This document shows, one piece after another, positions 1 through 64,000 of a stretch of 64,000 nt of DNA (positions are counted from its first letter, which is position 1; every line of letters starts with the position of its first letter). A program made the position numbers and the translations under genes. This DNA is from a virus, in the IMG/VR virus record IMGVR_UViG_3300032223_001832, positions 8,419 through 72,418 of that record. One strand, written 5' to 3'. The notes beneath the pieces are model-generated. The model had not been told where the DNA came from. It searched no databases and saw nothing but the letters and a program-made list of their open reading frames with translations.

Positions 1-2
1 AC

Positions 3-236
3 GTCCCAACAGATAACGATAAAGCTATCTCTATCTCAGTTATTCAAGTTCAGGGTGCAACAGGTTACATCCCAAGCACATTCCAGATTGATGGCGCAAG
101 CCAGACAATCAAGTGGGCTGGTGGCTCTGCTCCTTCACCTACCTCTACATCGGGTAAGCTTGATATCTTCAACTTCTCACTGCTACGTACAGGTAGCGCT
201 TGGATTGTTCTCGGCTCAGCTAACCTGAACTACTAA
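3..236 (+). CDS. 3' end of a tail fibre / virion structural protein (5' truncated by the window)
   Basis: Frame 3 reads VPTDNDKAISISVIQVQGATGY...IKWAGGSAPSPTSTSGKLDIFNFSLLRTGSAWIVLGSANLNY*. The W-x-GG-x-AP...D-IF-x-F tail is typical of phage fibre C-termini. Confidence 0.6.
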   Translation, partial: VPTDNDKAISISVIQVQGATGYIPSTFQIDGASQTIKWAGGSAPSPTSTSGKLDIFNFSLLRTGSAWIVLGSANLNY

Positions 237-254
237 TTAAAAGGAGAATAGCAA

Positions 255-1226
255 GTGCCATTCTTCGCTTCAGAACGCTACATAGGCGGTCTTCTTGGTC
301 GTGGCGGTGGTATTAAGCCGTACCTAAACCGACAAGTAATTACTCGCGGCTACCTTGCTGCTGGGTATAAATCTTCTGTAACTTGGAAGAACGTTGGGTA
401 TGTTGACGCATCCAATGACACTTGGACAAGCCTTGGTGATTTACTAGGTTCTGGCGGCGGCTATGTTGGTGGTAACCACGATTTAAACATCCACTATGTG
501 TGGGGTACCTCAGCTACTATTCAAACTAATACAGCCAACTACTCTAAGTACAACATGCGTACGCACGTAGGTACTGGTGACGCAACTGGCCCAAATACTT
601 GGATGGATGCCGAAGGTATTCAAGACAATAACCTTTTAACAGGTGGCGCTAATAAGTTCTGGGTTGTGTCTAGCGGTGCTACTGTTATTTCACGCTATGA
701 CACATCCAGCAACACCTTCTCTTCAGGATTAACCACAGGTTACGCTTCAGCAAACTTTACTGCTTACCATTATGGAGAACAGTGGGGATATTGGTGGGGA
801 GCTGCTCCAGACACTACAGCATCTAACCGCCTTAAGTTTGTTTACTCTACTGAAACCCAATCTACTCCATCTAACTCTCCTGCCTCAGAAGCTACTCAAA
901 AGGGTTGGTCATCTAAGCTAGGGTACGGTTACGGTGGAAACACTGGCCAAATTACAGCTCGTAAATGGAGTTATGCTACAGAGTCTGTGTCATCAACTGT
1001 TAACAAGCCTATTACCTCTGTAACCGTTCAAGAAGAGAACTTTGATATGGGTCAAGACCACAACTACATGCTAGGCATGTACGACGGCACTAACGGTGTT
1101 CAAAACAACAGAGCGTGGCGTTGGAACTATGCTACAGACTCTGGTTTTGAAGGCAGCTCAAGTATGCAACCTTCTGCTTCTGGTATTGCTGGACGTTCAT
1201 CTGGCGATTGCGCTTGGAGAAACTAA
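255..1226 (+). CDS. Gly/Ser/Thr/Tyr-rich beta-repeat virion-associated protein, paralog 1
   Basis: AGGAG RBS and GTG start; follows the fibre gene; strong block similarity to the next ORF (EENFDMGQDHxYMLGMY, QNNRAWRxNYxTDSG, GRSSGxCxW). Confidence 0.6.
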   Translation: MPFFASERYIGGLLGRGGGIKPYLNRQVITRGYLAAGYKSSVTWKNVGYVDASNDTWTSLGDLLGSGGGYVGGNHDLNIHYVWGTSATIQTNTANYSKYNMRTHVGTGDATGPNTWMDAEGIQDNNLLTGGANKFWVVSSGATVISRYDTSSNTFSSGLTTGYASANFTAYHYGEQWGYWWGAAPDTTASNRLKFVYSTETQSTPSNSPASEATQKGWSSKLGYGYGGNTGQITARKWSYATESVSSTVNKPITSVTVQEENFDMGQDHNYMLGMYDGTNGVQNNRAWRWNYATDSGFEGSSSMQPSASGIAGRSSGDCAWRN

Positions 1227-2183
1227 ATGCCATATTTTAACTTAACAAGCCACGGTGGCGGCACAGGTATTATCGGCGGACGTGCTCCAGGACTTAAGCC
1301 TTTTCTTACACGACAGATTATTGCTCGTGGTTACGTTGCTGGTGGTTACGCTAACAGCAGCCCTTGGACTGACGTAAGCTCAATCAATGCCTCTACAGAC
1401 GTGGCAGGTAGCCATGGAAACCTTTTAGGTTCAGCTGGCGGATATATTGGCGGAGGTTGCAGCCTTACTACAGGTTACGCTTTTGGTTCGGGCGGTATGG
1501 GTAACTACTCAACAGCTTCTCGTTTTAACATGGTAACAAAGACTGGTCAGTCTGATATGTCCATGCCTTACACAGTAGGTGACTGCGAATCTATTCAGGA
1601 CAATGCCCCAGGCACAGGTGGCGCTAGAGGCCTTTGGATTAACGGTAACTCCTCAAGCGGCGGCATGAAGCTTACAGTCGCTACTGATACTTATTCTGGT
1701 TTTAGCACTTCTCTTTCTCAAGCAGGAACAGGCGCAAGCTCCCACATGACTGAGCTCTGGGGTATTTGGTGGGACGATAACGCCACTAACCGTAAGTTTG
1801 TATTTGCTACTGAAACTGAATCAGCCAACGGTGGTGCAGCAGGTTTTTATGGTCAACAAAAAGGAATCTCAACCAAACTTGGCAAAGGTTACGCTGGTAA
1901 CGAAGGTAGCTATAATGCAGGCAACAACCTTCGTATTTGGAACTACGTAACTGAATCTCTAAGCGGAACTGTTGGTAAGCCTATCGGTAACTCTGGTGAA
2001 GAGAACTTTGACATGGGACAAGACCACCAATATATGCTCGGAATGTACAACGGCGCACAAAATAACCGCGCTTGGCGCTTAAACTATTCAACAGATTCAG
2101 GATACGAACTTGGAACTTCTGGGCAACCATCCGCTCCTGGTTCAGGACGCTCTTCAGGTGGATGTTCTTGGTGCTCTGTTTAA
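1227..2183 (+). CDS. Gly/Ser/Thr/Tyr-rich beta-repeat virion-associated protein, paralog 2
   Basis: Abuts and is colinear with 255..1226. Confidence 0.6.
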   Translation: MPYFNLTSHGGGTGIIGGRAPGLKPFLTRQIIARGYVAGGYANSSPWTDVSSINASTDVAGSHGNLLGSAGGYIGGGCSLTTGYAFGSGGMGNYSTASRFNMVTKTGQSDMSMPYTVGDCESIQDNAPGTGGARGLWINGNSSSGGMKLTVATDTYSGFSTSLSQAGTGASSHMTELWGIWWDDNATNRKFVFATETESANGGAAGFYGQQKGISTKLGKGYAGNEGSYNAGNNLRIWNYVTESLSGTVGKPIGNSGEENFDMGQDHQYMLGMYNGAQNNRAWRLNYSTDSGYELGTSGQPSAPGSGRSSGGCSWCSV

Positions 2184-2192
2184 TGCTAAACT
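2184..2192 (+). promoter_or_regulatory. Extended -10 promoter element (TGcTAAACT)
   Basis: TGnTAnnnT pattern in the short gap ahead of the AGGAG RBS of 2221. Confidence 0.4.
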
Positions 2193-2220
2193 AACCCCCT
2201 TAACTTATTAGGAGATTAAT

Positions 2221-3012
2221 ATGGACGATAGACTACTACCAGCTCAAATCGATACTAAACGATATGACCTCACAGGTAAGCAAAAAGAACTTGCTGAGTT
2301 TGCTATGGGATACGAACACGCGCAGTCTGAGTTTAAGACTAAGCACTTTGTCGGTAATGCCCAAATTACTCCTTACCAAAAGTACAAGCAGTTCTTGTTA
2401 GAGCTTCGCACCCGTGAAGAGTCCATTGAATTGATGCTTATTCAACTTGAGATTAAGAAAGCTGAAATAGCTGTAGAGTTGGAAAAGGGCGAGCAGTCTA
2501 ACCTTCCTGCTTTTAAGAACCTTTGCGCAATGAACGCTCGGGATAAAGAGCGTGAATCTCTACTAGTTGAGCGCCGTTTACAACAGGCAATCTTTGAGCG
2601 AGACCAGTACGTTCGACTTTTAGAAGAGATGTATACAACAGGTGAAGCCTATCTCCCTGACGGCATGGACCTAAAAGACGCAATTACTGACGTTTATTTG
2701 GACGCTCAACTTGAACGTGACCATTGGATTACTCGCCTTAGCAAGCAGGCGGCATTGGACCTTTTGGCCTACGGTCAAATTGGCACAGGAAACATGGAAG
2801 CTATCACCATGCTTTCAGACATTGACGCTGCCGAGGTTATTAACGTAGCTATTGGTTACTCTAACCGTCTTAAGAATGAAATGGTAAATGTAGAGCAAAA
2901 AGTATTAGAAGAGATTAAAGACACTGGGTTAAAGTCGCTCGATATCCACGCTACTAGAAGTAACGCTTTGAACAAGTCTCTTAACGTTAGTGAGAAAAAG
3001 GCACTTAACTAA
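2221..3012 (+). CDS. Hypothetical coiled-coil protein
   Basis: AGGAG RBS; E/K/L-rich helical centre. Confidence 0.75.
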   Translation: MDDRLLPAQIDTKRYDLTGKQKELAEFAMGYEHAQSEFKTKHFVGNAQITPYQKYKQFLLELRTREESIELMLIQLEIKKAEIAVELEKGEQSNLPAFKNLCAMNARDKERESLLVERRLQQAIFERDQYVRLLEEMYTTGEAYLPDGMDLKDAITDVYLDAQLERDHWITRLSKQAALDLLAYGQIGTGNMEAITMLSDIDAAEVINVAIGYSNRLKNEMVNVEQKVLEEIKDTGLKSLDIHATRSNALNKSLNVSEKKALN

Positions 3013-3401
3013 TGTACTACGCTGTATTTTTAGATGATTACTTAAAAGTAAAAGATTACTTTGAGTGGCAAGAACTAGGCAGAGCTTACCTATCTGTTAT
3101 CTTAAAGTACGATAACGTTCCTGATATAGACCACGTTGAACTTACCGAAGACGAAGCCTACGCTTTTATTTTCTCTGAGATTCCAGAAGGGTACTCAAAG
3201 ATTACTGTTCGAGAGAACACACATATTTGGGATAGACTACAAGATAAGCCTCTAGAAAAGAGCCCACAGCTTGATAGAATGGGTAACGTTATGGAGGGCG
3301 TATTTAAATATAAATACACTGTTACGGAAGAAGATTTGGAGAATGCGGCGTCTTTAAACAAAAAGATTGCACAATGGATACCTTATGGAGAAACCAACTA
3401 G
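3012..3401 (+). CDS. Hypothetical protein
   Basis: TAATG coupling to the upstream gene. Confidence 0.7.
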   Translation: MYYAVFLDDYLKVKDYFEWQELGRAYLSVILKYDNVPDIDHVELTEDEAYAFIFSEIPEGYSKITVRENTHIWDRLQDKPLEKSPQLDRMGNVMEGVFKYKYTVTEEDLENAASLNKKIAQWIPYGETN

Positions 3402-4098
3402 TATTCAATTCATCCTTAATGATGAAGACCTGCCTGATATTTATGAGGCACCTAAACCAGCTAAATCTCAGTTCCCTGATTGGTATAAAGACGCGTCTCC
3501 TACCATAAACCGTGAAGAAGTAAAAATACTTCCAAACGGTAAACGCAACGGTACGTATAAAAAGTGCATGCCTTTTATGGATGCTATGGCGTCTGGTTAT
3601 ATTGTCACCTTGCCTTGCGACGTGCTTGTAGTAAAAGACCCAATGGGTAACCAAGCATTTCAATGGACGGTTGACGGCAACGTTGTCGCTACCCATAGTA
3701 AGTCAGAGCACCCAGGTTTTCCCATACCTGATGGGTACAACCAGACAGTATTTACTTGGCTCGGTCACCACATTATAAAAACCCCTAAAGGAACTAGTTG
3801 CCTGTTTACTCACCCACTAAACCGCAATGACCTACCTTTTAGAGTTGTTAGTGGTGTGGTGGACACTGATGCCTACCTTGCCCCTGTGGATTCACCATTT
3901 TTAATTGAAAAGAGCTTCACTGGTATACTTCCTCAAGGAACACCTATCTGCCAAATAATTCCTTTTAGACGAGAAAGCTGGGTTTCAGCTGTAGCCCATC
4001 TAACCAAGAAGGAACTAAACAACTGGATGAACAGGTACATGAGCAAGCTGGTCTCAGCTTATCGGGCTTCTGTTTGGTCTAAAAAGGAGTACAACTAA
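3385..4098 (+). CDS. DUF6065-like / dUTPase-like-fold phage protein, paralog 1
   Basis: PxW(Y)K, KxCxPFxDxMxSGY, TPxGxS..THPxNR, SGVVDxD and GTPIxQxIPFxRExW motifs; start moved to the ATG at 3385. Confidence 0.55.
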   Translation: MEKPTSIQFILNDEDLPDIYEAPKPAKSQFPDWYKDASPTINREEVKILPNGKRNGTYKKCMPFMDAMASGYIVTLPCDVLVVKDPMGNQAFQWTVDGNVVATHSKSEHPGFPIPDGYNQTVFTWLGHHIIKTPKGTSCLFTHPLNRNDLPFRVVSGVVDTDAYLAPVDSPFLIEKSFTGILPQGTPICQIIPFRRESWVSAVAHLTKKELNNWMNRYMSKLVSAYRASVWSKKEYN

Positions 4099-5744
4099 TG
4101 TTTAGCGTACCGTTAAACCCAAAGCTTAACCCAGAGCAGATGGAAGAGTTTATTAAGTTCCTGTCTGATTACAAGGACTACATCTACGACTTCTACTTTA
4201 CCTGCCGCATCCCACCGTTTACTCAAGATGCTATGGGAGACGTGTTTACTCAAGGTGACGACGACTGGACTTATCTTATTGAGCTAGCCCTATACATTCA
4301 GAATGAGACTGGAGTTACCGCTTCAGCAGTCTTTAACAATACTGAAGTTCGTCCGTCTCAAGATAACCTTGACTTGTTTATATTAAACTTTCGTCAACTT
4401 TATAAAGCGGGCATCCGCTCAGTCACTATCCCACACACTCACTGGATGGCCACTGGTCAGATTAAAACCGCTTTCCCTGAGCTATTCGTAAAGAACACCA
4501 TCCTTCGTAATGTAAGCGAGCCTCGTGATATTGAGAAGCTAGCCCAGGCTGGCTTTGACTACATCAACTTGGACCGCGACCTTATGCGCGACCATGACAA
4601 GTTATTGCGCTTTAAGAAAGCTAAGGAAAAGTACGGAGTAAAGATTTCTCTTCTTGCTAATGAAGGCTGCCTTGGTGGCTGCATCATGATGGACGAACAC
4701 TATCAATTTAACAACACTCGTACCGATGGACCTCAGTATTTTACTGACCCTATCAGCCGCGTCTCTTGTATGAAGTGGGATAGACAAGATTCAGCCGTAG
4801 CCCTAAAGACCGCGAACTTTCCACCCTGGCGTGAAGACTGGGAGGAGTTCCTAAACGACTTTGGTATTGACGTCATTAAGATGCACGGCCGTGAGTCGAC
4901 TACCCGCTTGCGCGAAACCATGGACATCATCAAGAAGTACGCTGCTGGGGAAGAGATTCTCTATGAGCACTTTAATGATTTCATTGAAGAGAAGAACATG
5001 GTGGATAAGCCCATCAATATCTGGCGCAATAAAATCAAAAACTGCAAGTTTGATTGCTGGGACTGTGGGTACTGCGACAAGATTATCCAAGCCAAGTACG
5101 GTAATAACATTGACGCAAAAGTCGACTTTGTCGTACAAGCTTTGGTGGACGCGGTTAACAAACATGTTCACATTCATCACATCCCTGGGTTGACCAGTCA
5201 GCGCGTTCAGTCATTGCTTAACGTATTGGCGTCCAAGTCGACCACTTACCTAGAGGTTGGTTCATACCTAGGGGCTACAAGCTCATCCGCGCTAATGGAT
5301 AATACCCTTAACGCTTACTTTGTAGACCTATGGGAAGAAGACATCCAACCAGCCGAAGCTAACATTGAGCTCCCGCCTAACAGTCGAGCTCAGTTTGAAA
5401 AGAACATTGCCCCTTATGTAGGCGACAGTGCAATCCACGTAATACAGGAAGATATGCTGGCGGTAGACACCTCAGCTATCCAGAATGTAGACCTGTTCTT
5501 CTATGACGGTCCGCACGATTACGCAAGCGTCTATAAAGCAATCCTCCACTATAAAGATACGTTTGCTAAACAGACAGTCCTAGTAATGGATGATGCTAAC
5601 TGGACAGACACTGTGCTTGCCACAGATGCTGCCCTAAAAGATGCGGGATTAAAACCCGTGTACACTAAGAAAGTGCTAAACGCCGTTGAATCAGCCAAAG
5701 ACTGGTGGAATGGTTTATATATTGTAGTAGTTAACAAGGAGTAA
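4098..5744 (+). CDS. U32-family (Fe-S, TIM-barrel) protein fused to a class I SAM-dependent methyltransferase
   Basis: N-terminus: LDRDLMRD, NEGCLGGC..H, IKMHGR (cf. U32 LKIEGR) and CKFDCWDCGYC. C-terminus: YLEVGSYLG, VDLFFYDGPH, VMDDANW. Confidence 0.7.
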   Translation: MFSVPLNPKLNPEQMEEFIKFLSDYKDYIYDFYFTCRIPPFTQDAMGDVFTQGDDDWTYLIELALYIQNETGVTASAVFNNTEVRPSQDNLDLFILNFRQLYKAGIRSVTIPHTHWMATGQIKTAFPELFVKNTILRNVSEPRDIEKLAQAGFDYINLDRDLMRDHDKLLRFKKAKEKYGVKISLLANEGCLGGCIMMDEHYQFNNTRTDGPQYFTDPISRVSCMKWDRQDSAVALKTANFPPWREDWEEFLNDFGIDVIKMHGRESTTRLRETMDIIKKYAAGEEILYEHFNDFIEEKNMVDKPINIWRNKIKNCKFDCWDCGYCDKIIQAKYGNNIDAKVDFVVQALVDAVNKHVHIHHIPGLTSQRVQSLLNVLASKSTTYLEVGSYLGATSSSALMDNTLNAYFVDLWEEDIQPAEANIELPPNSRAQFEKNIAPYVGDSAIHVIQEDMLAVDTSAIQNVDLFFYDGPHDYASVYKAILHYKDTFAKQTVLVMDDANWTDTVLATDAALKDAGLKPVYTKKVLNAVESAKDWWNGLYIVVVNKE

Positions 5745-5746
5745 TA

Positions 5747-6661
5747 ATGCCGTCTTTATTGGTTCTTTTTTCAGAGTGGTACTACATCTTGATGCTTGGC
5801 ACAGTGTTGGTGCTTTCGTTTTACGCACGTAAGTATGATGTGTTTCAGCCGTTGTACGCTGGAGTATCTAAGGTATTTAAGTCTAAGAGGGCGGTTATTG
5901 CCGTAACATCTGCTATCTCTGGCGTACTACCTATCAATGGTCGAGTAGTTGTATCAGCGGGTATTCTAAACACAATAGCCCCTTCCGACGCTGAAAAACG
6001 TAAAAAGTACGCAATCATTGATTACTTAGCCACACACCACTTCTACTTCTGGTCACCTTTGGAGCAAACAGTTATTGTTCCTATGGCCGCCCTTCACATT
6101 TCATATTGGACTTTCCTAGGTCGTACTTGGGCCATTTTGGCTACTGCTATAACCTGCGCCCTTTGGTACATTTTTGGTGTTCTTAAAGAAGACGATGTAG
6201 AAATCAACTTCCGCACAGAACGTGTCCGTCAAGATATGAATGCTCGTGAGGAGTTCCGCAAGGGAGTAAAGACATTAGCACTAGTTACAGGCCTTTTGAT
6301 GGCAGGTAACTTTGTAGGCTACCACCATGCTGCGTTTGAGCACCTGTTTAATAATGCTCAAAAGACTAGCCTTTTGATTGTTGTTCTTCTTGCTTCTTTT
6401 GCTATTAGCTGGTTGCTCGGCAGTAGTGAGAAGTTCTCAGGTCTTATTGGAATTTCTGCAGCAGCTTTTGGTCTTCAGTACCTACCGTTGTTGTTTGCCG
6501 TTAACTGGGGTGGGTACTTCCTGTCCCCACTTCATAAGTGCATGTTGCTAGGTCGTCAAATCTTTGGCGCAAGCCTTAAGGATTATTACAAGGTTCTTGT
6601 GGGAGTAGTTGCTATGGTCATTATGGTTGCTATTGTCCACACTTACACAACAGGTCTTTAA
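5747..6661 (+). CDS. Polytopic membrane protein, DUF401 / ion-transporter-superfamily-like
   Basis: Many hydrophobic segments; GVLPxxG, HxxxxWSPL and GYFLSPLHKC motifs. Confidence 0.55.
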   Translation: MPSLLVLFSEWYYILMLGTVLVLSFYARKYDVFQPLYAGVSKVFKSKRAVIAVTSAISGVLPINGRVVVSAGILNTIAPSDAEKRKKYAIIDYLATHHFYFWSPLEQTVIVPMAALHISYWTFLGRTWAILATAITCALWYIFGVLKEDDVEINFRTERVRQDMNAREEFRKGVKTLALVTGLLMAGNFVGYHHAAFEHLFNNAQKTSLLIVVLLASFAISWLLGSSEKFSGLIGISAAAFGLQYLPLLFAVNWGGYFLSPLHKCMLLGRQIFGASLKDYYKVLVGVVAMVIMVAIVHTYTTGL

Positions 6662-7356
6662 TGAAGAAGATTGAATTTATCCCCAACTCAGAGCATACTG
6701 GTCAAGCTTTAAATCCCCCTGCTCCGAGTAGGGGGTTTATTCCTCAGTGGTATAAAGACTCTACTCGCTACACAACAGGTAATGACCTTACCTTTAGTAA
6801 CGATGGGGAACCAAATAAAAACTACAAACTCTGTGTACCTTTTCTAGACATTATGACTTCGGGGTACATCATCGAACTTCCTTACGATGTCCACGTAGAG
6901 AAAATTGGTGACCGTATTGCCTTTAACTGGAACGATGCACCAGGCTTAGTATCAGCTAGACGAAACCTTAAAGGCATGCCTCGTCCAGCAGGTTGTTTAG
7001 ACCAAGCTTATGCTTGGACTTTCTTTTGGGGAGTTAAAACACCCGTAGGTTACAGCGCGATTATCACGCACCCATTTAACAGACATGATTTACCATTTAT
7101 AACAACTAGCGGAATTGTTGAATCCGATAATTTTAGCCAGGGCGGGGAGATACCGTTCTTCCTTAAAGCTGACTTTGAAGGCATGATTCCTGCTGGAACG
7201 CCTATTGCTCAGGTAATTCCTTTTAAACGAGAAGACTGGGTATCTGAAGCAAAAGAGTATGATGACACGTTCTTTCAGCAACAGGTTTACGCGCTCCATA
7301 GAAACATTACTGGGGCGTACAAGCGTCTATTTTGGCGCAAGAAGAACTACGACTAA
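6661..7356 (+). CDS. DUF6065-like / dUTPase-like-fold phage protein, paralog 2
   Basis: Same motif series as 3385..4098 (KLCVPFLDIMTSGY, THPFNR, GTPIAQVIPFKREDW). Confidence 0.55.
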   Translation: MKKIEFIPNSEHTGQALNPPAPSRGFIPQWYKDSTRYTTGNDLTFSNDGEPNKNYKLCVPFLDIMTSGYIIELPYDVHVEKIGDRIAFNWNDAPGLVSARRNLKGMPRPAGCLDQAYAWTFFWGVKTPVGYSAIITHPFNRHDLPFITTSGIVESDNFSQGGEIPFFLKADFEGMIPAGTPIAQVIPFKREDWVSEAKEYDDTFFQQQVYALHRNITGAYKRLFWRKKNYD

Positions 7357-7394
7357 ACCCTGCGCTTTAATCCCGTATGCAAGATAATGGGGTA

Positions 7395-7919
7395 ATGCGT
7401 TCCTATAAGCCAGGTGGCCGCTTTGATGCGGACTTTGAAACCGACGATATCCTTAAAGGTATTGACGCTGACCTAAAAAATCCAGTAGGAACTCATGCGC
7501 TTTGGTATATCTGGGACGACACAAACTCCCACGTTGACCCTATCTATGACGTTGGTGCAGACCCCGCTTTGGGTGTTGGCTATGGCCGCACTTGGAGAGG
7601 GCCATACAAGCTTCCAGTAATCCGTGCTATTTGGAGTCAGGGAGATGTTAAAACCTCTGAAATCGGTTACTACAACGATGATACTTTGCATCTTACTCTT
7701 AACGCACAAGACATCGAAACCATAGCCCCAGGGTTCTTTAAGATTCCAGAAATTCAATTACGAGGACGTTTGATTTGGAAGAACCAGGTTTACCGCCCAT
7801 ACGGAATTCAGCAACGTGGTATTGTTGCTGAACGATACACAATCGTAACTGTTGAGTGTATCCAGGTAATGCCTGAAGAAATGATTAACGACCCTCAATT
7901 CCAAGCCTATGCTAACTAA
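7395..7919 (+). CDS. Probable neck / head-closure virion protein
   Basis: Position ahead of tail genes and a beta-rich sequence; likely start is the ATG at 7395 (ORF track starts at 7377). Confidence 0.45.
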   Translation: MRSYKPGGRFDADFETDDILKGIDADLKNPVGTHALWYIWDDTNSHVDPIYDVGADPALGVGYGRTWRGPYKLPVIRAIWSQGDVKTSEIGYYNDDTLHLTLNAQDIETIAPGFFKIPEIQLRGRLIWKNQVYRPYGIQQRGIVAERYTIVTVECIQVMPEEMINDPQFQAYAN

Positions 7920-7927
7920 GGAGCTTT

Positions 7928-8209
7928 ATGGCAATCGTACACCTCAATAAAACAGTAACTACTGCCGTTACTGCGTTAACTACTTTAGATTCAATTACAG
8001 AATACACAGCAGTGTCTATTCAAAACAATGACTCAGCTGCTATCTATGTAGGAGACGCTACAATTTCAACTTCGGGTGCAAACAAGGGCCATACTGTAGC
8101 TAACGGGACTACCTTTCAAATTTGGCTTCGTGCTAACGATACTATCTATGCTATCTCAGCAGCAGGTACTGCAGCTAACGCTGTGTCGGTTCTTTACTCA
8201 CAAGTCTAA
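7928..8209 (+). CDS. Small beta-rich virion decoration-type protein
   Basis: AGGAG RBS; IQN..AIYVG..G..V..G...IYAIS pattern. Confidence 0.55.
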   Translation: MAIVHLNKTVTTAVTALTTLDSITEYTAVSIQNNDSAAIYVGDATISTSGANKGHTVANGTTFQIWLRANDTIYAISAAGTAANAVSVLYSQV

Positions 8210-8210
8210 A

Positions 8211-8360
8211 ATGCCTTTTAAGTCTCAACAGCAAGAAAAGTGGATGTGGGCAACCCATCCTCAGATGGCCCAGCAATGGGAAAAGCACACACCCAAGGGC
8301 AAGACGTTGCCCAAGAAAGTAGGTAAGCATGGCGGTAAAAAAGGCAGCAAAAAAGCCTAA
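8211..8360 (+). CDS. Small basic protein (MPFKSQQQ.. type)
   Basis: ATG immediately after the upstream stop; MPFKS-x-x-Q..W..HP..A..W motif; Lys-rich tail. Confidence 0.65.
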   Translation: MPFKSQQQEKWMWATHPQMAQQWEKHTPKGKTLPKKVGKHGGKKGSKKA

Positions 8361-8508
8361 GCTTGGTTCTGGAAAGCGCTTCGAAGAAATTGAAGAGAAA
8401 GCTAAGAAGTCTGGAGCTAAAAACCCTGGAGCTGTAGCTGCAGCTGCAGGTATAAAGAAGTACGGCGTCAAGAAAATGGAAAAAATGGCACAGAAGGGAA
8501 AGAAATAA
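8329..8508 (+). CDS. Small Lys/Ala-rich basic protein, 59 aa (not in ORF track)
   Basis: MAVKKAAKKPKLGSGKRFEEIEEKAKKSGAKNPGAVAAAAGIKKYGVKKMEKMAQKGKK*; AGGT RBS; TAATG coupling to the next gene. Confidence 0.7.
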   Translation: MAVKKAAKKPKLGSGKRFEEIEEKAKKSGAKNPGAVAAAAGIKKYGVKKMEKMAQKGKK

Positions 8509-8699
8509 TGTGCGCTACATGTGGTTGCATGAAGAAGGCCGATAAGAAGCAGGACGCAAAGCTTATGAAGGGTATGACCCCTAAGCAAAAGGCGGCTTTT
8601 GAAAAGGCTGACAAGAAGATGGATAAGAAGAAGCCATCTCGCAAGAAGGACGAAGAGCTAGATAAGGCTCTTGCCAAAAAGGTCAAGAAAAAGAAGTAA
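8508..8699 (+). CDS. Small Lys-rich protein with N-terminal CxxCxC
   Basis: MCATCGC followed by a K/D-rich helix; ends just before a terminator. Confidence 0.7.
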   Translation: MCATCGCMKKADKKQDAKLMKGMTPKQKAAFEKADKKMDKKKPSRKKDEELDKALAKKVKKKK

Positions 8700-8703
8700 G
8701 CTT

Positions 8704-8726
8704 AGGCCCCCGAAAGGGGGCCTTTT
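8704..8726 (+). terminator. Intrinsic terminator
   Basis: AGGCCCCC-GAAA-GGGGGCCT followed by TTT. Confidence 0.85.
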
Positions 8727-8802
8727 GCTTTATGCTTTAACTAATTCCGTGCGGAATTAAAGCTCTACCCTGCGTTGTAATTTGCCCTCCATTAGGAGAC
8801 CC

Positions 8803-8964
8803 ATGTACAGTACTACCATGATTATCGAACCAATGGATTATTTAGCCAACATTGATGATTCTGTTAGTAACGAGTATGAGAATCAGCATATTATCTTACG
8901 TGTGGTCGGGGCTTACTTACTAGGGAAAGCTCTGATTTATGTCTTTAAACACAGAAAAGCTTAA
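8803..8964 (+). CDS. Small hypothetical protein with hydrophobic C-terminal helix
   Basis: AGGAG RBS before the ATG at 8803. Confidence 0.5.
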   Translation: MYSTTMIIEPMDYLANIDDSVSNEYENQHIILRVVGAYLLGKALIYVFKHRKA

Positions 8965-9277
8965 CCCCGTTATTGCGGAGTTCTCCGTAGAGCTATCCGC
9001 ACGCCTTACACCTGTTCTTAAAGAGATGGCTTCCCGTTCTGGTTGGCCGCAACACATTGTCGATGCCTTGCGTGTAGAGGTGGGCAATGATTATATGGTT
9101 CACGTCACACATCCAGGAATTTCAGATGATGAGGTCGACGTCCATGAGTATGGATTTAAAGGTCCAGTTAACTCAGTCATTCGGGTATTCATGAACCGAT
9201 ATAAAAACTATGCCTCAGAGCTATTGGCTCAAGAGTTCGCTCAAAAGATGTTTGATGCACTGGAGGTGTCTTTCTAA
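8939..9277 (+). CDS. Hypothetical neck / tail-completion region protein
   Basis: Position; EYG..P motif; coupled to the next gene. Confidence 0.5.
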   Translation: MSLNTEKLNPVIAEFSVELSARLTPVLKEMASRSGWPQHIVDALRVEVGNDYMVHVTHPGISDDEVDVHEYGFKGPVNSVIRVFMNRYKNYASELLAQEFAQKMFDALEVSF

Positions 9278-9900
9278 TGGGTAACCCATTTATCATTGCA
9301 GAAGACGATGCCCTTAAAGCTCATCTTCAAGGTATGGTCGTCGCAGACGAATCAAATAGAAACCGCCAAGTAAAAGCGTGGTTTGGCTACCCAGACGTTG
9401 AAGTCCGTCAATTAACTTTTCCATTTGTAACGATTGATTTAATTGATATTAGCCCAGCAAACGAACGCCAGACGTCGGGGCGTCTTGCAGACGGTAATTA
9501 CCTAGGTACAGCAGTACCAGTTCAAAACCATTATTACACTTACGACGTACCAGTGGCCTATGACCTTGTTTATCAAATTACTACCTATGCGCGTAACCCA
9601 CGCCACGACAGAGCAATCATGTTTCAGATGCTCGATAAGTTTCCATCAAAGTACGGATACCTTGTAGTACCTGAGCAAGTTGGCTCAAACACTACAAGTC
9701 GTTCTATGTTTCTTGATGGGTTTGCCAAGAGAGATGCGGTAGAAGGTGAGACTGGAAATCGCCGTCTTTTGAGGAACATTTATACTGTACGAGTGATAAG
9801 CCAAATGCTACCAGCTGCGGCTCAAGCTATTGCAGTACAAACTGTAAATGTAAACACTACTACACCGCATATCCCGTCCCGATACGTACCGATTCACTAA
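9277..9900 (+). CDS. Tail terminator / sheath stabiliser (Pvc16/DUF4255-like)
   Basis: FPFVTIDLxDI..ER and PxAYDLxYQITTY motifs; directly before the sheath gene. Confidence 0.6.
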   Translation: MGNPFIIAEDDALKAHLQGMVVADESNRNRQVKAWFGYPDVEVRQLTFPFVTIDLIDISPANERQTSGRLADGNYLGTAVPVQNHYYTYDVPVAYDLVYQITTYARNPRHDRAIMFQMLDKFPSKYGYLVVPEQVGSNTTSRSMFLDGFAKRDAVEGETGNRRLLRNIYTVRVISQMLPAAAQAIAVQTVNVNTTTPHIPSRYVPIH

Positions 9901-9935
9901 ACGTAACCTAAGAATAAAAATAAGGAGATAATCTA

Positions 9936-11459
9936 ATGGCAACATTCTCACGCCCTGGGGTATACGTTCAAGAGACGTTGAACCCTATTGCACCATTGTC
10001 AGGCCCTAATGCTGACTCAATCGGTGCATTCATGGGTGCTTCAGACAAGGGTCCAGAAGCACCTACTTACATCTCATCTTGGAGCCAGTACACATCTATC
10101 TACGGTGGATGGAACTCAGTAGCATCTAACGTTCTTCCTCTTGCTGTTTATATGTTCTTTACTAACGGTGGAAGCGGCGCATATATCAACCGCGTTACAG
10201 GTTCAGGAGCAGCTGCTGCTACTCGTACCCTTAATGACACTGCTGGTACACCTCACGCTACTTTAGTTGTTAGCGCAAGCAGCAAAGGCTCATGGGGAAC
10301 CAACATCAACGTAAGCGTAACCGCTTCAACTATTACTGGTTACTTTAACCTTACTGTCTACTACGGTGGAACCACTTCTGCAAACATTGTAGAGCGTTGG
10401 ACAGATATCACAATGGATACTACAAACGCTCGCTATGCAGTATCCACAATTAACGCAGGCTCAACTTACATTACCGTAGCAGATGGTGGCTCAACAGCTT
10501 CAGGCGCTACCCGTAACCCTGCAGTCGCAGCTAACACAACTCTTACAGGTTCAGGTCTAGACGGCGGTTCAATTACAAACTCTACATTTATCTCTGACCT
10601 AAATACTGATGGAACATCAGCATGGGACGGAATTAAACAAACACTTATTCTTAACATCCCAGGATACACAGACGCAGCAACTGTAAACGCAGCTATCGCA
10701 TACGCTGAATACCGCACAGATGTGTTTGTTGTAGTTGACGGCCTTAATGACACAGTAACTGCTCAGCTTGCTGCAGCAGCTACCTACACAGTTTCTTCTC
10801 GTGCAGCTGTCTACTACCCACAAATTACTATCCCAGACCCAACCGCACAAGTCGGTTCATCTTCAGGTCTTACAAAGACAATTGGAGCTGGCGGAGCAGT
10901 AGTCGGTTTGTATGCAGCAACTGACGCATCACGTGGTGTGTTCAAGGCACCTGCAGGTTTGCAAGCAAAGATTGCTGGAGCAGTAAGCGTTCCATCTCTT
11001 ACAAATACAGACCTTGATAACCTAAACACAGCGTCTGCCCCAGTCAACGCTATTAAGTACACACCTGGCGCAGGAATTGTTGTTATGGGTGCACGTACTC
11101 TTAAGCAAGGCTATGTGGACCGTTATGTTCCAGTACGCCGCACACTTATTTACTTGGAAAAGTCTCTTACTGACCTAACTCAGTTTGCAGTCTTTGAGCC
11201 AAATGATGCTCGTCTATGGCGCCGCCTAAACGCTTCAGTAAGCAGTTTCTTAACTGGCTTCTGGAACCAAGGTGGTCTTGCGGGAGCTTCACCTTCTCAA
11301 GCATTCTTTGTGAAGGTTGACTCTGAAAACAACCCACAAGCAAGCATCGATAACGGATATGTAACAATTGAAGTTGGTGTTGCTCTACAGCGTCCAGCTG
11401 AATATGTTGTAATTAAAATTGGTCAGTTTGACGGTGGAACCACCGTTACTGTAGCGTAA
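9936..11459 (+). CDS. Contractile tail sheath protein
   Basis: RPGVYVQE N-terminus, FFxNGG, RGVFKAPAG, VMGARTL, YVPVRR, FEPND, PAEYV. Confidence 0.95.
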   Translation: MATFSRPGVYVQETLNPIAPLSGPNADSIGAFMGASDKGPEAPTYISSWSQYTSIYGGWNSVASNVLPLAVYMFFTNGGSGAYINRVTGSGAAAATRTLNDTAGTPHATLVVSASSKGSWGTNINVSVTASTITGYFNLTVYYGGTTSANIVERWTDITMDTTNARYAVSTINAGSTYITVADGGSTASGATRNPAVAANTTLTGSGLDGGSITNSTFISDLNTDGTSAWDGIKQTLILNIPGYTDAATVNAAIAYAEYRTDVFVVVDGLNDTVTAQLAAAATYTVSSRAAVYYPQITIPDPTAQVGSSSGLTKTIGAGGAVVGLYAATDASRGVFKAPAGLQAKIAGAVSVPSLTNTDLDNLNTASAPVNAIKYTPGAGIVVMGARTLKQGYVDRYVPVRRTLIYLEKSLTDLTQFAVFEPNDARLWRRLNASVSSFLTGFWNQGGLAGASPSQAFFVKVDSENNPQASIDNGYVTIEVGVALQRPAEYVVIKIGQFDGGTTVTVA

Positions 11460-11473
11460 AGGAGAAATAACCA

Positions 11474-12094
11474 ATGTCAATCCCAAATACCGATTTCGGT
11501 TCTACCATTGCGACCGACCCGTTACGCTCGTTTCGGTTCTACGCAGAGTTCTCGCTTCCTAACGAAAAGACTACCCCTACAGGTGCAAAGGGCGCTCTTA
11601 GCGCCAAGATTGTAGATGGATGGGTAGGAGGCTTTGCAAGTATTGATGGTCTTAACATCAATACTCAAGCAATCCCTTATCGTGAAGGTGGCTTCAATAC
11701 TACTGTCCACCAGATTCCTGGTATGACAACTTTCCAACCTGTTACGTTCTCTCGTGGCGTTATTGCTGGAAATGACCAAGCTATGACCTGGATGCGCGGT
11801 ATGTTTGCTGCAGCAGCTGGTAATGGTATTTCTTCTTCAGCAGCTAACAGCTTCCGCGTAAACATCACTGTTTACGTACAGAACCACCCAGACGCTGGAA
11901 CATCTAACACTGATAAAATGGCGTTTAAGATTCACAATGCGTGGATTACAGGCCTTAACTACTCAACGCTAGATGCTACTAACGGAGCTATTTTGTTCGA
12001 AACAATGACCCTCACACACGAAGGTCTTTCAGTGTTCTTCACAAGCGCTGATGGAACAAAGTCCGCTGACGGAACAGCAATTTCTTCCCTCTAA
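11474..12094 (+). CDS. Tail tube protein (T4 gp19-like)
   Basis: DPLRSFRF, GFxSIxGL, YREGG..HQIPG..F.PVTxxRG, ExxxLxHEG. Confidence 0.9.
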   Translation: MSIPNTDFGSTIATDPLRSFRFYAEFSLPNEKTTPTGAKGALSAKIVDGWVGGFASIDGLNINTQAIPYREGGFNTTVHQIPGMTTFQPVTFSRGVIAGNDQAMTWMRGMFAAAAGNGISSSAANSFRVNITVYVQNHPDAGTSNTDKMAFKIHNAWITGLNYSTLDATNGAILFETMTLTHEGLSVFFTSADGTKSADGTAISSL

Positions 12095-12119
12095 TAACAC
12101 ATACATAGGAGAATAAAAC

Positions 12120-12914
12120 GTGTCAGAAGTTATAACAGATGCAGCATTAATTCAACAATTAGCTTCAAAGGCGATGGAGGAGCCTGCAGCAGTCATTAAG
12201 ACTGAGGCTCCTTCAGCGTCTGAAGTACAACTCCCAGGTGGTTTTATAGAACAGAATGGTGAATTGATTACTACAGCAGAAGTTAAAGAGCTTACAGGAG
12301 CTGACGAAGAAGCTATTGCGCGAGCAGGCTCTTCTTCTAAATCCTTTAACGTTCTTTTGCAACGTGGCCTAGTAAAGCTTGGCAGCCGTGATGTTAGAAA
12401 AGAAGACTTAGAGAACCTTTTATCTGGTGACCGCGACTCAATTCTTTTGGGAATCCGTCGAGTTACTTTTGGAAAAGACCTTAAGTTGGCAGGTCGTTGC
12501 GGCAGCTGCAACAGCGAACAAACCCTTGTAATTGATTTAATTAAAGATGTTCCAGTCAAGGCTCTAGAGAACCCTATCGAAGACCGAGTCTGGGATGTAG
12601 AAATTTCTTCAGGAGTAGCTCGAGTAGCTCTTCCTACAGGAACAGTTCAGAAGAAGCTTGTTGAAAACGTAGATAAGACGTCTGCCGAAATTAATACACT
12701 TCTTCTCACAGGCTGTATTTTGTCTGTAAACAACCGTCCTTCGTCTGGAGCGTTTACCGCACTAAACCTAGGTATGGCTGACCGCAGCAAGATTATTGAC
12801 GAACTTCTAGAACGTAACCCAGGCCCACGCCTTGGGGAGGTGAAGAAAGCTTGTCAGGCATGTGGTGAGGATATCGCTCTACCGCTTAGCTTGCTAGATT
12901 TGTTTCGCTTCTAA
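12120..12914 (+). CDS. Tail assembly chaperone / baseplate hub assembly protein (T4 gp26-like, two CxxC)
   Basis: LPGG, ELTGxDEE, LLxGDR..LLGIRRxTFG, CxxC twice; lies between tube and tape measure. Confidence 0.75.
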   Translation: MSEVITDAALIQQLASKAMEEPAAVIKTEAPSASEVQLPGGFIEQNGELITTAEVKELTGADEEAIARAGSSSKSFNVLLQRGLVKLGSRDVRKEDLENLLSGDRDSILLGIRRVTFGKDLKLAGRCGSCNSEQTLVIDLIKDVPVKALENPIEDRVWDVEISSGVARVALPTGTVQKKLVENVDKTSAEINTLLLTGCILSVNNRPSSGAFTALNLGMADRSKIIDELLERNPGPRLGEVKKACQACGEDIALPLSLLDLFRF

Positions 12915-13059
12915 CGATGCAGACTACGAAGAACTATTAGACCAGTACGAAGTTTTAACAAGAACTTTTACTGGTTGGTCTTTAGCAGATATACGTAACT
13001 TGTCTGTTAGAGATAGAAGTAACTGGATTGAAAGAGCTCAACGATACAATAGGAGGTAG
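12904..13059 (+). CDS. Start-less +1-frame ORF: probable frameshifted C-terminal extension of the tail chaperone
   Basis: FASNDADYEELLDQYEVLTRTFTGWSLADIRNLSVRDRSNWIERAQRYNRR*. The GWS.xDI..L...xR..W motif is typical of chaperone extensions. An in-frame TAG lies at 12895-12897 and no start codon precedes the motif. Confidence 0.65.
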   Translation, partial: FASNDADYEELLDQYEVLTRTFTGWSLADIRNLSVRDRSNWIERAQRYNRR

Positions 13060-13061
13060 TT

Positions 13062-15236
13062 ATGGACAGTAAGTCCAGCATGAACCTTGGTGGCGGAAAC
13101 GTCAGCAACCAAATTGTTGATGCGCTGCGCCAATTAACAACCTTTTCTAGCGCAGTTGACACTTCCCTTAAGCCTCGTTTGCAAGGCGTACTTAATCTTG
13201 TTACTCAGATTGGCCATGAAGTTGGTAAGTGGAATGCGGGTGGGGCATCTGGCGCAGGGGCTGGAGCTTCTAGCGGCCGTGTAGCACCCGCACCTCCAAA
13301 CGTAGGAGGCCACGGAGGAAACGCTGAATCTACAAGCGTTGCCCCAACACCTCCAGGAGCTAGTGCAACTAGCGGTGGAGGCGGAGGATATGGTGGCTAC
13401 AAGATTGCCGCTGCAGCTGCGGCTGCTCCTATTGCTAGAGCTCTTAATGAAGCAGCAACAATAAACGCTGGAAAGAACACTCAGCTATTCCATCAAGACA
13501 TGTACACCAACAATGCGCGTTCTTGGGGTATGGGAAACATGCAAAATACCCACTTCATTGACGCTAATGGCAATGACACTACTTACAAGATTGCACCGCA
13601 CAATAGCGTAGCTGGTCAAAACAACAACATAACTAATATTCAAAACACCCTTAACCGTAAGGGAACTATTCTTGACCCTCTAGACACAGCGCGTATGCTC
13701 GCTACTCTTGGTCAAACAGGTATGGCTGGAGCCACTAACCTTAACCAGCTATTAATCGGTCAAGCGCAAATGACCAACATTCTCCCTGGAACATCCATGG
13801 TTCAGAGCATGCAAGCTGCTCGCGCTATGCAACAGGGCAGCAACGTAAACAATCTTCGTGGAGCTTTTGGCATCAACATCCGAGGTCAAGACGGCTCTAT
13901 GAAATCTGTGCCGCAGGTAGTTGATGAGATTTGGCGTAAGTTAACCCAAGGTAAAAAGGGAACTACTGCTATCTCTAAGCAGGACATCCTTCTTGCTGCA
14001 GAGCCAGGTAACTCTATTGACTCCATGCTTAACCAGTACTTTAACAACGACAATATCTTACGTCAGCAAGTTCTTGAAGGGCTTATGGTCAAGGCTGACA
14101 CTGGCGGCAACATCCCACTTGCAGATGTTTCTAAAAAGACTTTGCAAAAGCTTGGATATAGTACTGCGGCAATGAACGCCCACAGCAACAAAACAGCCCA
14201 AGACTCACGCAATATGCAACAGATTGCTGGTTCTGCGATGGCTGGGTACGCGTTTAGTGAAAACGTGGACGCTAACTTAGCCAAAATTGCTGACGCTCTT
14301 ACTCCACTTCGTGACATTGCGTCATTCTTGGGCGGAGCCTCAAATGGTATTGGTTCTATCTTAAAGCTGGTCAATAACCCTGTTAGTTCTATTTGGGGCA
14401 TGATTACAGGTAAAGCTACTGGTGGACCTGTAGACGGTAAGACACCATATATCGTAGGTGAAAAGGGACCTGAGCTCTTTGTTCCTTCTAACGATGGGAC
14501 CATCATCCCAAACCATGACCTTCCAGGTGGAATTAACCGAGAATCTGGCGGAGGAGTTTCTAGCAAAGGTGCTTCAGGTAAAGCTTTAGCTTTATCTTTG
14601 CAAAAGTACTTAATATCTGCAGGTCTTCCAGCAAACTCTGCCACAGGTATCGTAGGAAATCTTATTGCAGAATCTGGTCTTCGTACAACCGCAGTAGGCG
14701 ACAACGGAACCTCTTACGGGCTTGCTCAATGGCACGCTGGTCGCTGGGAAAACCTAAACACCTTTGCCGATAAACACAAAATTGCAGCGTCCTCTATGGA
14801 TGCTCAAGAGCAGTTCTTAATTAACGAACTTAAAAATAATAAAGGATTGTGGAAGACATTAACTAATAGTAAAATTAGTGAAGGCGATGCAGCTGCTGCA
14901 TTTATGCGCAAGTTTGAACGTCCACTAGACCAAAGCGACCGAGCAGCTGCTGCACGAGCAGCTCTTGGAGCAAACGCTATTGCTGGAAAATGGGACCCAA
15001 CTATTACCCCAGGTGGTAATTCAGGAGCACCAACTTCAGGGTTTAGCAACTCTGCTTACCTAAACAGTTGGAATAACGCTGGAGCACATGTTGCTAACGC
15101 AAGCAATGGCGGTAATACCCATAACTACGGCGGAGTTCAAATCACAGTTAATGGTGCAAACCATAGCCCAGAAGCTCTTGCAAACGCATTAAAGGCAATG
15201 CTAGCTGACCCGAACGCAATGTTAGGACAAGCATAA
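13062..15236 (+). CDS. Tape measure protein with phage tail lysozyme domain
   Basis: GGAGG RBS; long helical Ala/Gly/Gln-rich ORF; ATGGPV..YIVGEKGPELFVP; lysozyme motifs GIVGNLIAESG, GLAQW, FERP. Confidence 0.85.
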   Translation: MDSKSSMNLGGGNVSNQIVDALRQLTTFSSAVDTSLKPRLQGVLNLVTQIGHEVGKWNAGGASGAGAGASSGRVAPAPPNVGGHGGNAESTSVAPTPPGASATSGGGGGYGGYKIAAAAAAAPIARALNEAATINAGKNTQLFHQDMYTNNARSWGMGNMQNTHFIDANGNDTTYKIAPHNSVAGQNNNITNIQNTLNRKGTILDPLDTARMLATLGQTGMAGATNLNQLLIGQAQMTNILPGTSMVQSMQAARAMQQGSNVNNLRGAFGINIRGQDGSMKSVPQVVDEIWRKLTQGKKGTTAISKQDILLAAEPGNSIDSMLNQYFNNDNILRQQVLEGLMVKADTGGNIPLADVSKKTLQKLGYSTAAMNAHSNKTAQDSRNMQQIAGSAMAGYAFSENVDANLAKIADALTPLRDIASFLGGASNGIGSILKLVNNPVSSIWGMITGKATGGPVDGKTPYIVGEKGPELFVPSNDGTIIPNHDLPGGINRESGGGVSSKGASGKALALSLQKYLISAGLPANSATGIVGNLIAESGLRTTAVGDNGTSYGLAQWHAGRWENLNTFADKHKIAASSMDAQEQFLINELKNNKGLWKTLTNSKISEGDAAAAFMRKFERPLDQSDRAAAARAALGANAIAGKWDPTITPGGNSGAPTSGFSNSAYLNSWNNAGAHVANASNGGNTHNYGGVQITVNGANHSPEALANALKAMLADPNAMLGQA

Positions 15237-15237
15237 A

Positions 15238-16476
15238 ATGGCAGTTAAAAAACCAACAAAACCAGCAACTACAACTTATGGCGCCACAGCGCCCGTCTAC
15301 GGTGGGGGATATGGCTACACTAGTTCAGGGCAGTATGGAGCTTCCGCGCCTGTGTATGGCGGTTATGGCGGATATAACGTTAGTGCAGCAGTGGCTACTG
15401 TTCCAAGCCCACCTGACAAAAAAGTACCACCTAAAACCCCTGTAACGTTAAATCGTTTAACCCCAGACGGTTTTAAATTTAATTTGCCTCCTCACTCTTA
15501 TAGTTTGCCTTTGTTACCTGATGCTATTAATTTGCCAATATATGGCGATAAAAAAAGCGCAGTAAAGTTAAGTGGCGTTGAGTACCAACAGTACGGAATC
15601 AATGCTTACTCTAATGTAACCACTAACAAAGATAAAACCACTGACACTCAGTGGTATCAACGCGTTCAATTAGGCAAAGACCATAACAAACTTAGCCATG
15701 GAGCTCGCCGAGGCATTATGTGGTTTTTCAACTCTTCTGACCAGATTTCTGGTGGAGGCGCTTCTGAAGGTTATAGTGCACCTGCTCAAGCTACAACAAA
15801 TATTACTACAAACCCAAAAAGCCCTGGCAAGGTGACCGCTCAACAGTCACCAAACAACCCTGAGCTTTACAATTGGGGTTTTCAATTCTTATGGAATCCT
15901 ACAGATATTTCTGTAGCAATGTCCCGTAACAATGACGTAACCCCTACAGCCGCAGACCGTTTTACAACCGTAGCGGGCATGTTCCCTGGACAAGAAACTA
16001 TTTCTTTTACTCTGCAATTAGACAGAACTTGGGATTTTGCATGCTTTAAAAAGTACAGTGGGAATGACAATAATTTAGTTGATTTTTACAGCGGAAATGA
16101 GTACGAAAACTCAAGCAGAGTTGTCTCAATGGTAGACAAAATTCGTGAACTTAAAAAACTAGGTACCAACCATGACATTGAGTATCTTCTTAGAGCAATC
16201 AACGGTAACGGTGATAGTTCTAGAAACGATATCTGGCAAAATGGTTTAAAGCGCCAAACAGCAGATATTGGGTATTTACAGCCTAACGCAATGGCTGTAA
16301 GATTTGGCCCAACAATTGACAGCATGTCTTATGTAGGGTGGATTAGCAGTTTACAAATCCAACATACAGCTTTTACAGAAGATATGATTCCAATTAGAAG
16401 TACTGTTCAAATTTCAATGGATTGCTTTGCCGCGTCCTCATTGGTCTCCAGCAACTACCCAGAAAAGAAGAAATAA
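15238..16476 (+). CDS. Tail tube initiator / baseplate hub-associated protein
   Basis: FQFLWNPT, ISFTLQLDR, G-x-ISSLQIQHxxF...PIRSTVQI pattern; follows the tape measure gene. Confidence 0.6.
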   Translation: MAVKKPTKPATTTYGATAPVYGGGYGYTSSGQYGASAPVYGGYGGYNVSAAVATVPSPPDKKVPPKTPVTLNRLTPDGFKFNLPPHSYSLPLLPDAINLPIYGDKKSAVKLSGVEYQQYGINAYSNVTTNKDKTTDTQWYQRVQLGKDHNKLSHGARRGIMWFFNSSDQISGGGASEGYSAPAQATTNITTNPKSPGKVTAQQSPNNPELYNWGFQFLWNPTDISVAMSRNNDVTPTAADRFTTVAGMFPGQETISFTLQLDRTWDFACFKKYSGNDNNLVDFYSGNEYENSSRVVSMVDKIRELKKLGTNHDIEYLLRAINGNGDSSRNDIWQNGLKRQTADIGYLQPNAMAVRFGPTIDSMSYVGWISSLQIQHTAFTEDMIPIRSTVQISMDCFAASSLVSSNYPEKKK

Positions 16477-16480
16477 TCAA

Positions 16481-16762
16481 ATGACTATTTTTATAAACTC
16501 TCGGTATGAGTACTCAAACGTAGATTACGTATCTACTAAGCCAAACGGAACACCTAATCCAATTGTTTTTTATTCGTTTTCTAATTTGGGATTAATTAAC
16601 TACTTTCAGCACGTTTACGTAGAAGGAGAGCGCTTAGACCAATTGGCGTTTAAATACTATGGAAACCCTGAAGCTTGGTGGATGATTCCTGAGTACAACC
16701 CAGAAATTAGTGATTTTACAAACATTGTTCCAGGAACTGTGTTAAGGATTGTAAATGCGTAG
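16481..16762 (+). CDS. LysM-like / tail X-like baseplate protein
   Basis: SRY...GERLDQLAFKYYGNPEAWWMIPEYNP...PGTVLRI. Confidence 0.8.
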   Translation: MTIFINSRYEYSNVDYVSTKPNGTPNPIVFYSFSNLGLINYFQHVYVEGERLDQLAFKYYGNPEAWWMIPEYNPEISDFTNIVPGTVLRIVNA

Positions 16763-18101
16763 TTATGTAAACGTTGTCTTCCCTGAGTTATCAAATAACC
16801 CAGCAAGACTGTACTCAGCAACTATTTACCAAAAAAAGTACGAACACGAGGTTGCTGTTTTAAAGTTTAGAGATTGGGGCGTTGAATACGATTCTGTTGC
16901 ATCTGGTGCTTTAGTATCTATTCATATTGGGGCACAAGGCAGTGAACGATTACTGCACGGATACGTCCACCACGTAAAAGTAAACAGAACCCCAGGAACA
17001 TTTTTTACAGAAGTTACTGTGGTTGGGGCATCCTTTACCATGAAACAACAAACTCAAGCTGTGTATCGTAATTTGACGGCAGATGCTGTAATTAAACAGA
17101 TTGGTCAAAAACACGGCTTTGTTGTCAAAGCTACACCTCATCCCAGAGTGTACCCACAGATTACGCAGGCAGGGCATACAGACTGGGAAATGTGCGTTCG
17201 TCTAGCTAAACAATGCGGCTACACTTTGCGTACAGAAAACACAGAACTTTACTTTGAGCCTATTCTCAAAGAGTTTACTGAAACAAGAAGCCAAGCTCCT
17301 AGATTTGTTATGCGACATGAGAGCAGCCATGAAGGCTCAACCATTTACTCGTTTACACCTATGATTGGTGAATCTTTACCTTTTGAAGACGCTTTTAAAT
17401 CCGCAGTTGCTATTGCAGGTGTGGATAAAAACTCGTCATCAGTTATGTCCGTGACTCAGCAAACACGAAATAAGAAAACTCGCAAAAAAACAACTCCTGA
17501 ATTCTTTGACCGTTTTGCTACGGATATTGTTGCTATGGACCCTGAAACAGCTCAACACGAAACTGAGGCAGCTGAGCACAGAAACACTTTTCCTTATAGA
17601 GCAACCGTAGAAGTTTTGGGCGACCCAACCCTTCATCCTAATATGCCTGTGTATTTAGATGGATTGGGCACTGACTACACAGGTCATTGGATTATTTTAG
17701 GAACAGAGCACAAGGTAGTAGAAAGCGGTAAAAACGTACAAGTCTTTACCACAATTCTTCATGTTGGAATTGACTCTTTAGGAGAAGCTGACAGATGGAC
17801 AGACAACAATGTTGTTAACGTTCCTGCTGGAAAACGCTCTAGAGTAATTCAGCCTAACGTGTTTCAGTCTAATGTTAAACCCCAAACAAAGCTGTTAACC
17901 ACCCACAAAAAGATTGGACCTCAACAGTCCGCTCCATTTGGCAATATTAAAAATAGAGCTATGCCTACTGTAAACGGTGTACAAGCCACAGGGTCTAAGT
18001 GGAAAACTAATACGGCTTCACTAGATAATATAATTTACCACTCAGACCAGACACCAGCAGTAGTCAAAGACAGGTACAGAAAGGCGGTCTCTCGTGGGTA
18101 A
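16755..18101 (+). CDS. Baseplate hub protein (gpD / gp27-like)
   Basis: QAGHTDWEMCVRLAKQCGY; VLGDPTLHP...LDGLG...GHW.I....H. Confidence 0.8.
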   Translation: MRSYVNVVFPELSNNPARLYSATIYQKKYEHEVAVLKFRDWGVEYDSVASGALVSIHIGAQGSERLLHGYVHHVKVNRTPGTFFTEVTVVGASFTMKQQTQAVYRNLTADAVIKQIGQKHGFVVKATPHPRVYPQITQAGHTDWEMCVRLAKQCGYTLRTENTELYFEPILKEFTETRSQAPRFVMRHESSHEGSTIYSFTPMIGESLPFEDAFKSAVAIAGVDKNSSSVMSVTQQTRNKKTRKKTTPEFFDRFATDIVAMDPETAQHETEAAEHRNTFPYRATVEVLGDPTLHPNMPVYLDGLGTDYTGHWIILGTEHKVVESGKNVQVFTTILHVGIDSLGEADRWTDNNVVNVPAGKRSRVIQPNVFQSNVKPQTKLLTTHKKIGPQQSAPFGNIKNRAMPTVNGVQATGSKWKTNTASLDNIIYHSDQTPAVVKDRYRKAVSRG

Positions 18102-18585
18102 TGAAGATAAAAGATTTTATGGCATTTACAACGGCATCTGCACAGACAACGACGACCCAGACAATCTTTATAAGATTAAACTTCAAGTACCTCAGATACT
18201 TGGGGAAGAGATAACTGAATGGGCGCCACCTTGCCTACCAGTAATGTCAGACGCTGAGCACAATGACCACGTTGCCCACACAGCAGCACAGGTTGCAGCA
18301 CTTCTCACATCCCACTCAATATCAGGTACTACTAGTGGCGCTTCTGCGGGAACTGCCCACACCCATACGTTTTCTGCTACCGCAGCCCATGCGGGTGGTT
18401 CGGGCTCCTTAAAGCACCCACACATGACCAGTTCAGACCCTTTGATGACAGATGGCTCCGAATTAGGTTTAACCGCGGCCGAGCACACGTATCACCGTAA
18501 AGTTCCAAATGTAGGTCAAAAAGTATGGGTTATGTTTGTAGCAGGAGACCCTAACTTTCCAATATGGATGGGAGTTCATTTCTAA
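18094..18585 (+). CDS. Baseplate spike protein (gp5/gpV OB-fold) with His-rich insertion
   Basis: RFYGIYxG..NxDP....IKLQVP...WAPPC and VPxVGQKVWVMFxxGDPNFPIWMG. Confidence 0.8.
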   Translation: MGNEDKRFYGIYNGICTDNDDPDNLYKIKLQVPQILGEEITEWAPPCLPVMSDAEHNDHVAHTAAQVAALLTSHSISGTTSGASAGTAHTHTFSATAAHAGGSGSLKHPHMTSSDPLMTDGSELGLTAAEHTYHRKVPNVGQKVWVMFVAGDPNFPIWMGVHF

Positions 18586-18995
18586 TGCAACAAGCAATAT
18601 CTTTGCCGTTTTCGTTTAACAGCTCTGGGTATTTGTCTACTACCTCAGACGAAAAAAAGATTTGGCAAGACCGAGTACTTCTTGCCGTGATGACCTCTAC
18701 CCTTGAACGCGTAATGCTCCCAAACTATGGAACTAAAATAAAAGAATTTAGCCTAGAAAATTTGAGCACAATTGCGTCTAGAATTGAAGAACAAGTTGGC
18801 ATTGCGTTCGGTACCTGGCTTAAGTCACTTACCTTAGAAAGTGTAAATAGCTTTTTAGATACAAACACAGGATATTTAGATGTAGAGATTAACTATAAGT
18901 TAGTTAGTTCCTCAAATACCGAAACAATGGTTGTAAAAACTGGTATCTTTAACCGTTCTGGAGACTTAATAGTGGAGGCAGCAAATGGCCAATAA
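18585..18995 (+). CDS. Baseplate wedge / sheath initiator (gp25-like)
   Basis: ISLPF...T...ERVMLPNYG; TAATG coupling. Confidence 0.85.
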   Translation: MQQAISLPFSFNSSGYLSTTSDEKKIWQDRVLLAVMTSTLERVMLPNYGTKIKEFSLENLSTIASRIEEQVGIAFGTWLKSLTLESVNSFLDTNTGYLDVEINYKLVSSSNTETMVVKTGIFNRSGDLIVEAANGQ

Positions 18996-20697
18996 TAACT
19001 ACATACCTTCTATTGACTATACCTCTAGAGACTATGCGTCAATTCGACAGGACCTAGTTAACCTCATTCCAACCTTTGTCCCTAACTGGACTACTAGAGA
19101 CCCATCAGACTTTGGTATTGCCATCCTAGAGATGTTTGCATATATGGGTGATGTTCTTAACTACTACATTGACCGTGCGGCCAATGAAGCTTTTATTACT
19201 ACAGCTAGTCAACGAGCAAACGTTCTTTCTTTGGCTACTCTTTTGGGGTACGCAGCGACTGACAGTACTGCGTCTACGGTAACAGTTAAGTTCACCAACA
19301 CTAATACCAGTACAGCTTCTGTAACCGTACCTGCTCTTACCCAGATTGCTACAACTAATATCTCAAATGGCGTAACCTCTCAAGTAATTTTTGAAACAGA
19401 CAAAGATGTTGTAGTCCCATCTAGCGGAACCAACTACGCGACAGTAACTGCTACCCAGGGTGTAACAGTGTCTAATGAACTTGTAGGTACATCCACAGGT
19501 GCCGCTGGACAGACATTTGTTCTTTCTCAGTTCCCCGTTATTAACGACAGCATGACCTTGACTGTCGGAGGAACTAACTATGAAAAAGTTGAATACCTTA
19601 TTGACTACAATGGCTATGACCCAGTGTTCGTAAGTACCACTAACGCTATCGGCCATACGTATATAGTGTTTGGTGACAACATCAGTGGTCGAATTCCACC
19701 AGCGTCTACACCTATCTACGTAACTTACCGTGTAGGTGGAGGAGTTATTGGAAACGTATCAGCGGGAACAATTAAATACATTACTAAATTCTCTACTGGT
19801 TCTATTCCAGCAGGCTTGACTGTTATTAATGATAGCGTTGCCGCTACTGGAGGGGCTGAAACAGAATCAACAGACTCTATCCGAGTAAACGCTCCACTAA
19901 GTATTAGAGCGCTTAATCGTGCTGTTTCGTTAGACGATTACGCATCTTTGGCTCTTCAAGTAAGTGGAATTGCAAAAGCTATTGCGGCTGGAACTACTTA
20001 CAATAATATTGTTTTGTACTTTGTACCGTATGGAGATAGCGGACTAGCAGTTGATGGGGTAACTCCGTCTACTATCTTTAACGCATACGTACAAGATTTA
20101 GCTTTGTTCTTTACGGGTAAAACTCCTGCAGGAACTACAATTACCTATCAGCCACCTGCGTATGCGACTGCAAACGCTATTGTAAACGTGACTGTTCTGC
20201 CAACATACCGACAGAGCATTGTTCAAACAGCGGTAACGGCTGCTTTACAAAGTTTGTTTTACATCGATAACGTGGCTTTCAACGACACTATAGCTGTGTC
20301 AGACGTGTACTCAACAGTAGCTTCGGTAGAAGGTGTTGCATCTTCGCAAATTCTTAAGTTAGTACGCTCAGATAAAGATTACACATATGTAATCACGAAC
20401 AAAGCTTCTACAGGAACAGTTGCAACCTTAACAACAAGCACCACTCACAAGTTGACTACAGGAATGACTGTTCAAGTAAGCGGAGTTGACGCCACCTACA
20501 ACGGAATCTATGTTGTAACCGCTGTAACCTCAAACACGTTCTCATACGCTTTAACTTCTGCCGTACAGTCAACAACTACAGCTACAGGTTCGGTTACGAA
20601 TCTTGTTGTTAACGACATTGTGTGCGGCACTTATGAAATCCCACGTCTTATTACAGGAAGCCTCACAGTTAACACTGTTGGCGGAATTGTAGGCTAA
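18985..20697 (+). CDS. Baseplate wedge protein (gpJ / T4 gp6-like)
   Basis: IDYTSRDY, DFGIAILE, FGD..GRIP, GGAETES, RAVSLDDY. Confidence 0.9.
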   Translation: MANNNYIPSIDYTSRDYASIRQDLVNLIPTFVPNWTTRDPSDFGIAILEMFAYMGDVLNYYIDRAANEAFITTASQRANVLSLATLLGYAATDSTASTVTVKFTNTNTSTASVTVPALTQIATTNISNGVTSQVIFETDKDVVVPSSGTNYATVTATQGVTVSNELVGTSTGAAGQTFVLSQFPVINDSMTLTVGGTNYEKVEYLIDYNGYDPVFVSTTNAIGHTYIVFGDNISGRIPPASTPIYVTYRVGGGVIGNVSAGTIKYITKFSTGSIPAGLTVINDSVAATGGAETESTDSIRVNAPLSIRALNRAVSLDDYASLALQVSGIAKAIAAGTTYNNIVLYFVPYGDSGLAVDGVTPSTIFNAYVQDLALFFTGKTPAGTTITYQPPAYATANAIVNVTVLPTYRQSIVQTAVTAALQSLFYIDNVAFNDTIAVSDVYSTVASVEGVASSQILKLVRSDKDYTYVITNKASTGTVATLTTSTTHKLTTGMTVQVSGVDATYNGIYVVTAVTSNTFSYALTSAVQSTTTATGSVTNLVVNDIVCGTYEIPRLITGSLTVNTVGGIVG

Positions 20698-20699
20698 CC

Positions 20700-23324
20700 A
20701 TGGCACGGTATGGAATTGATTACTACCTCGTATCGTATTACGGGTCTGACAACCCCGTTCACTACGACGCCTCTCCATTTACAGCAAAATCAAATGGGTA
20801 CGGTTCCATACAACTAAACTGGGTTAACCCGACAGGACAATGGGCAAAGCTTAAGATTGTTAGAAACAGCTACGGATTTCCAGTAGATGCTTTTGATGGT
20901 ATTGAAATTATCACTACTTATAACGGCAACAGCCCAGCAGTTAGCGTTGTTGACAACTTTAACTTAGTTCCTGGAGCTTTTTATTACTATTCAATATTTA
21001 TCTTTAGCACAGTGCAGTACCGTTGGCTAAAAGCAGGAACTGCTACAGGATTATCTGTTAAGAACTTTGGCAATAGCGATAAGATGTATAACTACTTACC
21101 GTCTACTTATAAAATCTCTGACACGTTTGACGCTACCGACTCCGCGGACAACCAAGACCTTTACAACTTCTTGAGCTTATTTGGGTTTGAGCTAGATTAC
21201 GAACAATCTCTTACAGAGCTTTTAATTAACCGTTATAACGTTGAAATAGTAAACGGAAATCTAATCCCTTTGATGTTAAATCAGTTTGGTCTTAAGTTTG
21301 AGCCTGAACTTGGATACCAGCAATCACGCGTTCTTTTGCGCAACGGAATTAAATTCCTTCAAAAAAAAGGAACAGCTGAAGGTTTAAGAGAATACATTAA
21401 AGCGTTTAGTAGCTACGCCGTTCCAAACCCTGTGTCTCCCCCAGTACTAACCCAAATTTCTACAGGAGAATACGCCGTAAGCCCTAGTACTGTATCAACA
21501 GCTCCAAACCCAAGTCTTGACGGTTTAACCGTAGGCCACAACATAATGTTGGACTACAACGATTCTTCTTTTGAAGAGGGAATGGGAAACTGGATTTACG
21601 ACCCTGCAGGTTCCCCAGCGACTCTTTCTGCACTATTAGTAGACACCGCAACTACTATGTCTATTACATCTAATGTGGCAACTTTAGATATTGGAACGCA
21701 CAACTACCAAGTAGGTACTGCCGTTTACGTATCTAATGCGCCTATGGCTATATTTAATACTCCATTAGCTCCTGTAACTATTACAGCCGTCACCGCTACC
21801 ACGATTAGCTACGCGTTGACTGCTGCAGATACCCCAACAACTTCAGCTCTAAACTTAACTAACCTTCCACCAACCTATACCATTGTTACTCCCTCTCCAG
21901 TACCTTGGGCGGAGTCCACTGCGCCAATTTCATTCCCTAATAAGCAAAAGGGAATTTTTGCTGTAAAGAACTCTGGAAGCTCTAGCCAGACACTTACAGT
22001 GCTTTGCGGAACGCCAACATCTGTTTACAAGAGTATCCCTGTAACAGCTAGCTCTTGGTACACATTTAGTTCTTACACTGCTAAAGGAACTACTGCTAGA
22101 ACAGTAACTCCAATTATCAAATGGTACGACCGTTTTGGCACATTTTTGTCTACCTCTACGGGAACTGGGGTATCAAACAACACAACTGTTTTTTCAAGTT
22201 CTTATCGTCCATACGTAAGCGCTCAAGCACCTTCTACAGCGTACTTTGCAATTCCTGGTTTCACTATCGCTTCGGTAGGTGCAGCGTCTACAAATGAGTA
22301 CCATTACTTTGATTGTGCTCAATTTGAGTTATCTGTGTCAAACGCTAGCACTAGCGCACCTTCAAGTTTTGACGAAGCCCGCCAAATCCATATTACCCTT
22401 AAAGCAACACGTATTAACGAGCTTTTAAATCCTGACATGGTTTACAGTGGAACTTCGTTTACTCCTTGGTCATACACAGGAGCTACAGCAGCACAGGACA
22501 TCTCTAACCCAGAACCTGGAATTCACATTTATAACATTACAGCTTCATCTATATCTTCTAGCGTAGCTACCATAACTGTAGACAGCTACCATGATATTAA
22601 TATAAGCGACAAAATTTATATCCCATCCGTATCTGGAACAGGGGTAACTGCCGCTAATTACACTGGAGAACGCACTGTTACAGCGGTAGGAAATAACACA
22701 ATTTCTTTTGCTACCTCTGGAAGCACTCAGGCATCATTAGCAACAACAGGAACTGCTTACTCAGAAGGCCACGCAATGAAGCTAACTGCTACAGCAACTT
22801 CTGTTGTTCTTAAGTCGTACACAACCAACGACCAAATGTGTGGAATTTTTTACCCTAATACTTCATACACATTCAGCATTTATGGAATTGTTGGCTCTGG
22901 CACAGAACAAGTAACTCCTAAAATTATTTGGCTTAACACAAGCCGTTCAGTTATCAGCACCAGCACAGGAACACCCACAACAATTAAAACTTCATGGACT
23001 AGAACCTCAGTAACCGCAACAGCCCCAACAAATGCGGCGTACGCTTATGTAGAACTAGACTGGACTACCACTGTAGGTAAAACCCTTACTGTAGACCGAG
23101 CATTGTTTGAGAATAGCGCGTTTGCTCTAGACTACTTTAGCGGAAGCACAGGACCTGCAGAAGTTGGTTCTTTGTTCTGGGAAGCTAGCAATACTAACTA
23201 TGGCCGAAGCCACCTTTACCGTAACCGAGTAGCAACTCAAAACCGTTTGGTAAACGGAGGACTTCGAGATTTTGTACCTCTAGGTTCAACCTTTGCGTTG
23301 TACTTAGCCCAACCACAAACGTAG
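20700..23324 (+). CDS. Baseplate wedge / tail protein I-like with carbohydrate-binding-like inserts
   Basis: YLPxxY..L..FL..FGFExD and KKGTxxGL motifs; Thr/Ser-rich CBM-like repeats (APSTAYFA, APTNAAYA). Confidence 0.7.
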   Translation: MARYGIDYYLVSYYGSDNPVHYDASPFTAKSNGYGSIQLNWVNPTGQWAKLKIVRNSYGFPVDAFDGIEIITTYNGNSPAVSVVDNFNLVPGAFYYYSIFIFSTVQYRWLKAGTATGLSVKNFGNSDKMYNYLPSTYKISDTFDATDSADNQDLYNFLSLFGFELDYEQSLTELLINRYNVEIVNGNLIPLMLNQFGLKFEPELGYQQSRVLLRNGIKFLQKKGTAEGLREYIKAFSSYAVPNPVSPPVLTQISTGEYAVSPSTVSTAPNPSLDGLTVGHNIMLDYNDSSFEEGMGNWIYDPAGSPATLSALLVDTATTMSITSNVATLDIGTHNYQVGTAVYVSNAPMAIFNTPLAPVTITAVTATTISYALTAADTPTTSALNLTNLPPTYTIVTPSPVPWAESTAPISFPNKQKGIFAVKNSGSSSQTLTVLCGTPTSVYKSIPVTASSWYTFSSYTAKGTTARTVTPIIKWYDRFGTFLSTSTGTGVSNNTTVFSSSYRPYVSAQAPSTAYFAIPGFTIASVGAASTNEYHYFDCAQFELSVSNASTSAPSSFDEARQIHITLKATRINELLNPDMVYSGTSFTPWSYTGATAAQDISNPEPGIHIYNITASSISSSVATITVDSYHDINISDKIYIPSVSGTGVTAANYTGERTVTAVGNNTISFATSGSTQASLATTGTAYSEGHAMKLTATATSVVLKSYTTNDQMCGIFYPNTSYTFSIYGIVGSGTEQVTPKIIWLNTSRSVISTSTGTPTTIKTSWTRTSVTATAPTNAAYAYVELDWTTTVGKTLTVDRALFENSAFALDYFSGSTGPAEVGSLFWEASNTNYGRSHLYRNRVATQNRLVNGGLRDFVPLGSTFALYLAQPQT

Positions 23325-23336
23325 TACTATTAGCAC

Positions 23337-23612
23337 ATGTTTCATATTGCTCTCGTAGGTATGTTTGTTGCATTCTTTATTGCAATCTTTACCCCTGCTC
23401 TTGAAATTGCTGCTGTGTTTGTAGGGCCAATAGCTGCAAACTCTGTGTTCGCTCTCCTTGTCTCTTTTGGAGCCAATTACCTTACCGATACACACGGTGT
23501 CAAGTCTTACGTGGTTTACACGGTTGCTGGGGCGTTTCTTGGTGGAGTTTTTGCCGTAGGCGCTGAAAGACTCGCTAATTCTCGAGCAAACGTTTACTCA
23601 GCTAGACAGTAA
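23337..23612 (+). CDS. Small membrane protein (possible holin)
   Basis: About 3 hydrophobic segments; TACTAT-N6-ATG leaderless context. Confidence 0.55.
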   Translation: MFHIALVGMFVAFFIAIFTPALEIAAVFVGPIAANSVFALLVSFGANYLTDTHGVKSYVVYTVAGAFLGGVFAVGAERLANSRANVYSARQ

Positions 23613-23621
23613 ATAATCCTG

Positions 23622-23630
23622 TGCTAGATT
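23622..23630 (+). promoter_or_regulatory. Extended -10 promoter (TGcTAGATT) for the replication operon
   Basis: TGnTAnnnT upstream of the AGGAGG RBS. Confidence 0.45.
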
Positions 23631-23655
23631 AAGGGCCCCCTACAAGGAGGTCCTA

Positions 23656-24303
23656 ATGGACAGATATTATGTGTTAGTAACAGGTAACGGAGTTACCACC
23701 CGCGCTAATTTAGAAGCGCTTATGGAAGACCATTATTACGCTAATGGCCCTAAGGGTATTTTAGTTTTAGCGTTTAATGGCAAACCAAGTCAAGGTCAAG
23801 TATTTGCAGCCCAGATGGCTAAAGACAAAGGCCTTGAAATTTTAGTATGGAATACCAAAGAAGATGCCGAGGGGCTACCCCCTTGTACCGTCGTTCAATC
23901 TGACAACCCATTAATGTCTGCAGTTGCATACATTGAAGACGACAAAGCAATCGCTTTTGTTTTGTGGTCAGACGAAGACCAAATTTCCCACGACACTTTA
24001 GCCATCTGCAAAGAGGTTGGCGTTAAGTGCTTTGACTTAACAGACGGACTAAACCCTTTGATACCGTCCGATGAGATTAAGTACGAGAAACCCGTACCTG
24101 TCCCTAAGCCTGAAGTCGAGGTTGAAGAAGAGGACGAGAACCCCGAAGACGACCTAGACGAGGACGACGAGGATATGGACGAAGAGGACGAAGTCTTTGA
24201 AGCGGTCTTCTTTGGCCTTGAGGCCTTAGCCAAGATGATAGCCAAGGCCGTGGTGGCCGAGCTGGATGCCTCTAAAAAGCCTCAGAAGGGCTCTAAGGCG
24301 TGA
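23656..24303 (+). CDS. Hypothetical protein with long acidic tract
   Basis: AGGAGG RBS; Rossmann-like N-terminus; D/E run near the C-terminus. Confidence 0.75.
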   Translation: MDRYYVLVTGNGVTTRANLEALMEDHYYANGPKGILVLAFNGKPSQGQVFAAQMAKDKGLEILVWNTKEDAEGLPPCTVVQSDNPLMSAVAYIEDDKAIAFVLWSDEDQISHDTLAICKEVGVKCFDLTDGLNPLIPSDEIKYEKPVPVPKPEVEVEEEDENPEDDLDEDDEDMDEEDEVFEAVFFGLEALAKMIAKAVVAELDASKKPQKGSKA

Positions 24304-25112
24304 TTACAGCCAGGGCGCTAGGTGTCTACGTGTACTTGAAGGCTACAAGCGCCCTAATAAGCGCTGAAAGCCTTTCTGCCATCTTTCCTGAGGGACGGGA
24401 TGCCTTAAGAACCTCACTCAGAGAGCTCAGAGAAGCTGGGCTTATTAAAACGACCAAAGTCAATATTAACGGTCGTATTATGACTGTCAGCCAACTTGTG
24501 GAGACGGATTACTGGGCCCTAGAAAGCCGCCTTCTACCACTACAGACACAGCTGAATAGCTCATATATACATATAGATAATTCTATAAATAGTAAACCGA
24601 ATAGCGAAACAAGTTCGCGGGAGGCTCAAATGGAATATTATGAAACGGAAGAGGAACGCCTCGAGGCTAAGCAAAAGCATGATGAGCGCAAGCATCGGGA
24701 AAAGATGGAGCAGCACGAGTCACGCCGCCAAGAGCGGATGTTAAAGCGTGACCCAGCGAATGCTGCTGGTTGGTCTTCTACAGATTCCGCTTTTGAGTTT
24801 GCCGAGCAGATGCACAGCATTTGGCACATTCAACCTTGGCAGGTTACTCGTAGTCGTTTTCGTTTTGCTCTTGACGGTAAGCGCAAAGAGTACAACACCG
24901 ACGGGGCTATTGAACTTGAGATGATGCAGTTGTACTTTGGGACTATCAAGCATGATACGAAGTTAACTGACCCAGAAATTATTTGGAAGCGGTTTATTGT
25001 TCAATTCCACAACTTGCTTATCGAGGCAAAGCGTCTTACGGTTACCTCGGAACAGATTGAGGAAATCAAGGCAGAGGCTGAGAAGTCTCAGGAATGGTTG
25101 GATAATGTTTAA
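24300..25112 (+). CDS. Replication initiator-like winged-HTH protein
   Basis: ARALGVY.YL...EGRDA...LRELREAGLI motif; directly upstream of the DnaC-like ATPase. Confidence 0.65.
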   Translation: MITARALGVYVYLKATSALISAESLSAIFPEGRDALRTSLRELREAGLIKTTKVNINGRIMTVSQLVETDYWALESRLLPLQTQLNSSYIHIDNSINSKPNSETSSREAQMEYYETEEERLEAKQKHDERKHREKMEQHESRRQERMLKRDPANAAGWSSTDSAFEFAEQMHSIWHIQPWQVTRSRFRFALDGKRKEYNTDGAIELEMMQLYFGTIKHDTKLTDPEIIWKRFIVQFHNLLIEAKRLTVTSEQIEEIKAEAEKSQEWLDNV

Positions 25113-25797
25113 TCTAAACGAGGTTAAAGTACGACGCCGTGCTTGGATTAAAGCCGCACGCATTCCTGAAGCACGTGTTGGTTGGGAGATGGCTGACTGT
25201 AAAGATATTTCTCCAACAGACATTGCCAAAATTGAAAAGTGGGTTGCCGCAGTTCGCAAAGGCGTAGTTATCCGAGCAACTGGTCAAATGACTTGTGGCA
25301 AAGGAATTATGTTTTGGGGAACCCCAGGACAAGGAAAAACAACTTTGTCTCTTGCCCTTATTCAAGAGCTTATGCGCACCCTTTCATTAGAAGAGTTTGA
25401 CGTTAAAGAAAGCAACGTGCTTATCCGTCCCTGCTACTTTTCTACGTTTAACGACATCCTTGAGCTAAAGAGTTTGCTTATGGATAAGCTTGCAAATGAT
25501 GACCAAGAGGTTATCTACGAAGGTATCTTGGGCCAATGCCCTAATGATGCTTTTAACATCAGAGTTCTTATTATCGATGACATCGGTAAGGAGCATGCAG
25601 GTCTCACAGGTTGGCAGAAGAACCAACTTCACCATATCCTGCGCACTAGATTTAACAACGGTCTACCGACTATTGTTACTACCAACGTAGAACGAAAGGA
25701 TTGGGCTGGTCTTTATGGCGACGCTACAGAAAGTTTTGCTAATGAGGCTTTTACCTACATCCCAATTACATCAGTTAAGGGCGACCTTAGAAAATGA
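25105..25797 (+). CDS. DnaC/IstB-like helicase loader ATPase
   Basis: Walker A GTPGQGKT; LIIDDIGKE; R.R....PTIVTTN. Confidence 0.85.
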   Translation: MFNLNEVKVRRRAWIKAARIPEARVGWEMADCKDISPTDIAKIEKWVAAVRKGVVIRATGQMTCGKGIMFWGTPGQGKTTLSLALIQELMRTLSLEEFDVKESNVLIRPCYFSTFNDILELKSLLMDKLANDDQEVIYEGILGQCPNDAFNIRVLIIDDIGKEHAGLTGWQKNQLHHILRTRFNNGLPTIVTTNVERKDWAGLYGDATESFANEAFTYIPITSVKGDLRK

Positions 25798-26108
25798 AAG
25801 GATTCCAAGTGAGTGACGACGCTCGTCTTATACAAGTATTTTTGAGCCAAGCACAGACTCCTGGGCCTGGCATTTATGAAGTGTCTTCCACAGACAGTGG
25901 TAAGTTTATTTGCACTTGTCCTGGGTATAGAGGCCGCTCTACATGTAAGCATATTAAGTTTGTAAAAGAACGTTTAGAGGACAACGACGGAACTTATCCT
26001 CTTGAAATTTCCACCAAAGCTTCTGAAGAAGAAGCCAAGAAAGCTCAAAGGTCTAATGAAGACTTTAGAGAGTTTATTATCAAGTACGGGAAAATTGAGG
26101 TTTTCTAA
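25794..26108 (+). CDS. SWIM zinc-finger protein
   Basis: YEV...CTCP...CKH. Confidence 0.75.
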   Translation: MKGFQVSDDARLIQVFLSQAQTPGPGIYEVSSTDSGKFICTCPGYRGRSTCKHIKFVKERLEDNDGTYPLEISTKASEEEAKKAQRSNEDFREFIIKYGKIEVF

Positions 26109-26516
26109 ATGCGTAAGGGAGATATCAGCAATGAGCTCCCCCAAAGAATATTAGTTACAACAGACGTATTCTTAAATGTAGAGCTCACTGTTAAAAAGAA
26201 GTTCAAAGTAATACCAATAGTAAAAGTAGATAAACACATCAATCGTGCTCCTCTTAGTTTTCTTTACTTGTTTACTATGAAAAAGGGTGTAACCCTTGAA
26301 TTAGTTTCTTTTGATTTGGATGAGGAACAGCTCAACCAGATTATGGAAATGCTTGACGGAATGGGTACTAATCCGTTTAGATACTTCACGGCGTACGGTT
26401 CTCTCAGCCAACTGGTTGACGAGTTGCCTTATCGACCAGAGGTAGTTGGCGTTTTAGACAAACCTGATAGATTGCTACGATACGGACACTGGGGATTGGA
26501 TTTCAATAGCTTATGA
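26109..26516 (+). CDS. Hypothetical protein (possibly degenerate HAD-like fold)
   Basis: Tightly packed in the operon; alpha/beta pattern. Confidence 0.65.
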   Translation: MRKGDISNELPQRILVTTDVFLNVELTVKKKFKVIPIVKVDKHINRAPLSFLYLFTMKKGVTLELVSFDLDEEQLNQIMEMLDGMGTNPFRYFTAYGSLSQLVDELPYRPEVVGVLDKPDRLLRYGHWGLDFNSL

Positions 26517-27739
26517 ATAACGAAGCACGTTTACTTAGCAAGATTATTGAAACACGCAATCTTGGTTTAGCTCTTGAGCGCAGTGTTAATGACACTTGGT
26601 TTGCAGACTCCTCGGATAAGAATTTATTTAAGTTCATGCACTCGCACTATGCCGAGTACCAAGAATGTCCTAGTCTTGATGTAATTAGAGAAAATTTCCC
26701 TACCTATTCTGTTTTGCAGGTAGATGACAGCATTGACTATCTTCTTGACAAGATGGTTGAGAGCCGCCGTAAAGTGGCTATCGTCAATACGATTGGTAAC
26801 GCATTAGACGAGATTGAAAAGAAGAAAGACCACGAAGCCGCTCTTGTACAGATTGAGCGCGGTCTTATTCGTCTTGAGGAAGAAGGGCTTAATCGCTCTA
26901 ACGACCTTGAAATTACAGCAGCAGCTAAACGCGCCAAGAAAGACTATGAGTTTAGAAAAAATAACCCAGGGTTGCTTGGATTACCCACAGGCTTTAGAAC
27001 TATGGACGAAGCGACTTCTGGCCTACAGCCAGGGCAGTTGATTGTTATTGTGGCTCCGCCTAAAACGGGTAAATCAACTCTTGCTTTGCAGATTGCTATT
27101 AACTGTCATCTTGCAGGCAAAGTTCCTATGTTCATGTCTTTTGAGATGAGCAACGCTGAACAGGTAAGCCGTTACTTTGCTATGCGTGCCCGTATCAGCC
27201 ATCGCCGTTTAATGACAGGTACTTTGAACCCTGATGAAGAGGCTCGTTACTACACCAAGGCAGAGAACACAGAGCTTATGGAAGATAAATTCTGGTTCGT
27301 TGACTCAGCCAACGGTCAGACAGTAAGCGCTGTAGCCAGCAAGATTCAAAGTAAAAACCCTGACATCATTTTTATTGACGGTACTTACCTTATGATTGAC
27401 GAGCTTGGGGCTGATGCTGGAACACCGCAAGCAATTACTAACATCACTCGTTCTTTAAAGCGTCTTGCACAGAAAGTTAACAAACCAATTGTTATCTCTA
27501 CTCAGGCTTTAACGTGGAAGATGAAGAAAGGCCAAGTAAGCGCAGATTCTATTGGTTACTCTTCTTCTTTCCACCAAGACGCAGACGTTATCTTTGGCTT
27601 ACAGCGCGAAGACGAGAACGTAGACGACACTCGTTTGCTTCGTGTTATTGCCAGCCGTAATGGTGGCCTCAGTGAAGTCTCATTACTATGGGATTGGGAT
27701 ACAGGACAGTTCCGCGAGGTTACAAACGATGACCTTTGA
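26513..27739 (+). CDS. dnaB: Replicative DNA helicase, DnaB family
   Basis: GLPTGF..D..TSGLQPGQLI, APPKTGKS, SFEMS, FIDG.YL, SLKRLA, QDADVI. Confidence 0.92.
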   Translation: MNNEARLLSKIIETRNLGLALERSVNDTWFADSSDKNLFKFMHSHYAEYQECPSLDVIRENFPTYSVLQVDDSIDYLLDKMVESRRKVAIVNTIGNALDEIEKKKDHEAALVQIERGLIRLEEEGLNRSNDLEITAAAKRAKKDYEFRKNNPGLLGLPTGFRTMDEATSGLQPGQLIVIVAPPKTGKSTLALQIAINCHLAGKVPMFMSFEMSNAEQVSRYFAMRARISHRRLMTGTLNPDEEARYYTKAENTELMEDKFWFVDSANGQTVSAVASKIQSKNPDIIFIDGTYLMIDELGADAGTPQAITNITRSLKRLAQKVNKPIVISTQALTWKMKKGQVSADSIGYSSSFHQDADVIFGLQREDENVDDTRLLRVIASRNGGLSEVSLLWDWDTGQFREVTNDDL

Positions 27740-28658
27740 TGAAATGACTGAAACGCTATCCCGACTTGGGGTAGAGGTTTTAGACAGCCGTGGAGACGAG
27801 ATTAACGGCTATTGTGCAGCACATGAAGAGCGCACTGGTCACATTGACCATAACCCTTCATGGTGGATAAACGCAGACTCAGGTGCATTCATTTGTTTTT
27901 CTTGTGGTTGGAAGGGGAATGTTTACACCCTTATTCAATACATTGAAAAGGTTGAGTACGCAGATGTAAAAGATTGGCTTGGGTCTACCGCCAGTTTAAC
28001 TGCGCGGTTTAATAACTTAAACAAAGTTAAACGCCAACCTATTGAAGAGCCAGTCAAGGTAGAGGAAGCAATGCTGGGGGCTTACACACAGGTTCCAGTA
28101 TTAGCGGCTCAAGACCGAGGTCTTTCTCTGGTGCAGTGTGACGCTTATGGGCTTAAATGGAATGCTTACTACGGACGTTGGATTATCCCTATTCGTGACC
28201 CATTTACTAATAAATTATTAGGATGGCAGGAGAAGGGTCACACAGAACGGTTCTTTAAGAACGTTCCTCCAGGCATGAAAAAAAGCACGGCTCTGTTTGG
28301 TTATGAGAACTACAAAGGCGGTGACATGATTGTAGTTGAATCGCCTTTAGACGTGGTAAGACTAGCTTCTATTGGGATTACAGGCGGTGTTGCTACATTT
28401 GGCGCCATGGTTTCTAAAGAACAGCTAAACCTCATTAGAGGCGCAGACCGCATCATATTTGCTATGGACAACGACGAAGCTGGTAGAGTGTCCTCACAAG
28501 AACTTCTAAAGCTTTGCAATGAGCTAATGACTGAATGTTGGTTTTTCCATTATGGGGACATTGACGTTAAGGATATTGGAGGCATGAGCAAAGACGAAGT
28601 ACTAAACGGTTTAGCAAATGCTCGACATTCTGCTAGAGGGGAGAAAGCAATATCATGA
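27729..28658 (+). CDS. DNA primase (zinc-binding + TOPRIM)
   Basis: C..H...CFSCG; VVESPLD; DNDEAG; KDIG. Confidence 0.88.
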   Translation: MTFDEMTETLSRLGVEVLDSRGDEINGYCAAHEERTGHIDHNPSWWINADSGAFICFSCGWKGNVYTLIQYIEKVEYADVKDWLGSTASLTARFNNLNKVKRQPIEEPVKVEEAMLGAYTQVPVLAAQDRGLSLVQCDAYGLKWNAYYGRWIIPIRDPFTNKLLGWQEKGHTERFFKNVPPGMKKSTALFGYENYKGGDMIVVESPLDVVRLASIGITGGVATFGAMVSKEQLNLIRGADRIIFAMDNDEAGRVSSQELLKLCNELMTECWFFHYGDIDVKDIGGMSKDEVLNGLANARHSARGEKAIS

Positions 28659-28729
28659 AAGAGATTCTTGGTTATTTAATGGTTATTGTTGGCACTTGGA
28701 CCGCTATTAACTTGTTGAGGAAGTTTTAA
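28655..28729 (+). CDS. 24-aa single-TM peptide (not in ORF track)
   Basis: MKEILGYLMVIVGTWTAINLLRKF*; ATGA overlap upstream and TAATG overlap downstream fill the gap exactly. Confidence 0.55.
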   Translation: MKEILGYLMVIVGTWTAINLLRKF

Positions 28730-29277
28730 TGATTATTGGTTTAACTGGGTATGCTCAGTCTGGCAAAGACACAGTAGCGAACATTCTTGTTGAAAACTAC
28801 GGTTTTACGCGTGTGGCTTTTGCTGACAAGATTCGTGAACTTCTGTACGAAATGAACCCCAAGATAATTGTCGGATACGATAACCACACTACAGTCCAAC
28901 TTATGGTTGACCATGATGGCTGGGATGTTGCTAAGCAGAACCCCGATGTTAGGGCCATGCTTCAAAATATTGGCGTAGGCGCTCGCAAAGTGTTTGGAGA
29001 AGAGTTTTGGATTGCCAAGGCTTTACAAGGCCGTGATTGGTCTATCCCTACCGTGATTACCGATGTTCGGTTTGAAAACGAAGCTCGTTTACTAAAGAAG
29101 TGGAGCCCTGAAGATACCCAACTATGGCGTATTAAACGTTTGGGCATAGGGGCGGTTAATTCTCACGTATCTGAAAAAGAGATGGACGGCTACCCTGTTG
29201 ACCAAATCTTTGTTAACAACGGAACTATTGCTGACCTAGAGGTTTTAATTAAAATAAGGATGAATGGCTTAAAGTGA
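28729..29277 (+). CDS. Deoxynucleoside monophosphate kinase
   Basis: IIGLTGYAQSGKDT, FADKIR, ITDVRFENE, HVSE. Confidence 0.88.
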   Translation: MIIGLTGYAQSGKDTVANILVENYGFTRVAFADKIRELLYEMNPKIIVGYDNHTTVQLMVDHDGWDVAKQNPDVRAMLQNIGVGARKVFGEEFWIAKALQGRDWSIPTVITDVRFENEARLLKKWSPEDTQLWRIKRLGIGAVNSHVSEKEMDGYPVDQIFVNNGTIADLEVLIKIRMNGLK

Positions 29278-30863
29278 CGTTCACTGGCACTCTTTTACCT
29301 TATCAACCCGAGGCTGTAGACCGCATGTGCGAGCGCGGAAAGATGCTTGTTGCATACGACCTTGGACTTGGTAAAACCGTTCTTACTATTGCCGCTATAG
29401 AACGGCTTATGGATGAGAACAAAGTTAAAGAGCCAGGTCTTATAATTTGTTTATCTTCACTGAAATACCAGTGGGCTAATCAGATTGAGAAATTTACAAG
29501 TGGTACTTCAAACGCTTTGGTCATTGATGGAACCCCAGCAAAACGCAAAGAACAATACGAACAGGCGTTCGACTGGCATAATTCAGGGGTTGACTACATC
29601 ATTCTCAATTATGAGCAAATTGTTAACGACTGGGACAGCGTTAAGAACCTCCCAAGAGGCTTTGTTGTACTCGACGAAGCAACAGCCATCAAATCATTTA
29701 AATCAAAACGAACCAAAGCAGTAAAGAGATTAATTAACGCTCCTTTTAGATTTGCTTTAACTGGTACTCCAATTGAAAACGGAAAACCAGAAGAGCTCTA
29801 CAGCATCATGCAGTTTGTAGACACCAACCTTCTTGGTCGTTTTGACATCTTTGACAAAACCTTTATCGTTCGTAACAACTGGGGCGGTGTAGAACGCTAC
29901 AAAAATTTGTCTACGCTACATGATGCTCTTAAACCTAGCTGTGTACGTAAGTCGCAAAAAGACCCTGACGTTGCCCCTTATCTTCCTGAGTCTATTCACA
30001 AAGAGCCTGTGATGATTACCTTTGACCGTAAAACATCCAAGCTTTACAGCAGAATTACAAATGACCTTATTCAAGAGTTAGACGACGCACAAGCTCTATT
30101 TGGGGCGTCTTTTAACATTCATGCTCATTACGGCTACGAATCTAAACGCGGTGGCCCTGAGGATGAAATTAGAGGTAAGATAATGTCTAAGATAGGTTGC
30201 CTTAAGATGCTGTGTTCTCACCCGCAGCTTTTGGTCACCAGTTCTCAAAAGTTTCATCAACTAAACGGAGAAGGGTCCGCATATGCGTCAGAATTGGTTA
30301 GTAGTGGTGCTCTCGACGGTGTTACTAGTTCGCCTAAACTGGATTACCTTATCCAGTATGTTAAAGACTTTCTTGAACAAAACGAAGCAAACAAAGTAGT
30401 TATATTTGCTACTTACGTAGACATGTTAGACATGATTGCTGAGGCTTTAGGTCCTGAGCAATGTCGTTTGTATTCAGGTAAGTTAGACGCTAAAACTAAA
30501 GAGGAGAACAAAATTGCTTTTAATACTGACCCTAATACTCGTGTCCTCATTAGTTCTGACGCTGGCGGGTATGGTGTTGATTTACCAGCAGCGAACTTAC
30601 TACTTAACTATGATTTGCCGTGGAGCAGCGGGGCAGCTATCCAAAGAAATGGAAGAATTAAGCGCGCTTCTTCAACGTGGGGCACTATTGTTATCCAAGA
30701 CATCCTCATCTCAGGCTCCATCGAAGAACGACAGTGGGAAGCCCTCCAGTTCAAAACCTCAGTAGCAGATGCGGTTATTGATGGAGAAGGAATTGATGAA
30801 GAAGACGGAATTAACATGTCTATAGGTAGTTTAAAGCAATTCCTATCTGGGGCTATCGTATAG
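29274..30863 (+). CDS. SNF2-family helicase
   Basis: DLGLGKT, LDEA, LTGTPIEN, GGYGVDL, NYDLPWS, QRNGR. Confidence 0.9.
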   Translation: MTFTGTLLPYQPEAVDRMCERGKMLVAYDLGLGKTVLTIAAIERLMDENKVKEPGLIICLSSLKYQWANQIEKFTSGTSNALVIDGTPAKRKEQYEQAFDWHNSGVDYIILNYEQIVNDWDSVKNLPRGFVVLDEATAIKSFKSKRTKAVKRLINAPFRFALTGTPIENGKPEELYSIMQFVDTNLLGRFDIFDKTFIVRNNWGGVERYKNLSTLHDALKPSCVRKSQKDPDVAPYLPESIHKEPVMITFDRKTSKLYSRITNDLIQELDDAQALFGASFNIHAHYGYESKRGGPEDEIRGKIMSKIGCLKMLCSHPQLLVTSSQKFHQLNGEGSAYASELVSSGALDGVTSSPKLDYLIQYVKDFLEQNEANKVVIFATYVDMLDMIAEALGPEQCRLYSGKLDAKTKEENKIAFNTDPNTRVLISSDAGGYGVDLPAANLLLNYDLPWSSGAAIQRNGRIKRASSTWGTIVIQDILISGSIEERQWEALQFKTSVADAVIDGEGIDEEDGINMSIGSLKQFLSGAIV

Positions 30864-30872
30864 AATATAGGG

Positions 30873-31022
30873 ATGCCTAATGCACCTAAGACTCCTACAC
30901 GTACTATCCGTGTATCTGACAGCCTATGGTCTGCTGTCCAAAAGAAGGCGGCTCAAGAGAAAGTCACCGTTACAAGCGTGATAATTGAGGCTCTCGAAGC
31001 GTATGTCGGGGTTGACAAGTAA
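30873..31022 (+). CDS. Ribbon-helix-helix DNA-binding protein, 49 aa (not in ORF track)
   Basis: MPNAPKTPTRTIRVSDSLWSAVQKKAAQEKVTVTSVIIEALEAYVGVDK*; TAGAAT-N6-ATG leaderless context. Confidence 0.75.
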   Translation: MPNAPKTPTRTIRVSDSLWSAVQKKAAQEKVTVTSVIIEALEAYVGVDK

Positions 31023-31040
31023 TCTAACCCGTATTAAGTT
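31012..31040 (+). promoter_or_regulatory. Sigma70-type promoter
   Basis: TTGACA-N17-TAAGTT upstream of 31065. Confidence 0.6.
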
Positions 31041-31064
31041 GGGGCTCCTAAACAGGGGAGAACC

Positions 31065-31469
31065 ATGGAACTTAAAGACATTAAGAGCAACTTACGTCAA
31101 TACCTACGCCTTAAAGATGAAATCGGTGTTTTAAGCACTCGACAAAACGAGCTTAAATCACGTCTTACAGAAGCTGTTGATGAAATTGAAGCTGATGACC
31201 GAGGTCATCGAGTACTGGTAGTAGAGGATGAACTTGCGGGAGAAGTGAAGCTAACCCGCCAACGTCGAGTATCTAAAACTCTTGACATGGAAGTTGCAGA
31301 AGACATCCTTACTAAAAAAGGTATTAAAGACACTTGTATTAAGATGGTTCCTCAAATTGATGAGGATGCAATCATGACTGCTTTTTACGGCGGATATTTA
31401 ACTGAAGAAGACATTGATAAAATGTTTCCAGCAAAAGTTTCATACGCATTTTTGGTTGATGCCAAGTGA
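31065..31469 (+). CDS. Hypothetical protein (N-terminal coiled coil)
   Basis: GGGGAG RBS; helical start followed by a beta region. Confidence 0.75.
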   Translation: MELKDIKSNLRQYLRLKDEIGVLSTRQNELKSRLTEAVDEIEADDRGHRVLVVEDELAGEVKLTRQRRVSKTLDMEVAEDILTKKGIKDTCIKMVPQIDEDAIMTAFYGGYLTEEDIDKMFPAKVSYAFLVDAK

Positions 31470-31606
31470 CCTACGACTTTATGGCACAAGAGTGGTTTGG
31501 TAAATGCGGTGCCTGTGGCACTGAGTTGTTTGCCCCCAATAAAGGTGCGTATGTGCTTCAGTACTCAATACATACACATTCTAAAGACTGCTTAGGTGGT
31601 TGGTAG
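31466..31606 (+). CDS. Small Zn-finger-like protein, 46 aa (not in ORF track)
   Basis: GTG start overlapping the upstream TGA; ..KCGACG...HTHSKDCLGGW*; fills the gap exactly. Confidence 0.55.
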   Translation: MTYDFMAQEWFGKCGACGTELFAPNKGAYVLQYSIHTHSKDCLGGW

Positions 31607-32073
31607 TGACTGACGATTTAATTGATTCTACTTTTTCTGACCTGGATGAGTACTACCCAGGCAGTAAACGCAAGCGCAAAAAATCCGTACCTAAGAAGCC
31701 AGAGATAGTTCCTGACGACTCTTGGGATTCAAAACCATTTATGAAAACTCTACCTAACGGTAATGAAGTAGAGATGTTCACAATTGGTGCGCTAGCGTCC
31801 GCACTAGGTCGCCCCGTAATAACTATCCGCACGTGGATTAAGGAAGGCTACCTACCTGCATCGCCATACCGCTTACCCGCTAAAAAAGATATTAACGGGG
31901 AAGACCACCAAGGCCGACGGCTGTACTCAAGGGCTATGGTGGAAAAGACAATCGAACTCTTTGCTTCGGCTGGACTTCTACACATAAAGCGTATAGAATG
32001 GCCATTACACCGACAGCTCAGTAATGAGATTGCCGAGGCTTGGAATAACATCCGAGCAACCGAAACTAAGTAA
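31606..32073 (+). CDS. MerR-like HTH DNA-binding protein
   Basis: FTIGALASALGR..TIRTWIKEGYLP...RRLYS. Confidence 0.75.
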   Translation: MTDDLIDSTFSDLDEYYPGSKRKRKKSVPKKPEIVPDDSWDSKPFMKTLPNGNEVEMFTIGALASALGRPVITIRTWIKEGYLPASPYRLPAKKDINGEDHQGRRLYSRAMVEKTIELFASAGLLHIKRIEWPLHRQLSNEIAEAWNNIRATETK

Positions 32074-32101
32074 ACACTATGATAAAAGGATGATAAACCA
32101 A

Positions 32102-32770
32102 ATGGCAGTAAACCGTACAGATGAATACGTAGTTGACAACGATGAGTTTGCGAACTCAGATGAACCAATTACAGCGCGTCCAGCGCAATCAACCAGCACT
32201 AACGTTTTGTCAGGCTGGGATGCAGCAACAGTCTCATCAAGTGGAGATTATCCAAAGGACTTTAAGTTCGTTGATGGGGAAATCCAAATTGTAAAGTTTC
32301 TTGACCCTAACGGTCCCTTTGCAGTTTATAAGCAGCACTACCTTGACCAGATTAAGACTGGAAAGCGTTCTTTTGTATCGCTAGGTAGCAACGACCCTCT
32401 TTGTGTAAAGCTTGGTAGCAAGCCTGAAGAAAAGAAAGCCTTCAGCATTGCTAACCTAAGTGCAGCAGGTGGTCCACAACGTCAAGTACTTACCGCTAGC
32501 CCACGACTTTATAAGTCGTTGCATGCAGCACACTTCTCACCACAGGGTCCTCTAACAAAGAACTACTGGGCAATTAGTCGCACAGGTAAGATGCAGACAA
32601 CCATTTATCACATTAACTCTGTAAAAGCCCGTGACCTCGCTGAGGACTGGGGCATCACCGATGTTGAGGCCATTGAAGCGGCTATCGCTAACATGGTCCC
32701 ATTTGACCGCTCCTTTATTAAGGAGAACACTTGGGAAGAACTAGACGCAATCGCGAACTCACTTCTCTAA
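32102..32770 (+). CDS. Single-stranded DNA-binding protein (gp32-like)
   Basis: Directly upstream of the polymerase; F.F.D....VKFL..P...YKQH, ISRTG...T.Y pattern. Confidence 0.6.
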   Translation: MAVNRTDEYVVDNDEFANSDEPITARPAQSTSTNVLSGWDAATVSSSGDYPKDFKFVDGEIQIVKFLDPNGPFAVYKQHYLDQIKTGKRSFVSLGSNDPLCVKLGSKPEEKKAFSIANLSAAGGPQRQVLTASPRLYKSLHAAHFSPQGPLTKNYWAISRTGKMQTTIYHINSVKARDLAEDWGITDVEAIEAAIANMVPFDRSFIKENTWEELDAIANSLL

Positions 32771-32839
32771 CAACTAGGTCGCTGGAGGGCCAGGTCAGTT
32801 TCCCCTGGTCCTGGCTCTCTAGCTTTACAGGGGATAAAC

Positions 32840-34810
32840 ATGAATATCATTACAACAAAAGAACAGTTAGACGAGATGGTCGCGTATTATCTCAAACAAG
32901 ATGCTTTTGCATTTGACGTGGAAACCGTTGGAGATTATCGCGGTATTCCAGCAGTAAACGATGTGTTGTGGATTAGCTTTGCAACATATGGCCGAGGTGA
33001 CGTAATCCCTATGGGCCACCCTCACGGAGAATTTATATCTGAGTCTTTTCCTTTAACAGGTCAAGGAGAGAAGCGTGTAGCCGCTGGTCTTCCTGCTCGT
33101 GACTCTGATTACTCACGCGATAAAAAGAAAGCTATTAAAGTATTTGGACCTGCCCCTGAACAGTTGTTTCCTGCAGAAGTTTTTAAGGCCATTAAGCCAT
33201 TAATGTTTAACGACAAGATTCTTACAATTGGTCACAACTTAGTTTTTGACCTGTCATCGGTTGCTAAGTATTACAAGGGTCAAATCCCTGATGGACCTTA
33301 TTTTGATACCCTTATGGCTTCTTTTTTATACAACAACCTTAACCGCGGCAAACTTGGTCTTGACGACTGTTTGCAACGTGAGCTTGGCTATTCAATGCAA
33401 AAGGGTATTGGCCACAAGGTAGAGATTTATGCGTTTAGTGAGGTAGCAAAGTATTCGTATCTTGATGCGAAGTACACGTTCCTATTGTGGAAAGACTTAG
33501 TGCCTAAGCTTGAGGCCGCTGAGGTTAACGTTGTTATGGACTTAGAGATGGATGTTTTAAAAGTCCTATGCGATATGAAACTTACAGGTGCTCCAATTGA
33601 CATGGAAGAACTGCAAGAGCTGTTTGATAAATTAAGTCAGGACATCGAGACAGCCAAATCTGAGGTTTATCGTATTGCTGGGCGTGTGTTTAATATGAAC
33701 TCCAACAACGAAAAGCAGTACGTTCTGTACGGACCTAAAGAAGAAGGTTGTCGTGGCCTTAAACCTGTACTTCTTACAGGTAAAGGTGCTAAGAAAGAAT
33801 CTGACTCTGTTGAGTACACGGATTACTCTGTATCTGCTGAGGCTTTAGAGCCGCTTCGTGAGAAGGATGAACTAGTAGGTGCGCTTCTTCACTACGCTGA
33901 TTTAAATAAGTTGATGAGTACTTATGTAATCCCGTACCTTGGTGGTGAAGTTACTAAGACTGTTAACGGCAAATCTAAGACTGAAGACCGTGAGTCAATG
34001 CTTATTAATGGTCGTATTTACGGAGATTTTGTTCAATGGGGTGCCGAGACTGGTCGTTTCTCTAGCCGTAACCCAAACCTACAAAACATTCCTAACCCAT
34101 CAGCCAGTGAGAACGGTCGTCGTATTCGTAATTTGTTTACCGCGCCTGACGGCTACAAGTTAGTTGTTGCTGACTACTCACAGATTGAGCCTCGCATTAT
34201 TGCGGCCATGTCTCAAGACCCAATTATGGTTAAGAACTACGTAGATGGCGGTGACATTTATACAACCGTAGGTGACACTATGGGAGTTGACCGTAAAGCG
34301 GGTAAGGTCTTGGTTCTTGCTATGGCATACGGCGTAGGTCCTGACAAGATTGCAAGAAGCATTGGTTGTACCGTGCCTGAAGCCAAAAAGCTTCTTAACG
34401 ACTTCTCTGAGAAGTTTTCTTCGGTAGACAAGTACCGCGGTCGCGTAGTGGGTGTAGCCCGTAATAAAGGTTACGTTACGACTATTTTAAAACGCCGTCG
34501 TTATCTGCCTGAGATTAACTCTCGTCAAGTTGGCTATAGAGCCAGCGCTGAGCGCCAAGCGTTCAACACGCGTATTCAAGGCTCTGCAGCAGATGTTATC
34601 AAGCTTGCTATGATTAGGGCACATAAGATGATTCCATCTGAGGCTAAGCTAATCCTCACAGTTCACGATGAACTGGTTACTTTGACTCCTGACCATCTTG
34701 TTGACAAAACTACAGAAGCTATCCGCGAGGCTATGGAAGGCATTACGCTTATCCCTATCCCATTGATTGCTGATATTAAGGTGGTTCAGAAGTGGGGCGA
34801 AGCTAAATGA
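32840..34810 (+). CDS. polA: DNA polymerase, family A (3'-5' exonuclease + polymerase)
   Basis: FDVET, GHNLVFD, TGRFSSRNPNLQNIP, ADYSQIEPR, K...L...YG, QGSAAD, VHDE. Confidence 0.95.
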   Translation: MNIITTKEQLDEMVAYYLKQDAFAFDVETVGDYRGIPAVNDVLWISFATYGRGDVIPMGHPHGEFISESFPLTGQGEKRVAAGLPARDSDYSRDKKKAIKVFGPAPEQLFPAEVFKAIKPLMFNDKILTIGHNLVFDLSSVAKYYKGQIPDGPYFDTLMASFLYNNLNRGKLGLDDCLQRELGYSMQKGIGHKVEIYAFSEVAKYSYLDAKYTFLLWKDLVPKLEAAEVNVVMDLEMDVLKVLCDMKLTGAPIDMEELQELFDKLSQDIETAKSEVYRIAGRVFNMNSNNEKQYVLYGPKEEGCRGLKPVLLTGKGAKKESDSVEYTDYSVSAEALEPLREKDELVGALLHYADLNKLMSTYVIPYLGGEVTKTVNGKSKTEDRESMLINGRIYGDFVQWGAETGRFSSRNPNLQNIPNPSASENGRRIRNLFTAPDGYKLVVADYSQIEPRIIAAMSQDPIMVKNYVDGGDIYTTVGDTMGVDRKAGKVLVLAMAYGVGPDKIARSIGCTVPEAKKLLNDFSEKFSSVDKYRGRVVGVARNKGYVTTILKRRRYLPEINSRQVGYRASAERQAFNTRIQGSAADVIKLAMIRAHKMIPSEAKLILTVHDELVTLTPDHLVDKTTEAIREAMEGITLIPIPLIADIKVVQKWGEAK

Positions 34811-35283
34811 GTTTTTTTGATAAATTTCGTAGAAAGCCAGAATACGTCATGGCTTCTATGGAAGTTCCTATGTCAACTATTCTTAGATGGTATTTATACG
34901 ATACCGCTATGGCTGAGGTTAATGAGATTTCAGAACTTATAGGCCTCACTCCAGTAAGTGAAGAGGGAGATTTAAAAGAAGAAGAAGATAGTGAAAACCG
35001 TTTACTAGCTATTTCTACTGTATTTCCTTACTTAGATTCAATTGCTGACATGAGCGCAAATGTATTGACCACTATTCACCTTAAAGAGTTGGGTGAAAAC
35101 GGTAATGACGATATGGCAAAGTTTATGGAAGAAGAATTAAATAGCATGAAATCAGTTTACAAAGCGGTTGCTTTATCAACTTTAGTTGGTGCGTTTTCTA
35201 TTGCAAACCATCTTCAATTAATTCACATTGATGCGATAGCCGCAGACACAGTAGAAGCAGATATGGAGATGTTCGATGAGTAG
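34807..35283 (+). CDS. Hypothetical acidic protein
   Basis: Overlaps the polA stop; tightly packed operon. Confidence 0.7.
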   Translation: MSFFDKFRRKPEYVMASMEVPMSTILRWYLYDTAMAEVNEISELIGLTPVSEEGDLKEEEDSENRLLAISTVFPYLDSIADMSANVLTTIHLKELGENGNDDMAKFMEEELNSMKSVYKAVALSTLVGAFSIANHLQLIHIDAIAADTVEADMEMFDE

Positions 35284-35674
35284 TAGCAATTGGTGGGCTA
35301 AGCAGTTAGGTACCAACCCTCCTGCGCCACGCCCAGTTTCACCGCCTGAAGTGTCAGGTACTCATCAACCGCAAATGCCTGCAGTACCATTGCCACAGTC
35401 TTACGCGCCTACACCTAACTATCCTCAAGTACCACAGCAACAATTAGCACCTGTGTGCCCAAGTTGCCGTAGTGGTAATTACGGTGGTCCCGCTGGTTAT
35501 AAGCCTCGTTGCTATGACTGTGGTTATCCAATTGAGCAATCTGGTTCAGGATTAGGTAAAGGCATTACAGGAGGGCCACAGGCTTCAGGGCCTGCAACTC
35601 CTGCTAAGCAAGTAGCAACAGGTGGGTTCAATGGAACCAAGCCTGTAATTGGAGCAGACGGAGGGTTCATGTAA
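35276..35674 (+). CDS. Pro-rich zinc-ribbon protein
   Basis: CPSCRS..Y...RCYDCGYP. Confidence 0.7.
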   Translation: MSSSNWWAKQLGTNPPAPRPVSPPEVSGTHQPQMPAVPLPQSYAPTPNYPQVPQQQLAPVCPSCRSGNYGGPAGYKPRCYDCGYPIEQSGSGLGKGITGGPQASGPATPAKQVATGGFNGTKPVIGADGGFM

Positions 35675-36729
35675 TGGCTGCAATATCAGCAGAGTTAGCA
35701 AAAGCGTTTAAGGATATTAACAAGAGCATGGGCGAAGGCACCATCGTTCTTGGTTCAGACATTCGTGAAGATGTTATGGGATACATAACCACTGGTTCTA
35801 TTTCACTTGATGTTGCGCTTGGTGGTGGTTGGCCAATTAACCAATGGCACGAAATTATTGGCGAAGAAAGCCAAGGTAAGACAGCTATTGCCCTTAAGAC
35901 AATTGCTGCTAACCAAGCAAAAGACCCAGAGTTCACTACTGTATGGATTGCTGCTGAACAGTGGGTTCCTAAGTACGCAGAGATGTGCGGAGTAGACACG
36001 TCTCGCGTGTATATCGTTTCTACAAATATTATGGAGGAAGCCTATGAGGCTGTCATTAAAGTCACCGAAACTAAAGCTGTTGATTGCATTGTTGTTGATT
36101 CCCTCCCTGCTTTGGTACCTGGGGCAGAGGACGATAAAAACATGGATGAACACACCGTCGGACGAGGAGCACTCCTAACCAACAAGTTCTTTCGCAAAGT
36201 AGGTCTTGCTTCAAAACGCTCGCTTGTAGAATACGAGCGTCCTTTTGTTGGAATTATTATTAATCAATGGCGTGACAAGGTTGGCGTTATGTATGGCGAC
36301 CCACGCACTACACCAGGCGGCAAGGGTAAAAACTATAGTTATTTTACCCGTGTAGATATGCGCCGTGACGACTGGATTGAAGCTGGTTCAGGAGAAAATA
36401 AGCGTCGTGTAGGTCAGGTAATTAAAGCCCGAGTACTAAAGAACAAATCAGCCCCACCTTCACGTGTGGCTAGCTTTGACTTTTACTTTGCAGAGGGCGG
36501 AGAAATCCCTGCAGGAGAGTTGGACTTTGGTAAAGAACTTATTGCTATCGGCAAGTTAAATGGCGTTATAGCCCGTGCTGGAGCCTACTATCGGTATGGC
36601 GAACGGCAATGGCAAGGTGCAGATGCTATGCTTAGCTCAATTCGGGAAGAAGTTGAACTCAAAGAGGCCCTTGAACGGGATGTACTAGACTCAATTAAAG
36701 CTGGGTCTAAGTTTGCATATGAAGAGTAA
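35674..36729 (+). CDS. recA: RecA/UvsX-like recombinase
   Basis: TGSISLDVALGGG, GEESQGKT, VVDS, INQ.R.K.GVMYG.P.TTPGG, KNK. Confidence 0.92.
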   Translation: MAAISAELAKAFKDINKSMGEGTIVLGSDIREDVMGYITTGSISLDVALGGGWPINQWHEIIGEESQGKTAIALKTIAANQAKDPEFTTVWIAAEQWVPKYAEMCGVDTSRVYIVSTNIMEEAYEAVIKVTETKAVDCIVVDSLPALVPGAEDDKNMDEHTVGRGALLTNKFFRKVGLASKRSLVEYERPFVGIIINQWRDKVGVMYGDPRTTPGGKGKNYSYFTRVDMRRDDWIEAGSGENKRRVGQVIKARVLKNKSAPPSRVASFDFYFAEGGEIPAGELDFGKELIAIGKLNGVIARAGAYYRYGERQWQGADAMLSSIREEVELKEALERDVLDSIKAGSKFAYEE

Positions 36730-37078
36730 GGGCCAAAAAGAGTCTCAGAAGCACGAGGCGCGGTTAGCAAAGAAGTTCGGTGGTTCCACAGTGGCAGCCA
36801 GCGGAGCTTTTTGGAGCCGTAAAGGCGATGTTCGTTCACAAGAGTTATTAATAGAACACAAGTGGACAGGCAAAGCTTCCTTTACCGTCAAAGCGACAGT
36901 TCTGGAAAAGATTGTTAACGAAGCAATCCTTGATACAAGAATGCCTGTGCTAGGTGTGAGTCTCAATGATAAGAATTACGTGTTGCTTACTGAAGACGAT
37001 TTTCTAGAAATGCGCCAAACTCTTCAGGAGCACACTTGTACGAAGACGTCGGACATAACGAAGGCTGGAGATATCTAG
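36719..37078 (+). CDS. PD-(D/E)XK nuclease, Holliday-junction-resolvase-like
   Basis: E.RLA..FGG....SGA....KGDV....LIEHK.T. Confidence 0.7.
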   Translation: MKSKGQKESQKHEARLAKKFGGSTVAASGAFWSRKGDVRSQELLIEHKWTGKASFTVKATVLEKIVNEAILDTRMPVLGVSLNDKNYVLLTEDDFLEMRQTLQEHTCTKTSDITKAGDI

Positions 37079-37353
37079 CCAAGTGTCATGGCATGGATAC
37101 TGAACTGTGGTATCCCCCACGAGACAAATCTAAATATAAATCTATTGCAGAGATTTCAAAAGCTGTTTGCTATGGCAAAGACGGCTTGCCTGAATGTCCT
37201 GTGCGTAAAGAGTGTTTGCTCTACGCAGAGAAGATGGACGAGCAACATGGAATCTGGGGTGGCATGAGCCACCGTGAGCGTAACGCATTAAAAAGAAAAG
37301 CTGCTAAGGCGGGTCTAAGCCTTGAGGAGTGGATAAATACTCTTAAGTCGTGA
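37036..37353 (+). CDS. whiB: WhiB-family Fe-S transcription factor
   Basis: W...AKC...K.VC...CPVR.EC..YA....GIWGG....ER. Confidence 0.92.
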   Translation: MYEDVGHNEGWRYLAKCHGMDTELWYPPRDKSKYKSIAEISKAVCYGKDGLPECPVRKECLLYAEKMDEQHGIWGGMSHRERNALKRKAAKAGLSLEEWINTLKS

Positions 37354-37365
37354 TAGGTTACCGCC

Positions 37366-38214
37366 ATGACTACAAAGTACAAACCAAGCGGTGCATTAAA
37401 GAGTTTTATAGACGTGGCTAAAAAAGACACACGAGTATTAGGTTCTGTAGAACGTTATCTACTATCAAAGCCACGTGATGAGTCGCGTCGAACAGATGTT
37501 CTACACCCATCAGAGATGGCTGGAGATGACTGGTGTTATCGCGCTTCGTACTATCAGCTATTAGGTCATGCGCCTGTCGCAAAGCGCAAAGCCTCACTTA
37601 CTTTGTTATCTGTATTTGAAGAAGGACACGCTATTCATGCCAAATGGCAACGCTGGTTTTATGAGATGGGTGTTATGTATGGCAAGTGGTATTGCAAAGA
37701 CTGTGAAGAGATGTTCTGGGGCGGTTCAGACTGCCATGAAGGGCCACTTGAGTACCGAGAAGTTCCGCTGTTTTATGAGCCACTGCGTATCTTTGGGCAT
37801 TCCGATGGTTGGCTAGTTGGCCTTGGAGAACCTTTAATGCTTGAGGTTAAGTCAGTAGGTATGGGTACCCTTCGCTGGGAAGCGCCTGAACTTTTGATTG
37901 AGCACGATAATAACTTTGAAGCGGCATGGAAAGCTTTAAAAGCACCATTTAGAAAGCACATCACTCAGGTTCAGATTTATATGAAGTTGGCTGAGTTGCT
38001 TGGGTATGAGAATGTGCCACAAGAAGCCGTACTTATTTATGAGGCAAAACCTAACCAAGAAGCAAAAGAATTTGTAGTCCCTAAATCTGATTTTGGTATT
38101 ACCGAGTTGTTTGAGGCTGCAGAGATGATTGTCAAAGCAGTTAATGATAAGGTTCCACCAGTATGCAATATCGCTACAGATGGTTGCGCAAAGTGCAGGG
38201 GATATAATGATTAA
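37366..38214 (+). CDS. Cas4-like PD-(D/E)XK exonuclease
   Basis: HPS...C.R, G..IH, GHSDG, LEVKS, Q.QIYM, C-terminal C..C..C. Confidence 0.8.
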   Translation: MTTKYKPSGALKSFIDVAKKDTRVLGSVERYLLSKPRDESRRTDVLHPSEMAGDDWCYRASYYQLLGHAPVAKRKASLTLLSVFEEGHAIHAKWQRWFYEMGVMYGKWYCKDCEEMFWGGSDCHEGPLEYREVPLFYEPLRIFGHSDGWLVGLGEPLMLEVKSVGMGTLRWEAPELLIEHDNNFEAAWKALKAPFRKHITQVQIYMKLAELLGYENVPQEAVLIYEAKPNQEAKEFVVPKSDFGITELFEAAEMIVKAVNDKVPPVCNIATDGCAKCRGYND

Positions 38215-38683
38215 TTTAGTAACTACTGGCGTCAGTGAAGAAGTTATAAAGGTACTTGAGGCCCAAGGGTTGCCTGTAAAGCGCAACCTAGATATTGAAG
38301 TTCCACCGTTTCCACGTGATATTACGATGGTAGACGACCAAGAACTTATGGTTCTTATGACTAACTACATGGAAAACTACAGCTTTATTCGTACCCAAGT
38401 AGCTGCTGCTGCTTTGTCTGAAACAGAAGCAGAGAACGAATACGCCATGGCAGAGGCTAAAGCTTTGCTTACCCACACCTCAGGCAAGAGCACAGAGAAA
38501 GCCACAATGTTGAAGTCTACGGTTATGTCTCTAGATGAGATTCAAGACCTTAGCCGCAAGAAGCTTTATGCTCACGCTTACCGAAAGATGCTCGAGACAA
38601 CTATGGATAACTTAGAGCGGTACTACAGTCTTACAAGTCGTGAACTAACTCGTCGCACATCTTCTATGAGGTCACGCTTCTAG
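38207..38683 (+). CDS. Helical protein, possibly a UvsY-like recombination mediator
   Basis: Coiled coil ending SRELTRR, within the recombination cluster. Confidence 0.45.
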   Translation: MINLVTTGVSEEVIKVLEAQGLPVKRNLDIEVPPFPRDITMVDDQELMVLMTNYMENYSFIRTQVAAAALSETEAENEYAMAEAKALLTHTSGKSTEKATMLKSTVMSLDEIQDLSRKKLYAHAYRKMLETTMDNLERYYSLTSRELTRRTSSMRSRF

Positions 38684-39222
38684 TGAAGGTTTTTAATAAA
38701 GGGGTCGTGGACCCTGCTCAACCTGTGTACATTGGTATTGACCAGTCATACACAGGTTTTGCTTTAACCGCTGTGCAGGGAGACTCGTTTTATAGCGAGG
38801 TTTACAAGTCCGATAAACACGGCATAGACCGACTTCGCGATATACAAGCACATGTAATGAACTGGCTTCATCAGTTTGACCATATAGAAGACGTGGCCAT
38901 GGAAGGTTATGCGTTTGGTTCACAAATGGCTAATATGCTTGGTGAACTAGGCGGGATGGTTAAGTTGACCCTTTTAGACTTTGGCATCTACCCATTAATT
39001 GTTCCGCCAACCAGCCTTAAGAAGTACGTGACAGGCAAAGGTACAGGTGTGCCTAAAAGTCAAATGCTTTTGCACGTTTATAAAAAATGGAATGTGGACA
39101 TCACAGATGACAACGCGGCTGATTCGTATGCTTTGGCCCGCCTCGTGTCGGGGTCGCATACCCTTGCTTATGAAAAAGAGATTTATGATAAGCTTCAGGA
39201 CCCAAAGTTTAGGGAGAGATAA
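38683..39222 (+). CDS. ruvC: RuvC-like Holliday junction resolvase
   Basis: IGIDQS.TG, EGYAF, LKKYVTGKG..K, DN.ADS. Confidence 0.85.
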   Translation: MKVFNKGVVDPAQPVYIGIDQSYTGFALTAVQGDSFYSEVYKSDKHGIDRLRDIQAHVMNWLHQFDHIEDVAMEGYAFGSQMANMLGELGGMVKLTLLDFGIYPLIVPPTSLKKYVTGKGTGVPKSQMLLHVYKKWNVDITDDNAADSYALARLVSGSHTLAYEKEIYDKLQDPKFRER

Positions 39223-39392
39223 TGCCTAACTATGACTTTACCTGTCTTACTTGTGATAAGACAACAGAAATTCATATGACCTACGATGCCACAGAGCGCC
39301 CTGTTTGTGATAAGTGTGGGGAGTTCATGTTTAAATCGTTTACCCCACCAGCAATTCATTTTAAAGGTGGGGGTTGGGGAGGCCAAGGATGA
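39222..39392 (+). CDS. FmdB-like zinc-ribbon protein, 56 aa (not in ORF track)
   Basis: MPNYDFTCLTC...CDKCG...FKGGGW. Confidence 0.8.
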   Translation: MPNYDFTCLTCDKTTEIHMTYDATERPVCDKCGEFMFKSFTPPAIHFKGGGWGGQG

Positions 39393-39631
39393 GTAAAACA
39401 CAAGATAAGCAAAAGGCTCGTATGGAAGAGACAAAAGCATTTGTACAACAACGTCGTCAATTACAGTACGAGATTTTAAAAAATAACTTTGATGTTGGGG
39501 TAAAGCTTTACTTGGACAATAAAGACAAGATGTCTGAGGACGAGATTAATCAAGTAGAAGGTATGATGGCTGAGCAGGAAGCTGCTCTTGAAAGGATTCG
39601 CCTTGAGGCCTATCCGAGCACTGAAGCCTGA
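39389..39631 (+). CDS. Hypothetical helical protein
   Basis: ATGA overlap with the upstream gene; GGAGG RBS. Confidence 0.65.
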   Translation: MSKTQDKQKARMEETKAFVQQRRQLQYEILKNNFDVGVKLYLDNKDKMSEDEINQVEGMMAEQEAALERIRLEAYPSTEA

Positions 39632-39818
39632 TTACACGGGGAATATGGACCATGAGCATGAGATATGCCATGAGTGCCCACACTGTGAGTCCAACCTTTG
39701 GAATGTAAAGGTCAGTTTTGACGACTATGAGATAGCCCAATACCTGCTCCCTATGGAATGCGCTATCTGTGGTTCTTACGCCACTGCCCCTACCCCTTTA
39801 GACAGACCAATAGCTTAA
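39588..39818 (+). CDS. Zinc-ribbon protein (start uncertain)
   Basis: CPHC...CAIC. Confidence 0.65.
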   Translation: MKGFALRPIRALKPDYTGNMDHEHEICHECPHCESNLWNVKVSFDDYEIAQYLLPMECAICGSYATAPTPLDRPIA

Positions 39819-39874
39819 ATTCGTTCATAATTTATTCTGCGGGAGAACACCATTCGTAACCCAAGGAGCATAAA

Positions 39875-40153
39875 TTGACAGAACAAGAAGATACCAACGT
39901 ACTCAGAGTAGGCGCTGGAAGTAATCCCCAAGCTGTAGCCTCGGCTATTGCACACAGTGTTTATGAAACACGCGCAGCTAAAATCCGTGCCGTAGGTGCG
40001 GGAGCTGTAAACCAAGCCGTTAAAGCCATTGCAATTGCACGTGGTTACACAGCCCCTCGAGGCCTAGACCTAGTCTGTATTCCTGGTTTTTCAACTATTA
40101 AGAGCCATGACGGCGATATCTCAGCTATTGTCTTTGATGTTAAGGCTAATTAA
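39875..40153 (+). CDS. spoVS: SpoVS-family protein (Alba-like fold)
   Basis: VLRV...S.P.AVA.AIA...AVGAGAVNQAVKAIAIARG....G.DL.CIP.F; AAGGAG RBS and TTG start. Confidence 0.9.
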   Translation: MTEQEDTNVLRVGAGSNPQAVASAIAHSVYETRAAKIRAVGAGAVNQAVKAIAIARGYTAPRGLDLVCIPGFSTIKSHDGDISAIVFDVKAN

Positions 40154-40214
40154 GGCTGTATTTAATTAGTAAATACCGTACATTTAACAGACACCTTAGG
40201 CCAAAGGAAACTAT

Positions 40215-40538
40215 ATGAAGACAGATTCAAAGAAGAACCCAGCGCCACTTGCGCCTACTTCTACTGCGCCAGGAAAGGCTCCAGCACACACTGTTGCTAA
40301 GCCTGAAAAAGGAACGCTTGTTAAGAAGAAGAACACAGCTGCTGGCGACCCAACAAAGATGGCTAAACCATCTCGTTCGCACACAACAGCTAATGCACGT
40401 GGCGGCGCTCGCTACGGTGTTCGCGTAAAGTTCCAAAAGACAGAAGCACCAGAAGCTGGCGCTACCCAAGGTAACGGACGCATTTTGCCATCTGTTATGG
40501 GTCAGTCTGCAAACTGGAAAGCTGGCGCGGCTGAATAA
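40215..40538 (+). CDS. Basic low-complexity protein
   Basis: AAGGA RBS; K/A/P/T-rich. Confidence 0.7.
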   Translation: MKTDSKKNPAPLAPTSTAPGKAPAHTVAKPEKGTLVKKKNTAAGDPTKMAKPSRSHTTANARGGARYGVRVKFQKTEAPEAGATQGNGRILPSVMGQSANWKAGAAE

Positions 40539-40560
40539 TTAGCCGACTAAACTACAAATT

Positions 40561-40585
40561 GCCCCGTCGAAAGGCGGGGTTTTTT
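40561..40585 (+). terminator. Intrinsic terminator
   Basis: GCCCCGTC-GAAA-GGCGGGGT followed by TTTTT. Confidence 0.88.
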
Positions 40586-40648
40586 GTTTCCATAATTACA
40601 ACCGTGTGATAGGCTTTTGTTGCAATCACGATGGCAACGAGGAGTCAT

Positions 40649-40879
40649 ATGTTAGACGTGTTGAACAAGCACTTGGTAGCAGCGCCAGCTCTATGCGTCG
40701 TTGGCCAGTGGACAAATACATTAACACAAGAAGAACAAGAAGCCTTCACCGCTTTACGCAACAACTCTAAAGTTATTGCTGCGTCTTTGTATAAAGATTT
40801 AAACGATGAAACAGAATTACCCTTTAAACTCACTGCTTTTCGTTCACACATGCGAGGATACTGCACATGTCAAAATTAA
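40649..40879 (+). CDS. Small HTH-like protein with Cys/His
   Basis: GAGGAG RBS before the ATG at 40649; C.V...H.RG.C.C. Confidence 0.65.
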   Translation: MLDVLNKHLVAAPALCVVGQWTNTLTQEEQEAFTALRNNSKVIAASLYKDLNDETELPFKLTAFRSHMRGYCTCQN

Positions 40880-42069
40880 ATGCTTTAGGAAAAGCCCTTA
40901 TTAATGCTGAATTAAATGGGGCAGAGGAGGATATAAAACGCACTAATACTCCTCCAGAGTATCGTGCACGTCTTGACCTTGGTACTGATGGTGGGTACTT
41001 TGTATCAACACCGCGTACCGCTGGTGACCTTCCAGATGCAGTAGAGCTATTTAAAGACTTTGATTTAGACCCAAATGTATGGACCGTAGTAAGCGTTCGT
41101 AAAAGCCGTTGGCAGACCTTTAACGGTGATTGGTTAGAAGCAGCCCGTGTAAACGTAAAACCCGCAGATGTAGCAACAAACGTGAAAGACCTGGACTATG
41201 ACCTACTTGTTAAAGAGATTAATTCCTTTAAGCCAAAGTCTGTACAACCTGTCGCGGGACCACTATATGCTGTCTACGCTATCGGCGATACCCAATATGG
41301 AAAAGACGCGGGAGGCGGAACTGAGGAGACAATTCAACGAGTGCTCCGAGGCCTTGATGCAGCTGTCGCAAGACATAAAGAATTACTTAAGCTCGGACGT
41401 CCTATTGGAACTGTCGTCCTCCCACAGCTTGGAGACTGCATTGAAGGAAGCACCAGCCAAAACGGAAAAGTCATTGGACGAAGCGACCTTGGAGTCACAC
41501 AGCAAGTGCGAGTTGGACGACGTGTACTCATGGCATGGATTAAAGCATTTGCACCGTTGTGCGAAGAACTGATTATTCCTGTTGTGCCAGGAAACCATGA
41601 TGAGCCTCACCGTATCATGATGGTTGACCCAACAGACTCATGGCAGATTGAAGTGGCGTCTGCTGTACAAGATGCGTGTGCAGAAAACCCAGCACTATCT
41701 CACGTTAAGTTTATGTATCCAAAGCCAGACCATGCCACACTTGCGGTGGAATTAGGCGGAACTATTCTTGGTTTTGCTCACGGTCATCAAGCTAAAGATA
41801 TGGGTAAGTGGATTCAAGGACAAGCAACAGGTCGTACACCCGTTGGTTCAGCTGATGTTTTAATGACAGGTCACTTCCACCATTTTCGCGCAGACCAAGT
41901 TGGCCCACGTTTATGGGTTCAAGTGCCTGCCATGGATGGAGGTAGTGCGTGGTTCCGTGACAAGAGCGGATTAGAGTCACCAACAGGTATTGTTTCATTA
42001 GTCGTGGGAGACGGTTACGACCCACGTCGTGATTTAGCAGTTCTAGCAGGAGAAAACCGCCTACCATAA
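40867..42069 (+). CDS. Calcineurin-like metallophosphoesterase
   Basis: GDTQ.GK, GDCIEG, GNHDE, HGH, GHFHH. Confidence 0.85.
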   Translation: MSKLNALGKALINAELNGAEEDIKRTNTPPEYRARLDLGTDGGYFVSTPRTAGDLPDAVELFKDFDLDPNVWTVVSVRKSRWQTFNGDWLEAARVNVKPADVATNVKDLDYDLLVKEINSFKPKSVQPVAGPLYAVYAIGDTQYGKDAGGGTEETIQRVLRGLDAAVARHKELLKLGRPIGTVVLPQLGDCIEGSTSQNGKVIGRSDLGVTQQVRVGRRVLMAWIKAFAPLCEELIIPVVPGNHDEPHRIMMVDPTDSWQIEVASAVQDACAENPALSHVKFMYPKPDHATLAVELGGTILGFAHGHQAKDMGKWIQGQATGRTPVGSADVLMTGHFHHFRADQVGPRLWVQVPAMDGGSAWFRDKSGLESPTGIVSLVVGDGYDPRRDLAVLAGENRLP

Positions 42070-42073
42070 GGGT

Positions 42074-42598
42074 ATGGCAACTCATCAAAACGTACAAAAC
42101 CTGGGTGCAGGGGGTATGTATGGAACCAATACTGTTTACGGCGGTGGTGGTCAACCTGTTGCGCGTTCTGAACTCGATTTCCTTCGTTTAGGTGTAGGTC
42201 GTGCTCCACAAGCAGAATATCCAGATGGATACCTTGGAACTATTCGTACGCGCCGTGATGATAGAGGCCGCGATACTTCTGACAAAGTATTAAACGCACT
42301 TAAAGTTCGTGTAGGTCAGCGTTCATATCAACGTGGTGTTCACCGCGGTGAGCGCATTGACGTACAAGATTATTACTATCCTGAAGGCCTTGACAATATG
42401 CGTGGTATTGCGCGTCAAATGAAAGCCAAAAAAGATGGAAACGTTTACCTCGTTAAACGCAATGTTGAGGACGCCATGGCTATGCCCGCCCCTCATCTTC
42501 CTAACGATGGTAAAGCTAATATGAGAAGTACATCCCCAATGTCACTTGATAAACGACGCACAGACCAAATGGCTCGCATGCGTCCAGCTTGGAAATAA
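42074..42598 (+). CDS. Hypothetical basic protein
   Basis: TACCAT-N6-ATG context; YPDGYLGTI, SYQRGVH.GE. Confidence 0.7.
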   Translation: MATHQNVQNLGAGGMYGTNTVYGGGGQPVARSELDFLRLGVGRAPQAEYPDGYLGTIRTRRDDRGRDTSDKVLNALKVRVGQRSYQRGVHRGERIDVQDYYYPEGLDNMRGIARQMKAKKDGNVYLVKRNVEDAMAMPAPHLPNDGKANMRSTSPMSLDKRRTDQMARMRPAWK

Positions 42599-42599
42599 T

Positions 42600-42755
42600 A
42601 TGCCAAACTTAGAAGACGACCCAAAAGCTATCCCTGCCGCACCTCGTCAAGAGGTTTTTCATGGAACGCTTGCTGATATTAAAGCAACGCCTAAACCAAA
42701 TGCAGATGGACCTGATTCACGTTTAGAAGACCTTAACCGTAAGACTTTCTTTTAA
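42600..42755 (+). CDS. Small hypothetical protein
   Basis: ATG one base after the upstream stop. Confidence 0.55.
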   Translation: MPNLEDDPKAIPAAPRQEVFHGTLADIKATPKPNADGPDSRLEDLNRKTFF

Positions 42756-42763
42756 GGAGACCC

Positions 42764-43180
42764 ATGGGATTCATTAGAGCAGGTATCAACGTAGCTAAAA
42801 CCGCTGCAAAAGGCGGAACCCCAGAGGATATGGTCAAGGCTGGGGTAAAAGGCTTGGTCCCACGCCGTATGGGTAAGCTAGTAGACAAAGTTAATATCCC
42901 AGCAGGTACTGTGGATAATTCTGTTGCTAAAATAAAAAATACTATTTCAGACGTTAAAGCTGGATATGCTAGAGGCGCGCAAAATATTAATCATGTAGTA
43001 GACAATGGACGAGCTGGCACATTCCACCAAAGCACAGGTAGCATGCCACCCCCACCACGCACAACTGGTGGTCCGTCTACTTCAGCATTTGATGATTGGA
43101 ACAACTCAGGTAAAAGCGGTTATACCCCGCCGCCTCCACCACCAGGTTCAGGTGGAAAGATTCCTGGATGGGATGACTAG
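42764..43180 (+). CDS. Hypothetical protein with Pro/Gly-rich C-terminus
   Basis: AAGGAG RBS. Confidence 0.7.
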   Translation: MGFIRAGINVAKTAAKGGTPEDMVKAGVKGLVPRRMGKLVDKVNIPAGTVDNSVAKIKNTISDVKAGYARGAQNINHVVDNGRAGTFHQSTGSMPPPPRTTGGPSTSAFDDWNNSGKSGYTPPPPPPGSGGKIPGWDD

Positions 43181-43542
43181 TGGCAGGTAAATTTGCAGAT
43201 GGTGTCTATAACCATCGCCCCTGGACAGCGCCAACAGAAGCTGCTTATCCCCCACAGCAGTATATTGGACCTTTTCAGTCTAACGCTGAACGGTTAACTA
43301 GCCAGGCGCTTGCTGCATGGTCTATGAGTGGCGCGGAGATTCAAGAGTATGTTCGCCCACCACTGCCTCAGATTAAACTATTTCCTGAGCGGTTTGGTTA
43401 CACTGAGCATGAAATTGGTATTGAAGATTTGGTAAACTTGCCACGTAACGTAGCAACTACCCAGCGTGTAGAGTCTGACTTTAGCCAGACCCCAAATAGC
43501 GCACAGTCCACAAGCCGCAACACGTTAGGAGAAAGTATCTAA
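43180..43542 (+). CDS. Hypothetical protein
   Basis: TAGTG coupling. Confidence 0.65.
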   Translation: MAGKFADGVYNHRPWTAPTEAAYPPQQYIGPFQSNAERLTSQALAAWSMSGAEIQEYVRPPLPQIKLFPERFGYTEHEIGIEDLVNLPRNVATTQRVESDFSQTPNSAQSTSRNTLGESI

Positions 43543-43742
43543 TGCCTCGCAACAATAACGATTTTAATTCAGGACAATCAGGAGAAGCTGACAACGCCTC
43601 ACCTGTCGCGTCCCCGAAATCTGGAAGTCTTCATAAAGGTCGCTCAGGTTACTATGAAGAGCACCATTCAAGCACCCGTTATATCGGCGGTTGCAGGAAC
43701 TGTATGCGTGAAGAAAAATCAGGAAAGCACCCACTAGCATGA
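43542..43742 (+). CDS. Small hypothetical protein (H..CxxC)
   Basis: AGGAG RBS; TAATG coupling. Confidence 0.6.
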   Translation: MPRNNNDFNSGQSGEADNASPVASPKSGSLHKGRSGYYEEHHSSTRYIGGCRNCMREEKSGKHPLA

Positions 43743-43972
43743 AGAACGACCCAGGTTTATTTACAGATTCAACTGGCGAAGGTATGGCAGGAGCTGAAGA
43801 CGTTAGCCTTGAGACCCAAAAAGACCTTAATCGCACCCAATATAATGGTGATAATGCCTGTACCAAGTGCGGAAATGCCATTGACCCAGTACAATCATTA
43901 CTGAACCAAAAGGTATGCCCTTCTTGCGTTCGCAAGTCTCAATACACACGAGTGAAAGGCCGAATGGCATGA
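43739..43972 (+). CDS. Zinc-finger protein
   Basis: CTKCG...CPSC. Confidence 0.65.
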   Translation: MKNDPGLFTDSTGEGMAGAEDVSLETQKDLNRTQYNGDNACTKCGNAIDPVQSLLNQKVCPSCVRKSQYTRVKGRMA

Positions 43973-44178
43973 CCGTAAATAATTCACGTTCTGAGAACGC
44001 TGGACTACAAGATGGCGCAACTGACGGTAAGTACCGCAAGCGTCGTCCTAACACAGTAGTTGCACCAGGAATGGGTGATGAGCTTGTTGTCAAGAACCGC
44101 TCAGACCTACATCCTTACATGAACTATGGTTTTATTAATTCTGAAGAGCCGTCAAAAGTAAACCCAGCAGGTAATTAA
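43969..44178 (+). CDS. Small hypothetical protein
   Basis: ATGA coupling; G.TDGKYRK.RP. Confidence 0.6.
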   Translation: MTVNNSRSENAGLQDGATDGKYRKRRPNTVVAPGMGDELVVKNRSDLHPYMNYGFINSEEPSKVNPAGN

Positions 44179-44179
44179 C

Positions 44180-44638
44180 ATGGCGTGGGGTAAGGTATTT
44201 GACAGTGTTCAGGACAGGGCAAGTTTGCCTCAACGTCGTCCTTTAGCAGAAGCAAAAAACAAAGAAGATTTGCCTTCTATGTTAAAAGGCTTTAGAACTA
44301 AAGAGATTGACAACACTGTAGGTAATCTTACCGATTTAGCTACAAGTGGAGCTTACAAAAAAGGTAAGTGGAACAATAATGTTCGTACTATTCAACGCCA
44401 TGATGAAGAAGGTTATGGTCGTGGTTCAGGCATATTGCCTAATTACGATAGCAAACAGTTTAACCAACTAAGCACAGAATTAACTGACGCAACAGCTTCA
44501 GGAAAGATTGCACGTCATAACGCAGGTGTTCGTTCACGTCAAGGAACTGACTTTGACCGTGCTACAGGTGAGCATTATGCGCCATCTAATACACCAGTTA
44601 TTAAAATAGATTCCAGCAAACCAGGCGGACGCGCATGA
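44180..44638 (+). CDS. Hypothetical protein
   Basis: Tightly packed operon. Confidence 0.65.
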   Translation: MAWGKVFDSVQDRASLPQRRPLAEAKNKEDLPSMLKGFRTKEIDNTVGNLTDLATSGAYKKGKWNNNVRTIQRHDEEGYGRGSGILPNYDSKQFNQLSTELTDATASGKIARHNAGVRSRQGTDFDRATGEHYAPSNTPVIKIDSSKPGGRA

Positions 44639-44847
44639 ACGTTCGTCGCAGAGAAAAAGATGAAACACGCGTTTTTAAAAAAATGGGTGAAGCCATTGGT
44701 TGGGGTCGTGACGAAGGTGTCGCATACAGCAAGCATAATGACGATAGAATAGATTCAGGTAAAGGTGGCGTAGACTACCTTCAAGCTTTCACACCAGGCC
44801 AAGGAATGAACGACGGAAACGTAATCCTTAAGAAGGGTAAGAACTAA
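44635..44847 (+). CDS. Small hypothetical protein
   Basis: ATGA coupling. Confidence 0.6.
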   Translation: MNVRRREKDETRVFKKMGEAIGWGRDEGVAYSKHNDDRIDSGKGGVDYLQAFTPGQGMNDGNVILKKGKN

Positions 44848-45110
44848 TGGCATCAGTACCAGATAGAGCAAAGAACCCAGCTCGCGTACATAACCCAGGT
44901 ACCGAAGGTATCTTGTGGCAAAAGGAAGCTATGCACAAAGTGCATGACCCTCGCGAAGGTGTTCTTTGGGACAAAAGCCATCAAACTAAAGAAGAAATTG
45001 ATGAGCGCGATTCAAAGATGCTATCTAAGTATGGCCAAGACGCAATTGATTCTAATAAAGAACACGAAGCTCGCCACGCTGCTGAGAAAGCAGAGTTTGA
45101 AGGTAAGTAA
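44847..45110 (+). CDS. Small hypothetical protein with internal repeat (VHxP.xEGxLWxK twice)
   Basis: TAATG coupling; VHNPGTEGILWQK / VHDPREGVLWDK. Confidence 0.65.
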   Translation: MASVPDRAKNPARVHNPGTEGILWQKEAMHKVHDPREGVLWDKSHQTKEEIDERDSKMLSKYGQDAIDSNKEHEARHAAEKAEFEGK

Positions 45111-45571
45111 TGGGACGCCCAAAAAGAGGTACTAGCTCACCAGAAGGCGTAAAGCTGCCTAGCGGTAAAAAGTTATTTGACTCAGGTGAAGGTCGTTTTG
45201 TAGGTGCTGGCAAAGACCGCGACGGCAATATTTATTTTGACCGTGATAACACTCCTGAAGTACCTCACGGTAAAAAGATTAAGTTTAACCGTGAAAACGC
45301 TGCTCACGTAAAAACACTTAAAGAGAACAAAAACACAATGTTGCACGCTGGCGGTTACTTTTCGTTACCTAAGGGTCAAAAGCTAAGTTCTTTAAAACCA
45401 CCTAAGGTTAAGCACATGCCTGCTGATAAGCCTGTAGAAGCACCTGCTCCAACGGCACCTGTGTCGCAAACACCAGCTGCTAAGCCTATTGAACCCCCTC
45501 GCCAAGTACAAAGAGTTCCTCTTGGACACATGAGCGCAGAACAGATTCGGCGACGTAATAACGGCTTGTAA
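45110..45571 (+). CDS. Basic Pro-rich hypothetical protein
   Basis: TAATG coupling. Confidence 0.65.
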   Translation: MGRPKRGTSSPEGVKLPSGKKLFDSGEGRFVGAGKDRDGNIYFDRDNTPEVPHGKKIKFNRENAAHVKTLKENKNTMLHAGGYFSLPKGQKLSSLKPPKVKHMPADKPVEAPAPTAPVSQTPAAKPIEPPRQVQRVPLGHMSAEQIRRRNNGL

Positions 45572-45589
45572 TATGGTAGGCTTCTACCT

Positions 45590-46144
45590 ATGTCAGACGC
45601 CTCACTTGAGAATGAGTACATTCTCCTTCTAGTATGCAAAACCTGTAAAACCATTGAGGAAGTTCCTTATGCTAAAACAGGCAAGTACCTAGGGGACGGA
45701 AAGTACGACCAAACAGATAATCCTTTTCTAAAGGAAGCTGCCGCTCCACACGAACGCGGTGGGCATTTTGGTGTGCTAACCGATATTAATTTTGTGTACT
45801 GGATGACACCTAAAGTAAAGACCAGCATCATTGCTCAGATTAAAAAGCAATTTACTGGGGACAGCCCACTAACTGTAGGACTTGACGCTTTGGGCACAGG
45901 GTTCTATGATTTAAAGGACACCTATTCAGCTGACGCCATGAGTTGCTGGAAGGTCCACAACACGCCAAAAGGGCAGTGTTCGGACTACAAGACTGACCGA
46001 AAGCTTCTTAACGCAGGTACCGATAAGGAACGTGCCGCAGAAGGTTTAGGAAAGTCGACAATTAGAGTTCACTTGTGCGATTTCTGCCCTGTGAAAATGT
46101 ACAACCAACAGAAAGCCTATCAGGCGAGAGGACTATACGAATGA
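45590..46144 (+). CDS. Cys-containing hypothetical protein
   Basis: CKTC, CW..H..P...C, CDFCP; leaderless context. Confidence 0.7.
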   Translation: MSDASLENEYILLLVCKTCKTIEEVPYAKTGKYLGDGKYDQTDNPFLKEAAAPHERGGHFGVLTDINFVYWMTPKVKTSIIAQIKKQFTGDSPLTVGLDALGTGFYDLKDTYSADAMSCWKVHNTPKGQCSDYKTDRKLLNAGTDKERAAEGLGKSTIRVHLCDFCPVKMYNQQKAYQARGLYE

Positions 46145-46425
46145 GCGAAGCAAAAGAAGCCGTTACAGCTTTTATTATTGTTAAAGATGATAAAGGTTTT
46201 TACACAGCTATCACTGACCTTGCAACAGAAATTAATATTGAAGATGTTGCTACCTTGCAGGATATTAAGACCGCTTGTACTGAAATTTTAGATTCTATTA
46301 ACCAGCAGACAATTGCTGCGTCTGTAGTTTCTCAGCTTATTCAGCTAAACCGCCCTGCACAGAGCGAAGAAGCCGTAGAAGAAGCCACTGTAGTTACAGA
46401 TGAGGCCACAGAAACCGCAGAGTAA
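46141..46425 (+). CDS. Acidic hypothetical protein
   Basis: GAGG RBS; ATG at 46141. Confidence 0.65.
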   Translation: MSEAKEAVTAFIIVKDDKGFYTAITDLATEINIEDVATLQDIKTACTEILDSINQQTIAASVVSQLIQLNRPAQSEEAVEEATVVTDEATETAE

Positions 46426-46539
46426 CCATTTATCGTCCTTTATACCCCCTTTTGGCCAAAAGCCTAGGGGGTATTAAGCTTTTCAGGGGCAGTATCGCAC
46501 GGGTATACTGTATGTACAGCCTAACGCAAGGAAGCCACC

Positions 46540-46746
46540 ATGTTTATCGAAATGTCTTGCCAATGCAGCGCTTCGTTTCAAGCAGATTCAGACGAGAGCG
46601 AAACACTAGTAATGGTGTGGGCTCATTCATTTGTTAATGCTCATAAAGAATGCGGCTACATGACAAAGCCATCTGTCCATGAGATGGAAGAAAAGATGAA
46701 GCGTTACGACACTATCTACAAGGAAGAACGAGAAAAAGAACTATAA
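46540..46746 (+). CDS. Small hypothetical protein (CxC..H..C)
   Basis: AAGGA RBS; TATACT upstream. Confidence 0.6.
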   Translation: MFIEMSCQCSASFQADSDESETLVMVWAHSFVNAHKECGYMTKPSVHEMEEKMKRYDTIYKEEREKEL

Positions 46747-46753
46747 TAGGCAA

Positions 46754-47683
46754 ATGGATTTCTACGCAGCACTAGTCGCGCAAGCAGAACCAGTGTCAGT
46801 AGAGCCAGCTGAGACTTCTTACTTCAGCACTCCAGGAGCTGGGTTAGACCCCCGCCTTGTTCGTAACGGAAAAATAGTACCTACAGTACGTTCGGCAATT
46901 ATACGTGTTTTATTTGAACACTTGAAAAATCATTACTATAACCCTGAGGCATACCTTCACGTTTGGCTTGCAGGCTCAGCCATTTCCTATCAGTGGACTT
47001 CAGCTCGTACGCCAGCTGACCTAGACTGCCTAGTCGGCGTTAATTATTTATTATTTAGACAATCTAATCCTAAGTACAAAGCGCTTAGCGATAAACAAAT
47101 ATCTGACATGTTCAATGAAGATTTCAGAGAGTCGTTGCACCCAAAAACTAATAACTTCTTAGATGCGTTTGAGCTTACCTTCTATGTAAATGTTGCGCCA
47201 GACATTAAAGCAATCAAACCATACGCAGCTTATTCATTGACAAACGATGACTGGGTAGTAATGCCTGAGATTAAAAGCGCACCTACTAATAAAGCATGGG
47301 AACAGCGTGTGCTACGCGATAAGTCCATGACAGAAGATATTTTAGAACGTTACACTGTAGCTTTAACAGCAATCAGCAGCTCAACTACAGATACAGCTAG
47401 AAAGAATGCTGAAGCTGCATTGAAGCTAGCAGTAGAGCAGGGCGCTGCTTTATTTGAAGATATACACAGCGGTCGCAAAGCAGCATTTAGCCCAGCTGGT
47501 CAAGGATATTCCGACGCAAACAATTATCGTTGGCAAGCTGGAAAAGCTGCTGGTACAGTTCAGGCCCTCAAGAAGTTAAAAGATATTAACTCTAGAGGTC
47601 GTAAGTCATTTGAAGAATCAACTTACGGAATGGCATTACCAGACGCAAGTACACTGATTAGACGTGCACTAAGCGGGCACTAA
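46754..47683 (+). CDS. Nucleotidyltransferase (Pol-beta superfamily)
   Basis: LAGS.ISYQW.....DLD.LV...ELTFYVN; TATAAT-N6-ATG context. Confidence 0.7.
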   Translation: MDFYAALVAQAEPVSVEPAETSYFSTPGAGLDPRLVRNGKIVPTVRSAIIRVLFEHLKNHYYNPEAYLHVWLAGSAISYQWTSARTPADLDCLVGVNYLLFRQSNPKYKALSDKQISDMFNEDFRESLHPKTNNFLDAFELTFYVNVAPDIKAIKPYAAYSLTNDDWVVMPEIKSAPTNKAWEQRVLRDKSMTEDILERYTVALTAISSSTTDTARKNAEAALKLAVEQGAALFEDIHSGRKAAFSPAGQGYSDANNYRWQAGKAAGTVQALKKLKDINSRGRKSFEESTYGMALPDASTLIRRALSGH

Positions 47684-47769
47684 TGTGTAAAGAGTGCGGA
47701 GACTGCGCCCGAGAGCATATTCATGACCCGTTAGCAGGGGTAGACGAGGCAGAACAGAGTATTATTTAA
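47683..47769 (+). CDS. 28-aa Cys/His peptide (not in ORF track)
   Basis: MCKECGDCAREHIHDPLAGVDEAEQSII*; TAATG coupling. Confidence 0.45.
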   Translation: MCKECGDCAREHIHDPLAGVDEAEQSII

Positions 47770-47797
47770 TACCCCAAAGTAGTTGGAGAAATATATC

Positions 47798-48265
47798 GTG
47801 GCAATTTTAATGTTTGTCGATGGCGTTCTTAGAAGCCAGACAGGTTCACCCATCTATCAGGGTTTAGCGATTTATCGACTTTTAACAGAAGATAACCGTG
47901 TTCTACTTATCTGCGAAGATAAAAAGAAAGACGACGTGTGGCTACGCTCCCATAAAATTAATAAGATTGATGATTTAATTGGTAGAGACATCCCTGCCAT
48001 TACAGACGAGTTTCCAGAATGGCGGCAAGTTGAATACTGCCGCGGACAAGGTAGTATAGATTTTGTGGTAACGTCCAACCCTGTATTAGCCAAAAAGCTT
48101 TTGGAGGTTGGAATCACTACTATGGTATTCATGCAGCCCACTTACATTACTGAGGGTTTCAGACCAGACAGCAAAGAAGGCCGCAAGACTTGGGATGACA
48201 TTGTTGAGGAGATTACCTATCAACAAGAGCATTTCATTGAAGACCCAAGAATCAAACCAAAGTAG
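47798..48265 (+). CDS. HAD-superfamily-like protein with degenerate motif I
   Basis: ILMFVDGVL (first Asp of DxD absent); WL..H; GGAG RBS and GTG start. Confidence 0.55.
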   Translation: MAILMFVDGVLRSQTGSPIYQGLAIYRLLTEDNRVLLICEDKKKDDVWLRSHKINKIDDLIGRDIPAITDEFPEWRQVEYCRGQGSIDFVVTSNPVLAKKLLEVGITTMVFMQPTYITEGFRPDSKEGRKTWDDIVEEITYQQEHFIEDPRIKPK

Positions 48266-48270
48266 CAGCT

Positions 48271-49728
48271 ATGCAGCTTATCTACCTGGGGGCAGAAGTC
48301 CCTTCAAATCGTACTTTATTAGAAACTACCTCAGCTACCCATGTTGGCGTGAGCTTTTGGCGTTTGCAAAAACGAGGATTACCTGCTAAGGGTTATTTAT
48401 TAAAAAACTACTTTAACAAGGACTTCCAAATTCATGTGCATCCTGGTATCCCCAAAGATACCCAGCTTGACAGGGTTGAGCTGGAGGTATTTGCAGCTGA
48501 GTACGAAGAGTTTATTGCCCACAACATAGACCGACTCTATACTTTCAATGAAATTAACGCTGACTGGATTGACCAGTCGTTTGTTGAAGAGCAGCGCCGC
48601 ACTGTCTGGGCCGAGGTTCCTCCAGCTAAGTTCCAACCTATCTGGAGCCCAGCCACAGGTCTTGCCGCCCTTAATTTATTAGTAGATGAGTATTTAGATA
48701 TAGCATTGCCTGGGGATGCCCTGGAGACCGAAACCCAGCTCGCTACGGTTACCAGAACCCACGCTCGATTGAACGGTACTCGCTACCATGTGCTAGGCTC
48801 AGCGCGTCCTGACAACCTACGCCAAGTCGCTGTAGAAACCGCTAGCACCCAGTCATGGCTTAGCCCAATGATAAACGGCGAAACGATTGTCTGGGACGGT
48901 ACAAAGTTGAACCGTTACCCAAAGCGCATGAAGGAACAAGCTAGAGCCAGATACAGAAATGTGTACTTGAAGGCGGGCTTGGATGTAGATAAGATTATGG
49001 AAGACGACGCTCAAGAGGTATGTCGTCTTGCTGTTTGGTCGTACCAACAATTTGAATCGAGGGTGAATGGCGTGACTAATAACGAGTTCTTATATGATAA
49101 TAACGATGAATTGGTACTCGGAGAAAACGCGGAAAACACCCCTTCCCATATTGATAATAAGGGTGTTCAGACACGGAAACTTTTGCCTCGTGAAGAGCAT
49201 GAAATGGGTAACTTACCAGTCTTTGGATACGACGTTTCTACCGTCGTTGAGGACGATGGAACCATCAAAGATGTACAGACAGTTCAGTCTCAAAGTACCT
49301 CACTTAGGTCATGTGACACCTGCTTCGTAGCCTCTAACTGCCCTGCTTTTAAACCTCAAAGTGTGTGCGCTTTTAAGTTGCCTATTGAGATTAAGACCAA
49401 AGACCAGTTAAAGGCACTCATCAATTCTGTTATCGAAATGCAGGGACAACGGGTCGCTTTTATGCGTTTTGCTGAAGAAATGAGCGGTGGATACGCAGAC
49501 CCTAACGTTTCACAAGAGATTGACAGGTTATTTAAGTTAATAAAAACTACTAAAGAGTTGGACGACTCACGTGAGTTTATTCGCATGACGGTAGAGCGAC
49601 AAGGCTCGGCTGGAGTGCTATCCTCTATCTTTGGCGATAAGGCTCAGGCCTTAAAAGAGTTGCCTGATGGGGGTTTAAATGAAGAACAAACCACCCAAAT
49701 TATTCGCCAATCTTTAGAAGATAAGTAA
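48271..49728 (+). CDS. tRNA-guanine-transglycosylase/DpdA-like TIM-barrel protein (degenerate) with C-terminal Cys4 cluster
   Basis: QPIW, H.LG, S..SW...GE pattern; CDTC.....CPAF.....C. Confidence 0.5.
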   Translation: MQLIYLGAEVPSNRTLLETTSATHVGVSFWRLQKRGLPAKGYLLKNYFNKDFQIHVHPGIPKDTQLDRVELEVFAAEYEEFIAHNIDRLYTFNEINADWIDQSFVEEQRRTVWAEVPPAKFQPIWSPATGLAALNLLVDEYLDIALPGDALETETQLATVTRTHARLNGTRYHVLGSARPDNLRQVAVETASTQSWLSPMINGETIVWDGTKLNRYPKRMKEQARARYRNVYLKAGLDVDKIMEDDAQEVCRLAVWSYQQFESRVNGVTNNEFLYDNNDELVLGENAENTPSHIDNKGVQTRKLLPREEHEMGNLPVFGYDVSTVVEDDGTIKDVQTVQSQSTSLRSCDTCFVASNCPAFKPQSVCAFKLPIEIKTKDQLKALINSVIEMQGQRVAFMRFAEEMSGGYADPNVSQEIDRLFKLIKTTKELDDSREFIRMTVERQGSAGVLSSIFGDKAQALKELPDGGLNEEQTTQIIRQSLEDK

Positions 49729-49804
49729 TTCTTCTTATCATATAACAGACCCTAACAAGGGGTTGAAATAGCGTTACCCAGAAACTACAAAGAAACGAGG
49801 AGAT

Positions 49805-51838
49805 ATGTCATTGTCGTTCCGCTTAGGTGAGGACTTCCTAGCAGGATACAGAGGGAAGAAAGTGCCTTGGGGTTACCAAGATGCGGCTGGCAATTCGGTG
49901 GGAGAAATTACTTTTCTACGAACATACTCTCGACTTAAAGAAGATGGAACCAAGGAGACTTGGACAGATGTATGCGAGCGAGTCATCAATGGTATGTACT
50001 CCTTGCAGAAAGACCACGCGAAGTTAAACCGTCTTCCATGGTCAGACGCTAAGGCTCAAGCTTCAGCCAAAGAAGCTTTTGACCGTCTGTGGAATCTCAA
50101 GTGGACTCCGCCAGGACGCGGGCTTTGGGTTATGGGAACCCCTCTCGTAAATGAACAGCGCAATTCAGCCGCCCTTCAAAACTGTGCTTTTGTCTCTACG
50201 AACTCTATGACTAAGAACGACCCCGCTAAGCCTTTTGCTTTCCTAATGGAAGCCTCAATGCTTGGTGTGGGAGTTGGTTTTGACGACAAGGGCGCAGATA
50301 AAGACTTCACTATCTACCCTTGCGAAACAGGAGAAAATTATGTCATCCCCGACACCCGAGAAGGCTGGGTCGAATCAGTTGCCGCCCTCATCAATGCCTA
50401 CCTTAAGCCAGATACGAAGTGCCCTGTATTTGACTACTCAGAAATCAGACCTGCGGGTACTCCGATTAAAACCTTTGGAGGCACAGCCGCGGGACACGAA
50501 CCGCTAGAGCGTCTTCATAACCATATCCGACGAATCTTTGGTGCCCGAGCTGGTGAGAAGCTGACTCGTGTAGATATTGCTGATATTGGTAATCTAATAG
50601 GAGTTTGCGTAGTTAGCGGGAATGTACGCCGCAGCGCTGAGCTTCTTATGGGCAGAATCGACGACGCAGACTTTCTTAATTTAAAGAATGCCTCTGCCTT
50701 CCCTGACCGTAACTCCTACGATGCCAAGGCTCCTGGATGGGCTTGGATGTCTAATAACTCTGTTGAAGTCTCTGTTGGACAAGACCTCTCAGCAATCGTA
50801 GATGGTATCGCCCGCAACGGTGAGCCTGGGGTTATTTGGATGGATGTGTCTCGTAAGTACGGTCGCTTGGCTGACCCAGAGAACAACAAGGACTGGCGCG
50901 TTATGGGTTACAACCCTTGCGCTGAACAATCTCTTGAATCTTTTGAGTGCTGTACTTTAGTTGAAACTTACCTTAATCGTCATGAGAACTTAGAAGACTT
51001 TAAAAGAACTTTGAAGTTTGCTTATCTCTACGCTAAGACTGTTACTCTTTTGCCTACCCACTGGGAAGAAACAAACGCAATCATGCAGCGTAACCGCCGT
51101 ATCGGAACTTCAATCTCTGGTGTAGCAAACTTTGCTGATAACAAAGGTCTCCCTGTCCTTCGTACTTGGATGGATGAGGGATACAAGGTTATTCAGGGAT
51201 ACGACAAGGGCTACTCTGAGTGGCTTGGTATCCGCGAATCAATCAAAACCACAACGGTAAAGCCTTCGGGAACTGTCTCTATCCTTGCAGGTGAGTCCCC
51301 AGGAGTCCATTGGCCTGTTGGCGGTAAGCACTTCCTTCGTGCTATTAGATTTGCTAACTCTGACCCTATGTTGCCTCTCTTTAAGATGGCGCAGTATCGC
51401 GTAGAGCCAGCGTCGGAATCTCCAGATACAACTTCTGTTGTTTTCTTCCCTGTGGAATCTAATGCGGTACGTTCTGAGAAAGAAGTATCAATCTATGAGA
51501 AAATGGCACTCGCGGCTCAAGCCCAACGCTATTGGTCTGATAACTCTGTCTCTGTAACTATCTCTTTTGACCCTGAAACTGAGGCTAACGCTATCGACAA
51601 GGTTCTCCATATGTACGACGGGCAACTTAAAACTGTCTCTTTCCTACCTAGCGGAAATACCGTTTATCCACAAATGCCTTACACGCAGATTACTGCCGAA
51701 GAATACGAGGAGTATCGCATGACTCTCTTTCCTATTGACTTCGCTGGTGTGTACGCAGGTATGGCCGCCGATGCTGTTGGCGAAGCTTACTGTACGACTG
51801 ACGCGTGTGAAGTTAAGTTAATTAAAGATAATATATAA
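49805..51838 (+). CDS. nrdJ: Class II (adenosylcobalamin-dependent) ribonucleotide reductase
   Basis: RTYSR, PPGRGLW, NCAF, GNVRRSA, NPCAEQ, TVKPSGT, C-terminal CTTDAC; no beta subunit nearby. Confidence 0.92.
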   Translation: MSLSFRLGEDFLAGYRGKKVPWGYQDAAGNSVGEITFLRTYSRLKEDGTKETWTDVCERVINGMYSLQKDHAKLNRLPWSDAKAQASAKEAFDRLWNLKWTPPGRGLWVMGTPLVNEQRNSAALQNCAFVSTNSMTKNDPAKPFAFLMEASMLGVGVGFDDKGADKDFTIYPCETGENYVIPDTREGWVESVAALINAYLKPDTKCPVFDYSEIRPAGTPIKTFGGTAAGHEPLERLHNHIRRIFGARAGEKLTRVDIADIGNLIGVCVVSGNVRRSAELLMGRIDDADFLNLKNASAFPDRNSYDAKAPGWAWMSNNSVEVSVGQDLSAIVDGIARNGEPGVIWMDVSRKYGRLADPENNKDWRVMGYNPCAEQSLESFECCTLVETYLNRHENLEDFKRTLKFAYLYAKTVTLLPTHWEETNAIMQRNRRIGTSISGVANFADNKGLPVLRTWMDEGYKVIQGYDKGYSEWLGIRESIKTTTVKPSGTVSILAGESPGVHWPVGGKHFLRAIRFANSDPMLPLFKMAQYRVEPASESPDTTSVVFFPVESNAVRSEKEVSIYEKMALAAQAQRYWSDNSVSVTISFDPETEANAIDKVLHMYDGQLKTVSFLPSGNTVYPQMPYTQITAEEYEEYRMTLFPIDFAGVYAGMAADAVGEAYCTTDACEVKLIKDNI

Positions 51839-51846
51839 GTTAATAG

Positions 51847-51878
51847 AAAAAGCCCCTCGCTTTCGCGGGGGGCTTTAT
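51847..51878. terminator. Bidirectional intrinsic terminator at the strand switch
   Basis: AAAAAGCCCCTCGC-TTTC-GCGGGGGGCTTTAT between convergent gene blocks. Confidence 0.85.
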
Positions 51879-52032
51879 TCTTTGGTAGAGACTCTCTGTT
51901 CTCTTTAACCTGATAAGTGAGCGCAGGTACGGCTCTCTCTCTAACTGTGAAAAGCAAGCAAAAGCAGTTAGAAAGGTCATGACCGCCCTTAGCATAGAAA
52001 GGCTAGATTGCTTTAACGCTCTCTTATCTCTC

Positions 52033-52296
52033 CTAGAAAAACTCGCTGAACGCGCTGTAATTGGCTTCCGCATAGGTTGAGGCGTGTGCCATCAAATCAA
52101 CTACATGGTTGTCTCTCTCGCCTATAGTTCTATTAAGATACTCAAGCAAACCCTGTGCGTATTTCTCTACAAACTCTTTATTGGAAAGCAAGTTCCAGCC
52201 TTCTGTCCATTGGTGCTTCTCTCCTTTGATACCGCAAGCGCAGTTCTCTCCACAACAGGTATCTGCCATTGGCAAATCTTGTTCGTTATCGCACAT
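52033..52296 (-). CDS. Hypothetical protein with CC..CxC motif
   Basis: Likely start MCDNEQ after a purine-rich RBS. Confidence 0.55.
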   Translation of the reverse strand: MCDNEQDLPMADTCCGENCACGIKGEKHQWTEGWNLLSNKEFVEKYAQGLLEYLNRTIGERDNHVVDLMAHASTYAEANYSAFSEFF

Positions 52297-52318
52297 CTCT
52301 CTCTCCCTCTCTCTCTTC

Positions 52319-52414
52319 TTATTCTTCTTCATCTTCTACCCACTCATCAGGGTCGATATTAGGAGTTGGGTGTCCCCAATCAGGTTCGGGAAGTATAGGG
52401 TCTATAAAGGACAT
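52319..52414 (-). CDS. 31-aa acidic Pro-rich peptide (not in ORF track)
   Basis: MSFIDPILPEPDWGHPTPNIDPDEWVEDEEE*; TAATG coupling. Confidence 0.5.
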   Translation of the reverse strand: MSFIDPILPEPDWGHPTPNIDPDEWVEDEEE

Positions 52415-52692
52415 TAGATAGCCACCTTATAAAGCACATCACCAGTAATAAGCGTAGGTTTTCCGTTGTCGTCGGTCTTTACTATATTAAACTTCACCGA
52501 CTTCTTGCCTGTAATCTCAAATACTTTAGCCTTAATCCAACGCTTTGCCGCCGAAGGGTTAGAGTGAGCTTCGTAGAAATCAAATTCGTTTTCGCCTTGA
52601 TATATTTTATATCTAGTTAGCCATGAGCCACCTTTTTCGGTGTTCTTGATAATCTGAATATGAATACGGCGTTCTTCTTTCTTTATTGCCAT
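52414..52692 (-). CDS. Basic hypothetical protein
   Basis: AAGGA RBS. Confidence 0.7.
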   Translation of the reverse strand: MAIKKEERRIHIQIIKNTEKGGSWLTRYKIYQGENEFDFYEAHSNPSAAKRWIKAKVFEITGKKSVKFNIVKTDDNGKPTLITGDVLYKVAI

Positions 52693-52718
52693 TTAGTTTT
52701 CCTTTGTTTGTGTAGGGA

Positions 52719-52976
52719 TTACTTACCGCAGACTAGGCAAGTATTGTTTTCAGGGTTATATGGTGTGGATAGTGGTGAAGGAACATAGTCGCTCTCTTGG
52801 TTAGGGTCAAGCGTAGTCTCAGCGCAGGTAGCGCAACCTCTCCACGCAACTTTGATACCTAACGCTGTCTCTTGCGCGTACACATGGTCAATAGCCTTGT
52901 TACGCCCATCTATCTTGTCTCTCTCCGCGTCGTAAATCTCTTTACACTCCGCTTGTAGAGTATCTAATACGCTCAT
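52719..52976 (-). CDS. Hypothetical protein with two CxxC
   Basis: GAGGG RBS; CATC..CLVC. Confidence 0.6.
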   Translation of the reverse strand: MSVLDTLQAECKEIYDAERDKIDGRNKAIDHVYAQETALGIKVAWRGCATCAETTLDPNQESDYVPSPLSTPYNPENNTCLVCGK

Positions 52977-53173
52977 TGTTTCCCTCTGTTCATGTCTCTC
53001 CACGCTTTTTTAAGTATGGACTTATCAGGCATACTCTCCATAATTTCACCTACGACCTGTCTGCCTTTGTCGTTGATACGGAAGGTTGCTTTAAGGTTCT
53101 CATCATACTCTACTTCGATAAGACCTTCATTAAGGAGTTCTACGAGTGTCTCGTCTAATTCTTGCTCGTTCAT
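52973..53173 (-). CDS. Small winged-helix-like protein
   Basis: GAGG RBS; L..L..EGLIE...FRI..KG. Confidence 0.6.
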   Translation of the reverse strand: MNEQELDETLVELLNEGLIEVEYDENLKATFRINDKGRQVVGEIMESMPDKSILKKAWRDMNRGKQ

Positions 53174-53454
53174 TATTGACCGCCTCTCTTGTCGTACATC
53201 TCTAACGCGTGTTCCAGCGTCTCGCAATAGTCGCCTTTGTACGGGCGTAATTCTACCTCTCCTGCCTCATTAAATACATAATCCATATTCCATACTACGA
53301 ACGGGTGTAGCGTGTTACCGCCCCTCACCGCTAAGACTACGAAGGTCTCTCCGTATTGGTAGTAGGCTTTAATAATCGTAGCATTGTTACTCATAGTAGC
53401 GCCGACTAGGTTAGGTGTTTCTAACTCCATTAGTGCTTCTTGGATATTACCCAT
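53173..53454 (-). CDS. Hypothetical protein
   Basis: PFVVW...GDY....AL..Y..R motif. Confidence 0.65.
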   Translation of the reverse strand: MGNIQEALMELETPNLVGATMSNNATIIKAYYQYGETFVVLAVRGGNTLHPFVVWNMDYVFNEAGEVELRPYKGDYCETLEHALEMYDKRGGQ

Positions 53455-53608
53455 TTGTTTTCTCTCTTTCGGTCTTTACTTCTGCCATTAGTTGCTTTAC
53501 ATGGAGACGGCGAGCCTGTCTGTTAGTTGAGTAGGCGGTTACTGCCCCACGCTTCTTTTGATAGGGCGATAGATTACCGCCATGAGCCTTTATTCTTTTA
53601 ATTGCCAT
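53447..53608 (-). CDS. 53-aa basic protein (not in ORF track)
   Basis: MAIKRIKAHGGNLSPYQKKRG...KTNG*; fills the gap. Confidence 0.5.
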   Translation of the reverse strand: MAIKRIKAHGGNLSPYQKKRGAVTAYSTNRQARRLHVKQLMAEVKTEREKTNG

Positions 53609-53609
53609 G

Positions 53610-53912
53610 TTATGCCTTCTCTCTTAGTAGTTGTAACTCACGCTCTTTGCGCTTGATAGCCTTTGCTCGTCTCATTTCTCCTGTGGTAAATCCTACTTGA
53701 CGGGCTAAATCATTAAATATAATTCTAAACTCATCTTTATAGGTTCGTTCTAGTACGGCTTGCGCCCTAGACTCACATTGTCGCCACGATAAGTCGGGGT
53801 TCATAGACCTAATCTTTTCTCTATTAGTCTTATGTTCCTCTCTATGCTTACTGCGTAATTGAGTGCCAGCCTTGCTGTAAGTCCTACTGCTTAGTTTTAG
53901 GTCGTATGCCAT
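53610..53912 (-). CDS. Basic helical hypothetical protein
   Basis: GGAG RBS before MAYDLK. Confidence 0.6.
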   Translation of the reverse strand: MAYDLKLSSRTYSKAGTQLRSKHREEHKTNREKIRSMNPDLSWRQCESRAQAVLERTYKDEFRIIFNDLARQVGFTTGEMRRAKAIKRKERELQLLREKA

Positions 53913-54214
53913 TGGTAAGACTCCATATTCATATAGATTATCTCTCCCTCTTGTTGAGCCATTTCCTCTAGGGCTATGGCTGTCCAATCGGGCGCGGTAT
54001 ATGAGTGCGTATTATTAAACGCGTCTATCTCCTCGTTAGTCGGGGCGGTAGTATCGAGCATTGTATATGGGATTTTATGCTCATGTAAATAACTCCCGAA
54101 GGAATTAGTTAGGACATTGTGGAGTTGGTTGCGCTCTCTGCGACCGATTAGCGCGTCATGTTGAGCCTCGATAGTGATAGTGAAGGTGAGAGTTCTCTTA
54201 GGTGGTCTTGGCAT
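53897..54214 (-). CDS. Hypothetical protein
   Basis: TAATG coupling; GAGG RBS. Confidence 0.6.
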   Translation of the reverse strand: MPRPPKRTLTFTITIEAQHDALIGRRERNQLHNVLTNSFGSYLHEHKIPYTMLDTTAPTNEEIDAFNNTHSYTAPDWTAIALEEMAQQEGEIIYMNMESYQWHTT

Positions 54215-54417
54215 TAGTTGTCCTCGCTAATCTCGTTGCCCTGCTCGTCATAGACCGATACGGCGTATGAAGCCTGAAGTGGGCTGAAGCCATGATGACT
54301 TTTAACTATGTCGTCGGCGCACTTTATTAGATAATCCTCGTCGTCGGTAGTATCAGTAAAGACCGAAGTAGTGAGCGAGAAGTAATCGCCGATAAATAAT
54401 ATGTTGTATGTTTCCAT
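54214..54417 (-). CDS. Small acidic hypothetical protein
   Basis: AAGGAAGGA RBS directly before METYNI; the longer TTG start of the ORF track is rejected. Confidence 0.6.
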   Translation of the reverse strand: METYNILFIGDYFSLTTSVFTDTTDDEDYLIKCADDIVKSHHGFSPLQASYAVSVYDEQGNEISEDN

Positions 54418-54469
54418 GTTTCCTTCCTTGACTTGGTTAGTAAAGTAATTAACTATCTCAGGGTGGGTC

Positions 54470-55061
54470 GCATACGCCTTCATCTCATCTTGCGAGAGAA
54501 GTATGAAGCGGTCGCCATCAAGGTTCTTGCGTGTCTTAATCATAGGCAGACTTCCTATTAAGGTAGCCCTGCTTAGGTACATAGAGATATTACGATAGTA
54601 TCGTGGTAGCAACCGCTCTCGCTCACGCTATACCCTAAGCAGGGTTACAGGGTTTTGATAATCTCTTACTAACGATACAAGGAAGGCTATATGCGGTCTA
54701 GTACCTTTCACATACTAAGACAATGGCGATTTAAGTAGTCCAATCTTTTCAGCGACACAGTTACTAAGATTAGTAACTCCGTAGTATGCGTAATACCGCT
54801 AAGTCGCGCCCACACCTAACACTTATTGCCTTACAACCTATTCGTTAATAGGATTATCAAATCTATTTAGTTATCAAATATATTGGTGAGACTAGGTACA
54901 GCGTTTGTCGTATCCGTTGCGGATTATAGGCTACGCCTTCCCCCGTCTTTTCTCGCGGTCTGACTATCGAGGGCTTTCTCTTTCGAGAATTGTCTCTAAG
55001 TGCTACGGCACATAAGCGGTCGGGTCTGACCTATCCTAGCCTCACCAATTCTATTTAGTTA
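54470..55061 (-). ncRNA. Putative large structured non-coding RNA, or a tandem set of structured RNAs
   Basis: Closing stems 54882-54896/55035-55049 (G-U on the - strand), 54654-54663/54852-54861 and 54567-54577/54634-54644; internal hairpins including UUCUC-GAAA-GAGAA; no credible ORF. Confidence 0.6.
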
Positions 55062-55670
55062 CCAACTTGCTTGGTAATAGTAGTCTAACTCTTGGTCGGC
55101 ATTAGCCAATATCGAGTTAATAGTTTCTACTGTATATTCTAAGTCTTTGTAATACCACTCATCTTTTTCGGTGCTACCGAAGAAGAAACCTTCGGTCGGT
55201 GCGAGTGGGTCGTCAAGCGTAATAGCATTATTATACTTTTTTGCTTGTTGCTCTTTCCACTCGTTCAGAATCATAGTAGGTATGTCGGCAGTATTGCTTT
55301 CATCAAGGTTAATAACCCTAGTAGTCTCGTCATTAGGTACGGCTTCACTACGATTAGCAAGCGCATTAACGCATAGGTCTCGTAGTTTTATTAAGTCGTC
55401 TTTATCAACTCTAATCCGTTGGCACTCATCTACGCCATTGGCTAACTCTCTGACGAACCACCCATGAATAGCGTTAGCCTTGCGCCAATAACCCACGCAT
55501 TTAGCGACCATTACGCTACCTAAGTCGGGCGTTGGCAGGTTATCTAGCCCTGCGCTTTTGAGAGTGGCGAGATAGGTTGGATTAACTTCTCTCGTCATTT
55601 TGTTATCTACCATTGTGTAATCGTTCTGACCGATATATTTCTCGGCGTATAGGTACATATCTAGACCCAT
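55059..55670 (-). CDS. Conserved phage protein (MGLDMY / YWRKAN type)
   Basis: MGLDMYL, YWRKANAIHGWF, GFFFGS..D.WY, YYQASW. Confidence 0.8.
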   Translation of the reverse strand: MGLDMYLYAEKYIGQNDYTMVDNKMTREVNPTYLATLKSAGLDNLPTPDLGSVMVAKCVGYWRKANAIHGWFVRELANGVDECQRIRVDKDDLIKLRDLCVNALANRSEAVPNDETTRVINLDESNTADIPTMILNEWKEQQAKKYNNAITLDDPLAPTEGFFFGSTEKDEWYYKDLEYTVETINSILANADQELDYYYQASW

Positions 55671-55897
55671 TGTGGGTTGCCTTCTTTCTTGTTTAGTCGG
55701 TTAATTGCTGAACCTATATCATCTGCTAAGTTATCGTCAAGCGTTTGTATGTCTTTTCGATAATTATTTTTTACCCATTTCTTTTCATCATCTAGCCAAA
55801 TAGTGCCGTCTTGGAAGTGTGCGATTTCTGTCTCGACACTCCAACCCCACTCGCTAGTGTTAGTATCGTAATTTATTAGAAAGTGGTGTTCGCTCAT
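55661..55897 (-). CDS. Hypothetical protein
   Basis: Tightly packed operon. Confidence 0.6.
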   Translation of the reverse strand: MSEHHFLINYDTNTSEWGWSVETEIAHFQDGTIWLDDEKKWVKNNYRKDIQTLDDNLADDIGSAINRLNKKEGNPQWV

Positions 55898-56046
55898 AGT
55901 GCGCCGACCACTTCACCGAAGCGTTTATTTAATTCTTGTTGTTGTCCGAATAGGTCGGTCATAATTTCTATGACTTTACCTAGTTTGGCTACTCTGTCCT
56001 CTAGTGCTTCGATACGCGCTTCTTGTTGGAGTTCATGCTCGTTCAT
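55894..56046 (-). CDS. 50-aa coiled-coil peptide (not in ORF track)
   Basis: MNEHELQQEARIEALEDRVAKL...GAL*; coupled to genes on both sides. Confidence 0.55.
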   Translation of the reverse strand: MNEHELQQEARIEALEDRVAKLGKVIEIMTDLFGQQQELNKRFGEVVGAL

Positions 56047-56330
56047 TAGATAATTACCCTTCTGTTGTCCTCTAGATAGAATAGATAGTCTTTGGCTACC
56101 TTGATTAAGTTAATAAGATTATCGCGCTCGATTTCGGGTGCTTCTAATCCGTCTTGGATACGCACTAGGATTTCTTTCATCTTGTCGGCGTAATCTGTTT
56201 TGACTACTGTGATTAGAAAGTCGTCATTGTTGGCGTAATCGTCGTATTCTGTTTGTGTTGGCGGTACGCAGGTATGGTTTTCCCATAGTCCTGCCTTAAT
56301 CTCATCACCGCAACTATTACATTGAGCCAT
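56046..56330 (-). CDS. Hypothetical protein with CxxC..HxC
   Basis: AAGGA RBS; TAATG coupling. Confidence 0.65.
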   Translation of the reverse strand: MAQCNSCGDEIKAGLWENHTCVPPTQTEYDDYANNDDFLITVVKTDYADKMKEILVRIQDGLEAPEIERDNLINLIKVAKDYLFYLEDNRRVII

Positions 56331-58234
56331 TAGTGTTCCTTTCTTGCGAGAGTGGATTTAACTAGGTCTGTCGCTACTTCTAGGACATCTCTAGGCTTTG
56401 CGATAGCGCGGAATATCTGTGCGCCATGTCGTAACTCGGCGAGCATACGGCGATAGTAACTACCACTATCATCTGTTGCGAGTGAGCCTTCGACCCATGA
56501 CTTGTATTGCTGATAGTCGCTCATAAAGACTACGCAGGTAAGTATGCCTTTAGCGTTGAGGCGTTTAATAACCTCATCACACTCCTCTGTATTACTCCAT
56601 TGTCCGTCTGTTACGGCGAATAGGATTTTAATAGACTTAGTGCTTGCCTCTAGTACGCGCTCGGCTTCCATGAGACCGCGTAACGGGTCGGTTGAGCCTC
56701 TTGCGAATATATGTCTGAACGAGCGTGGCTTGGCGTTATCTAATTTATTATAGAGTTCGCTACTCTTATCGTCGAACGCATATACCGATACGCTTCCGTT
56801 GATACTTTCGATACCGCGCTTGATTACCCACGCATTTTGGCAGACATCACGCATATATCCACCCATTGACCCACTATGGTCTAATAGCATTACCGCTTCT
56901 ATATCGGTGTTGTCGTTGCCTGTATCCCAAACATCAAACATCTCACTAATACTATTAACATCAGGGTTCATGGTACGAGAGATATTTAACTTGCCACTTG
57001 GCAGGTGAGTATTCCACGCAGGGTCATTGTCTCTGACCATGCGCTCTAACTCTTGACCAAACTTACGAGCGTAAGTAATCGCCGTTGCTTCGGGTTGGCG
57101 TTCATCATATTGGCTAGGCTTAATAACCGAACGAATATCATCATCACCCTTGATAGCCTTACGGGTCTCATTGACCTCGCGCTTGACCGCCTCGTTGTTG
57201 CGGATTTCTTTCATGCGCTCGTTAATCTTATTAGCAACCGCTTCATCATCTTGGGTATATTTATTCTCGGTCTCATTAAATTGGTCGTTAGACCCACCGC
57301 TTGTAAGACCTGCCTGTAAGTTCTCGCTAGGACTATTATCCTGCTTCTCGGCTTTTTCCTGTAACTTGGCTTGGTCTTTGCCATTGGCAGGGCGACCTTT
57401 AGTTAGTACGGGGCGTGGAGTACCGCCACCGCAACCGCCTTCGGGAGACTTGCGTGGTCGCTCGGTATCTGTACCTACGAGTTCTGCGAAGCGAGTGATT
57501 AGTTCCTTAGCCTTATCGAAGTCGTCGGGGAATACGAGACCGCGATAGGAGTGGACAATATCGCTAATAACACTAGCGACCTCTACGCCGTACTTACTAA
57601 TAAACTTATCAGCGACCGCTTGGCGTAGGTCAATATCGAGATACTTGCGACCCGTTATGACGGGAAACATATCAGCCCACTCGCTAGGGTCGCCTTTGAG
57701 TGCGTAATCCATAGCGGTAGCCTCTAGGAATAACCGCGTACTTGGGTACTTGGCTATCATCATTTGTTCGATACGGGCTTCCTCTAGCATATTGTATGCG
57801 CGAGTAACCTTATTATCCTTAACGAATTGACCTAGATTAGACCCTGCGCGTGGTGAGAATAGAATATGCGCGACCTCATGGTAGTTAGTTCCATGAAGGC
57901 TAGTAATAGTCTCGGCATTTAAGTCCTCGATAAGATTAGCATTGTAGATAATCTCGCGCCCATTGTTTGTTGCGGGCGTGTTCATCTCCTTATCGTTCAC
58001 TACTGTTACCGATATATCCTCGCCTGTAATAATCTTATCGGCGGTCTGATAAACGCTACCAATACTATCTAGTTCATTGGCGCGAGTAACATAGCCCTCT
58101 AGGAGTTGGGCGCGTGTGCGACCAAACTCGTCAAGGAAGCCTAAGAAGTTGCCTTCATCATCTCGCTGATACGACCCTGCGGAATAATAGACCTCATTAA
58201 AGAAGTCGTGGCTGTGATAAGGAGACCTAGCCAT
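56330..58234 (-). CDS. VWA-domain protein with N-terminal HExxH metallopeptidase-like domain (CobT-like)
   Basis: HEVAH..N.LEE.RIE; MIDAS DHSGSM, T, TDG. Confidence 0.85.
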   Translation of the reverse strand: MARSPYHSHDFFNEVYYSAGSYQRDDEGNFLGFLDEFGRTRAQLLEGYVTRANELDSIGSVYQTADKIITGEDISVTVVNDKEMNTPATNNGREIIYNANLIEDLNAETITSLHGTNYHEVAHILFSPRAGSNLGQFVKDNKVTRAYNMLEEARIEQMMIAKYPSTRLFLEATAMDYALKGDPSEWADMFPVITGRKYLDIDLRQAVADKFISKYGVEVASVISDIVHSYRGLVFPDDFDKAKELITRFAELVGTDTERPRKSPEGGCGGGTPRPVLTKGRPANGKDQAKLQEKAEKQDNSPSENLQAGLTSGGSNDQFNETENKYTQDDEAVANKINERMKEIRNNEAVKREVNETRKAIKGDDDIRSVIKPSQYDERQPEATAITYARKFGQELERMVRDNDPAWNTHLPSGKLNISRTMNPDVNSISEMFDVWDTGNDNTDIEAVMLLDHSGSMGGYMRDVCQNAWVIKRGIESINGSVSVYAFDDKSSELYNKLDNAKPRSFRHIFARGSTDPLRGLMEAERVLEASTKSIKILFAVTDGQWSNTEECDEVIKRLNAKGILTCVVFMSDYQQYKSWVEGSLATDDSGSYYRRMLAELRHGAQIFRAIAKPRDVLEVATDLVKSTLARKEH

Positions 58235-59654
58235 TTATGCGCTCGCTCTCGTTAATAGGATTATGATAGGAAGTAGTTACTGCCTGACCTAGTTCCTCTG
58301 CGAGATTATCCTTGTGTGTCTCACACGCAAGGCGAACACCGCCACGCTCATCTTTAGTGAAGCCATTGGTGAACGAAGTGATAGCGAAGCCCACGCCGAA
58401 GTTCTTGGCGTTGCTCATAAACGATACGAGCGAACGGGTTGAGATAGGGGTTGAGATTTCCTCTTTTTCGTACTGCTCACGAAGTTGGTCGGCTAGTGTT
58501 AGTAGCGAACGAGACTTAATAATCTTATTCTCGATACTGCGGTCATAAGGAAACTCTAACTTGATACCGAAGCGGTCGCTGAACGCTTGGTTAAGTTCCT
58601 GTGTGCCTTTATAGCCGTAGTTCATGTCGCCCACGATAAGGAGATTAGGGTGAGCCTTGATAACCTCTCCACCATTTTCGAGAAGTTGGATTTCTCGGCG
58701 ATAGTCGAGCAGGGAGAATAATACTGTTGAGATACGAACGGGAAGGAAGTTAATCTCGTTAATAAGGAGTACGCCACCATGTCTGACTAATAGTGTTACT
58801 GCGCCGTCTTGCCATTGGTAGCCATGCCCGTCTGCGCGTGGTATCCAACGACCGAATAGTTGGCTTGGGTCAATACCCTGATTAGACGAGATATTAAAGT
58901 AACGCATACCGCGCTTGGAAGCGTAGCCCTGAACGCTCATAGTCTTACCTGACCCTGCCTGACCTTCGAGCAGGATATTAGTATTATCTTTGAGTGCTTG
59001 GTCGTAGATTTCCCACTCGGTTACGCCGTCAAACCTGCGGTTAATATAGTTATCGCCGTATTTCTTGTCGGGTACGCTAATCATATTGAGAGACATCTCG
59101 TCAATAGTCTTATTAAGCATAGTCATTTCGACCTTCTCGTACTTCTCGACTTCCACGACTTCTCGCGTCTCGGCGATTTTTGGCGTTACACCCTCGGTAG
59201 GCTTACTAATAGCCTCGATAGTAATATCGGCTGTACCTGTGGCTGTGCGCTTGTCGGTAACATAGTCGGCGAGTGCTTGGTCGCCTTCTAGGAGTTGTAG
59301 CCCTAATAGTGCTACTGCGTTCTTGTGAGCCGTCTGCGCGGTGGCAGGTTCAGCGTTCTCATTGGCGTAGATAGCCTTATTTGCGATATTGGTAATCTGT
59401 CCTAGTCCTACTAAGGCTAGGTCGCGCTCTGTAACGATAATGCCTACGGGCTTGGAGATAATAGGGCTATCAGGGAGTTTATAGAGTTCATCACTTGCTA
59501 GTCTTGTCCATGCCTGTCCACGACCCTTTGAGCCGTTGGAAGTGCGGTGGTAGATATGAACCTCGCCATTGTGTCCGAATAGGAGAGATTGCGAAGTGGC
59601 AGGAAGCCCGTCTAGTGGCTCTGCCTCGCTCTCTACGAATAGTGCTATGGTCAT
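58227..59654 (-). CDS. MoxR/CbbQ/CobS-like AAA+ ATPase
   Basis: GQAGSGKT, W.DG, LLINEIN, N..Y.GT..LN.A..DRF, STR.L. Confidence 0.88.
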   Translation of the reverse strand: MTIALFVESEAEPLDGLPATSQSLLFGHNGEVHIYHRTSNGSKGRGQAWTRLASDELYKLPDSPIISKPVGIIVTERDLALVGLGQITNIANKAIYANENAEPATAQTAHKNAVALLGLQLLEGDQALADYVTDKRTATGTADITIEAISKPTEGVTPKIAETREVVEVEKYEKVEMTMLNKTIDEMSLNMISVPDKKYGDNYINRRFDGVTEWEIYDQALKDNTNILLEGQAGSGKTMSVQGYASKRGMRYFNISSNQGIDPSQLFGRWIPRADGHGYQWQDGAVTLLVRHGGVLLINEINFLPVRISTVLFSLLDYRREIQLLENGGEVIKAHPNLLIVGDMNYGYKGTQELNQAFSDRFGIKLEFPYDRSIENKIIKSRSLLTLADQLREQYEKEEISTPISTRSLVSFMSNAKNFGVGFAITSFTNGFTKDERGGVRLACETHKDNLAEELGQAVTTSYHNPINESERING

Positions 59655-59775
59655 TGGTCTTGCCTCTCTAGTGCGCCGTTGGCGCGGTTATCGGGAATTA
59701 CCTTGTTGTATCCCCTAGTGAGAGAAGTCTTGCCTAGTTCTTATTAGAAAGCAATACGAGGGTGGATTTGGTAAC

Positions 59776-59792
59776 TCTCAGATAACTCTCAG
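59776..59792. promoter_or_regulatory. TCTCAG-N5-TCTCAG direct repeat upstream of the AAA/VWA operon
   Basis: TCTCAGataacTCTCAG; candidate -35 TTGCTT on the - strand at 59749-59754. Confidence 0.6.
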
Positions 59793-59938
59793 CCTTCTTA
59801 TCAGATACCTCTCCTCTCTCCTAAGCCTATTATCTGGTCGTACAACCGATTAGCGATTTATCGACATTTGGCAGTAGCCGATTTCGCATAGCATAGGTCG
59901 GTGGCGGAAGTCAATAGCGGGGGAGTGTGATTTGGCTC

Positions 59939-60126
59939 TCTCAGGTAACTCTCGGCTCTCTCTCAGGAGACTCTCAGACACGCCCGACCGCGTGGTATGT
60001 TTGTGTTGGACAAATAGCGAAGCTATTTGCACATATTCCGAAGGAATATGTAACATTCCGAAGGAATGTACATTTGCAAAGCAAATGTGAGGCAGACACG
60101 GCCTTGCCGACTGCCGACACAAACAT
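59939..60126. repeat. Intergenic module copy 1 (4 TCTCAG-type units; IR-bracketed array of 4 palindromes)
   Basis: Units at 59939/59950/59961/59972; ATGTTTGTGTTGG (59997) ... CCGACACAAACAT (60126). Confidence 0.85.
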
Positions 60127-60205
60127 CTGCGCTCGCAAACAAAATAGCCCTAGCAGACACGCCCATGTCTACTAAGGCTATTTGGTGGGGTTTGGCAATT
60201 ACGGC

Positions 60206-60532
60206 TTATGTGGCTCGATTAGTCTCACCCACAAGTGCTTCGGTAGCCGACCAAACTACTTCCGACTTTTCATTTAAGACGAGTTTCCCCTCGAACCACT
60301 TGGGGTCAGGCACTCCATAAAGGAGTGTTTCTAGTGATACCTCATAGAACTCTGCTAAGCCTATTAAGTTTTTAATGGAAATTGCGCGGTCTCCGCGTTC
60401 CCATGAGCCTACTACAACGGGCTTCCATTTGCCGTCAGAGAGGATACCCACTTCTTGTAGGGTCAATCCCTTGATTTTTCGGACAATGCGTAGGTTCTTT
60501 CTAATACTATCTACTGTTGGACTACTCATCAT
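60206..60532 (-). CDS. XRE-family HTH regulator closely resembling the BldD DNA-binding domain
   Basis: LR.VR...GLTL..V...S.GKWKPVVVGSWERGDRAI....L..LAEFY.V....LL. Confidence 0.8.
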   Translation of the reverse strand: MMSSPTVDSIRKNLRIVRKIKGLTLQEVGILSDGKWKPVVVGSWERGDRAISIKNLIGLAEFYEVSLETLLYGVPDPKWFEGKLVLNEKSEVVWSATEALVGETNRAT

Positions 60533-61055
60533 CAGCCACTTCCGACAACAACTCTTGGATAGTTTTATCGCCAATCTTACCTTCTGCTAAGGCTATTGGG
60601 TCTAATTTGGCAAAAGACTCGGTAGCGTCAGTATCTTGTAGGAAGGCGGTAGCCAATGGTGGTAGTGAGCGGTCATTATTAGCACACAACGCGCCTAGCA
60701 TACCTGCTAGACCGAACATGGCTGTCGTCTGACCTGCGCCCCATAAAACATTAAGGGCGATAGCAAGTGCGTCGAGGTCGTCCTTACTAGGACTATGTTC
60801 CTCTGTACTGCGGATATTAGCGAGCGCGCTATTGGTAAGACACGCTACTAACTTAAATTGGAACTCCCTGTCCTCGCGGAAGGCTTGGCAGAGAATAGCG
60901 TTACGAAGGCGGGAATTAGAAAGCCCCTTAGTATTATTAGGGAACACCCAATCTTGCGCCTGTTCTGCGGTTGGGTCGTCTCCGTCCATATCAACACTAG
61001 GAAGCATGGAGATAGCCGACATCAACTCGCTAAAGCGGTACTTTGCGTCTAACAT
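60522..61055 (-). CDS. Helical hypothetical protein (weak DUF4192-like resemblance)
   Basis: LRNAIL...A...W..G...LA pattern; own promoter upstream. Confidence 0.6.
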   Translation of the reverse strand: MLDAKYRFSELMSAISMLPSVDMDGDDPTAEQAQDWVFPNNTKGLSNSRLRNAILCQAFREDREFQFKLVACLTNSALANIRSTEEHSPSKDDLDALAIALNVLWGAGQTTAMFGLAGMLGALCANNDRSLPPLATAFLQDTDATESFAKLDPIALAEGKIGDKTIQELLSEVADDE

Positions 61056-61101
61056 AGGTCTGTATTACTCATCTCTCGGGGGGTCTGACCCGATAAAGCC
61101 A

Positions 61102-61130
61102 AACCTACTCTCTCTGTAACTATATGGCAA
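61102..61130 (-). promoter_or_regulatory. Sigma70-type promoter
   Basis: - strand TTGCCA-N17-TAGGTT. Confidence 0.6.
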
Positions 61131-61151
61131 CTCTCATAACTCATTTATAAC

Positions 61152-61300
61152 TCTCAGGTTTCTCTCAGGAAGCCAATTGTTTGTGTTGACCAAATGCTTC
61201 GCATTTGTCACATTTACGAAGTAAATGTACATTTGGTACAAATGTTACGTCGCTGGCCGCTCCGACACAAACCTTATCCACAGGTCCAAACTGTGGATAA
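61152..61300. repeat. Intergenic module copy 2 (TCTCAG pair; 3 palindromes; 2 DnaA boxes)
   Basis: TCTCAGgtttcTCTCAG; GTTTGTGTTG (61179) ... CGACACAAAC (61272); TTATCCACA 61274, TGTGGATAA 61292. Confidence 0.88.
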
Positions 61301-61303
61301 GTG

Positions 61304-61329
61304 GAGCGGGGGCGACCAAACCCCCGCTC
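61304..61329 (-). terminator. GC-rich hairpin after a gene (terminator-like, no U tract)
   Basis: GAGCGGGGG-N8-CCCCCGCTC. Confidence 0.4.
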
Positions 61330-61340
61330 AGTTGGTAGTC

Positions 61341-61526
61341 TTAGGCAGCGCTACCAAGACCGCAGGCTTCTAGAAACTTCTGTTGGTCAAAGCGGTCGTT
61401 TTCCTGAGCAAAGACGCCTGATAGTGCTAGCGCTAGGTCGCGAAGGCTGGGGGTGAACCCAGCCTCCTGACCTTCCTTCATTGCCTTAATAACACTAGCG
61501 AAGGCGCGGTAATCCTTGCGGGACAT
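61341..61526 (-). CDS. Conserved small phage protein (M.RKDY...N.RFD..KF..AC type)
   Basis: Recognisable motif; TAATG coupling. Confidence 0.75.
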   Translation of the reverse strand: MSRKDYRAFASVIKAMKEGQEAGFTPSLRDLALALSGVFAQENDRFDQQKFLEACGLGSAA

Positions 61527-62011
61527 TATTCGACTTCCTCGGCTGAGTAGTCGAGGTTATCGTTGATAAGGCTGGTTAGGTCGATGGCGTATGAGTTGTC
61601 ATCAGTTGAGCCGTAACCTGAATCACCTTGTGAGTTAAGTGTAAAGTTGAGTTCGATGTCGTCGATTTCCATATCCTGCTCAACCATTTCGCACGCTTCC
61701 TCGTCAGAGTCTGCCTCGACCTCAACGTCCATAACGTGGTTGCTGAAGGCGGATACGGAGACAATAAACTTAGTAGCGATGGAGTCAATCGGGGTAATCC
61801 CCGCAGCGTCGCAAATCTTATTTGCGAGTTCGAGTGCGTCCTCACGGGACATGGTGCCTTCTTGGGCTTCAGCCTTAAAGATGTTCTTTAAGACCTCGCG
61901 GAAACTAGCCTTAGTTTCCTCAGTAGTGCGTTCGGTACGAATCGCTAACAAGCGGTCGTGGTCCTCTCGCTGGATACAACCCTGAGGGGTTGTAGTTTCG
62001 GTTGTGGTCAT
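61526..62011 (-). CDS. Highly acidic hypothetical protein
   Basis: GAGAGG RBS; VEVEA.S.EEA motif. Confidence 0.7.
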   Translation of the reverse strand: MTTTETTTPQGCIQREDHDRLLAIRTERTTEETKASFREVLKNIFKAEAQEGTMSREDALELANKICDAAGITPIDSIATKFIVSVSAFSNHVMDVEVEADSDEEACEMVEQDMEIDDIELNFTLNSQGDSGYGSTDDNSYAIDLTSLINDNLDYSAEEVE

Positions 62012-62051
62012 TGGTGCCTCTCTCAGGGGGGTCGGACCCTGCGATAGGAGT

Positions 62052-62081
62052 ACTCTATTAAAGAATCTTTACTCTCCGCAA
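62052..62081 (-). promoter_or_regulatory. Sigma70-type promoter
   Basis: - strand TTGCGG-N18-TAGAGT. Confidence 0.45.
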
Positions 62082-62102
62082 CTTTGGTAACTCTATTATA
62101 AC

Positions 62103-62246
62103 TCTCAGGTAACTCTCAGCCAGGAATGTTTGTGTTGAACAATATGCTTCGCATATTGTAAAAGCATGTCCTCGTCCTTCGTCCTCGTCCCGACACAAAC
62201 TTTTTCCACAGAGTTATCCACAGGCTGTTGATAGCCTGTGGATAAC
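62103..62246. repeat. Intergenic module copy 3 (TCTCAG pair; 1 palindrome; 3-4 DnaA boxes)
   Basis: TCTCAGgtaacTCTCAG; GTTTGTGTTG (62128) ... CGACACAAAC (62200); TTTTCCACA 62202, TTATCCACA 62214, TGTGGATAA 62237. Confidence 0.88.
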
Positions 62247-62258
62247 CTGCGCCTAAGA

Positions 62259-63260
62259 TTACGCGGAGACCAACCCGCGTACCGCGGAGAGAATACGAGC
62301 CTTCTCGGTATTCACTCCAGCCTCGAAGCCACTAGCGGCTGCAAGGATTCCCTCGTTACCGCCGCGACCCTCGCGGTAGTAGTCCACGCGCTCGGTGAGC
62401 GCGTTGAGCGCACCCCATGCGGTGCCAGTGATACCCGTCTGGGTAGGGGATGAAAGATAGAGCCCACGTGTGAGGTCGAATTTCTTCTCCCAGAGAGTGG
62501 TCGCTCCCTTGGAATCTGCCTCGGGCTTAGGGTAGAGCGCCTCGAAAAGGTTATCGAATTGCTGGTTAGTAATTGAGGTCTGGAAGAGTTCCGTAGCCAT
62601 ATCCTCAAAGGCGTCCATGTGAGCCATGGTGAGACCTAGCACGCGTTGAGCCTCGGCCACGCGTCCCTCGGTCTTTTGAGTGTGGCGCACCTTGAATTGC
62701 TGCTTGGTGCCAGCGAGCGCCATGTTGAGCGTATTTTGGCAGACTACGCGCACTGGGGTAATGCACGCTTGGATTGCCGCGCTACCATCGTGTGAAGAGG
62801 TAACGAGAAGATACGTTTTGGTGGTATCCGCGATTCCCTTAGGGTCGAGGATGAATTCGCGAGGTACGGCGAGAGAGCCAAATACTTGGCGTCCCTGCTT
62901 GATTGAGCCAGCGGATTCCCATGTGGCTCCGCCGTCGGTAAGATTGTCACCGAATGAGAATAAATCCTCATTTTGGTATACGCGATAGCGGTCTCCGACG
63001 GTCGCGAGAATATCGGTTCCGCCGTCGAATGGATTGGTGCGTGTGACCATAAAGGTCTCGGAGATTGCGCGATACCCTGCTGGGTACACGACTGGCTCAA
63101 GAGAGACATTCCAGTCGTTGAGTTTTGCGGCGTCGAGCATGTCGGCGGTCGTAACGTGCGCGTCCTCATCAAAGAGGACATTCGCAAGACCGTGCCATGC
63201 TGGCGCGCCACGTAGAGCGAAAGCGGTTTCCCCGCCTTGGCTCTCGAGGTTATGTGCCAT
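62259..63260 (-). CDS. DUF932 / TIGR03299-family phage-plasmid protein
   Basis: MAH..E...AWHGL, Y...QN, AGS...G..VF, SHDGS, TPVRVVC.NTL, RHT, GTAWG..NA..E..D; GAAAGG RBS before the ATG at 63260. Confidence 0.85.
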   Translation of the reverse strand: MAHNLESQGGETAFALRGAPAWHGLANVLFDEDAHVTTADMLDAAKLNDWNVSLEPVVYPAGYRAISETFMVTRTNPFDGGTDILATVGDRYRVYQNEDLFSFGDNLTDGGATWESAGSIKQGRQVFGSLAVPREFILDPKGIADTTKTYLLVTSSHDGSAAIQACITPVRVVCQNTLNMALAGTKQQFKVRHTQKTEGRVAEAQRVLGLTMAHMDAFEDMATELFQTSITNQQFDNLFEALYPKPEADSKGATTLWEKKFDLTRGLYLSSPTQTGITGTAWGALNALTERVDYYREGRGGNEGILAAASGFEAGVNTEKARILSAVRGLVSA

Positions 63261-63349
63261 TTCTTGCCTTTCGTAAGGTGAGCGGATGCCCACGTGCCAA
63301 TACTAGCGACGTATCTTCTAATAAGATAGTTTGGTAACTCTTAAATAAC

Positions 63350-63485
63350 TCTCAGGAAACTCCCAGGTTGGAAAATGTTTGTGTCGACAAAATGCGTAGC
63401 ATTTTGGTAAAGCCATATCCCACCCCCCACCCACCGCTCAACACAAACTTTATCCACAGGGGGCTGTGGATAAAGCTGTGGATAA
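63350..63485. repeat. Intergenic module copy 4 (TCTCAG/TCCCAG pair; 1 palindrome; 3 DnaA boxes)
   Basis: TCTCAGgaaacTCCCAG; GTTTGTGTCGA (63377) ... TCAACACAAAC (63448); TTATCCACA 63450, TGTGGATAA 63465 and 63477. Confidence 0.88.
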
Positions 63486-63830
63486 CTATGCGTGGTCGGT
63501 CGCGTAGTTCATGAAGAATTGGACTTCCTCATTGGATAGTCCTAGCGTTTCGCCTTCCTCATCGCATGAACCAGTGATTACGACATCCCCGACCATGACA
63601 TCAGAGAAGCCATACATGCTTGCCCAGAGAAGAGTGGCAACCGCGTTGAATGGTAAGCCTATTACCTTGCCTTCCTCGTTGAGCCACATGTCCGCGAAGT
63701 TTTTATCGCGAAGAGTAACGCACTCGATGAAACCACCGACTGCCTCGCGAAGCAGGGGATAAGATTCCCCTGCCTCAAACTCGACAACTTCCCGACTATC
63801 GTCGGTGCGAATGATAACTGCCTTATGCAT
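63486..63830 (-). CDS. DUF3846-family protein
   Basis: L..AVGG.IE, NEEGK..GLP.N..AT, VGDVV.TG..D..G. Confidence 0.8.
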   Translation of the reverse strand: MHKAVIIRTDDSREVVEFEAGESYPLLREAVGGFIECVTLRDKNFADMWLNEEGKVIGLPFNAVATLLWASMYGFSDVMVGDVVITGSCDEEGETLGLSNEEVQFFMNYATDHA

Positions 63831-63963
63831 CTTCACCCACGCCCCAATCTTCGCAAACGCCTTGGACTGCGTCGTTTAGGTCTGCGATTAGTAGTTCCAA
63901 CTCATCAGGCGTAATGCCTGCGCACTGCTCGCTTGTTAGCGATGAAGACCAGACTTTGGTCAT
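63823..63963 (-). CDS. 46-aa acidic peptide (not in ORF track)
   Basis: MTKVWSSSLTSEQCAGITPDELELLIADLNDAVQGVCEDWGVGEDA*; AAGGGG RBS. Confidence 0.55.
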   Translation of the reverse strand: MTKVWSSSLTSEQCAGITPDELELLIADLNDAVQGVCEDWGVGEDA

Positions 63964-64000
63964 TTGGTACCCCTTCGTTAGTAGTGTTATTAAGTTGTAA

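Follow-up and report, generated by a model that had tools for sequence, protein, structure and literature searches.

A composite module with a self-complementary bracket at gene boundaries of an uncultured myovirus family

Four gene boundaries with a common architecture

The window analysed here, a stretch of 64,000 nucleotides, is part of the ~95-kb genome of a myovirus whose host probably belongs to the Actinobacteria, given that the phage carries WhiB. The 67 ORFs scanned include a DnaB-like helicase, a DnaG-like primase and a family A DNA polymerase, with no recognisable replication initiator among them. Four boundaries between minus-strand genes at 59771-63485 (copies 1-4, whose features are all given on that strand) share one architecture, the motifs of which are nearly absent from the rest of the 64 kb. 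Along the direction of transcription it consists of a terminator-like hairpin, made of inverted DnaA boxes in copies 2-4, the 5' arm GTTTGTGTYG, a spacer with one to four perfect hairpins with 3-nt loops, the 3' arm CRACACAAAC, and 11-bp-phased GAGTTAY repeats that precede the next gene. This confirms, for the window, the positions and order of the four modules in the original prediction. Among the intervening genes, that for a DUF932 protein (62259..63293, minus strand) has brackets on both sides, both here and in all five relatives mapped, and genes for an AAA_5 ATPase (58227-59654, minus strand) and a protein with a weak VWA match (56330-58234, minus strand) lie downstream of the last bracket (together 56330..59654) here and in three of the five.

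The 72,418-nt record contains exactly four brackets formed by the two arms, versus 0 matches for the reversed-pattern control, and no other partnered arms are present in the window with up to 1 mismatch. Copy 1 (59999-60124) encloses a G+C-rich spacer and four perfect hairpins (60011-60029, 60031-60051, 60053-60069 and 60070-60088), and copy 2 (61179-61272) a similarly G+C-rich spacer with three (61191-61207, 61210-61228 and 61229-61245). Single perfect hairpins are found in copy 3 (62128-62200; hairpin 62139-62159), the purine-rich spacer of which carries GACGAG repeats on the minus strand, and in copy 4 (63377-63448, with arms at 63439-63448 and 63377-63386; hairpin 63388-63406), which has a minus-strand G-rich spacer. 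A sub-threshold Rfam match to Gut-1 covers 60020-60095 of copy 1. The hairpins have stems of 7-9 bp, and 9 of the 16 perfect palindromes of the window (stem at least 7 bp, 3-nt loop) lie inside the four brackets, which together span 365 nt; simple shuffles of the window contain 4.5 such palindromes on average and 10 at most.

Exact TTATCCACA DnaA boxes number ten in the window, with seven in the 2.2 kb of 61274-63485, a region that also holds a box with 1 mismatch at 62202, versus three across the other 61 kb. At up to 1 mismatch there are 29 boxes versus 14.5 expected, a count reached in 0 of 100 shuffles. A correction to the first reading is that these boxes form inverted pairs, i.e. terminator-like hairpins that abut the 5' arm, which doubles as their U-tract. 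In copy 4 three exact boxes (63450..63485) directly follow the stop of a DUF3846 gene, and the inner inverted pair (63450-63473) folds into a hairpin (dG -12.1) ending 1 nt before the 5' arm. The box region of copy 3 (62202..62245) comprises an inverted exact pair with a 13-bp stem (62214-62222 and 62237-62245) and the single-mismatch box (62202-62210). That of copy 2 (61274..61329) comprises a G+C-rich hairpin (61304-61329) preceding an inverted-box hairpin (61274-61300) flagged by the scan as terminator-like, whose tail is the 5' arm. In copy 1 the hairpin after the stop of the HTH gene (60142..60183) is followed by TGTTTG, and the box scan bears out the earlier statement that this copy has no DnaA boxes.

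On the other side of the bracket, all six exact AACTCTCAG repeat sites of the window fall within 59773-63355, Tandem Repeats Finder reports a repeat period of 11, and the phased pattern GAGTTAY-N4-RAGWKWY has five matches, all on the minus strand at modules, versus 0.06 expected. Three 11-bp-period GAGTTAY-type units precede the DUF932 gene in copy 4 (63334..63366; gene start 63293) and three GAGTTAY units a 161-aa gene in copy 3 (62087..62119; start 62011), while copy 2 has phased GAGAG/GAGTTAT units (61129..61170) upstream of a 177-aa gene (start 61055). Copy 1 has four phased CTGAGAG-type units (59935..59977) and, adding to the first reading, a second GAGTTAY pair (59771..59792) within a 344-nt leader, 117 nt upstream of the AAA_5 ATPase start. 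None of the minus-strand promoters claimed at the modules reaches 9 of the 12 sigma-70 consensus positions in our scan, and they are hence treated here as putative.

Conservation, arm pairing and companions in relatives

The exact bracket is present in 99 stretches from 55 distinct contigs in viral_contigs (IMG/VR). The five relatives that were mapped (four complete genomes and one at 91%) have 3-5 exact brackets each, versus 0 for the reversed-pattern control, all in one 4-5-kb cluster that represents a group of small genes. Of 111 unique modules, 71 separate ORFs of the same orientation, and the next start codon is about 110-150 nt downstream of the 3' arm (median 123 nt, interquartile range 113-147, in the 48 of 66 modules that were callable).

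The arms are paired in 71 of 71 minimum-energy folds, and in 46 of 104 unique elements the pairing extends perfectly by at least 6 bp, with 36 different sequences; stem positions 12-19 show 3-4 pair types each, far above slid controls. In the main data set the constancy of the arms partly reflects how the set was built, since its loci were fetched by the exact bracket pattern. Compensatory arm versions were also recovered: GTTTGTGCTG/CAGCACAAAC in 9 unique elements, GTTGAGTTGG/CCAACTCAAC in all 4 copies of one contig, and further GTTTGGGTTG/CAACCCAAAC and GTTAGGTTGG/CCAACCTAAC, with distant relatives having arm versions of their own. Arm pairing is under selection, in line with the original view that structure is kept while primary sequence drifts. 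The arm version is mostly uniform within a genome and different between lineages, and the same arm duplex can occur in both orientations relative to the loop within one genome, which suggests that a trans-acting factor reads the arms; the analysis yielded no candidate for a protein that binds them.

A stable hairpin ends within 12 nt of the 5' arm in 51 of 66 family modules, versus 16 of 66 on the mirror side, and DnaA boxes, the commonest companion of the bracket, lie within 120 nt in 40 of the 66. Among 82 DUF932 loci picked independently of bracket presence, 64 have at least one exact DnaA box upstream of the gene and 41 an inverted pair, so that the proposed host-factor sites do appear integral to the module. 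Its exact order is not a family norm: the boxes are promoter-side in 34 of 66 modules and stop-codon-side, as here, in 9, repeat type likewise varies between lineages, and GTTAT repeats or CRP-like palindromes can take the place of the GAGTTAY repeat. In bracket-less relatives the boxes are in the usual promoter-upstream positions, beside CRP-like sites. The earlier interpretation is thus supported for a conserved cis-acting composite and not supported for a fixed order. No Rfam family matches the modules at its threshold and our literature search found no description of the composite, and the bracket palindrome appears to be undescribed.

The clustering of DnaA boxes, and the different global-regulator sites that relatives have at the same position, would suit a decoy array that soaks up host regulators as phage DNA multiplies and shuts down host replication or transcription, with parS or CRP sites serving likewise in relatives. 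The early non-coding region of phage T5, as far as its published account describes it (Davison 2020, bioRxiv 10.1101/866236), offers a parallel: this lytic phage combines 8 conserved consensus DnaA boxes with spaced inverted repeats, palindromes and direct repeats, and the region is conserved better than neighbouring genes. According to that account it is a single large region of first-step-transfer DNA in the terminal repeat, rather than a cassette before each gene, its boxes are paired 3 bp apart inside inverted repeats, and the role proposed for it, stopping DNA injection, is hypothetical. We regard titration as highly improbable here, given that the sites hold fixed positions relative to promoters and terminators, which it does not need, and that it leaves the bracket and phased repeats unexplained.

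Genes between modules vary as cassettes, as had been anticipated, with families differing or swapping places among six genomes. The neighbouring HTH gene has no homologue among the ORFs of the 13-14-kb regions of the five relatives. One relative has an ECF sigma gene downstream of a window-like module, and three have a host-type parS beside a bracket. One relative lacks the last bracket precisely, with flanks 99-100% identical, implying that the adjacent terminator and promoter can do without the bracket at this site.

This clean presence/absence polymorphism, together with the variable gene content between copies, the breaks of related strains' assembled contigs at modules and the 10-bp terminal inverted repeats that enclose 39-122 nt of variable, structured sequence, is what a miniature inverted-repeat or attC/REP-like folded site might show if it spread intergenically and swapped cassettes. 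Integron attC sites, REP/BIME and MITE elements have short conserved inverted ends around a variable structured interior, and the module resembles them in this, in the size of that interior (about 60-140 nt) and in its placement between same-orientation genes. By eye, however, the arms depart from the attC core consensus (RYYYAAC/GTTRRRY) and target-site duplication is not seen; no tyrosine recombinase (integrase; PF00589) or Y1 transposase (PF01797) is found in relatives G000-G004, four of them complete. Further, one undispersed cluster per genome holds all copies, host chromosomes contain the bracket at no more than about chance level, and the rate of evolution of orthologous copies does not exceed that of their flanks. 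Mobility or site-specific recombination is accordingly a rather improbable explanation.

Only slightly less doubtful is a role in replication, wherein host DnaA and adjacent transcription would open the A+T-rich palindromes at one or more copies, allowing the phage DnaB helicase and primase to start there; the DnaA-box hairpin and multi-hairpin array could also be single-strand initiation signals. Phages T4 and T7 have promoter-linked origins, and DnaA boxes, a G+C-rich block, A+T-rich palindromes and phased direct repeats are co-located here in a phage with its own helicase, primase and polymerase and no recognisable initiator; the host-type parS of the three relatives mimics a chromosomal origin region. 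Against this, each genome has 3-5 copies, every one precisely placed between terminator and gene start, copy 1 lacks a DnaA box, the boxes switch sides between lineages and take ordinary promoter-upstream positions where the bracket is absent, and by-eye inspection saw no DnaA-trio-like element.

Action of the bracket at the DNA or RNA level

We favour a DNA-level structure for the bracket because its stems are almost purely Watson-Crick, without strand bias (G:U pairs 111/1931 on the sense and 86/1882 on the antisense strand), and because it sits behind a terminator-like hairpin. Alternatively, transcripts reading past a weak terminator might fold the bracket into a long hairpin, acting as an RNase III-like processing site (as between T7 early genes), a fail-safe terminator, a 3'-end protector or a nut/put-like antitermination signal that a phage protein recognises. 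The spacer has a polarity relative to transcription that would fit an RNA role equally well, with ACCCACC occurring 11 times on the sense strand versus once on the antisense, and a mean of 5.4 unpaired nt after the 5' stem versus 1.7 before the 3' stem. The arm covariation is compatible with RNA too, as are the class-A elements with perfect stems of 20-26 bp and the subset of relatives' elements that G:U pairs stabilise by a further 7-17 kcal/mol on the sense strand (e.g. -28.4 vs -11.1 kcal/mol), and the A+T-rich DnaA-box hairpins of the window may terminate poorly. Nevertheless, 51 of 66 modules have a hairpin with a U-run in front of the bracket, G:U pairs are infrequent overall and near-equal in number on both strands, and GNA triloops occur on either strand (GNA or TNC accounts for 16 of the 24 distinct 3-nt loops, 9 on one strand and 7 on the other, versus a chance rate of 1 in 8). 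The outer stem of the window brackets, at only 10 bp, is too short for RNase III, and no Rfam family is matched at threshold. On balance an RNA-level element is possible but unlikely. The perfect stems could also be the product of template-switch correction of quasi-palindromes rather than of selection on DNA structure.

A boundary cassette and its closest counterparts

The explanation that we prefer, at roughly even chances, is a host-factor-driven terminator/insulator/promoter cassette that serves early genes and is comparable to the PeSL (promoter-early stem-loop) elements. Such a cassette would separate short, probably early, transcription units in this uncultured ~95-kb myovirus family, whose hosts are probably Actinobacteria. 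Its first part would be a factor-independent terminator with the 5' arm, GUUUGUGUYG, as U-rich tail and, in the window phage, two inverted DnaA boxes as stem. The second would be the self-complementary insert closed by pairing of this arm with CRACACAAAC; on DNA it may extrude as a hairpin or cruciform, whose conserved basal duplex a lineage-specific factor would read, thereby insulating one transcription unit from the next. The third would be host-factor sites, namely DnaA boxes and the 11-bp-phased GAGTTAY repeats, the kind of site bound by tandem activator dimers, which might feed a weak promoter of host RNA polymerase. Weighing against this reading are the promoters that stay below threshold, the precise absence of the last bracket in one relative, the polarity of the spacer, the sense-strand gain of some relatives' elements, the possible origin of the stems by template switching, the arm constancy that partly stems from how the loci were fetched, and the lack of a candidate arm-binding protein.

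Hairpin promoters are a partial parallel: the promoters of the phage N4 virion RNA polymerase are short DNA hairpins, 3-nt-looped and located in early intergenic regions of a double-stranded DNA phage, similar to the window hairpins with their 7-9-bp stems and 3-nt loops. However, our search (run without a positive control) found no single-subunit RNA polymerase, nor is there a giant ORF, and the module hairpins precede a bracket arm at a distance of 110-150 nt from the gene and are not conserved in sequence. The Frpo/ssi single-strand promoters, reportedly treated by Masai and Arai in 1997, are likewise folded DNA. As described for plasmid leading regions (Samuel et al. 2024, PMC11541004), they are repeated before first-entering genes, but their stems contain -35 and -10 hexamers and they function on single-stranded DNA as it enters, whereas the promoter scan shows no such hexamers in the gene direction in the module stems, and a tailed phage delivers double-stranded DNA.

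The PeSLs of T4-type phages, in the accounts available (Arbiol et al. 2010, PMC2839356; Comeau et al. 2014, PMC4122927), are likewise small composite terminator/promoter cassettes, repeated at the boundaries of short early genes of unknown function in plastic regions, with the genes between copies re-sorted among relatives. They differ from the present modules in having a consensus sigma-70 promoter and one G/C stem-loop, with no conserved-arm palindrome, DnaA boxes or phased direct repeats featuring in those accounts, and in numbering ~50 per genome versus 3-5; they also belong to another phage family and host phylum and show no sequence similarity. A cassette recurring every ~1 kb would, as for the PeSLs in T4-type phages, provide homology for reshuffling genes between copies.

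The gene block and its four modules

The window covers bases 8419-72418 of the source record, which has 72,418 nt and is rated 76% complete, and its right end is the contig end. It encodes a tail sheath protein and a tape-measure-like one bearing a lysozyme domain. Also present are RecA, a DnaB-like helicase, a primase resembling DnaG, a family A DNA polymerase, a class II ribonucleotide reductase and a protein that weakly matches RuvC. A WhiB-like protein points to an actinobacterial host. The closest cultured phages are BRock-type Streptomyces myoviruses, at about 38% amino-acid identity. A scan across the window recovered no tRNA or tmRNA. The segment 48271-49728 matches the PHROGs queuine tRNA-ribosyltransferase family (phrog_887), possibly in a DpdA-like version, a hint of 7-deazaguanine modification in the phage DNA.

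The genes of the block lie on the minus strand and follow one another in transcription order as the DUF3846 gene (63486-63836), the DUF932 gene (62259-63293), two genes for products of 161 and 61 aa (61341-62011), a 177-aa gene together with an HTH_3 gene (60206-61055), and an AAA_5 ATPase gene with a gene showing a weak VWA match (56330-59654). The original observation of four repeated modules at gene boundaries was borne out, all four being found in the window (59771-63485). Read in the direction of transcription, every copy displays the same order, namely the stop codon, a hairpin, the 5' arm GTTTGTGTYG, a spacer rich in G or in G+C, between one and four perfect A+T-rich hairpins, the 3' arm CRACACAAAC, about 10 nt, GAGTTAY-type units (two to four, repeating every 11 bp), and about 60-90 nt that include weakly promoter-like sequence and a ribosome site rich in GAGAG, followed by the start codon. 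The two arms and the interior they enclose are here termed the bracket.

In copies 2-4 the stem of the hairpin after the stop codon is formed by inverted DnaA boxes (TTATCCACAG-N4-7-CTGTGGATAA), with an additional G+C-rich hairpin ahead of it in copy 2, while the corresponding hairpin of copy 1 is unrelated to these. An origin-like role is the third-ranked reading of the palindrome; one hallmark of a DnaA-dependent replication origin, a DnaA-box cluster adjoining an A+T-rich unwinding region, is seen in copies 2-4 only.

Several further elements accompany the block. A 344-nt leader ahead of the AAA_5 gene (59655-59998) carries a second GAGTTAY pair and a GGCTACTGC motif common to relatives, and may harbour either a small RNA or an extended 5' untranslated region. 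GGGTC(A/C)GACCC palindromes followed by a C-run (minus strand, approximately 61085-61100 and 62030-62045) immediately precede the GAGAG-rich ribosome sites of the genes following copies 2 and 3. In copy 4, the spacer (63409-63436) is rich in G on the minus strand; its sense-strand sequence is GGTGGGTGGGGGGTGGG, to which the ACCCACCCACCC found in the last modules of relatives is nearly complementary. Such spacers could form G-quadruplexes or pair over a long range. A 447-nt gap between minus-strand genes at 54612-55059 contains TTTGATAA repeats and no bracket.

Distribution in related phages and shuffling of the bracketed genes

The element extends well beyond the window. The exact bracket with a 45-75-nt interior was recovered in 99 stretches of IMG/VR, on 55 contigs by count, of which about five loci look like chance matches (L005, L031, L061, L080 and L081 were left out of the family counts). 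Four complete relatives (95.7-98 kb) and a fifth that is 91% complete contain 4, 4, 3, 3 and 5 exact copies, in each case confined to a single 4-5-kb cluster, and one of these five genomes has two extra copies with a compensatory arm variant. A search of 596 Gb of prokaryote genomes yielded 102 stretches with the bracket pattern against about 67 by a rough chance estimate, the excess being accounted for by a conserved coding stretch of Nitrospirales and a Sphingomonadaceae repeat unrelated to the bracket. This near-chance count argues that the bracket is a phage element rather than one of host chromosomes. The Sphingomonadaceae repeat is a 67-76-nt family of Sphingopyxis and Sphingomonas chromosomes (L115, L120-L121, L124-L125 and L127-L128, among other loci) that has the same 10-nt ends, GTTTGTGTCGAGCG...CGCTCGACACAAAC.

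The genes between modules vary as cassettes, as had been suggested: across six mapped genomes the gene families between brackets differ or switch units. For instance, DUF3846 precedes DUF932 in the window and follows it in one complete or near-complete relative (G002), and two families (F8 and F6) that are separated by a module in the window are adjacent in that same genome. The DUF932 gene is bracketed on both sides in all six, and the AAA/VWA pair follows the last bracket in four of them. One relative precisely lacks the last bracket, with flanks 99-100% identical to those of a bracket-bearing relative, and orthologous elements are conserved at least as well as their flanks (in one example 93% for the element versus 88% and 87%). 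The bracket is a discrete unit, and the idea of a hypervariable interior is ruled out by the conservation of orthologous elements. DNA contigs of related strains break at modules, and their joints, being short-sided, are informative only on variant interiors.

Pairing of the arms, unit boundaries and the level of action

For placement counts we used 66 oriented family modules, comprising bracket copies of the relatives and the window. A stable hairpin ends within 12 nt before the U-rich 5' arm in 51 of these, as against 16 of 66 on the mirror side, and the median distance from the 3' arm to the next start codon is 123 nt. Hence, the bracket appears to occupy the gap between the terminator of one unit and the control region of the next. 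In a terminator scan of the window, one of the four copies scored as terminator-like, namely copy 2, whose DnaA-box hairpin has the T-rich 5' arm for a tail. We are fairly confident that the 5' arm forms the tail of a predicted terminator, and similarly that the modules mark the boundaries of units.

All 71 minimum-energy folds pair the two arms with each other. In 46 of 104 unique elements the stem continues for at least six perfect pairs past the arms, using 36 different sequences, and each of positions 12-19 is occupied by three to four Watson-Crick pair types, far above slid controls. Two forms of the element can be recognized, namely a long-stem form and a short-stem form with a spacer and small hairpins, the latter including all four window copies. 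The invariance of the arms in the first data set is partly by construction, as its members were fetched with exact arms. Selection on pairing is suggested by compensatory arm versions in copies obtained free of this bias. The arm pair GTTTGTGCTG...CAGCACAAAC occurs in nine unique elements; among 82 loci fetched by the DUF932 protein alone, other lineages show GTTTGGGTTG/CAACCCAAAC or GTTAGGTTGG/CCAACCTAAC arms; and one contig has GTTGAGTTGG/CCAACTCAAC arms in all four of its copies, each preceded by a terminator hairpin and a T-run. From these comparisons of sequences we are fairly confident that the arms pair under selection. The arm versions GTTTGTGTTG, GTTTGGGTTG, GTTAGGTTGG and GTTGAGTTGG segregate by lineage, one version being mostly common to the copies of a genome, and in a single genome one duplex is used either way round with respect to the loop. 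These two features point to a sequence-specific reader in addition to structure.

The stems are almost purely Watson-Crick (G:U pairs amount to 5.7% on the sense and 4.6% on the antisense strand), and among 24 distinct 3-nt loops 16 have the sequence GNA or the complementary one, divided 9 versus 7 between the strands. GNA triloops confer unusual stability on DNA hairpins. The low G:U content and the GNA loops on both strands, together with the location of the bracket behind a predicted terminator, make action at the DNA level the likelier reading. On the other side stand the polarity of the spacer, in which ACCCACC occurs 11 times on the sense strand versus once on the antisense strand, and the much better folding of some relatives' elements on the sense strand. 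Template-switch correction could likewise preserve perfect palindromes in the absence of selection. A role of the palindrome in RNA processing or antitermination is ranked second. In an Rfam search of 59000-64000 at a permissive E-value no family reached its gathering threshold, the best match being Gut-1 (RF01706; 60020-60095, minus strand) with 32.7 bits versus a threshold of 50. The preferred reading of the closed palindrome is that of a putative insulator or switch read by a lineage-specific factor. GCTTT was ruled out as a conserved interior motif, with 19 sense versus 15 antisense occurrences among 62. The HTH gene beside copy 1 appears to be a poor candidate for a family-wide reader, given that no homologue was found among the ORFs of the 13-14-kb regions of the five relatives.

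Host-factor sites, known systems and a possible phage control element

A DnaA box lies within 120 nt of the bracket in 40 of the 66 family modules. The box falls on the promoter side in 34 modules, where it is usually CCTGTGGATAAC, located 2-27 nt past the 3' arm, and on the stop-codon side, as in the window, in 9. The exact order of the window is not the norm of the family: in the set of 66 it is found only in the window's own three copies, and outside that set in two more contigs, L025 and L078. Following the window-like module at L025, a close relative, is a gene for an ECF-type sigma factor (Sigma70_r2 and r4_2; 69-596, minus strand), which has no homologue in the five related genomes. Lineages also differ in the phased repeat: the window has GAGTTAY, many relatives have GTTAT spaced at the same 11 nt, and others have palindromes of the type TGTGA-N6-TCACA. 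The GAGTTAY and GTTAT repeats were rejected as low-affinity DnaA sites, since by eye they match only 4-7 of 9 positions, in the wrong orientation. A perfect host-type parS (GTTTCACGTGAAAC) adjoins a bracket in three complete relatives (L104, 8337-8350; L105, 5443-5456; L107, 9711-9724), and none was detected in the window with up to two mismatches allowed.

Among the 82 DUF932-selected loci, an exact DnaA box upstream of the gene is present in 64, an inverted DnaA-box pair in 41 and a CRP-like palindrome in 32, and a clear TAGACA-17-TATAAT-type promoter lies downstream of the DnaA and CRP-like sites in the loci read. A canonical or GTTTGTGCTG-arm bracket was not seen in the stretches scanned for 72 of these loci, a count that is slightly high given that the stretches of four loci cut by contig ends were misplaced. 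Some of the 72 carry other arm versions. These counts indicate that the DnaA-box pair is the older and wider part of the promoter region, to which the bracket was added in one set of lineages. In L108 and in the 32 of 82 DUF932 loci (L213-L294), the CRP/GlxR-like TGTGA-N6-TCACA replaces the window's GAGTTAY repeats, and in the loci read it is situated between the inverted DnaA-box pair and the TAGACA-17-TATAAT-type promoter. The proposal of a host-factor-driven early promoter draws its strongest support from the widespread DnaA-box pair upstream of DUF932. A sigma-70 scan, whose coverage does not extend to actinobacterial promoters, gave no consensus-grade minus-strand match (at least 9/12) at the modules, and inspection by eye revealed only the weak TTGCCA-17-TAGGTT and TTGCGG-18-TAGAGT. 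The sole consensus-like promoter match inside a bracket (61205-61233) is on the plus strand, opposed to the genes. It is likely that the DnaA boxes and phased repeats govern the downstream promoters.

Known systems that seem a poor fit on the features examined are integron attC sites, the RNase III sites of T7 and, more tentatively, the hairpin promoters of N4. The attC core sites are RYYYAAC...GTTRRRY, which the arms GTTTGTG...CACAAAC do not fit when compared by eye, and the integron-type tyrosine recombinase (PF00589) was found in none of the five related genomes, with 14 of 14 controls matched. The Y1 (HUH) transposase (PF01797), the partner of REP/RAYT and IS200/IS605-type elements, was likewise found in none of the five (control 6/14). 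The N4-type single-subunit RNA polymerase (PF00940) matched none of the five and likewise none of the controls; the longest ORF among those listed has 1189 codons. With regard to MITEs, which are dispersed and duplicate their target sites, the bracket has terminal inverted repeats and one empty site; its copies are confined to one cluster, and no target-site duplication was seen by eye.

The closest match in logic is offered by the PeSL cassettes of T4-type phages, composite terminator/promoter repeats that border variable early genes and mediate their shuffling (PMC2839356; PMC4122927). The upstream stem-loop terminator of PeSLs has a predicted equivalent in the modules, and their role as exchange points bordering variable small genes is paralleled by the gene-family differences among the six genomes. 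The strong sigma-70-consensus early promoter of PeSLs has no match of at least 9/12 at the modules in a scan not designed for actinobacterial promoters. PeSLs belong to T4-type myoviruses; among cultured phages, that of the window is nearest, at that same roughly 38% identity, to Streptomyces phages. In the available text of the PeSL papers the bracket, DnaA boxes and phased repeats have no counterpart (PMC2839356; PMC4122927), and the motifs described there are unrelated to those of the modules (PMC2839356). The non-coding early region of T5 brings together eight DnaA boxes, palindromes and inverted repeats with a spacer, according to the accessible part of its description in a single region, unlike the repeated modules (bioRxiv 10.1101/866236). 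Frpo promoters, known from plasmid leading regions, consist of folded DNA, recur ahead of early-entry genes and have promoter hexamers in the stem, as far as the available text describes them (PMC11541004). In Frpo/ssi elements the -35/-10 hexamers are paired in the stem toward the gene, and the brackets are without these. In the Streptomyces phage LukeCage (L211, 1-5945), the terminal early region around the DUF932/DUF945 gene shows repeated intergenic motifs of its own beside every small gene and contains no bracket. In literature searches the arm strings matched only primers and unrelated papers, nothing relevant emerged on DnaA boxes or inverted repeats in actinobacteriophage intergenic regions, and a functional study of DUF932 was not found.

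Tentatively, and with more doubt than conviction, we propose that the bracket might supply the cis-acting half of a phage control system not described before, a reader-bound hairpin or cruciform wired to sites for host origin proteins that switches early units or starts replication. Its basal duplex would be read by a lineage-specific phage protein, a notion consistent with arm sequences that differ by lineage and are mostly of one version within a genome. The wired host sites would be those for DnaA in the window, and ParB parS and CRP sites in relatives. Through these the phage may sense or hijack the replication state of the host, and thereby switch all early units or start its own replication there.

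In uncultured phages, early regions are for the most part lists of small genes that resist interpretation; the bracket marks unit boundaries in at least 55 viral contigs. As an easily searched conserved cis-element, it offers a handle on how these phages arrange their first minutes in the cell. The palindrome links the U-tract of a predicted terminator to a complementary arm in a sequence that varies by lineage. It is thereby a candidate partner in a new protein-hairpin recognition pair and might serve as an insulator part in the synthetic biology of Actinobacteria. The DnaA boxes, together with the CRP-like and parS sites of relatives, suggest that in a broad group of phages, probably infecting Actinobacteria, early transcription is coupled to host regulators of replication and growth.
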